DNA from: Halomicronema hongdechloris C2206
GTDB lineage: Bacteria > Cyanobacteriota > Cyanobacteriia > Phormidesmidales > Phormidesmidaceae
Direction: 5' to 3'
Assembly (NCBI RefSeq): GCF_002075285.3
Contig: NZ_CP021983.2
Span: 2,580,001 to 2,612,000 of the forward strand
Length of the DNA stretch: 32,000 nucleotides
Shown: positions 1 through 32,000 of the stretch, one piece after another
Layout: the number at the start of each line of letters is the position of its first letter
Numbering within the stretch: the first letter of the stretch is position 1
Made by a program: the position numbers and the translations under genes
Notes under the pieces: model-generated
The model's input: only the letters and a program-made list of their open reading frames with translations
Told to the model about the DNA's origin: nothing
The model's database searches: none

Positions 1-20
1 CCTGCCGCTAGACACCTGCC

Positions 21-1685
21 ATGTTCCCATCGGTTTCTCGTTTGTGTCGTGCCTGCTCCCGTCGCCAGTGGCGTCTGATTGCCCAGGGCATTGGGCTGTT
101 CAGTCTGTGTATGGCTCTGATCGTAGCCTGTGGTGGACCGACTCCCGAGTCCAGTTCACCAGGGGAATCAGGGGCTTCTGACGGTCGCATTTCCATGGGC
201 ACTACCCTGCAGGCTCGCACCTTAGACCCAGCCGATGCCTATGAGATTTTTCCGGGAATTTTGCTCTACAACTTAGGCGATCGCCTCTATACCTATGCTC
301 CCGGCACCACAGACCTGGTGCCCCAATTGGCGACGGCCATGCCCACCATCAGTGAGGATGGTCTCACCTACACGATTCCCCTGCGAGAGGATGTGGTGCT
401 CCACGACGGCACCCTGTTCACCGCCGAGGTCATGGCCTTCTCGATTCAACGCTTCATGGAAAATGGTGGCCGTCCCGCCTTTCTGTTGGCGGAAAAAATT
501 GAGTCAGTGGAAGCCAGCGATGACTATGAACTGACCATTACCCTACAGGCCCCCTTTGCGGCCTTTCCGGCCCTATTGACCTTTTGGGGCGTTACGCCAG
601 TGCCCCCCGATAGCTACGCCATCGAGCCTGGCAGCTTCCAGCCCGATAGCTTCATTGGCTCCGGACCTTACAAACTGGCGGCATTCTCTAGCGATGTGAT
701 TCAACTGGATGTCAATCCGGATTACTGGGGGGAGCCGCCGGCCAACCCAGGCGTCGATATTCAAATTTTCAGCAGTCCCGCCAATCTCTACAACACCTTC
801 CGGACCGGGGGAGTGGATGTGGCCTATCAAACGCTGGATCCAGAGCAGATTGCCAGTCTGGAGCAAGAGGCTGCCTCAGGAGGGTGGCAGGTGATCGAGG
901 CGGGGACCACGGTGATCAACTACATGAGTGTGAACCAAAAGATCGAGCCTTTCGATGATGGGCGGGTACGCCAAGCCATGGCAGCCATGATCGATCGGCC
1001 CTTGATCAATCAGCGGGTGTTTCAAGGCCAGGCGGAGCCTCTCTACAGCCTGATTCCCACCAGCTTTGAGGTCTATGAGCCGGTCTTTGAGGATGCCTAT
1101 GGTGATGGGAACTTTGACTTGGCGGAAGAGTTGCTGCGGGACGCGGGTTTTTCTGAGGCGGCCCCCTTTACCTTTGAGATCTGGTATCCCTCGGCCTCTA
1201 CCCCCCGCAGCATCGTCGCCAATACTCTAAAAGAGTCCATTGAGCAGGCCCTGCCGGGGTTGGTGACAGTCAATGTGCAGACGGCAGAGAGTGCTACCCT
1301 CTGGGAGAACGTAGACAAAGGAGTCTATCCCACGGTGTTGGCCAACTGGTACCCCGATTATTACGATGCCGATACCTTCATTCAGCCCTTCATGAGTTGT
1401 GATCAGGGCTCGCCAGAGACCCTATGTGAGCAGGGGGCCAGCCAAGGGACCGGATCCTTCTATTACAGTGAGCCGGCCAATGAGTTAATCGCGCAGCAGC
1501 GGGCCGAGTCTGACCCAGAGGCGCGGCAGGCCATCTTCCGAGAGCTGCAGCAATTGCTGGCAGAGGATGTGCCCTATATTCCCCTGTGGCAAAACAAGGA
1601 CTATGTCTTTGCCCAAGCCGGGGTGGACGGCGTTGCGATTCAGCCGACGCAGCAGTTTTTGCTGGGGCTGATCTCTAAGGAGTAG
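21..1685 (+). CDS. ABC transporter substrate-binding lipoprotein, family 5 (peptide/nickel/opine type)
   Basis: 554-aa ORF with an ATG start. N-terminal signal with lipobox-like LIVAC-GG. Length and overall sequence resemble DppA/OppA/NikA-type binding proteins. A cognate permease follows 8 nt downstream. Confidence 0.85.
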   Translation: MFPSVSRLCRACSRRQWRLIAQGIGLFSLCMALIVACGGPTPESSSPGESGASDGRISMGTTLQARTLDPADAYEIFPGILLYNLGDRLYTYAPGTTDLVPQLATAMPTISEDGLTYTIPLREDVVLHDGTLFTAEVMAFSIQRFMENGGRPAFLLAEKIESVEASDDYELTITLQAPFAAFPALLTFWGVTPVPPDSYAIEPGSFQPDSFIGSGPYKLAAFSSDVIQLDVNPDYWGEPPANPGVDIQIFSSPANLYNTFRTGGVDVAYQTLDPEQIASLEQEAASGGWQVIEAGTTVINYMSVNQKIEPFDDGRVRQAMAAMIDRPLINQRVFQGQAEPLYSLIPTSFEVYEPVFEDAYGDGNFDLAEELLRDAGFSEAAPFTFEIWYPSASTPRSIVANTLKESIEQALPGLVTVNVQTAESATLWENVDKGVYPTVLANWYPDYYDADTFIQPFMSCDQGSPETLCEQGASQGTGSFYYSEPANELIAQQRAESDPEARQAIFRELQQLLAEDVPYIPLWQNKDYVFAQAGVDGVAIQPTQQFLLGLISKE

Positions 1686-1693
1686 CGATTCCT

Positions 1694-2722
1694 ATGGCCT
1701 CTCGCTCTACGGCACTGCGTTACTACATCCTGACGCGACTGTTGTTGGCCCCGTTGATGGTCTGGACCATCGTGACGGTGGTGTTCCTGCTGTTGCGAGC
1801 CACCCCTGGAGACCCAGTAGATGCCCTGTTGGGACCACGGGCACCGGAGGCGGTGAAGGAGACGTTGCGATCGCAACTGGGGCTAGACGCCCCCTTAGGG
1901 ATTCAATATCTGCGCTACCTGGGCCAGCTGCTAAGCCTGGATTTGGGCACTTCCCTAGCCAGCCAGGGGCAGACCGTCTGGCAAATCATTGTCGATCACT
2001 TGCCGGCTACCGTAGAGCTGGCCCTAGCCGGGTTGATGGTAGCAGCCATTGTTGGCATTGGCGTGGGCTCCCTGGCTGCCTCCCGACCCAACTCCGCCCT
2101 CGATGCTGGTGGCCGCCTCTTCGGCATTCTCACCTATGCCGTGCCCATGTACTGGTTCGGCATGATGCTACAGCTCCTGTTTGCCGTGCAGCTGCGCTGG
2201 TTTCCCATTGGTACTCGCTATCCTCTCACCGCCACCCCGCCCCAGGGGCCTACCGGGCTGTACGTCCTGGATAGTATATTGACTGGGCAGCTATCCCAAT
2301 TGGGACTCTCGCTGCACCACCTGGCCCTGCCCAGTCTCACCCTAGGCATTCTAATCAGTGGGGTATTCGAGCGCATGGTGCGGGTAAACCTGAAACAGAC
2401 CCTGCGGGCCGACTACATCGAAGCTGCCCGGGCCCGAGGCATTCCGGAGGTCCGCATTATCTTGGTGCACGCCCTGAAAAATGCCTTGATTCCCGTGATT
2501 ACCATTCTGGGCCTCACCTTCGCCTCTCTACTGGGAGGTGCCGTACTCACCGAAGTCACCTTCTCCTGGCCGGGGTTAGCCAATCGCCTCTATGAAGCCA
2601 TCAGCCAGCGAGACTATCCCGTTGTCCAGGGACTGATGGTATTTTTCGCCAGCATCGTCGCCCTGATCAGCATCGCCATCGACATCCTCAATGCCTATAT
2701 CGACCCCCGCATCCGCTATTGA
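1694..2722 (+). CDS. ABC transporter permease (DppB/OppB/NikB type)
   Basis: 342-aa polytopic ORF. EAA-loop-like segment IEAARARGIPEVRIILVHALKNALIPVITILG. C-terminal DPRIRY is typical of this permease family. Tightly linked to the binding-protein gene. Confidence 0.85.
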   Translation: MASRSTALRYYILTRLLLAPLMVWTIVTVVFLLLRATPGDPVDALLGPRAPEAVKETLRSQLGLDAPLGIQYLRYLGQLLSLDLGTSLASQGQTVWQIIVDHLPATVELALAGLMVAAIVGIGVGSLAASRPNSALDAGGRLFGILTYAVPMYWFGMMLQLLFAVQLRWFPIGTRYPLTATPPQGPTGLYVLDSILTGQLSQLGLSLHHLALPSLTLGILISGVFERMVRVNLKQTLRADYIEAARARGIPEVRIILVHALKNALIPVITILGLTFASLLGGAVLTEVTFSWPGLANRLYEAISQRDYPVVQGLMVFFASIVALISIAIDILNAYIDPRIRY

Positions 2723-3132
2723 AAGATCTATATTGACAAAAATCAATGTGTATCAAAGATGTATAGATAAAAATAAAATCGATTTAGTCAAGGCTAGATC
2801 CTGATTGAATTTGATCGGCTTCGCCGTTGCCAGATAAAGAACGCAACATTACTCAATCTGATACGGTGTAGTACATAACAAAATGCAACCTACTCCATTG
2901 CGGCAGGTTAACTGTAATAGCTGTTCAGCTAGCCACTAAATTCTGGGTAGAGGTCCTGTTTCTCAGGATGGATTTCTCAAAAAGGTCTGATGCTAGTGGC
3001 TTGCAGGAGATTTCCAAAAGCAGTGCCAGTGCATTTCATGTCTGTTGCCGGTGCTGGAGATCTTGCCTCAGGCTGTAATGATTGGTTTCCTTTTATGTCG
3101 AATTGTGTTTTCCCAGGAGTGTACATTGAGCT

Positions 3133-3507
3133 ATGGATGAGGATCCCTCTAATTGGCTGAGCCAACTAATTGGCCGAGGAGCAGATATCTCCAGGCAAAT
3201 CGGGTTTCGTGTCGCCTGCTTAATCGGGGTCATCGTATTTCTAATCGTCGTGAGTGTTGACTCGGCTGGTAACCTAGCCGCCGCTGCGGATTTAAACCAC
3301 CAAGGTAACGACCGGGTTAATGCGGAGTCGATTGCACCAGCGGAGACTGCCTCGCCTCAGCTAGCCTCCTCGGTGCAGCCCTCCTATGTAAATTTCACAC
3401 CGCAGCAGGCAGAACGGTTAACTCACGGTGACTTGCTCAGGGCTAATATGACCCGCAGCCAGCTGACCCGGGCCCACTTTTTCACGGATTTCCTCGGCGA
3501 GCATTAG
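3133..3507 (+). CDS. hypothetical single-pass membrane protein
   Basis: 124-aa ORF with ATG start and one hydrophobic helix (VACLIGVIVFLIVVSV). The C-terminus has a short pentapeptide-repeat-like stretch (ANMTRSQLTRAHF). It follows an AT-rich 410-bp gap. No recognisable family. Confidence 0.3.
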   Translation: MDEDPSNWLSQLIGRGADISRQIGFRVACLIGVIVFLIVVSVDSAGNLAAAADLNHQGNDRVNAESIAPAETASPQLASSVQPSYVNFTPQQAERLTHGDLLRANMTRSQLTRAHFFTDFLGEH

Positions 3508-3514
3508 CCGGTCT

Positions 3515-4468
3515 CTAAGCGTCTGGACGGTAGCCCAAATCTTCCAGCCGAGGGCGGGAATGTCGCCATTTGGGCACCACTTTGACAAATAGCTCCAGAT
3601 ACACCTTGCCCATAATCAGCTTCTGAATCTGTTGACGGGCGGCGCTGCCGATACTTTTCAAGAGGCTGCCCTGTTTGCCGATAACGATTCCTTTCTGGGA
3701 GTCGCGCTCGACGTGGATGGTGGCCAGAATCCGGGTGATAGCAGGGGTTTCCTCTACCCGATCGATGGTGATGGCCACGGAGTGGGGCACTTCTTGCCGA
3801 GTATGGAGCAGGAGCTGCTCCCGAATCAGTTCTCCCATGATGAAGCGCTCTGGCTGGTCGGTGACGAGATCGGGGGGATAGTAATAGGGACCCGGATCGA
3901 GCTGTGTAATCAGCTCCTGCAGCAGTGCCTCGCTACCGTCGCCGCTGAGGGCCGAAAACTTAAAGGTCGGCCAGGACTGGTGGCCAGCCAGGGCCTGGTA
4001 GCTCTGATCTAGGCTCAGGGCGGCCTCAGAGTCTGGAGGCTGCTGATCCGATTTATTGAGCCCCAGCACTATTGGCCCCGACTGTTGCCTGAGTAACTCG
4101 GCAATGAAGTGGTCACCGCGACCGGCTGCCGTAGAACTATCGACGACGAAGAGGATGAGGTCTACCGATGCGATCGCAGCTCGGGCATTTTTCACCAGAA
4201 TCTTCCCCAGTTCATGGTGAGGTTTATGGATGCCCGGGGTATCCACGAAGATGATCTGGGCCGTGGGGGTACTCAAAATCCCCTGCAATCGGTTGCGGGT
4301 GGTCTGGGCTACCGGAGATGTAATGGCTACCTTCTGACCGATCAGATGATTCATCAGGGTGGATTTGCCCACATTGGGACGGCCAACCAGGCCCACAAAG
4401 CCAGAGCGAAACCCCTCCGGCGCCGTTGGCATGGTGGCAATGCCCAAAGTATCGATGTCAGTGGTCAT
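3515..4468 (-). CDS. era: GTPase Era
   Basis: G1 motif GRPNVGKST, TTRNR, DTPG and NKSD G-motifs, followed by a C-terminal KH-domain-like region. 317 aa is typical of Era. Confidence 0.95.
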   Translation of the reverse strand: MTTDIDTLGIATMPTAPEGFRSGFVGLVGRPNVGKSTLMNHLIGQKVAITSPVAQTTRNRLQGILSTPTAQIIFVDTPGIHKPHHELGKILVKNARAAIASVDLILFVVDSSTAAGRGDHFIAELLRQQSGPIVLGLNKSDQQPPDSEAALSLDQSYQALAGHQSWPTFKFSALSGDGSEALLQELITQLDPGPYYYPPDLVTDQPERFIMGELIREQLLLHTRQEVPHSVAITIDRVEETPAITRILATIHVERDSQKGIVIGKQGSLLKSIGSAARQQIQKLIMGKVYLELFVKVVPKWRHSRPRLEDLGYRPDA

Positions 4469-4480
4469 AGAGACTCTCGT

Positions 4481-4915
4481 TCAGGTACCGGTCACATGAA
4501 TTACGATCTCGCGGCGACTGCCCCGGGCTCGATGTTCCCACAGGTAGATCCCCTGCCAGGTGCCGAGGGCCAAGCGACCCTTCATGACCGGAATCTGTTC
4601 TGAGGTGTGGGTCAGAGCGGAGCGAATGTGGGCCGGCATGTCGTCGGGCCCTTCGGTGCTGTGGATGTAGGAGCCATCTTCCGGCACCAGGCGGGCGAAG
4701 AAGGTGGCCAGATCCCGTAACACATCGGGGTCTGCATTTTCTTGAATCACCAAGCTGGCCGAGGTATGGCGGATAAAGATGCTGCAGAGACCGGTTTGAA
4801 TCCCCGATTCAGTTACCACGGCCTGAACATCCTGGGTAAACCGTTGGAACGATTTTCCCTGAGTAGCTAGGGTGAGCTGACGTTGATGATGGCGAGGGAG
4901 GGTGCTAGTAGTCAT
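4481..4915 (-). CDS. yjbQ: YjbQ/UPF0047 family protein (secondary thiamine-phosphate synthase-like)
   Basis: 144 aa with family-typical segments HTSASLVIQENADPDV, HIRSAL and GTWQGIYLWEHR. Lies 12 nt upstream of era on the same strand. Confidence 0.85.
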   Translation of the reverse strand: MTTSTLPRHHQRQLTLATQGKSFQRFTQDVQAVVTESGIQTGLCSIFIRHTSASLVIQENADPDVLRDLATFFARLVPEDGSYIHSTEGPDDMPAHIRSALTHTSEQIPVMKGRLALGTWQGIYLWEHRARGSRREIVIHVTGT

Positions 4916-5429
4916 GGATGATTGGTGATGCTAACGGTCGTCTCTTGGGTACTTTTTCTATTGTGTCGTCTTTGCTGTACTCGGTGAATCTTGATGAGAC
5001 GACTCCCCTGGCAAACTGCCTGTGGTGAGCTTGCTGAACTACTGCCCTGGGCCTGCGGAAGGGCTTGTCGATCAGGAGAGGTGGATTTCGATAAGACCAC
5101 GCTTAGTTGTGTAGCTCGGGGGGCTCACCCGGGGAATTTCGCTTCCCCCGGACCCCTACGACCAGGGCGAACCGCCGCCCTGGACCTGCGGAAGGGCATA
5201 TCGGTGAGCCGTCGCAGATCGCGTCGCATCGGCAGGGATGCGAGGGGCTCCTCTACCTGACGAGTAGACCAAAGCAGAAGCCAGGAAAGGGAATTTTGAC
5301 CGTTGGCCTGTTGAGGGTTGAATTCAACCATCACCGGGAGAACTCAAAACTCAAAACTCATCGCCCCGTGGGGCCCTTCCCTGGCCACACATTGTTTACC
5401 TAGTTTAAACAACACGGCCGACGCCACTG

Positions 5430-5624
5430 CTCTTCACTCTTCACCCTTGACTCTTCACCCTTGACTCTTCACCCTTCACTAAACATCACCCCATCACCCC
5501 ATCACCTATCCACCCTTGACTCTTCACTCTTCACTCTTCACCCTTCACTAAACATCACCCCATCACCCCATCACCTATCCACCCTTCACCCTTGACTCTT
5601 CACCCTTCACTAAACATCACCCCT
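5430..5624. repeat. Complex tandem array built from 7-mers (CTCTTCA/CCCTTCA/CCCTTGA and CATCACC), with a 61-70 bp higher-order unit present about 3 times (STRR-like)
   Basis: Direct reading. The anchor ACTAAACATCACC recurs at 5478, 5548 and 5609. Between anchors lie runs of 7-nt units. The array is intergenic, between divergent yjbQ and a glycosyltransferase gene. Confidence 0.9.
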
Positions 5625-5696
5625 AAGCCCTGCGGGCAGGCTCCGCCTACACCCCGCCCTCCGTCCTCCGTTATAGTGAGGATTCAACCTTAGACC

Positions 5697-6872
5697 ATGG
5701 CAATGACTGTTTCCAACTCCCAATCCCGACTGTTAGTCTGGCATCCCTTCTTTCTAGGAGGTGGGGCCGAGGCCGTGACCCTGTGGATGTTGGAGGCGCT
5801 GTGTGACGACTATGATGTCACGCTCTTGACGCTATTTGACGTCGATCTGCAACGGCTGAATGCCATGTATGACACCCAGTTGCAGCCCCAGACCCTGACG
5901 GTTAAAGCAGTGATTCCGTCAGCCTGGAGTGGGGTGGGGCGTTGGGCCCTAGCCAATAGTAGTGTCCTGAGGGCGGTGATGATGCATGGCTCTATTCGCA
6001 CTCTCAAAACCATGGGCCAGCACTATGACGGAGTAATTTCCGGCTATAATGGCGTCGATTTCGGCCGACCAGGGTTGCAATATATGCACTGGGTACGGGT
6101 GGTAGAAGGGGGAAAGTTACAGCAAAATGCCCCTTTTCGGAAGCTGTGCCATGGCATTTCTGACTTTTCGGTGGAGCGGTTACGGCAAAATGTCTCCCTG
6201 GTGAATTCGGCCTACACAGGACAGCGAGTGCAGAAAGACTACGACATTCCGTCTGTGGTGGTCTATCCGCCGGTGGTGGCTGATATTCCCCAGCGGCCTT
6301 GGTCTCAAAAGCAGGATAGTTTTCTCTGCAGTGGCCGCCTGGTGCCAGCGAAAATGCCCCATCGGGCCATTCGAATACTGCGGCAGGTACGACGGCAGGG
6401 GTTTGATGTCAAGCTCTACATCACTGGCGGTGGCGGCGGCGTCTATGGCCGAGAATACGTCAACCGTATCAAGCAGTTGGTGGCAGCGGAGGCCGATTGG
6501 ATTCAGCTGCTGGCAGGCTTGCCCTATCAGGAGTATTTGGCCCTGCTGGCCCAATGTCGCTATGGCATCCACTACAAGCCAGAGCCGTTTGGCATTTCCA
6601 TTGCCGAGATGGTGCAGGCGGGGATGATTCCTTTTGTGCGATCGCGGGGGGGCCAGGTGGAAATTGTCGGGGCTGAACAGCAGCAGTTGATGTTTAACAG
6701 CGAATCAGAGGCTGTGAGCAAGATTGTGGCGATGCTCAAGCACCCTGACCAACAGCAACGGTCCTTAGCGGCGCTGGCACAGCAGCAGTCACTGTTTTCT
6801 GTCGAGCATTTCCAGCGGCAACTGCGGGGGATAGTGGCCGACTACTTGGCCGGGAAGGCCTTGCTACCGTAG
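5697..6872 (+). CDS. Glycosyltransferase, GT-B fold (family 4 / group 1-like)
   Basis: 391 aa. The C-terminal half carries the EPFGISIAEMVQAGMIPFV segment typical of the GT1/GT4 nucleotide-sugar binding region (E-x7-E-like). Confidence 0.8.
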   Translation: MAMTVSNSQSRLLVWHPFFLGGGAEAVTLWMLEALCDDYDVTLLTLFDVDLQRLNAMYDTQLQPQTLTVKAVIPSAWSGVGRWALANSSVLRAVMMHGSIRTLKTMGQHYDGVISGYNGVDFGRPGLQYMHWVRVVEGGKLQQNAPFRKLCHGISDFSVERLRQNVSLVNSAYTGQRVQKDYDIPSVVVYPPVVADIPQRPWSQKQDSFLCSGRLVPAKMPHRAIRILRQVRRQGFDVKLYITGGGGGVYGREYVNRIKQLVAAEADWIQLLAGLPYQEYLALLAQCRYGIHYKPEPFGISIAEMVQAGMIPFVRSRGGQVEIVGAEQQQLMFNSESEAVSKIVAMLKHPDQQQRSLAALAQQQSLFSVEHFQRQLRGIVADYLAGKALLP

Positions 6873-6930
6873 GCCTAGGATGTGATGCCAAGGCAGAAAG
6901 GGAAATCTGGATAAATGCCCCCTTTTCGCG

Positions 6931-8061
6931 CTAGTCAATTTGGCTTGCCGCTGTGCTCAAGTAGTCCACCACTGCCGCGGCGATGGTTTGATTGCCGTCT
7001 GTGGCTCGGGCCATGGCTTGGCGGGGCGGCAGCAGGGGCTGGGCCAGAAAGTCCCAGGTCCCCTGCAACAAATCGGTGGGGCGTAGGATGCGATGATGAC
7101 TGACGGCCTGGATACCCTCCACCAGCAGGGCACTCTCGGCGAAGTCTTGTCGGGTCAGGGTGAGAATGGGAATGTTGAGGCGACAGGCTTCGGCAAAGGT
7201 GCTGTAGCCGGGTTTAGAGACGATGCGATCGCACAGGGGCATGACATCGACGGGGCGCAGGCAGCGGTCGGTAATTTTCAGCAAGTTGGGCAACTCTGGT
7301 GCCTGGGCGTCGAAGCTGATAAATTGCCAGTCGGGAAAGCGACTGAGTCCCTGGTAGGGAATCTGCTGTAGCCCCAGACCGCCAAAGGTAAGCAGCACCG
7401 TGTGTTTGGCTTTGCTCAACAGCTCCGGGGAAGGCACTCGGGGGGCTAAGATAGCCCGCAATTGGTCGGGGGCATAGCGAGGACTGCCGCCGGTAAGGCC
7501 CACATCGGTGATGGTGGGAAAGGCTTTCATCGGTTCATGGAAGGGCAATCGAAACATGCGATCGCACCTCTGGAAGCACTCGGCAATCCAGTCAGCTACC
7601 GCCACAAACCCACCTCCCCAGGGACGATAAATAAAATCCCAGCCAAAATTACTCATCATCCAACAGGGAACACCAGCGGCCTCCGCAACGCGTGTCGCCA
7701 GTGGAGGAATATCGGCCAATACCAAGCTCACCCGCTCCTGCTGCAAAAAGGCAGCTTCCTCCGCCACTAGGTGGGTCGGCATCCGTTGAATCCGCCGCAG
7801 TTGCTCCAGAGTAGCCGTCTTATCCATGGTTAAGCTGTCCTGCTGCAGCACCCCCACATCGAAGGCCCGAGGTCGATGCAGAAAGGGACCCTCTAGATTA
7901 GGACTGCAGCAACACTGCGGAGCCGTCGTGGCCAGAATCAGCCGCACCTGCGGTAACTGGGCCTGAATGGTAGCAGCTACCGCTGCGGCCCGGGTGGCGT
8001 GGCCAAATCCATGGTTAGTGACGGCGACATAGAGGGTCGGCGGGGCCATAGTCATGCTCAT
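6931..8061 (-). CDS. Glycosyltransferase-like protein (GT-B fold, MGT/GT28-like)
   Basis: 376 aa. N-terminal NHGFGHATRAAAV resembles the G-x-G-H motif of MurG/UDP-glycosyltransferase-type enzymes. C-terminal SKPGYSTFAEA resembles the donor-binding region. The family assignment is approximate. Confidence 0.6.
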   Translation of the reverse strand: MSMTMAPPTLYVAVTNHGFGHATRAAAVAATIQAQLPQVRLILATTAPQCCCSPNLEGPFLHRPRAFDVGVLQQDSLTMDKTATLEQLRRIQRMPTHLVAEEAAFLQQERVSLVLADIPPLATRVAEAAGVPCWMMSNFGWDFIYRPWGGGFVAVADWIAECFQRCDRMFRLPFHEPMKAFPTITDVGLTGGSPRYAPDQLRAILAPRVPSPELLSKAKHTVLLTFGGLGLQQIPYQGLSRFPDWQFISFDAQAPELPNLLKITDRCLRPVDVMPLCDRIVSKPGYSTFAEACRLNIPILTLTRQDFAESALLVEGIQAVSHHRILRPTDLLQGTWDFLAQPLLPPRQAMARATDGNQTIAAAVVDYLSTAASQID

Positions 8062-8074
8062 ATCCCAAAACAGC

Positions 8075-8104
8075 CAAAAAAAGACTCGCCGCTGGGGGCG
8101 AGTC
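8075..8104 (-). terminator. Rho-independent terminator of ftsH
   Basis: Perfect 9-bp stem AGACTCGCC / GGCGAGTCT (8082-8090 / 8096-8104) with a 5-nt loop. On the minus strand it is followed by T7 (8075-8081). Lies 23 nt downstream of the ftsH stop. Confidence 0.85.
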
Positions 8105-8126
8105 TAAACGCTACCTGGACAGTGCC

Positions 8127-10013
8127 TTACAGTTGCGGCACAAATTGCTCTTTCTCGGGGACCACGGTGTACTCAGACACAATCTGGCGAAACTCTTCAC
8201 CGTCAATGGCCTCCTTCTCGATCAGCAGATCTACCAGCCGGTCAATGACCGATCGATTATCTAGCATGATTTGTCGAGCCTGATTGTAGCAATGGTCGAC
8301 AATGGCTCGCACTTGCCCGTCGATGCGAGTAGCAATCTCCTGGGAGTACTCAGAACGAGACATCCAATCCCGTCCCAAGAAGACCTCATTCTGGGGGCTT
8401 TCCAAAGAGAGGGGACCCAGATCGGACATGCCGAAGCGAGTCACCATCTGTCGAGCCATGCCCGTTACCTGTTGCAGGTCGTTGCCAGCTCCCGTAGTCA
8501 CTTCAGCATCACCAAAGATCACATCTTCAGCCGCTCGACCACCCAAGGCACCTGTAATTCTAGCCAGCAACTGGGCTCGGGAGATCAACGTCTGATCCTC
8601 ACTGGGAGTAAACCAGGTCAGTCCCCGGGCTTGCCCCCGCGGAATCAGCGTTACCTTCTGAACTGGATCATGGGCCTGCATCAGCGTTCCTACGATGGCG
8701 TGGCCCACCTCATGGTAAGCAATCAAGCGCTTACTCTTACTATCGACTAGGGGCGTGCCCTCCATGCCGGCAATGACCCGGTCCACAGCGGCATCGATCT
8801 CCGACATGGTGATGGCCTCCTTGCGACGGCGGGCCGTGAGAATGGCCGCCTCATTCAGCAGGTTGGCCAAGTCAGCGCCAGTAAAGCCAGGGGTACGACG
8901 GGCAATAGCCTCCAGAGACACCTCATCCGCCAGCTTCTTGTTGCGGGCATGAACCTCTAGGATCTCTAGGCGGCCCTTGATATCCGGCGGATCCACCATC
9001 ACCTGACGGTCAAAGCGGCCGGGTCGCAGCAGGGCCGGATCTAGCACATCCACTCGGTTGGTGGCGGCAATGATGATGATGCCGGTATTGCCTTCGAACC
9101 CGTCCATCTCAGTCAAGAGCTGGTTCAACGTCTGTTCCCGCTCGTCATTACCACCGCCGATACCGGCACCTCGCTGTCGCCCAACGGCATCCAGCTCGTC
9201 AATGAAGATGATGCAGGGGGCATTTTCCTTGGCCTTCTTGAACAGGTCCCGTACCCGAGACGCCCCTACCCCGACAAACATCTCCACAAATTCAGAACCG
9301 GAAATGCTAAAGAAGGGCACCCCAGCTTCCCCGGCGATGGCTTTGGCCAAGAGCGTCTTACCGGTGCCGGGAGGGCCGACTAACAGGACTCCCTTGGGAA
9401 TGCGAGCTCCTACCGCAGTGAATCGCTCTGGCTTCTTCAGAAACGTCACCACTTCCTGGAGTTCCTCCTTGGCCTCTTCAATGCCAGCCACATCATCAAA
9501 CATGATGCCGGTCTTGGCTTCCATCATGAAGCGGGCCTTAGACTTGCCAAAATTCATGGCCTGGCCCGGTCCCCCTGGCACGTTGCTAGAGCGGCGGAAT
9601 AGAAAGAAGAGCCCCCCAATCAGTAATAGAGGGAACAATAAGTTCCCCAAGGCTCCCCAAATTGCACCGTCGTTGCGAGGCGGATGGACATCCAAATTGA
9701 CGTCTGATTCCCGCAGTCGCGTAATCAGTTCTGGAGCATTCCCCGGTAAATCGACACGCCAGCGCTGTATCCGGTTGTCTAATTGCGGGTCAACCGCTTC
9801 CACAATGGCTGTACGCCCACCTTCATAGAGATCGACGGCGGTGACCCGGTCAGCCTCTAGATAGTCCAAGAACCGACCGTAGGTCATGCGAGTACTCGCC
9901 GTATTACTGCCGGCATTGACAGGGGATCCGGAAAATGCGCCTTGCCACAGGAAGAAGCCAATCACCAAGATCGGTAAGGCCCAGAGCAGGGCAACTCGCC
10001 AAGAAAACTTCAT
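8127..10013 (-). CDS. ftsH: ATP-dependent zinc metalloprotease FtsH
   Basis: Two N-terminal TM helices, Walker A GPPGTGKT, Walker [12 protein letters not shown] region and zinc site HEVGHA. 628 aa. Confidence 0.97.
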
Positions 10014-10354
10014 GGGTAGGTAGTCTCTAAAACAACACAGAGGATCAATTTTGTTGAATTCCTATCACATCCATCAGCGGTGATCCAGGAACAACTGCCA
10101 GCTATTCAGCCCCTAGGCTGATCCAATGAAACACCGTCAAGACTGACTTACTACTTACTATGCCGTAAGGACCCGCAGGTCGACTGAGCTAAGGACCAGT
10201 TGTTTGTGAAATATTCTTAACTTAATTTAACTTAGTTCTGAAAAGTCTGCCAATTACAGTTCCCCTCGCCCCCAGCCAGGGACTAAGACGCCATGGCCGC
10301 TAGTGCCTCGGTTCCCAGCTAATGACATGGTAACTGCAATGACTCTGCAGTCTA

Positions 10355-10879
10355 CTAGGTCTCGGAATCTTGTCGCACATATAGGGTGTAGGGATAGTAG
10401 CGGTCTCGTTGGTAAGACCCTACCCAAATGTGATAGTTGCCCTGCAGCCACTCCCCTGACAGCCCAGGATTGTGCTCCTGGTAATCATCGTTACACCAAA
10501 CCCCATTGTCCCCTCGAATCACTAGGGTGGTATCTTGACGGCTCTCGACCCACAGAGTCAGGGCCGGGAAATCGGCCTCTAAGACCAAAATATGATCTGG
10601 AGAGGTATCACTGAGATACCCTAAGCAACGGCCATTGGGGGTTTGCTCGGTGTCAACTACGTCTCCAGCCAACTGGGAGCCACCGCTAACGCCACTCACC
10701 TGGGCGGGATTGGGCTGAAATCCTGGACGCAAGCGAATTTCTGGATGGGCGGTCGCAGCTTGAGCCCAGCCTGGAGCTGGCGCTAGCCCTACCGCAAGAC
10801 TAACCAGATAAACCAGAGGCCCCCCTTCTGTACTGAGCCTCCTACTGAGAACCCTTGATATAGACACCGGTATCACCAT
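10355..10879 (-). CDS. hypothetical secreted protein
   Basis: 174-aa ORF with ATG start and an N-terminal hydrophobic signal ending APGWAQA. Two Cys residues. Starts 4 nt downstream of the gltX stop. No family recognised. Confidence 0.5.
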   Translation of the reverse strand: MVIPVSISRVLSRRLSTEGGPLVYLVSLAVGLAPAPGWAQAATAHPEIRLRPGFQPNPAQVSGVSGGSQLAGDVVDTEQTPNGRCLGYLSDTSPDHILVLEADFPALTLWVESRQDTTLVIRGDNGVWCNDDYQEHNPGLSGEWLQGNYHIWVGSYQRDRYYPYTLYVRQDSET

Positions 10880-10883
10880 GAGG

Positions 10884-12332
10884 TTAGGAAGTGGCTATGG
10901 ACAGGGCAGCTGCTAAGCGCGGCCGATCAAACTGGCGTTGGTGCAGAATAAACCAAGATTCCACTAGATCTGGCCCTTGCATGTCTCCCATCAGGGCGGC
11001 CCGTAGCGATCGCATCATCAGTCCTTTCTTCACCCCTTGGGCCTTAGTGACTTGGTTGATCAGGCCTTTGGCAGCATCGATGCTATCTAGGGAAACGGTG
11101 GGCAGGGCCTCATACACAGCGCTCAAGATGGCGTCTATCCCCTCTTGCTGCAGCTGCTGGCGGGCGGCCTCGCTGTAGTCCACGGTTTCAGTAAAGAAGA
11201 AGTGGCTGAGCTCAACGGCATCGGGCAAGCGAGTCAGGCTAGGACCGACCAGAGCGGCCAGGGCCTCTAGCCAGGGGCGATCCTGGTCAGGATCAAAGGC
11301 ATAACCAGCTTCCTGCCAGTAGGGAATCAGAGCCTCAACCAGTTGAGCCGGTGGCGTAGCATGGAGATACTGACTGTTGAGCCAGTCCAGCTTATCCCAA
11401 TCGAATTTGGCCCCAGCCCTATTGACGCGATCAAAGCTAAATTGTTTCGCTGCCTCTGCCAGAGTAAATTGTTCTTGACCATCCGGAGGCGACCAGCCCA
11501 GTAGGGTCATGTAGTTGGCCAGGGCCGCGGCGGTGAAGCCCATGTTCTGAAACTCGGAGATGGAGGTGACGCCGTCCCGCTTCGACAGCTTTTGGCCTGA
11601 GGGGTTGAGAATCAGTGGCGTATGGGCAAACTCTGGCACCGGTACCCCCAACGCCTCGTAGAGTAGGATCTGTTTGGCGGTGTTGGCAATGTGGTCTTCT
11701 CCCCGAATCACATGGGTGATGGCCATATCCACGTCGTCTGCAACCACCGCCAAGTTGTAGAGGGGCTGGCCAATCTGGCCGCCACCGGAAGCACGAGCAA
11801 TTACCATGTCCCCGCCGAGGTCGCTGCCTTGCCAGGTCATGGGACCGTGCACCAGGTCATGCCAGCGAACGGTGCGATCGTCGTCGATGCGAAAGCGGAT
11901 CACCGCTGAGCGACCCTCGGCCTCATAGGCGGCCTGCTGCTGTGGGGTGAGATGGCGATGGCGATTGTCGTAGCGGGGAGCTAAGCCCTTGGCTTTCTGC
12001 TGGGCTCGCATGGCATCCAGCTCTGCTGGGGTATCGTAGGCACGATAGGCCAGTCCCTTATCCAATAGGGTCTGAATAGTGGTGCGATAGAGATCGAAAC
12101 GCTGGGACTGAAAATAGGGACCTTCATCCCAGGACAGCCCCAGCCATTGCAGTCCAGCCAAGATATTGTCGGTAAACTCCGGTCGTGACCGCTCGGTGTC
12201 GGTGTCTTCGATGCGCAAGATGAACTGGCCCCCTTTATGGCGGGCAAATAGCCAGTTAAAGACCGCCGTGCGGGCGGTGCCAATGTGCAGGTTTCCGGTG
12301 GGACTGGGGGCAATGCGAACACGAACGGTCAT
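10884..12332 (-). CDS. gltX: Glutamate--tRNA ligase
   Basis: HIGH motif ([13 protein letters not shown]) and KMSKS-type KLSKR. I chose the ATG at 12332 ([13 protein letters not shown]) over the upstream TTG at 12353 used in the ORF track. Confidence 0.95.
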
Positions 12333-12371
12333 GGTGTGTGCAACGAGCAACAAATGACTATTCTATAAGGT

Positions 12372-13013
12372 TTATAGGGGTGCCGATGCTGGCTTAGTTG
12401 CATGGAGCACCTGCAGGCTGCCGCCCCCATAGAGTTGGAAAGACGTCACCTGTAACCCCGCTTTCTCAAGCTCGGTGGCCACATCACTGTCGAGCAACTG
12501 CCAGGCAGTTTCCGTTTCAAATAGCCACAGAAATAGGGCCAACCCAGGCCAAAGCAACGGATTGTGGGGCCGATGAAAATCCACCATGGCCAAGGTTCCG
12601 CCCGGCCTCAGCACCCGCCCAGCCTCTTGAAAAATCTGCTGCCGCTGCGCTGGGGTCATCTCATGCATGGCGGCACTGGTGTGCACCACATCGAAAGAGT
12701 TGTCAGCCAGAGGCATCTCCTCCGCCCAGCCTTGCACATAGGTGGCCTGGGGGACGTTTTCCTGAGCCCTTTCCAGGGAGCGGGGGGAAATATCTAGGCC
12801 CGTCACCTGCTCTGACTGTTCCACCAAGAAGCGGGTAGTTTGACCGCTGCCACAGCAGAGATCCAGGACCCGGGTCTCAGGAGTGATGGTTAATCCCTGC
12901 AGGGGCAGGTGGCGAAAGCGCCGCTCTCCGCCGACGGTGAGGGCAGCTGTGCGGGAAATCGCATCATAGAGCCACTGATAGCGATAGCTCAGGGGTCTTA
13001 GAAAGGTAGCCAT
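12372..13013 (-). CDS. Class I SAM-dependent methyltransferase
   Basis: Motif I VLDLCCGSGQ, with downstream motifs consistent with the Methyltransf_11/UbiE-like fold. I preferred the ATG at 13013 (MATFLRPLSYRYQWLYD) over the TTG at 13145. Confidence 0.8.
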   Translation of the reverse strand: MATFLRPLSYRYQWLYDAISRTAALTVGGERRFRHLPLQGLTITPETRVLDLCCGSGQTTRFLVEQSEQVTGLDISPRSLERAQENVPQATYVQGWAEEMPLADNSFDVVHTSAAMHEMTPAQRQQIFQEAGRVLRPGGTLAMVDFHRPHNPLLWPGLALFLWLFETETAWQLLDSDVATELEKAGLQVTSFQLYGGGSLQVLHATKPASAPL

Positions 13014-13059
13014 GGCAGGATGACGTTGATGCGGGAGTCGCCTGGATAAGCCCAGGCGC

Positions 13060-13497
13060 TTATTTTCCACTGTAAGGCTTTTTGCAGTTGTCCCTATGTA
13101 GATGCACCTGAGAATACAACGGCCATAACACAACAGCCTGGCCAAATTGCAGACCCGTAATCACTATCAAGCAGTCTACCAGGCGGCTATCCACGGCTGC
13201 TTCTAGGATCCCTAAGCCCCCCAGAGCCATTTCATTCACAGCCAGAAACGGGCGAGGCCAAAGACCGGGCTGCGAGGCCACAATCCGCCAAGGGGTGCCG
13301 ATGCTCGCATCAATGTCATCCATCGCAGCCAGGCGGCCCTGGTAGACTACAGTTAGTCCCACTCCGCCCGGCAGCGATCGCGTCCAGGCCAAATACGGCA
13401 GGCCCTGCAGTCGTACCCTCAGCCAAGACCAACAGATTCAGCGCCAGGCCACAGCCTATCGCGACTGGCCCCAGCCCTACGTGCACCTGCTGCAATT
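13060..13497 (-). pseudogene. Possible disrupted hypothetical gene (two reading frames that join near 13355)
   Basis: One minus-strand frame reads LQQVHVGLGPVAIGCGLALNLLVLAEGTTAGPAVFGLDAIAAGRSG. A second frame continues GLTVVYQGRLAAMDDIDASIGTPWRIVASQPG... Only a TTG start is available and no family is recognised. Confidence 0.2.
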
Positions 13498-13563
13498 TTT
13501 AGACTAAAAAGGATCGGTCATTACGACTTACTGAGGCCACTTAAGAGCGATAATCTAACTGAG

Positions 13564-13590
13564 TTAGCACTCGCCCATAGGGAGTGCTAA
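13564..13590 (+). promoter_or_regulatory. CIRCE operator (HrcA binding site) upstream of groEL
   Basis: Perfect TTAGCACTC-N9-GAGTGCTAA inverted repeat, 31 nt upstream of the groEL ATG. Confidence 0.95.
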
Positions 13591-13611
13591 GCCAACACTG
13601 CAGAGCTGTAA

Positions 13612-15294
<1,683 letters not shown>

Positions 15295-15350
15295 GCCCAG
15301 CCATCCCGGCGACCACCAACCATTCAGCCTATTGACTGAATAGACTAGCG

Positions 15351-15385
15351 ACGAGGGCTTAGGTAACTAAGCCCTCGTTGTGTTC
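15351..15385 (+). terminator. Rho-independent terminator of groEL
   Basis: 12-bp perfect stem ACGAGGGCTTAG / CTAAGCCCTCGT with a GTAA loop, followed by a T-rich TGTGTTCATT tail. Confidence 0.75.
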
Positions 15386-15442
15386 ATTGAACTAGCAGCT
15401 CTATTGACCGGTTACTCTGCCAACCACATTTGGGCCGTTCTA

Positions 15443-15562
15443 GGCATAGGCCAGGTGTTCATCTTGAGGGTCCAAAAGCCAGGACCGAAACCCATTGTTG
15501 TGGGGAATGTCATGGTTCACCACGAAGGTGACGGCCCGATTCCAGGGCAGCGCATTCCCTGC
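15443..15562 (-). pseudogene. Short remnant resembling GH13 alpha-amylase-family conserved region IV
   Basis: The minus-strand frame reads AGNALPWNRAVTFVVNHDIPHNNGFRSWLLDPQDEHLAYA, bounded by stops on both sides. FVxNHD is the GH13 region IV signature. Confidence 0.3.
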
Positions 15563-15605
15563 TTAATAAAGCCTGGTAGCCACGCTGTCGTTCGGATGGA
15601 GCAAG

Positions 15606-15792
15606 ATGCAGGAACTCAGGTCGGAAGTGGTTGAATTGATGCCGAGTGCCCATATGCAGGCGACTTTGCAGTGTTTATTGGCCCTATTGTTGGCCTCACG
15701 ACGTCCGCGACCTCAGCATAGCCAAACGAAATCGGCAGCGGCGCTCAGCCGCTTTCTCAATCGCTATGGTTGGCCCAGACGACAGCAAAACC
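15606..15792 (+). pseudogene. Possible transposase N-terminal remnant (IS701/IS4-like)
   Basis: The 62-aa stretch ...LQCLLALLLASRRPRPQHSQTKSAAALSRFLNRYGWP... resembles, from memory only, the N-termini of cyanobacterial DDE transposases. It ends abruptly where the Uma2 fragment begins in another frame. Confidence 0.25.
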
Positions 15793-16056
15793 ATGGTCAT
15801 GGCCCCGATGCTGATTGCTGAGGTGCTGTCAAAATCCACCCAGAGCTACGATCAGGGCGATAAATTCATGTACTACCGCTCCATCCCAGACATGCGGGAG
15901 TACCTTCTGGTCGATCAAAAACAGCATCATGTCATTAGTCTGGCCCAAGAAAAAATCGATATTTTCCAGGTCGATTCGACTCTGCTCAGAGAACACCGGC
16001 TTTCTCCGCTAGAGACGCTACGCGAACGACTCTGCGCAGCCAGCGATCATCGATAA
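15793..16056 (+). pseudogene. Uma2 (DUF820) putative endonuclease fragment
   Basis: PMLIAEVLSKSTQSYDQGDKFMYYRSIPDMREYLLVDQKQHHV matches the conserved Uma2 core (xEVLSxSTxxxDxxxKxxxYxxxxxxEYxLVD). The N-terminal half is missing and the tail is unrelated. Confidence 0.5.
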
Positions 16057-17464
16057 ACGAACAGGCGTTTGGCAGCGCGGGTAAAGGCCACATAGCAGAG
16101 CTGATTACGCTCCATCACATTGGGGTTCGCTGCCATGGAAGGCAAATCGACAAACACATCCTGAAAGGTAGACCCCTGGCTCTTGTGGATAGTGAGGCTG
16201 TAGGCGTAGTTGACATCGTGGAAGAGTTGCTTCAGGGTCCAGAATTCCTGCCAGCGCTTTTCGGCAGCCAGGGCTTCCAGGCGCAAGCGATACTGGGATT
16301 GCCCCCGCTGGTGCAGCACCCGCAACATACGGTAATCCCCTTCCTCCGTTTCCACCTCTAGAAACCACACCGGCCAATCTCCGGCATAGCCCGGCGTCGC
16401 CTGCAGCACTTCGCATTCAGCCGAGGTGGGCAGCACAATCGTGTCATCTTCTAAGCAGGGATTATTGGCAATCAGGCGCTCCCCTGGCACGAAGCGATCG
16501 GCCTCGGGGCCATAGATGGTGGCCCGAATCTGGCTGTTGAGTTGATGCACTCGCCGGTTGGTATAGGCCAGCCCCCGCACCTGATCAGGATCGTGTTGAT
16601 ACGCCTCACTGGTGACGGCCCGCAGCAGTAATTGATGCCAGCGGGACCGAGACAGAACGAAGCAACCTTCGGTCTGCTCCGGATTGGTGTCGCTGCCAAA
16701 GCGGGGAAAATGGTCTCGCTCTAGATGGCGGCGCAGATCTTCTGCCAAGATACCGATGGCATTGCCATAGCGGACCACTTGGGTCAGGTCAGAGCGATGA
16801 TGAATCTGGCGAAAACAGGGAGATTCCGGCTCGCCCACCGGCGGTAATTGGGCCGCATCGCCGACGAAGAGAAGCTGGGTCCCGGTGTAGAGATCGGAGA
16901 CGGCATTGACCAGCAGCGCCCACATCTCGGCGTTGATCATGGAACACTCGTCCACAATCACTAGGCGGTAGCGGTCGAGTTGGCTGCTCTGGTGCCGGTC
17001 GGGGCGAAATAATTGCCGTCCGGTTTGGTCATCGATTACCGGTCGTAGCCCCAGCAGCTTACAGCAGGTCATGCAGTCCAGGGTGAGGCCCCAGCGAATG
17101 GCCATGGTGCCCAGAACCTTGGTGGCCTTATTGCTGAAGGCGGTGAGGACGATGATGCTACGCTTGTCTTTCTGCCGCCGCAGCCGCGTGATCAGGGCCT
17201 GCAGCAGGGTGGTTTTGCCGGGTGCCGGCATAGCCGGTGAGTAAATAGAGTTTTTCCTGGCTGTGCAGGAAATTCTCCAGGGCCTGTAGGGCTTGCCATT
17301 TGCTCAGCAGTTAACGCTATCCCCGGCAACACCTCGGGGATAGTCTCTGGGGTTGCCTCAGCGACACTGAATTCTGACGCTGCCGGTTTCCATGGCTCTA
17401 GGATAGCCGACGGTAGAGACTTACTGACAGTATGGGGGTCTGGCTGCAGCGACGGCAGCGTCAT
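16047..17464 (-). pseudogene. RecD/Dda/Pif1-like SF1 DNA helicase, reading frame broken twice near the N-terminus (pseudogene or homopolymer sequencing errors)
   Basis: Motifs VIVDECSM, FVGDAAQLPPV, TIHKSQGSTF and YVAFTRA. Removing one A (run at 17299-17301) and one C/G (run at 17220-17222) restores LTAEQWQALQALENFLHSQEKLYLLTGYAGTGKTTLLQALITR. The ATG at 17464 overlaps the mtnA stop (ATGA). Confidence 0.8.
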
Positions 17465-18522
17465 CTCGCCTGATCTCGATAGGCGTGGAGATCGGTGGGT
17501 GCGATCGCACCCTGTTCGGTGACAATGGCAGTGATTAACTCGGCAGGAGTGACATCGGCGGTGGGGTTATAGCACTCCACCGCCTTAGGGGTGAGCAGCT
17601 TGCCGCCAACGCGAGCGATTTCCGCTGGGGCGGCCGTGGCAATGGCGGCCTGCTCCCCACCGGGCAGGGAAAAGTCTACCGTCGACAGGGGCGCCGCCAC
17701 CAGAAAGGGAACATCATGGGCCTTGGCGATCAGGGCCAAGCCATAGGTGCCAATCTTATTGATCACATCGCCATTGGCGGCAATCCGGTCGGCCCCCGCC
17801 AACACCGCGTGAATACGGCCCTCTTGCATACAACGGGCGGCGGCACTGTCGGTCACCACCGTCACCGGAATTCCCTCCTGCACACCATTCCCAGGCGTTA
17901 ACCGCGAGCCCTGAAAGCGGGGGCGGGTTTCGCCGGCATAGACCCGAGCCAGCCGCCCCTGTTGCCACGCCGTCCGCACCACCGCCAAGGAAGTGCCATA
18001 GCCTGCCGTGGCCAGGGCGCCATGGTTACAGTGGGTGAATAGGGTGAGCTGGTCTGGGGTAGACGGTAGGATCGCCAGCCCATGATCCCCAATGGCATGG
18101 CCAATGTGCAAATCCTCGGTCTGCATGGCCTGGGCCGTCTGCAACAACCGCTCCCGAATCGACTCCACCGAGCCCGGGGTCTGGATGGCCACCTGCATCA
18201 TCCGCTCCATGGCCCGTTGCAGACTGGTCTTGTCGGGGCGCAGGCTACGCAGTTGTTCCGCCACCGCTTCCAGGCGTTCCAGAAAGGCCTGCCGGTCCTC
18301 CATCCGCATTTCCGAGGCCCCCAGATAGACGCCATAGGCGGCAGCGATGCCAATGGCTGACTCTCCGGCCACGATGCGGCTACGAATCGCCGTCATCATG
18401 TCGTCGCAGCGGCTAATGGAGACGACGGTATATTCCTCGGGCAGCTTATTTTGATCGACCAGGAGCACGTGATCTGTTTGCCAGACCACCGGATAAACAT
18501 GGGTATCGACCGAATCAACCAT
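17461..18522 (-). CDS. mtnA: S-methyl-5-thioribose-1-phosphate isomerase (eIF-2B alpha/beta/delta family)
   Basis: Family-typical HCNHGALATAGYGT, GETRPRFQGSRLT, GADRIAANGDVINKIGTY and AAPLSTVD segments. 353 aa. Confidence 0.9.
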   Translation of the reverse strand: MVDSVDTHVYPVVWQTDHVLLVDQNKLPEEYTVVSISRCDDMMTAIRSRIVAGESAIGIAAAYGVYLGASEMRMEDRQAFLERLEAVAEQLRSLRPDKTSLQRAMERMMQVAIQTPGSVESIRERLLQTAQAMQTEDLHIGHAIGDHGLAILPSTPDQLTLFTHCNHGALATAGYGTSLAVVRTAWQQGRLARVYAGETRPRFQGSRLTPGNGVQEGIPVTVVTDSAAARCMQEGRIHAVLAGADRIAANGDVINKIGTYGLALIAKAHDVPFLVAAPLSTVDFSLPGGEQAAIATAAPAEIARVGGKLLTPKAVECYNPTADVTPAELITAIVTEQGAIAPTDLHAYRDQAR

Positions 18523-18560
18523 AGGTCGTTGGCCGGCAGAGGCCGTATAAAGAAGACAGT

Positions 18561-18587
18561 GGGGATGCAGGATGCCCCTACATCCCC
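18561..18587 (-). terminator. Candidate terminator hairpin downstream of dxs
   Basis: GGGGATG / CATCCCC 7-bp stem with a 13-nt loop, 23 nt past the dxs stop. The minus-strand tail is only moderately T-rich. Confidence 0.35.
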
Positions 18588-18609
18588 TTAAACCATACCC
18601 CGTCTGCGG

Positions 18610-20517
18610 CTAGACCCGAACGGCAGATTTTTCCACGCTGTAGGTGGACAAAATCCGCTGTGCCATCTGGGCCGGGGTCAGGCCCAGGGTGGCCTTGGCT
18701 TCATCGGGCTGGGCGTGATCCACCAGTTGGTCGGGCACCCCTAGGCGCAACACCGGCAAAGTCATCTGGGCATCCATCAGGGCCTCGGCCACAGCGGAGC
18801 CAAACCCACCCATGCGGCAGCCCTCCTCCAGGGTGACGACCCGGCCAATTTGCTGGGCCAGGGGCAGAATCAGCTCCGTATCTAGGGGTTTGGCGAAGCG
18901 GGCATTCACCACCGTCGCCTCGATGCCATGCTCGCTGAGAATTTCAGCCGTTTGCAGGGCGGGATACACCATGGATCCGTAGCCCACCAGCAGCACATCG
19001 TCTCCCTGGCGCAACACTTCTCCCTTACCGATGGGCACAGGCTCCCAGCCCTCTTCCATCAGGGGCACGCCGTAGCCATTGCCCCGGGGATAGCGCACCG
19101 CAATGGGGCTACTGGTGTGGTTGATGCCGGTGACTAACATGCGTTGCAATTCGGCCTCGTCTTTGGGGGCCATCAGCACCATGTTGGGAACACAGCGTAG
19201 GTAGGCAATGTCATAGAGCCCTTGGTGGGTGGGGCCATCGGCCCCAACGATGCCGGCCCGGTCCAGGCAGAAGAACACCGGCAGGTTTTGAATACAGACA
19301 TCATGAATGACCTGATCAAAGCCCCGCTGCAGGAAGGTGGAGTAAATGGCTGCCACCGGCCGCATGCCCTCGCAGGCCAATCCCGCCGATAGGGTGACGG
19401 CATGCTGCTCGGCGATGCCCACGTCGATATATTGCTGGGGCAAGGCTTCCTGCAGCTTGTTGAGGCCGGTGCCCGTGGCCATGGCAGCGGTGATGCCGAT
19501 GATTTTGGGATTGTCTTGGGCCAGCTTGATCAGGGTTTGGGCGAAGACCTTGGAATATTTAGGCGGCTTGGGCTTGCTGGAGGGAAGACCCTTGCCGGTG
19601 GCCAGGTCGAAGGGGGATTGGGCATGGTAGCCCACCTGATCCCGCTCGGCGATTTCATACCCTTTGCCTTTGGTGGTGGCCACATGCACCAGCACTGGGC
19701 CCGGATGCTGATGGGCTTCTTGGAAGGTGCTGATCAATTCCTGCAGGTTGTGACCATCGATGGGGCCAATGTAGGTGAAGCCCAACTCCTCGAAGACGGC
19801 TCCGACCTTGGGAATGGCCAGGCGCTTCATGCCCTCTTTCACCCGGTGTAGTTCTGGGGAGAGGGAGTCGCCGACGAAGGGCAGATGCTTGAACTGCTCT
19901 TCCAGGTTGTCGCTGAGAAACTGCACTGGCGGGCTCAGGCGCATTTTGTTCAGGTAACGGGGAATCGCCCCGACGTTGGGCGAGATCGACATCTCGTTGT
20001 CGTTGAGCACCACCAGCAAGCGGGTATTGGGCAGGTGGCCGGCGTGGTTGATGGCCTCTAGGGCCATGCCCCCGGTGAGGGCGCCATCGCCGATGATGGC
20101 ACAGACCTTAAAGTCTTCCCCTTTGCGATCGCGGCCCAGGGCCATACCCAGGGCAGCCGAGATGCTAGTGGAGGCGTGACCGGCGCCGAAGTGATCGAAG
20201 CGGCTCTCGCATCGCTTCAGATAGCCAGCAACGCCGTCTTTCTGCCGTAGGGTGTGGAAGCGGTGATAGCGACCGGTGATCAGCTTGTGGGGGTAGGCCT
20301 GATGGCCAACGTCCCAGAGGACCTTGTCGTGATCCAGGTCGAGGGTTTGATAGAGGGCCAGGGTGAGTTCGACCACCCCCAACCCGGGGCCTAGGTGGCC
20401 ACCGCTAGTGGAGACGGTCTCTAAATGCTTTTCACGAATCTGGCGGGCAATATCTTCTAGTTGCCGAATGGACAGCCCGTGCAGTTGATTGGGATGAGTT
20501 ATTTCACTCAGGTGCAT
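18610..20517 (-). CDS. dxs: 1-deoxy-D-xylulose-5-phosphate synthase
   Basis: TPP-binding [13 protein letters not shown]...NDN motif and transketolase-like domains. The ATG at 20517 ([16 protein letters not shown]) is preferred over the GTG at 20568. Confidence 0.97.
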
Positions 20518-20720
20518 ACTGAAATATCCTCTGGATCCATGCAAATGGTGATTTCCTGCTAACCTCACTGTAGGAGATTTGTCTACCAGGGGCAGGAGCT
20601 TGGGGCAGCCTTAGCTAACCACTCTAGACAGATTTGCCAAGACCATACGTTTATTGAGCAATAAGCCGTAATCGCTGCTGACAACCGTTAACTAACCGAT
20701 ATAACCTTTAACGTTCTGTT

Positions 20721-21245
20721 ATGGTTCATTTTCGTGTGTGCTCACATGGCCTCCAGTGGCCTACGATACCGTTCACCATCGCGGGTTGGATTGCGATCGC
20801 AACCACTGTTAACATCACCCCCTCGGCCGGGGCCAACCAGTATGATACCTGTGCCCGGGACCTGCTCGCTGCCGGAGTCGCCCCCGAAGCCGCCCGCACC
20901 ACCTGTGCCAAGGCCCTCCATCCTACAGAGCTGGCTGACTGCGTTGAGTCTGTGGCTGAGGTGACTGAGGTGGCCCCTGACGAGATTCTATCGGCTTGCT
21001 CTCGGGATCGACGTCCCCAGGACATGGCCAGCTGCGTCAGCGATATCTACACCACCCTGGCGGTGTCTGATGGGCTGAAGGTGCTAGAGAGCTGCCATCG
21101 CAGCATCTTGCCCCGACGCTATAGTGCCTGTGTCACTGGCCTAGCAGATGCCCTAGAGACCAGCACCGATGACGCCCTCAATAGCTGCCTCAGCGCCGGC
21201 TATCGCCCCACCGACCTCGATCCCACCTTCATCCCCGCCGAGTAG
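20721..21245 (+). CDS. hypothetical exported protein with a fourfold Cys-pair repeat
   Basis: 174 aa with an N-terminal hydrophobic segment. Eight Cys are arranged as C-x17-C, C-x18-C, C-x19-C and C-x18-C, separated each time by exactly 11 residues. Confidence 0.5.
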   Translation: MVHFRVCSHGLQWPTIPFTIAGWIAIATTVNITPSAGANQYDTCARDLLAAGVAPEAARTTCAKALHPTELADCVESVAEVTEVAPDEILSACSRDRRPQDMASCVSDIYTTLAVSDGLKVLESCHRSILPRRYSACVTGLADALETSTDDALNSCLSAGYRPTDLDPTFIPAE

Positions 21246-21361
21246 CAGCAGGGGCCGAGAGTACTCGGGTTTGTGGATTAGGGGGGCTGATTTGAATGCC
21301 AGCCACACAGCTTGCTCCCTTGCCCCTTGGGGCCCGGGAAGTAGTACGTAGTAGTACGCAT

Positions 21362-21393
21362 AAACCCCCCAGGTGCTTAACACCCAGGGGGTT
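21362..21393 (-). terminator. Candidate terminator hairpin between convergent genes (best fit for rbp)
   Basis: AAACCCCC ... GGGGGTTT outer stem with an inner GGTG/CACC pairing. On the minus strand it is followed by TTTAT. Lies about 80 nt downstream of the rbp stop. Confidence 0.5.
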
Positions 21394-21474
21394 TGCAATC
21401 ACGGGCTCTGCCTCAGAGACACGGAGCGTCTAGCGATACAGGTTCCCAGCCAAAGACTCAGATCGGACCAAGAC

Positions 21475-21771
21475 TTAGTAGCGCCGAGAGAAGCTATCAC
21501 GGCGGTTGCCACCACCAGAGGAGCGATTTTCCCGAGGTCTGGCTTTGTTGACCTTGAGGTCACGGCCCATCCACTCGGCTCCATCGAGATCCTCGATAGC
21601 TGCAGTTTCGTTAGCCTCTTCCACCAGCTCCACAAACGCGAAGCCACGGAACCGACCGGTTTCGCGATCGGTGGGCATGTGGATCCGCTTCACTGAGCCG
21701 TACTCTGCAAACACAGAGGACAAATCCTCTTCGGTAACCTCATAGGAGAGGTTGCCAACGTAAATAGACAT
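21475..21771 (-). CDS. RRM-type RNA-binding protein with a Gly/Arg-rich tail (cyanobacterial Rbp)
   Basis: RNP2 IYVGNL and RNP1 RGFAFVEL, with C-terminal RSSGGGNRRDSFSRRY. 98 aa. Confidence 0.95.
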   Translation of the reverse strand: MSIYVGNLSYEVTEEDLSSVFAEYGSVKRIHMPTDRETGRFRGFAFVELVEEANETAAIEDLDGAEWMGRDLKVNKARPRENRSSGGGNRRDSFSRRY

Positions 21772-21779
21772 ACAAAAAT

Positions 21780-21820
21780 CTCCGAAACTTAAGAGTGTGT
21801 AGGGTGTTGAGATTTCGGAG
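21780..21820 (-). promoter_or_regulatory. 5'-UTR hairpin of rbp that pairs the Shine-Dalgarno region
   Basis: 8-bp stem CTCCGAAA (21780-21787) / TTTCGGAG (21813-21820). In the mRNA, the arm next to the AUG contains GGAG, 8-9 nt upstream of the start. Confidence 0.4.
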
Positions 21821-21967
21821 CGCAGCTTATCAAGTTCAAACGGAAGACCGAAAATTGACTATCAAATGATGCAACCGAATCTTTGTCCAACCGTGATCAT
21901 TCTAACCTGGATTTTGATTTCCACAAGAGCTGAGGGGGCATTTCCCAGTCCTGGCAACGGTTTCAGG

Positions 21968-22435
21968 TTAAGTTACTTTAACCAGTACCAACTCGCCTTC
22001 AATTTTGGCCTCAAAAGCGTCTAAAGGCTCGGCGGCAGGCCCCTGGCGCACACTGCCATCGGGGTTGAACTGAGATCCATGGCAGGGACAGGCAAAGCCT
22101 TCGGTGCCATCGTCCCACTCCACGTAGCACCCCTGATGGGTGCACAGGGAATTTACCCCCAACACCGCCGTGGCATCGGCAGGATCTCGAACGACCACTA
22201 CTTGGGAGCCGAGAAAATTCTTATCAGAGAGAAAACCGGCCTCATCTAACCCGGCTACAGTCCCCACGGCCGCAAAGCCGTCCGGCCGCGGCGTAGAAGC
22301 TACCTCGACGTCCTCACTGGGGCTCTCCCTAGAACTCGAGGTGGTATCGGCGGACTGACAGGCTGCAATGGCCATGGGCAAGGAGCTCGCTAGACAGCCT
22401 AGTCCTACCCAACTGACAAATTCCCGTCGTTTCAT
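21968..22435 (-). CDS. Small Rieske [2Fe-2S] protein, predicted Tat-exported lipoprotein (PetC3-like)
   Basis: Twin-arginine KRREFV motif followed by lipobox AIAAC. Rieske boxes CTHQGC and CPCHGS. AGGAGA sits 8 nt upstream of the ATG. Lies 16 nt downstream of ccsA. Confidence 0.9.
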   Translation of the reverse strand: MKRREFVSWVGLGCLASSLPMAIAACQSADTTSSSRESPSEDVEVASTPRPDGFAAVGTVAGLDEAGFLSDKNFLGSQVVVVRDPADATAVLGVNSLCTHQGCYVEWDDGTEGFACPCHGSQFNPDGSVRQGPAAEPLDAFEAKIEGELVLVKVT

Positions 22436-22451
22436 AGCGATGTTCTCCTGC

Positions 22452-24158
22452 TCAACGTTCAGCTGGGCTTAACTGCTCAGACGGCCGCCACCCGCTGTAA
22501 TGGCGGGCGGCGGCCATGGCCACAAATAGAAGGTCCAAGCCCACCACGGCCGCAATGATCATCTCGGAACCGCCGGTGCCAAAGCCATAGCTGTGGAGAC
22601 CGGTGCCGAGGACGAAGTTGACGCCATACCAGGCCATGAGGACGGCGTTGAAGGCCACCACGCTGGCAACACCAATGCCGAAGTCGCCAATCCAGCCCAC
22701 CAATCGCCCATGTAGGGGAGCCAGGTAACAGAGCAGGGCAATCAAGGCCCAGGTTTCCTTGGGATCCCAGCCCCAGAAGCGGCCCCAAGAGAAGTGGGCC
22801 CAAATGCCGCCCAATATAATGCCGGTGGTCAACAGCAGGACGCCTACCTGCAAGACGCGATAGTTGAGCTGGGACAGGGTTCTGATCCGTCCTGTTGCCG
22901 TGGGAGTGACGAGGTAATTGCCCAGGGTCAGGTGCCCTAACCCCAGGGCTAAGGCAAAGCTGGCGTAGCTGAGGGCAATGGTGGGCACATGGATGCTGAG
23001 CCAGAAGTTATCCCGCAGCACCGGCACCAGGGGCGTAATGCTGGGATCGAGTACGGCGGGTAGGCTATCGGCCAACACCAAGCTGGTGACTGCCAACGGC
23101 GCCGCTGCCAATAGATAATAGCGGGCGCGAGACATCAGCTCGAAGGTGAGGGCCAGGGCGGCAATGCCGAAGCCGACCCAGACTACTGACTCATACATGT
23201 TGGTCACCGGGGGGCGGCCGGCGATCTGCATCCGCAGCCAGAAGCCGTAGGCCTGAATCCCCAGACCGGCGGTGAAGAGACCGATGGCGCCCCAGTAGAG
23301 ATTCCAGGGCTTTACCCAGAGGCTGATCACCACGGCGATGAAGGCCAGGCCGTAGAGCCACCAGGCTTTGGCGAAGGGATGGAAGTGATTGAAGTGCACC
23401 TCCCGCCTCAAGGCCGCCTCGGCCGGATAAATCTGGGGACTCAGCCGCTGCAGCCCTGCTTTCAAGTCTTGGGCCAGGGGACCCACCATGGGGACATGGG
23501 TGATTCCCCCTTGCAACAGGGTCTGCTGCATCTTCGCAAATACCGCCAGTAAGGGAGTAATGGCTTCGGGGTCGTAGAGTTGCTGGGCCTGGGAGAGGCT
23601 GACCCAGGTGCCCTGGGCATCGCTGGGGTGGGGCACAATCGGGAGGGTATCGCCGCCAACGCTGCCGTAGAGCCGGTTGAGCCGATCTTCGATGGTCAGC
23701 GCCTGCCGCTGGTTACGGCTCAAGTCATCGCCCTTGAGGTCGGCTTGATGGGCCTGACGCACCAGGGTCGCCAGAGCCTGGTTGGCCATCAGCTCTTGAA
23801 AGCTGAAGTGTTTGCGCGCCGGGTCTAGTCCTACGGCTGCTTTCAGGGGGCGATAGCTGACCAGCACGACGGGTTCTTGGTTCCAGTCTCGAGTGTTGAA
23901 CCACAGAGTCAGGTAGGTGCTGAGGTAGTCTTCTGACGCTCCGGCTAGGGGCTGGTAGGTCGTAGAGCCATGGATTTGGGTGACGGTTTCCTTGGCCACG
24001 GTATCTAAGGGCTTTTTGCGGCCATCCAGCTGCACGGCCAAGGTCCGCAGGGAGTCTAAGGTATCGGGCTGGAATTGACTCAGGGGCACCAGGCAGAGCA
24101 GGGTGCCGAGACAGAGGCCCAAACAGAATTTGAGCAAGTTAAAGCCTGTCATGGTCAA
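22452..24158 (-). CDS. ccsA: Cytochrome c biogenesis protein CcsA/ResC (System II haem-handling subunit), long form
   Basis: W-rich haem-handling motif WGRFWGWDPKETWA with conserved His-containing segments (HFNHFH, SIHVPT, GLHSYG). An extra region of about 250 aa lies between TM1 and the core. Start is TTG at 24158 or ATG at 24152. Confidence 0.9.
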   Translation of the reverse strand: MTMTGFNLLKFCLGLCLGTLLCLVPLSQFQPDTLDSLRTLAVQLDGRKKPLDTVAKETVTQIHGSTTYQPLAGASEDYLSTYLTLWFNTRDWNQEPVVLVSYRPLKAAVGLDPARKHFSFQELMANQALATLVRQAHQADLKGDDLSRNQRQALTIEDRLNRLYGSVGGDTLPIVPHPSDAQGTWVSLSQAQQLYDPEAITPLLAVFAKMQQTLLQGGITHVPMVGPLAQDLKAGLQRLSPQIYPAEAALRREVHFNHFHPFAKAWWLYGLAFIAVVISLWVKPWNLYWGAIGLFTAGLGIQAYGFWLRMQIAGRPPVTNMYESVVWVGFGIAALALTFELMSRARYYLLAAAPLAVTSLVLADSLPAVLDPSITPLVPVLRDNFWLSIHVPTIALSYASFALALGLGHLTLGNYLVTPTATGRIRTLSQLNYRVLQVGVLLLTTGIILGGIWAHFSWGRFWGWDPKETWALIALLCYLAPLHGRLVGWIGDFGIGVASVVAFNAVLMAWYGVNFVLGTGLHSYGFGTGGSEMIIAAVVGLDLLFVAMAAARHYSGWRPSEQLSPAER

Positions 24159-24166
24159 TGGAGGGA

Positions 24167-25633
24167 TTAGGGGTGGACAGTCTCAGGAATCGAGTCGGGT
24201 TGGGTGTCGTCACTGGCAGGCGCTGGGGGCTGGGGCGATGGCTGGCGACGGCGCAGACGCTTTGCGATCGCAGGTCCGTAGAACATGACGCCGATGCCCA
24301 GCACCACCAACAGGGAGCCGCTCCAGGTCAGAGCAGTGACCCACCAGGGCTCTCGCTTCAGTTGCAGGGTGGACTGGTTTAAATCCCCCGGATTCCAGGA
24401 GGCCTGGGCCAACTTCCAGCCGCGAAACCAAGTGGGATGGTTCATCCACACCGAGCGCTGCACCGCCGTGTCCGTATGGGGATCCCAGAGGGTGATCTGG
24501 CTGGTCCACATGGCCACCGACTCGCTACCTTCGTTGCGCGCCACGATGAAGTCATCCAGCGTCACATAGAAGGGCAACTGCAACAGCTTGGGACCAAAGG
24601 CGGCCACCTGGAGGCCATCCTGGCCTTGCCAGGAGACGGGCTCCCCCCAGGGCAGCCAGAGAGTGGAGCCATCCTGGCGAGATACCTGGAGGGCCGGGAA
24701 GCTCTCCCCTGGGGCAGCAGCCCCGGCAGTCAAGGGCACTACCCGGCGTTGCACCCGGGCCCGATCGATGCGATCGCTGAGGGAGATCTGGATATCGGCC
24801 CAGCCCGGGGCAATGACCTCACCGGGACGCCATTCACCGACGGTGGTGCCCTGGGCCCCATGGGCCCCATAGAATAACCGCTGGTCTGGGGCAGCGACCA
24901 CGCGCAGGAGGTTTGGGGCCTTGGCATCGGTGAGATCCAGGAGTCGCGCCAGCTCGGCCTCATCCTCGGCCTGCACCAGCTCCAAGTGGGCCGGGCCGAT
25001 GTCCAGCTGCCGATAGTCGCCGGGGGCCATGGCCAGCCAGCGTCTCAGGGTTTGCCCCATGCGATCGCTGCCCATGGTCAGCTGTATGGCCAAGTTGTCG
25101 ACGTTGCCACCTGGCTGGAAGCCGACAGTGGTCACGGCCTGGTCGCTGTAGCCCTGCAGGAAGAGGCCGGCAAAATGTTGGGGACTGACGGAGCCATCGG
25201 GCCGGATCACCACATCGGCAGCCCGGGTCGCCTGGCCAGGAGCCGCCACCTGCAGCTGCTCGCCCTCCACCCGAATCTGATTATTGGGGCCGCCATCGGT
25301 GCGCAGCAACAGCATGCCTTCGCTGCTGAGGTGAATTACCGCGGCAGCGCCGGCAATGAGAAGGATTAATCCCCAATGGGTGAGGGCGAAGCCAATTTTT
25401 CGCGGTCCTCGCCAGGGGTAGCGACTGAGGGTTGATACTCCCAGATTCACTGCCAGGAGAAACACTAATGCCCCAAACCAGGCACTTTTATAAATCTCTC
25501 TCTGAACCGTTGCAGAGCCGACATTAGACTCATAAACGGTGGCCCAAATCAGAATAGTTGCGATCGCAACCAACAGGGGTACAGCCAGACGAATTGAGCC
25601 CAGAAATCGGGTAAATCTGGATGCCATAATCAT
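24167..25633 (-). CDS. ccsB: Cytochrome c biogenesis protein CcsB/ResB (System II)
   Basis: 488 aa with ResB-like architecture: N-terminal TM helices, a large soluble domain and a C-terminal TM helix (WWVTALTWSGSLLVVLGIGVMFY). Directly upstream of ccsA. Confidence 0.85.
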   Translation of the reverse strand: MIMASRFTRFLGSIRLAVPLLVAIATILIWATVYESNVGSATVQREIYKSAWFGALVFLLAVNLGVSTLSRYPWRGPRKIGFALTHWGLILLIAGAAAVIHLSSEGMLLLRTDGGPNNQIRVEGEQLQVAAPGQATRAADVVIRPDGSVSPQHFAGLFLQGYSDQAVTTVGFQPGGNVDNLAIQLTMGSDRMGQTLRRWLAMAPGDYRQLDIGPAHLELVQAEDEAELARLLDLTDAKAPNLLRVVAAPDQRLFYGAHGAQGTTVGEWRPGEVIAPGWADIQISLSDRIDRARVQRRVVPLTAGAAAPGESFPALQVSRQDGSTLWLPWGEPVSWQGQDGLQVAAFGPKLLQLPFYVTLDDFIVARNEGSESVAMWTSQITLWDPHTDTAVQRSVWMNHPTWFRGWKLAQASWNPGDLNQSTLQLKREPWWVTALTWSGSLLVVLGIGVMFYGPAIAKRLRRRQPSPQPPAPASDDTQPDSIPETVHP

Positions 25634-25928
25634 CGCAATTTTGATCGAAGTCCACGTGTATACCTGTCAGGTTTAGCCGGGAAAGTTTGTATCCATTGAT
25701 GCAAAACCGATGACTTATATGCGGAAACCGTTTAAATTCGATTCCATCAGTGCATATTGAGCCTGTGTTGGCCTGATGGCAGCGTTCATGTTAGTTATGC
25801 ATCAGTTCCATGCAGCCGCTGAATATTAAATCAGAAATCGTAGTTGATTTAACAAAAATAAGCTGGGGAGTTGCCTATTTTCGAATACACACCACGACAC
25901 TCCCAATAACGTTAGAGATTGGACTGTA

Positions 25929-25954
25929 AAGATGACATGCCAAGATGACATGCC
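25929..25954. repeat. Perfect tandem duplication of the 13-mer AAGATGACATGCC
   Basis: Direct reading. The 10-mer AAGATGACAT recurs a third time at 26148-26157, spanning the globin start codon. Confidence 0.9.
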
Positions 25955-26150
25955 GTCGCCATCAGCGTTTGCAGCATTGATGATATCCGTCTTTGATCTT
26001 CTGACTTCTGATCAGATTTGGTGACGAGATTTACATCCCAGTGATGTTGCATCATGGGTCATCACCGGTCGAAATTTACAGCCTTTATTGCAGTTTATTA
26101 GGTGGCTCCTGGAGAACGTTTTGGGTTCATGATTTAGGAGATTCTTCAAG

Positions 26151-26717
26151 ATGACATCGAACGTGAATGCGGCTTCCCAAGAAACTGCCCTTCAAATTGA
26201 GCTTTTGGAGCAAAGTTTTGCGAAGGTAAAACCCCAGGCCAATGAATTTGTGGCCAGTTTCTATGACAATCTATTCACCGACTATCCGGCGGCCAAGCCC
26301 CTGTTTGCCCACACCAATATGGCAGAGCAAGGCCAGAAACTACTGATGTCCCTGGTCTTTGTGATCGAAAACCTGCGTCAACCAGGGGAACTCACTGCTG
26401 CTCTGCAGGGCCTAGGCGCTCGCCACGTCAAATACGGGGCGCTCCCCGAGCACTATCCCCTGGTGGGCAACTCCCTGCTGAAGACCTTTGAGCAGTACCT
26501 TGGGGCCGACTGGACCCCCGATACCAAGGCGGCCTGGGTCGATGCCTATGGCCTGATCACCGAGGTGATGCTAGAGGGGGCCGACTATGATGCGGCGGCG
26601 GTCAACCTCGACTCTAAACCGGTCGATGTCCCTGAGAGCAATATCAAATCCGGTACGGTCGCCAGCCTGATTGGGGGCGGCATTGTGGTGCTGGCCATCC
26701 TGTTCTTCTTGATTTAG
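26151..26717 (+). CDS. Single-domain 3/3 globin (VHb/flavohaemoglobin-type) with a C-terminal transmembrane anchor
   Basis: FYDNLFTDYPAAKPLF, LGARHVKYG (proximal His), HYPLVGNSLLKTFEQYLG and AWVDAYGLITEVML align by eye to Vitreoscilla Hb/Hmp globin domains. No signal peptide. The C-terminal 20 residues (ASLIGGGIVVLAILFFLI) are hydrophobic. AGGAG sits 10 nt upstream of the ATG. Confidence 0.9.
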   Translation: MTSNVNAASQETALQIELLEQSFAKVKPQANEFVASFYDNLFTDYPAAKPLFAHTNMAEQGQKLLMSLVFVIENLRQPGELTAALQGLGARHVKYGALPEHYPLVGNSLLKTFEQYLGADWTPDTKAAWVDAYGLITEVMLEGADYDAAAVNLDSKPVDVPESNIKSGTVASLIGGGIVVLAILFFLI

Positions 26718-26760
26718 TCCCTGCCAGTTTCTGGTTTGCCCCGCCTCTGAGGAGATATCG

Positions 26761-27408
26761 ATGATCTGGCCTGGAGGTCGATCCATTCCCTGGCAATCCA
26801 TAGTGAGCCTCAAGGGTGCGATCGCATGTGCCTGTATTGCCCTAATTGGCTGGTTCGCCGCCGCCTTCTGGCTGGATCAGCGCCAGGTGTTCTTGCCCGG
26901 CCAAACCTCCGTCGGCCACCACTTGTTTGAGACCTCCTGTAATTCTTGCCACGAAGGCTTTAAGCCGGTCAGCAACGACACCTGCAGGCGCTGCCACCAG
27001 GCCGAACTGGCCGAAGATGCCCACGGCACCCAGAAGTTTATGGACCCCCGCTGGGCCGAGGACTTAGAAAAGTTGGCCGTCCTCACCTGCACCACCTGCC
27101 ACAACGAACATGTGCACATGTTTGACCGCGGGGTACATCTACAGCCGGACCTGTGTATGACCTGCCACGACGGCATCATCACCGGCGAGCTCAAAAGCCA
27201 TGACGGGTTCACCCCCGACGGCTGTTGGACCGCGGGTTGTCACAACTTCCACGACCACCGCTCGATTTCCACCGGGTTTTTGCGCCAAAACCTGGATCAA
27301 CCGCCGATGCTACCGGTACAAGCCCTGCCGGAGCGTACCGTCTCCCCGTCCCTGGAGACAGCCCCCAGGCCTGACCTGACCTCGGAATTTGAGGAGTTGG
27401 GGCGATGA
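26761..27408 (+). CDS. Membrane-anchored pentahaem cytochrome c (4 CXXCH + 1 CX4CH)
   Basis: N-terminal TM helix (aa ~17-37). Haem motifs CNSCH, CRRCH, CTTCH, CMTCH and CWTAGCH, with many extra His for bis-His ligation. GAGGAG lies upstream. The stop overlaps the next ATG (ATGA). Confidence 0.85.
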   Translation: MIWPGGRSIPWQSIVSLKGAIACACIALIGWFAAAFWLDQRQVFLPGQTSVGHHLFETSCNSCHEGFKPVSNDTCRRCHQAELAEDAHGTQKFMDPRWAEDLEKLAVLTCTTCHNEHVHMFDRGVHLQPDLCMTCHDGIITGELKSHDGFTPDGCWTAGCHNFHDHRSISTGFLRQNLDQPPMLPVQALPERTVSPSLETAPRPDLTSEFEELGR

Positions 27409-28201
27409 AACCCTGGATTGCCATGGTGCTGGCCCTGTTACTCATGCTGGTCTACCCGGCCCCCGCCGGGGGAGAGGGAGTCACCTCAGAGGCGGTTGAG
27501 GAGGCCACTCAACTCTGGCAAGAGAGCCTCCATGCGCTGAATCAGGTGAATTGCTCCAGCTGCCATCAGCCCGCAGCCACCCGGCCCCTGCAGGGGCACC
27601 CCGACCATGAGAGTTGTCGCAGCTGTCACAAACAGGCGGTAGAGACCTTCCTGCTGGGGAAACACGGGGTGCGGCTATTGGAAGGTCAATCTCCCCTGAC
27701 CCCGGCCATGGCTCGCCTGCCCATGAAGGCGGCGGCCCACCAGCGGCAGATGACCTGTGCTACCTGCCACGATGTGCACTCCGTCAATACCGTCGCGGCG
27801 GCGGTGGATGCCTGCCTCAGTTGCCACAATGATGCCCATTCCTTGAACTATGAAAACTCTAAACATGCCCAGCTATTCGCCGCCGATCGCCAACTGCCTC
27901 GACCGTCAGCAACGGCGGTCAGCTGTGCCACCTGCCACCTACCCCGCCACCAGGTTAAGGCCGGAGAAGGCACCCTGACCCAGGTCAACCACAACAACAA
28001 CACCTATACCCTCTTACCTCGCGATCGCATGGTGAAAGAAGTCTGCATGGGCTGCCACACGGCCTGGAATACGGCTACAACAGCATTTTTGATGACGACC
28101 TGGTGGAGGCCAATTTTGATCACCCTCCCAGTTCGTCCCTAGAGACCTTTGAGCTGGTTCGGGCCCTAGAAGAACGGCGCACCGATCAAGCCGGTCCCTA
28201 G
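27405..28201 (+). CDS. Secreted hexahaem cytochrome c, with an apparent -1 frameshift at 28059-28061 (track ORF ends at 28142)
   Basis: Signal peptide, then six CXXCH motifs (CSSCH, CRSCH, CATCH, CLSCH, CATCH, CMGCH). After CMGCH the annotated frame gives TAWNTATTAFLMTTWWRPILITLPVRP*. The +1 frame gives GLEYGYNSIFDDDLVEANFDHPPSSSLETFELVRALEERRTDQAGP*, ending at 28201. Confidence 0.8.
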
Positions 28202-28307
28202 GCTCTGATCCCATCAACGTTCGCGGAGAAGACTGTCCTCACCCACCCATTTGTTCATTCCTGACTCACATTTAACTGCACGTCTTAGCGATAAGGAGAG
28301 GAGTTCC

Positions 28308-28958
28308 ATGGCATTCGTCGAGAGATGGTTCCAGACAATTCGCACCCGCACCGTTGCCTTCGTTGCCATTGTGATGGCGGTGATGGTCACGGCGGTATCC
28401 TGTAGCGGCGGTGGCAATGTCGCCGACAATGCCGGGGTGGCCCCGGAACTGGTGGCCGATTATATTCACACGGTGTTGGCGGCAGACCGTACCGCCTATA
28501 CCAAGCACGTAGTCAACCGAGTCGCGACCCTGGAAGGGAAGGCGAAGGAGGATGGTGTGTTGCCCATCGAAGCCACCGAAGGCTGGCAACAGACCGACGG
28601 CATTCCCCTACCGGCCCAGATGTTCCGCCTGGGATCGGAAATTGCCAACGAATCCGGCTACTTTACCTACAACCTGATTTCGCCCTGGTATATCAACGAC
28701 AACCATGCTCCCAAGGGGGAGTTTGAAGAGCGGGCGGTACAGGAAATGATCGACACCGGCGAGCCGGTGAAGGAATACCAAGAGATTGGAGACCAGACCT
28801 ATTTCTCGGCCATGTACCCCGACAAGGCGGTGGCGGAAGCCTGTGTCTCTTGCCACAATACCCACCCGGTTCACCTGGAACGGTACCCTGACAAGCAATT
28901 TGTCATGGATGAGGTCATGGGCGGCATCGTGATCAACATTCCCCTGCAGGGTGCTTAG
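28308..28958 (+). CDS. DUF3365/Tll0287-like c-type haem lipoprotein
   Basis: Strong SD (AAGGAGAGGAG) before the ATG at 28308. Signal with lipobox AVSC. A single C-terminal CVSCH haem site in the context typical of DUF3365 (…NHAPKGEFEERAVQEM…EACVSCHNTHP). Confidence 0.8.
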   Translation: MAFVERWFQTIRTRTVAFVAIVMAVMVTAVSCSGGGNVADNAGVAPELVADYIHTVLAADRTAYTKHVVNRVATLEGKAKEDGVLPIEATEGWQQTDGIPLPAQMFRLGSEIANESGYFTYNLISPWYINDNHAPKGEFEERAVQEMIDTGEPVKEYQEIGDQTYFSAMYPDKAVAEACVSCHNTHPVHLERYPDKQFVMDEVMGGIVINIPLQGA

Positions 28959-29085
28959 CAGGGTCGGCTCCCCTAGGGGGCGACGCCGATGCTGAACCAG
29001 CGCTGGGAGAGGTTAGCCGGAGCAGAGCCGCCCATTGCCCACCGCCCAGCTTGCCCACTGACGAGACTGTCCTAGGTCTAAAGCT

Positions 29086-29838
29086 ATGAGTAGACGCCAT
29101 CCCCATCCTGGCGGCCCCGGGGCTCACCGAGCGCCGTCCACCCATCTCGATCTATCGGCGGGCAATCGAGATCCCGCCGCGGTTCCGATTCCGAATCCGG
29201 CAGCCATTGCTGCCCAGCGGCGCTTTCCCCGGCGGGCGCCACAGTTGCAACCGGGGTTTAAAGCCCTGATTGGCCTCACCCTATTGATGGCCCTGCTGTT
29301 GTTGCCCTTTGCCTTCAGTGCCGAGTATTTGGCCCTGCTGCGGCAAAATTCCGTGGACTTGCATCGCTTCTTGCGGGGAGAGGCCTACAAGCAGGCCACT
29401 GGCTACGGCGCCCTCAGCCTGGTGATACTGGAGCTACTGCTGACGGTGCGCAAGCGTAGCCGCAGTTGGATTGGCCGGATTAAATTGCCAGGATCGATGC
29501 AGGTCTGGCGCAGTGTCCATATCTTTCTGGGGGTGGCCCTGGTGGGGATGGTGCTAATCCACACCATTGGCGCCACCGGAATGAATTTTAATGCCGTTTT
29601 CCTCTGGGTGTTTTTTGCCTCGGTGCTGACGGCCCTGGTGGGGGTGGTGGCAGAAACCGGCATCCTGGAGTCGACCCGCCGTTATTTTGGTCGCTTGCCA
29701 GGCAGCAATACCGTGCTCACGAAGGGTCCCCTAGTGCGAGGCTTACGGGCACTTTGGTTAACCAGCCATATCTTCTTTGTCTGTGTCTTCGGGGTGATGC
29801 TGGTGTGCCACATCATCCTGGCCTACTACTACCAGTGA
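29086..29838 (+). CDS. Polytopic membrane protein with two HX13H helices (putative di-haem cytochrome b-like electron conduit)
   Basis: About 5 predicted TM helices. SVHIFLGVALVGMVLIHT and TSHIFFVCVFGVMLVCHI each place two His 14 residues apart within a TM helix. The Pro/Arg-rich N-terminal 55 aa makes the start uncertain. Confidence 0.6.
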   Translation: MSRRHPHPGGPGAHRAPSTHLDLSAGNRDPAAVPIPNPAAIAAQRRFPRRAPQLQPGFKALIGLTLLMALLLLPFAFSAEYLALLRQNSVDLHRFLRGEAYKQATGYGALSLVILELLLTVRKRSRSWIGRIKLPGSMQVWRSVHIFLGVALVGMVLIHTIGATGMNFNAVFLWVFFASVLTALVGVVAETGILESTRRYFGRLPGSNTVLTKGPLVRGLRALWLTSHIFFVCVFGVMLVCHIILAYYYQ

Positions 29839-29868
29839 TGATGACGCTACAGCCATGAGGTGACCCCA

Positions 29869-30348
29869 ATGACGGTCAATCCGCTACTCGATGCCCTCAA
29901 GCGACGATTCTCTCCCCTGATTCCCTTGGTGATCATCGGGGTGTTTGCGATCGCAACCCTCTGGCTCACCCGGCCAGCAGGATCTGCCCCAGGCCCCTCG
30001 CTAGTCTCGGGGCTGATGACCCTGAAGGCGACGGCCCAAGCGGCCACGCCCTACGACGCGGCCATGGCCAATGGCAAGCCCACCCTGCTGGAGTTCTATG
30101 CCGACTGGTGCACCACCTGTCAGGCCATGGCCCCCACCCTGCAGGCCCTCCATCACCAGTTTGGCCACCAGGTGAACCTAGTCATGCTGAATATAGACGA
30201 TCCCCAATGGCAGCAGCCCCTCGAGCGGTTTCAAGTTAAGGGGGTCCCCCACCTGGTGTTGCTGCAGGCCGACGGCACCGTTGCCGATAGCGTCACGGGC
30301 AAAGTTCCCCGGTCCATCCTGAGCCATCGCCTGGGTGATCTCCTCTGA
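29869..30348 (+). CDS. Membrane-anchored thioredoxin-like protein (TxlA/ResA/CcsX-like)
   Basis: N-terminal TM helix followed by EFYADWCTTCQAMAP (WCxxC active site). I chose the ATG at 29869, which has GAGG 8 nt upstream, over the GTG at 29860. Confidence 0.85.
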   Translation: MTVNPLLDALKRRFSPLIPLVIIGVFAIATLWLTRPAGSAPGPSLVSGLMTLKATAQAATPYDAAMANGKPTLLEFYADWCTTCQAMAPTLQALHHQFGHQVNLVMLNIDDPQWQQPLERFQVKGVPHLVLLQADGTVADSVTGKVPRSILSHRLGDLL

Positions 30349-30491
30349 GACCATCTGCCATGGCTATGCTGCAGCGGCTGCTCCAGTTCTTAGACTTCCA
30401 GCCACCGAATTTGTGCCGATTGTTTGCTGCCTCCGAGCAACCGGGTCGGGGTGGCATTAACCTGATGCGATCGCAAGCCCCAAGCGTTGCC

Positions 30492-31202
30492 CTAAGACCG
30501 CAAAGACCTATCTTTCTGGCTATGAGGTTCTCGGTACATCCCATAGGCCGCAAAAATCCCCAACAAAAAGCCAAACAAATGCCCCCACCAAGCCACCATG
30601 GGCTGGGTGGGGAATACACCCCAGATGAAGGCGCTGTAGTTGATTAACACGAATACCGAGATCACCAGGGGAACAAACCGCTTCTCCAGCCAGCCGATCA
30701 CCAGCAAGTAGCCGAACAGGGTATACACCACCCCACTCAGCCCATGGGCCGGCTGCGGCGCCAATAGCCAACTTGCCAGCCCTCCTCCCAGCCAGCCGAT
30801 CAGCACTGTGGTCCAGTAATCCCGCTTACTCTTGGCCAGAATCAGCCAACTAAAAATGGCAAAGGCAATGCTATTCCCGAGCAGATGGGCAAAGTTAGCA
30901 TGGGAAAAGGCCGAGAGAAAAATACCAGGGATGCCATCGGGTGAGCGGGGGTAGACCGGAAAATTCCATTGACCCCGAAACAGCACCTGGTCGATGATTT
31001 CCTGGGCCCAAGGCAGCGCCAGAATCGCCAAGGGAAGGCAAGCTGTATAGCGCAGACGCTGCAGCCACCCCTGCTTCGTCGACGATTTCGTCGACATGGA
31101 CTGCCGGGAAGACGCAGTGGCCGGCGGCGATCCATGACCAAGCTCGACCTCGTCGGATAATCGTTGCAACCGAGCCTTTAGTTCTTCATCGTCCAACGCC
31201 AT
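30492..31202 (-). CDS. Rhomboid family intramembrane serine protease
   Basis: HxxxN (FSHANFAHLLGNS), GxSG (HGLSGVVY) and catalytic His helix (WGHLFGFLLG), within about 6 TM helices. Confidence 0.9.
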   Translation of the reverse strand: MALDDEELKARLQRLSDEVELGHGSPPATASSRQSMSTKSSTKQGWLQRLRYTACLPLAILALPWAQEIIDQVLFRGQWNFPVYPRSPDGIPGIFLSAFSHANFAHLLGNSIAFAIFSWLILAKSKRDYWTTVLIGWLGGGLASWLLAPQPAHGLSGVVYTLFGYLLVIGWLEKRFVPLVISVFVLINYSAFIWGVFPTQPMVAWWGHLFGFLLGIFAAYGMYREPHSQKDRSLRS

Positions 31203-31540
31203 GGCTGCTCCTCCCAGACCTTGCCTCGATCATAGAGGATGTTGCCGAGGGCTTAAATATCCAAGGCCTGGCGCAACCGTGCCTGGTCTCGGCGTTAACG
31301 GTAAATCGTCCCGGCTCAATATCACGCCCCCAACTCTGGCTCTTCCCCAGCCGATCTGCCAGGGGGCGCTGGCTGACGGAAGGTGTTATGGGTTTGGCCA
31401 ACGGCTTTGGGAGTATTCATCGACATGAGATAGAACGGATTTCATCTCTTGAGGCCAGTATAGGACTGTCCCATGAGACTGTCCTGTCTGGACGCCTAAG
31501 GCCGAGTAGAAAGATAATGACGGCAGCTTGGGAGCGAGTC

Positions 31541-31873
31541 ATGGGCTTTCCCGTCCCTGGTGATGCCGTCGAACAAACCCTGGATCTGAATCGTCATCTG
31601 GCTCGGAACCCAGCGGCCACCTTTTTTATGACTGTCGATGGCAAGATTCAGACGGACGGCGAGGTGCAGCTGGGAGATGTGCTCGTGGTCGATCGCTCTC
31701 ACCACCCCAAGGATGGCAGTTTGGTGGTGGCGGTCATGGCCGGGGAATTCCATGTGTTGAGGATCCAGCACCACCGGGACACCTTTATCCCAGCCCAGAT
31801 GACCTGGGACCCTGACAGCTCTATCTCCCTGCAGATCTGGGGCGTCGTTACCGCGATTATCCGCAGGGTCTAG
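31541..31873 (+). CDS. umuD: UmuD-like S24-fold protein corresponding to the UmuD' core, with catalytic Ser/Lys not conserved
   Basis: [19 protein letters not shown]…ATFFMTV…LGDVLVVD…GEFHVLRI aligns by eye to E. coli UmuD from Gly25 onward. GGGAG sits 6 nt upstream of the ATG at 31541. An alternative ATG at 31388 would add 51 aa. umuC follows 2 nt after the stop. Confidence 0.7.
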
Positions 31874-31875
31874 CC

Positions 31876-32000
31876 ATGTTTGTCCTGGTTGACTGCAACA
31901 GCTTCTTTGCCTCCTGTGAGAAGGTCTTCCGCCCAGACTTGGAAGGCAAGCCAGTGGTGGTGCTCTCCAATAACGACGGCTGTACGTGGCCCGCTCCCCT
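31876..32000 (+). CDS. umuC: Y-family DNA polymerase UmuC (N-terminal part, truncated by the window end)
   Basis: [36 protein letters not shown] matches the conserved UmuC/DinB N-terminus. Confidence 0.85.

Follow-up and report, generated by a model that had tools for sequence, protein, structure and literature searches.

The window analyzed here is a 32,000-nucleotide stretch of the Halomicronema hongdechloris C2206 genome (contig NZ_CP021983.2, positions 2,580,001 to 2,612,000), and all coordinates below are positions within it. Nine open reading frames lie at 21968–30348, all with the coordinates and domains originally assigned to them. The profile-HMM search that the original prediction had named as a check places eight of the nine proteins in Pfam families above the gathering score (Rieske, Cytochrom_C_asm, ResB, Globin, Cytochrom_c3_2 for both cytochromes, Tll0287-like, and Thioredoxin), and the ninth, a membrane protein, has sub-threshold matches only. 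Twelve c-haem sites had been predicted and twelve are present (five in a pentahaem cytochrome, six in a hexahaem cytochrome, and one in a Tll0287-like protein), although one of them is a CX4CH rather than a CXXCH. The ATGA overlap of the penta- and hexahaem genes (27405–27408) likewise held, whereas the other gaps, given as 30–127 nt, are corrected to 21–127 nt. We infer from sequence alone that the whole chain comprises 15 haems and one iron–sulfur cluster. In the literature we searched, no publication on this gene cluster was found, and there are no experimental data on its expression, haem content, or phenotype.

The plus-strand genes begin with a 188-aa globin (26151–26717; Pfam Globin, E 2e-19) of the single-domain, flavohaemoglobin-like 3/3 type, which is tail-anchored by a C-terminal transmembrane helix and lacks a signal peptide. 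It matches the NCBIfam flavohaemoprotein N-terminal domain, and its best PDB relatives are the Methylacidiphilum globins 3s1i/3ubc (E 1e-25), followed by flavoHb, VHb, and Cgb. It is of the TyrB10/GlnE7 type and lies nearest to bacterial NO-handling globins (single-domain globins and flavohaemoglobins). This strain has a single globin, whereas 55 of 78 cyanobacterial loci have a tandem di-globin; a hydrophobic globin tail is found in 65 of the 78.

The pentahaem cytochrome c (plus strand, 26761–27408; Cytochrom_c3_2) has an N-terminal transmembrane anchor, four CXXCH motifs, and, at site 5, a CX4CH (CWTAGCH). Its motif pattern is identical in 80/80 cyanobacterial homologues, the CX4CH included, and the CX4CH is also invariant in two alignments of 34 and 48 distant fused homologues. 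The secreted hexahaem cytochrome c (plus strand, 27405–28201; Cytochrom_c3_2) has six CXXCH motifs, and its ORF is 100% identical to XM38_024480. A 2-bp insertion at about 28057–28060, just 3′ of the sixth CXXCH, frameshifts this gene, and it is for this reason that the annotated ORF (27405–28142) stops at 28142; the conserved 45-residue C-terminus remains readable in the +3 frame to a stop at 28199–28201. The hexahaem gene of the closest relative is intact and has no such insertion. Beyond the haem motifs, five histidines are invariant in the pentahaem protein (H53, H88, H117, H147, and H164) and six in the hexahaem protein, from which all 11 haems are predicted to be bis-His and would therefore be electron carriers rather than catalysts. 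These 11 non-motif histidines for 11 haems agree with the initial observation that no catalytic subunit is recognizable. Similarity to known multihaem proteins is remote: the match of a hexahaem profile to the Kuenenia HAO-like protein 6h5l (E 5.5e-8) is confined to four haems, a match to 4qo5 has a probability of 0.99 but a TM score of 0.26, and scores for the DmsE/Mtr-type family reach just 39 bits where the cut-off is 192.

The Tll0287-like (sCache_haem) lipoprotein (plus strand, 28251–28958; PF11845, 69.6 bits; haem motif CVSCH) likely starts at the ATG at 28308. Its only cysteines are the conserved lipobox Cys, C51, and C198 and C201, so that none is free as an axial ligand. Similarity to Tll0287 itself (5b82) is merely marginal (E 0.29 with a profile), and phmmer found no match to it. 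Tll0287 has a Cys haem ligand whereas this Cache-type protein does not, which makes the latter a candidate ligand-binding haem. Invariant positions of the subfamily include Arg, Tyr, His, Asp, and Glu; M124, H205, and H208 are also conserved and could render the haem six-coordinate.

Downstream lies a five-TM membrane protein (plus strand, 29086–29838), predicted to be a di-haem b transmembrane electron carrier. The two HX13H helices recognized originally are confirmed: all 76 homologues keep both H145/H159 and H228/H242 without exception, whereas conservation is lacking in the first ~55 residues. Its Pfam matches are sub-threshold (Ni_hydr_CYTB, 17.5 bits; DUF4405, 17.1 bits), its AlphaFold model has a pLDDT of 78.5, and a Foldseek search of the PDB returned no significant match. 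With neither a solved fold nor a Pfam family above threshold, the prediction of haem b binding is based on the histidine pattern and on natural fusions. One such fusion joins the globin to the membrane protein (P0192) and is followed by the thioredoxin gene; it occurs on three independent contigs of one cyanobacterial lineage. The trans-membrane electron wire proposed originally is supported by the invariant histidines on two helices, by this globin fusion, and by the flavoprotein fusions described below.

The last plus-strand gene (29860–30348; Pfam Thioredoxin, E 2e-17) encodes a membrane-anchored periplasmic thioredoxin with a WCTTC motif. Its NCBIfam matches to DsbE/ResA/TlpA-type proteins are below cut-off, its gene lies directly 3′ of the membrane-protein gene in 70/80 loci, and it is likely the thiol reductant for apocytochrome CXXCH motifs. 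On the minus strand, a ccsB-ccsA-Rieske operon begins with a short form of the System II subunit CcsB/ResB (24167–25633; 488 aa; ResB, 53 bits). Compared with homologues of ~603 aa it lacks ~115 aa of the periplasmic loop, seen as an internal gap in tblastn with the CcsB of two other loci (L009 and L045), and a short CcsB (494 aa) is also found in the close relatives L166/L167. The haem lyase subunit CcsA/ResC (minus strand, 22452–24158; 568 aa; Cytochrom_C_asm, E 3e-30) is a long form that carries the WWD motif WGRFWGWDPKETW and is extended at its N-terminus by ~270 aa. It scores 153 bits against TIGR03144, below the 187.6-bit cut-off, and full-length identity is 60–78% across 50 cyanobacterial loci. 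Attachment of the 12 c-haems by CcsB, CcsA, and the anchored thioredoxin is strongly indicated, in the absence of haem-content data. The last gene of the operon encodes a periplasmic Rieske [2Fe-2S] lipoprotein (minus strand, 21968–22435; Rieske, E 1e-11) with a Tat signal (KRREF), a lipobox (AIAAC), and cluster motifs CTHQGC...CPCHGSQF; the RR and the lipobox Cys are conserved in 42 homologues. Among solved structures it is nearest to the Chlorobaculum ISP 8hn2 and to Synechocystis PetC3 5cxm (E about 1e-16), and it scores 68 bits against the NCBIfam PetC equivalog, whose cut-off is 250 bits. Its suggested role as redox partner remains unproven.

Relatives of the hexahaem protein are encoded in 193 species-level genomes, and the best 80 loci, over which the synteny counts were taken, are all cyanobacterial. 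The order globin-c5-c6-Tll-memb-trx is kept in 70–80 of these 80. The ccsB, ccsA, and Rieske genes are found in 54, 50, and 43 of them, respectively, with contig ends limiting most absences, and they stay linked when relocated, either upstream and co-directional (L030 and L033) or downstream (L059, L073, and L080). The genes flanking the island are not conserved among the 80 loci. Chance juxtaposition, which had been named as a possible refutation, is ruled out by the preserved order, the linkage of ccsBA-Rieske through rearrangements, and the variable flanks. A neighbour-joining tree recovers the cyanobacterial clade as monophyletic. Synteny thus supports a co-evolving module with its own System II genes, and the penta- and hexahaem pair that had been called unexpected is real, but the cluster is far from unique. 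"Self-contained" overstated the case, because neither an electron donor nor CcdA is encoded; no donor was found in the window or the other 80 cyanobacterial loci, nor any flavoprotein within ±10 kb. Whether all nine genes form one functional island that both produces a haem chain through the plasma membrane and carries out its maturation is a question on which we see the arguments as finely balanced.

The cyanobacterial operon appears, by inference from a promoter motif, to be under nitrogen control via NtcA. A candidate NtcA-type class II promoter, GTAGTTGATTTAAC-N22-TATTTT, lies at 25840–25881 (plus strand), 269 nt 5′ of the globin ATG; its site is imperfect (GTAN8AAC, one mismatch to GTAN8TAC). 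Among 48 orthologous intergenic regions, GTAN8TAC occurs in 25, compared with 3.0±1.6 in dinucleotide shuffles, and GTAN8TAC-N21-23-TAN3T in 14, compared with 0.23±0.46. The full motif is directed at ccsB only once in the 48 regions and is thus orientation-specific, and the site is the sole conserved block of the operon leader.

The core (b-type membrane protein, penta- and hexahaem, Cache-type haem c, and globin) is widespread outside cyanobacteria, where the penta- and hexahaem parts form a single undecahaem protein with 11 invariant motifs, the CX4CH included, and 11 invariant extra histidines. In 74/84 non-cyanobacterial loci an NAD(P)H flavoprotein (Pyr_redox_2 plus Fer2_BFD, or Fer2_BFD plus FNR-like modules) carries the membrane domain at its C-terminal end, a layout like that of NOX and ferric reductases. 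The operon flavo-b/undecahaem/Tll-like/globin is found in Haloferula helveola and in many metagenome loci, although only 35/84 loci carry the globin. When only loci of at least 9 kb are considered, 21/42 adjoin NasT-like ANTAR regulators, NrtABC-type transporter genes, or Mo nitrate reductase. Five loci additionally encode a canonical siroheme nitrite reductase, and Rrf2, NnrS, and NorW-like genes surround two (L083 and L084). There is a precedent for globin-based NO detoxification: the NasT-controlled narK-bjgb-flp-nasC genes of Bradyrhizobium, in which a single-domain globin and an NAD(P)H flavoprotein detoxify NO arising from nitrate assimilation (PMC4724949).

Our best reading, to which we give slightly less than even odds, is that the island encodes a nitrogen-regulated transmembrane haem chain for detoxification of NO and N-oxides. 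Among the functions first suggested, NO detoxification is the best supported, by the globin type, the NasT/nas context, and the NtcA-type promoter. The evidence shows or strongly indicates a cytoplasmic NO-dioxygenase-type globin tethered by its C-terminal helix, in one lineage fused to the cytoplasmic face of the b-protein, and, on the periplasmic face, two c-type cytochromes, the pentahaem anchored in the membrane and the hexahaem soluble. The remaining steps are inferred. NtcA would switch the operon on during growth on nitrate or nitrite, or under nitrogen limitation. The chain would keep the globin, and probably also the periplasmic Cache haem, reduced, and these would remove NO and related N-oxides formed as by-products of nitrate and nitrite assimilation. 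In most bacteria NAD(P)H would feed the chain via the flavoprotein fused to the b-domain; cyanobacteria would have lost the flavoprotein domain, so that the chain would most likely be fed from the membrane quinol pool via the b-protein. High-potential carriers of the plasma membrane would be connected with the chain's periplasmic end by the PetC3-like Rieske lipoprotein. Electron direction and terminal chemistry are unproven, and the direction of flow and the Rieske role are the weakest steps. We find no support for the original suggestion that periplasmic electrons are used, and it is doubtful on thermodynamic grounds; a Rieske centre should be too oxidising to act as electron donor for bis-His haems. 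An 11-haem wire also seems excessive for the reduction of one globin, and the imperfect NtcA site in the window and the frameshifted hexahaem gene in the assembly likewise count against this reading. Since the globin is carried by a minority of non-cyanobacterial loci, the conserved core can evidently do without it and may act primarily in the periplasm.

Outward electron export is a possible, though less likely, alternative. A NOX-like valve or respiratory branch would pass cytoplasmic or quinol electrons through the b-haems to the 11-haem wire and on to acceptors in the periplasm or outside the cell, for instance O2, Fe(III) in the course of reductive iron uptake, or, in dark anoxic mats, minerals, with the Rieske protein as high-potential exit and the globin as an O2/NO-responsive gate or side branch. 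The NOX/ferric-reductase layout of the relatives supports this, as do Alginate_exp-type outer-membrane barrels beside the module in L082 and L092, a ChaN-like haem/iron-binding lipoprotein gene 3′ of the cluster in 22 cyanobacterial loci, and the mainly benthic, mat, or stromatolite habit of the cyanobacterial carriers. Outward flow is the thermodynamically easy direction, and eleven haems can span the periplasm, as decahaem MtrA does. However, no porin or outer-membrane cytochrome belongs to the cluster in the 80 cyanobacterial loci, the DmsE/Mtr-type scores are far too low, Fur-type or iron-related genes are not conserved with the core, and an iron or overflow role does not predict nitrogen-linked regulation and nas context. 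It is unlikely, in our estimation, that the module is a periplasmic N-oxide reductase, in which the Tll0287-like haem c would be the catalytic site for nitrite, NO, or hydroxylamine, supplied by the b-haems and undecahaem, and the globin would merely clear NO reaching the cytoplasm. In its favor are the NirB-type flavoprotein module of the relatives (Pyr_redox_2 plus Fer2_BFD), the embedding in nas operons, the remote kinship of the hexahaem part to the HAO/NrfA/octahaem family (6h5l and 4qo5), the missing Cys ligand and invariant residues of the Tll-like subfamily, and NO binding by related Cache_haem domains (PMC12889525). Yet no Cache-haem protein is known to be catalytic, stand-alone members were characterised as redox-type proteins in which ligand exchange is limited (PMC12889525), and the distal ligand of the subfamily is unidentified, with M124, H205, and H208 as potential sixth ligands. 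Siroheme nitrite reductases co-occur in five loci, so the module is no replacement for them.

Least probable is redox or NO sensing, with the Cache haem and globin as sensors and the haem chain merely relaying redox state across the membrane to an unidentified signalling partner. In most cases DUF3365/Cache_haem serves as the input domain for kinases, chemoreceptors, and cyclases (PMC12889525), and some non-cyanobacterial loci have GGDEF and histidine-kinase genes nearby. However, in 80 cyanobacterial loci none of the nine genes has an output domain fused to it or conserved beside it, twelve covalent haems with a dedicated maturation system would be a costly sensor, and the fusion with an NAD(P)H flavoprotein implies that electron flow is sustained. 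We also doubt that the island is impaired or silent specifically in C2206. The frameshift relative to the closest relative removes the conserved hexahaem C-terminus, and a 72-aa gene after trx, present in 46 loci and in L166, is truncated here to a stub. Nevertheless, all six CXXCH motifs are 5′ of the frameshift, the 2-bp insertion may be an assembly error, and all other genes are intact and 81–90% identical to those of the relative. That relative also has just one globin and the short CcsB, which are thus lineage traits rather than decay.

A nitrogen-regulated haem chain for NO detoxification remains our preferred, if evenly weighed, interpretation. The module is peculiar neither to Halomicronema hongdechloris nor to cyanobacteria, and the cyanobacterial island is a version of one that is widespread in other bacteria.

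Comparison across genomes indicates that the nine genes at 21968-30348 belong together. By a pattern scan that took one genome per species, relatives of the hexahaem cytochrome were found in 193 genomes, and the best 80 are cyanobacterial without exception, among them Leptolyngbyaceae, Elainellaceae, Nodosilinea, Geitlerinema, Lyngbya confervoides, Coleofasciculus, Spirulina, Xenococcaceae, Prochlorothrix, Limnothrix, Symploca, and Caldora. When the nine window proteins were searched by tblastn against these 80 cyanobacterial loci, matches were obtained for the globin in 77 of 80, the pentahaem cytochrome (c5) in 79, the hexahaem cytochrome (c6) in 80, the Tll0287-like (Tll-like) protein in 79, the membrane protein in 75, and the thioredoxin (29860-30348) in 70, and the order of these six genes is nearly constant. 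Fewer loci match CcsB (54/80), CcsA (50/80), and the Rieske protein (43/80), mostly because contigs end there. The ccsB-ccsA-Rieske set lies mostly upstream and divergent; it has been relocated to a co-directional upstream position in two loci (L030 and L033) and to a downstream position in three (L059, L073, and L080), always with its gene order kept. The flanking genes of the window are not conserved with the cluster except in its closest relative, L166. Genes that have been rearranged and yet remain linked are strong evidence of a functional unit. The co-occurrence test, which the original prediction had proposed as a check on chance juxtaposition, held in the 80 cyanobacterial loci.

Further genes accompany the cluster in some cyanobacteria. 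A ChaN-like haem-binding lipoprotein (PF04187) is encoded downstream of the thioredoxin gene in 22 cyanobacterial loci (e.g., L001:14048-14926) and a pentapeptide-repeat protein downstream in 45, and both are absent from the window. In 46 cyanobacterial loci the thioredoxin gene is followed by a gene for a 72-aa hydrophobic protein (e.g., L166:12913-13131), which in the window is reduced to a stub at 30360-30400 with similarity limited to the first ~13 codons (MAMLQRLLQFLDF). An uncultured Leptolyngbya encodes, a few kilobases downstream of its cluster (L002:13651-14718), a 355-aa protein that combines an N-terminal multi-helix domain with His-rich helices, ferric-reductase-like, and a C-terminal Rieske domain.

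All nine of the predicted ORFs are present in the window. Pfam scores exceed the gathering threshold for Rieske, Cytochrom_C_asm (CcsA, 568 aa), ResB, Globin, Cytochrom_c3_2 (both cytochromes), Tll0287-like, and Thioredoxin; the NCBIfam results are consistent with these, and no island protein reaches an equivalog cut-off for a housekeeping function. The claimed ATGA overlap of the pentahaem and hexahaem genes was also confirmed, as was the count of 12 c-haems, with the difference that the fifth site of the pentahaem protein is CX4CH (CWTAGCH). XM38_024480 of Halomicronema hongdechloris C2206, a chlorophyll-f cyanobacterium, matches the hexahaem ORF with 100% identity. The supplements of the proteome paper on H. 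hongdechloris do not contain the island locus tags, and that paper therefore provides no expression evidence. The remaining genes of the window are housekeeping genes, encoding an oligopeptide ABC transporter, Era, FtsH, GltX, GroEL, MtnA, DXS, an RRM protein, a rhomboid protein, and an S24 peptidase. Between dxs and the RRM gene, at 20721-21245, lies a gene for a 174-aa Cys-containing secreted hypothetical protein that has no Pfam match and occupies the same position in L166 (3358-3882).

The two cytochromes are very strongly conserved. The pentahaem protein (26761-27408) has four CXXCH motifs and one CX4CH motif in constant order in 80/80 homologs, and the hexahaem protein (27405-28142) has six CXXCH motifs in 79 homologs. 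Outside the motifs, at least five His are invariant in c5 (H53, H88, H117, H147, and H164) and six in c6 (H43, H87, H125, H145, H154, and H196), so that eleven invariant His are available for eleven haems, and there is no CXXCK. Bis-His ligation is thus possible at every haem, and none appears to be a catalytic site. An exhaustive profile search (390 cluster representatives) identified distant relatives, with named sources such as Haloferula helveola, Opitutaceae, other Verrucomicrobiota, and Methylomirabilota, that are mostly 400-480 aa long with c5 and c6 fused into one undecahaem protein. All 11 motifs, including the CX4CH, and the 11 extra His are invariant or nearly so in 34 and 48 fused sequences. 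On this comparative evidence, the 11 haems of the wire are all predicted to be bis-His and to carry electrons rather than to catalyse, with the pairing of individual His to individual haems not assigned. One non-cyanobacterial variant (L081:10001-12496) fuses the undecahaem protein to an MFS-like N-terminal domain.

The catalytic five-coordinate haem expected of NrfA, HAO, or an octahaem enzyme, that is, a CXXCK site or a haem without a distal His, is missing. The pentahaem protein has no Cytochrom_NNT-type tetrahaem match in Pfam or NCBIfam, as a NapC/NirT/NrfH protein would, and a Mtr/Pcc conduit is not supported, given a score of 39 versus 192 bits for TIGR03508, the model for DmsE/MtrA-type decahaem proteins, and no conserved porin-like ORF in the 80 cyanobacterial loci. 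The undecahaem protein OccP of 'Ca. Dechloromonas occultata' is a different protein of 922 aa and was rejected as the same protein. An AlphaFold model of the undecahaem protein (pLDDT 74; ~85-90 in the hexahaem half and a low-confidence ~50-58 in the pentahaem half) gave weak Foldseek matches to the Ignicoccus octahaem protein 4qo5 (E 0.04, TM 0.26) and to NrfA/TvNiR, and a profile match to a Kuenenia HAO-like protein over four haems is consistent with this result. Based on these matches, we regard the wire as a remote, non-catalytic relative of the NrfA/HAO/c554 superfamily. A weak Pfam match to Cytochrome_C554 is a further point of likeness, whereas the island cytochromes differ from that superfamily in having neither a CXXCK site nor a haem that lacks a conserved sixth-ligand His, in being about half the size, and in reaching a TM-score of just 0.26.

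The Pfam matches of the membrane protein (29086-29838, 250 aa) are all below threshold (Ni_hydr_CYTB, the prokaryotic cytochrome b561 family, 17.5 vs 30.1; DUF4405, 17.1 vs 26.7), and a Foldseek search of its AlphaFold model (pLDDT 78.5, five long helices) against the PDB returned nothing significant, the best E-value being 1.5 and the TM-score to cytochrome b561 0.39. In the absence of a significant match, membership in the FRD or b561 families was rejected. Exactly four His are invariant in 76 sequences, arranged as two HX13H pairs, H145/H159 on one helix and H228/H242 on another, which we infer to bind haem. Two His pairs on two transmembrane helices with 13-residue spacing recall NOX, the ferric reductases, and MsrQ, a transmembrane di-haem b protein of the class fed by quinol or NAD(P)H/FAD. 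Relatives of the island protein likewise fuse a cytoplasmic NAD(P)H/FAD module, and the predicted role, the passage of electrons across the membrane, is the same. However, the island protein has five predicted helices rather than six, it has neither a Foldseek match nor a Pfam score above threshold that would tie it to NOX, DUOX, STEAP, MsrQ, or cytochrome b561, and its acceptor is a multihaem cytochrome. Furthermore, the reductase module of its relatives is NirB-like with a BFD [2Fe-2S] domain and is N-terminal rather than C-terminal.

The partners of the undecahaem protein outside cyanobacteria were counted in 84 loci with a GC content of 35-72%. A Tll-like protein is encoded beside it in 72-79 of these loci, the membrane domain in 51 (tblastn) or 74 (clustering), and a 140-aa soluble globin in 32-35. 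In nearly all of these cases the membrane domain forms the C-terminal portion of a larger protein (flavo-b) of 660-870 aa whose N-terminal part is either Pyr_redox_2 + Fer2_BFD or cNMP-binding + Fer2_BFD + FAD_binding_6 + NAD_binding_1. This layout suggests the logic of a NOX-type flavocytochrome, in which electrons would pass from NAD(P)H through flavin, [2Fe-2S], and two b-haems to periplasmic c-haems. In one non-cyanobacterial flavo-b protein with an FNR-like module (L094:723-3323), two cyclic-nucleotide-binding domains stand in front. A stand-alone membrane protein in the cyanobacterial order undecahaem-Tll-membrane is found in a minority (L081, L082, L085, and L122), and in a neighbour-joining tree these loci are the nearest neighbours of the cyanobacterial clade, which is monophyletic. 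No flavoprotein homolog was found within 10 kb of any cyanobacterial locus.

The globin (26151-26717, 188 aa) matches PF00042 with 70.7 bits and has the features of a 3/3 fold with a proximal His, TyrB10, and GlnE7; in an alignment to 3s1i, from which B10 and E7 are read, FY (B10), Q (E7), and RH (F8) are in register. Its nearest relatives are the Methylacidiphilum 'Hell's Gate' globins, followed by the globin domains of flavohaemoglobins, Vitreoscilla Hb, and Campylobacter Cgb. It has no flavohaemoglobin (Hmp) reductase domain: the protein ends in a TM helix, and PRK13289 aligns over model positions 7-135 only, with 72 bits against a 432-bit cut-off. In 55/78 cyanobacterial loci the gene encodes two globin domains in tandem (a di-globin), likewise with the C-terminal helix, and the Halomicronema lineage has a single domain. 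In one lineage, represented by three independent contigs with the thioredoxin gene next, the globin and the membrane protein form a single polypeptide of 386 aa (P0192), with the globin at the N-terminal end. This fusion puts the globin on the cytoplasmic side and settles the topology of the membrane protein as N-terminus in.

The Tll-like protein (28251-28958) matches PF11845 with 69.6 bits versus 24.1, and its CXXCH shows 97% conservation in cyanobacteria and no variation in a mixed alignment. Similarity to Tll0287 itself (5B82) is marginal (E 0.29), and a phmmer search against the PDB found nothing. The only Cys residues are those of the lipobox and the CXXCH, and 52/73 non-cyanobacterial homologs also have no extra Cys; with none to spare, the protein cannot have the His/Cys ligation of Tll0287. 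A 2026 preprint (PMC12889525) reclassifies the family as haem-c Cache domains; NO is a ligand of some of these, and those that stand alone appear to be of a redox type. The island protein resembles Thermosynechococcus Tll0287 and the sCache_haem/DUF3365 family in its above-threshold PF11845 match, its CXXCH, and its periplasmic location, and differs in being a lipoprotein within a cytochrome operon rather than a PSII-associated or signalling protein. In L159 (2726-3118) and 15 other non-cyanobacterial loci, the Tll-like gene is separated from the globin gene by a gene for a small lipoprotein, a monohaem cytochrome c of class I, which as a high-potential link may be the counterpart of the cyanobacterial Rieske lipoprotein.

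The Rieske protein (21968-22435) has the Chlorobaculum ISP and Synechocystis PetC3 (5cxm, E 6e-16) as its best solved relatives, and it is PetC3-type in having a small Rieske domain, a Tat signal, and a lipobox, with the RR motif and the lipobox Cys conserved. It is not a PetC1/PetC2 subunit of the b6f complex, given an NCBIfam PetC score of 68 versus 250 bits and an N-terminus that carries a Tat signal and lipobox in place of a helix anchor. Unlike that of PetC3, its gene stands third in a dedicated operon, after ccsB and ccsA, and is linked to a multihaem cluster; no such cluster is known in Synechocystis, the organism used to study PetC3.

The identities of CcsA (22452-24158; PF01578, 106 bits vs 29.9; Trp-rich WWD motif WGRFWGWDPKETW in the translation) and CcsB (24167-25633; PF05140, 53 bits vs 24.6) are well supported, and ccsB lies 8 nt upstream of ccsA in a pair kept in 50-54 loci. 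CcsA does not reach the cut-off of TIGR03144, the NCBIfam equivalog for the housekeeping CcsB (153.4 vs 187.6 bits), which indicates a divergent long form rather than the housekeeping ortholog. Dedicated System II lyases are known from Wolinella, in which NrfI serves CXXCK and CcsA1 serves CX15CH. The island is similar in that an extra CcsA/CcsB pair lies beside special cytochromes that it presumably serves, one of them with a non-standard motif (CX4CH), and different in that its CcsA and CcsB are separate proteins and not a CcsBA fusion. The CX4CH motif as the reason for a dedicated lyase is weakened, since relatives in other phyla retain the motif and a lyase is linked in just 1/84 loci. This makes a limitation or compatibility problem of the host likelier than motif specificity, and we infer that the private System II more probably reflects a cyanobacterial housekeeping system that is limited with multihaem periplasmic substrates.

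Two lines of evidence connect the module to nitrogen assimilation. Outside cyanobacteria, nitrate-assimilation genes lie beside the module in 21 of 42 loci of at least 9 kb, namely a NasT-like ANTAR response regulator directly upstream, NrtA/NrtB/ATPase transporter genes, and a molybdopterin nitrate reductase. One further non-cyanobacterial locus has Rrf2, NnrS, NorW-like, and cbb3 oxidase genes. In cyanobacteria, the NtcA box GTAN8TAC is present in 25/48 divergent intergenic regions, compared with 3.0±1.6 (maximum 10 in 300) in dinucleotide-preserving shuffles and 2-10 for control palindromes of equal composition. The class II architecture GTAN8TAC-N21-23-TAN3T is found on the globin-operon strand in 14/48 regions versus 0.23±0.46 in shuffles, and aimed at ccsB once only. 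In the window the candidate NtcA-type promoter, GTAGTTGATTTAAC-N22-TATTTT, lies at 25840-25881, 269 nt upstream of the globin start, with one mismatch to the consensus. The NtcA-type promoter is the sole conserved block of the 5' leader; a leader alignment revealed no other, an Rfam search of the long leader was negative, and a scan for consensus sigma-70 promoters and terminators remained at chance level. The NasT context and the NtcA-type promoter belong to unrelated regulatory systems, and together they indicate that the homologous modules are tied to nitrogen assimilation. The leader of the window also contains a perfect tandem 13-mer at 25929-25954 (AAGATGACATGCC x2), not conserved in other loci, that is similar to the surroundings of the globin start codon (cAAGATGACATcg, about 26148).

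A close parallel, and one that has been studied by experiment, is the Bradyrhizobium narK-bjgb-flp-nasC system, in which the NO of nitrate assimilation is removed, under NasT control, by a single-domain globin together with an NAD(P)H flavoprotein (PMC4724949). In the same manner, non-cyanobacterial relatives of the island co-encode a flavohaemoglobin-like globin and an NAD(P)H flavoprotein inside nitrate clusters with an adjoining NasT-type ANTAR gene, and nitrogen regulation of the cyanobacterial version may be inferred from its NtcA-type promoter, for which there are no expression data. The module differs in that the flavoprotein of the relatives carries a di-haem membrane domain and has no equivalent in the cyanobacterial loci, that the operon also provides a Cache-haem protein and 11 c-haems in the periplasm, and that the cyanobacterial globin is membrane-tethered; Bradyrhizobium has none of these features. 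Replacement of the assimilatory nitrite reductase by the module is weakened as an explanation by the siroheme nitrite/sulfite reductase (NIR_SIR) genes that co-occur with it in five non-cyanobacterial loci, and the module is therefore accessory.

The copy in the window has diverged from that of L166, which has the same flanking genes and proteins that are 81-90% identical. Relative to L166, the hexahaem gene carries a 2-bp insertion (TGC CAC AC GGC vs TGC CAT GGC) that causes a frameshift within 28040-28201, after the sixth and last CXXCH, and the conserved C-terminus (GLEYGYNSIFDDDLVEANFD...) can be read in another frame to a stop at 28199-28201. The same region has a 3-bp in-frame insertion that adds one Asn (NHNNN). 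CcsB is 488 aa long, compared with ~603 aa in most cyanobacterial homologs, and lacks ~115 residues of the periplasmic loop. Both the short CcsB and the single globin are common to the window and its close relatives L166 and L167 and are therefore lineage traits; decay as their cause is rejected, since the closest relative has both. Remnants of a first globin domain were looked for upstream of the window globin gene and were not found.

Sequence and comparative evidence establish the parts list, the four His of the b-protein, the dedicated maturation genes, and the compartments of the parts, the last from signal peptides, the Tat signal, lipoboxes, TM anchors, and the topology-fixing fusion. 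The function and the direction of electron flow rest on inference only. We propose that the b-protein would bind two haems and relay electrons between the c-haems and a cytoplasmic partner, which would be the globin in cyanobacteria and the flavoprotein elsewhere, and that the globin and the Cache haem would form the ligand-handling ends of the chain. In the flavoprotein-fused relatives, flow must begin at NAD(P)H and run outward. For the cyanobacterial chain we consider it most likely, by analogy with MsrQ, that the quinol pool would feed it through the b-protein; given a quinol-fed chain, the Rieske lipoprotein may be the high-potential connection at the periplasmic end.

The original prediction had instead included a version in which periplasmic electrons are used for NO/O2 detoxification. 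We do not adopt it, because inward flow from the Rieske protein to the globin would oppose both the redox gradient and the membrane potential. A bolder reading is that the island encodes an undescribed membrane redox complex, with a di-haem b protein as the fixed connection between the globin and a periplasmic wire of eleven haems. Such a complex could act as an NO dioxygenase or NO oxidoreductase integrated in the membrane, which exchanges electrons with the periplasm and the respiratory chain rather than with a soluble flavoprotein. We consider this unlikely. If it were true, many mat-forming cyanobacteria would have a genuine trans-plasma-membrane multihaem conduit, a structure of the kind long sought for cyanobacterial exoelectrogenesis and reductive iron uptake. 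An NO or N-oxide detoxification chain remains our main model.

The families of all the parts are already known, as are transmembrane haem relays as a kind of system. What appears to be new is the combination of globin, di-haem b, undecahaem, and Cache haem, for which we found no description, together with its inferred nitrogen-linked regulation and the private haem lyase alongside it in oxygenic phototrophs. Our literature search covered multihaem cytochromes in cyanobacteria, Tll0287, PetC3, undecahaem/DUF3365, and the carrier genera, and it found no published description of the cluster; the full text available was mostly open-access, so this absence is not proof.

Textbook cyanobacterial electron transport has only monohaem c-type cytochromes, and the route by which cyanobacteria pass electrons across the plasma membrane, in biophotovoltaic current and in reductive iron uptake, is unresolved. 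The island is a concrete candidate for such a route, with two predicted b-haems, 12 c-haems, a globin, a Rieske centre, and its own maturation genes, in roughly 190 species. In Verrucomicrobiota, Methylomirabilota, and many uncultured bacteria, its core occurs widely but without annotation, joined to an NAD(P)H flavoprotein and set within nitrate-assimilation operons, and therefore a function found in one organism would annotate hundreds of genomes. The island is also a natural example of an oxygenic phototroph having a second System II haem lyase that is dedicated to its substrates, and it may show how cells handle the NO of nitrate assimilation at both sides of the membrane.
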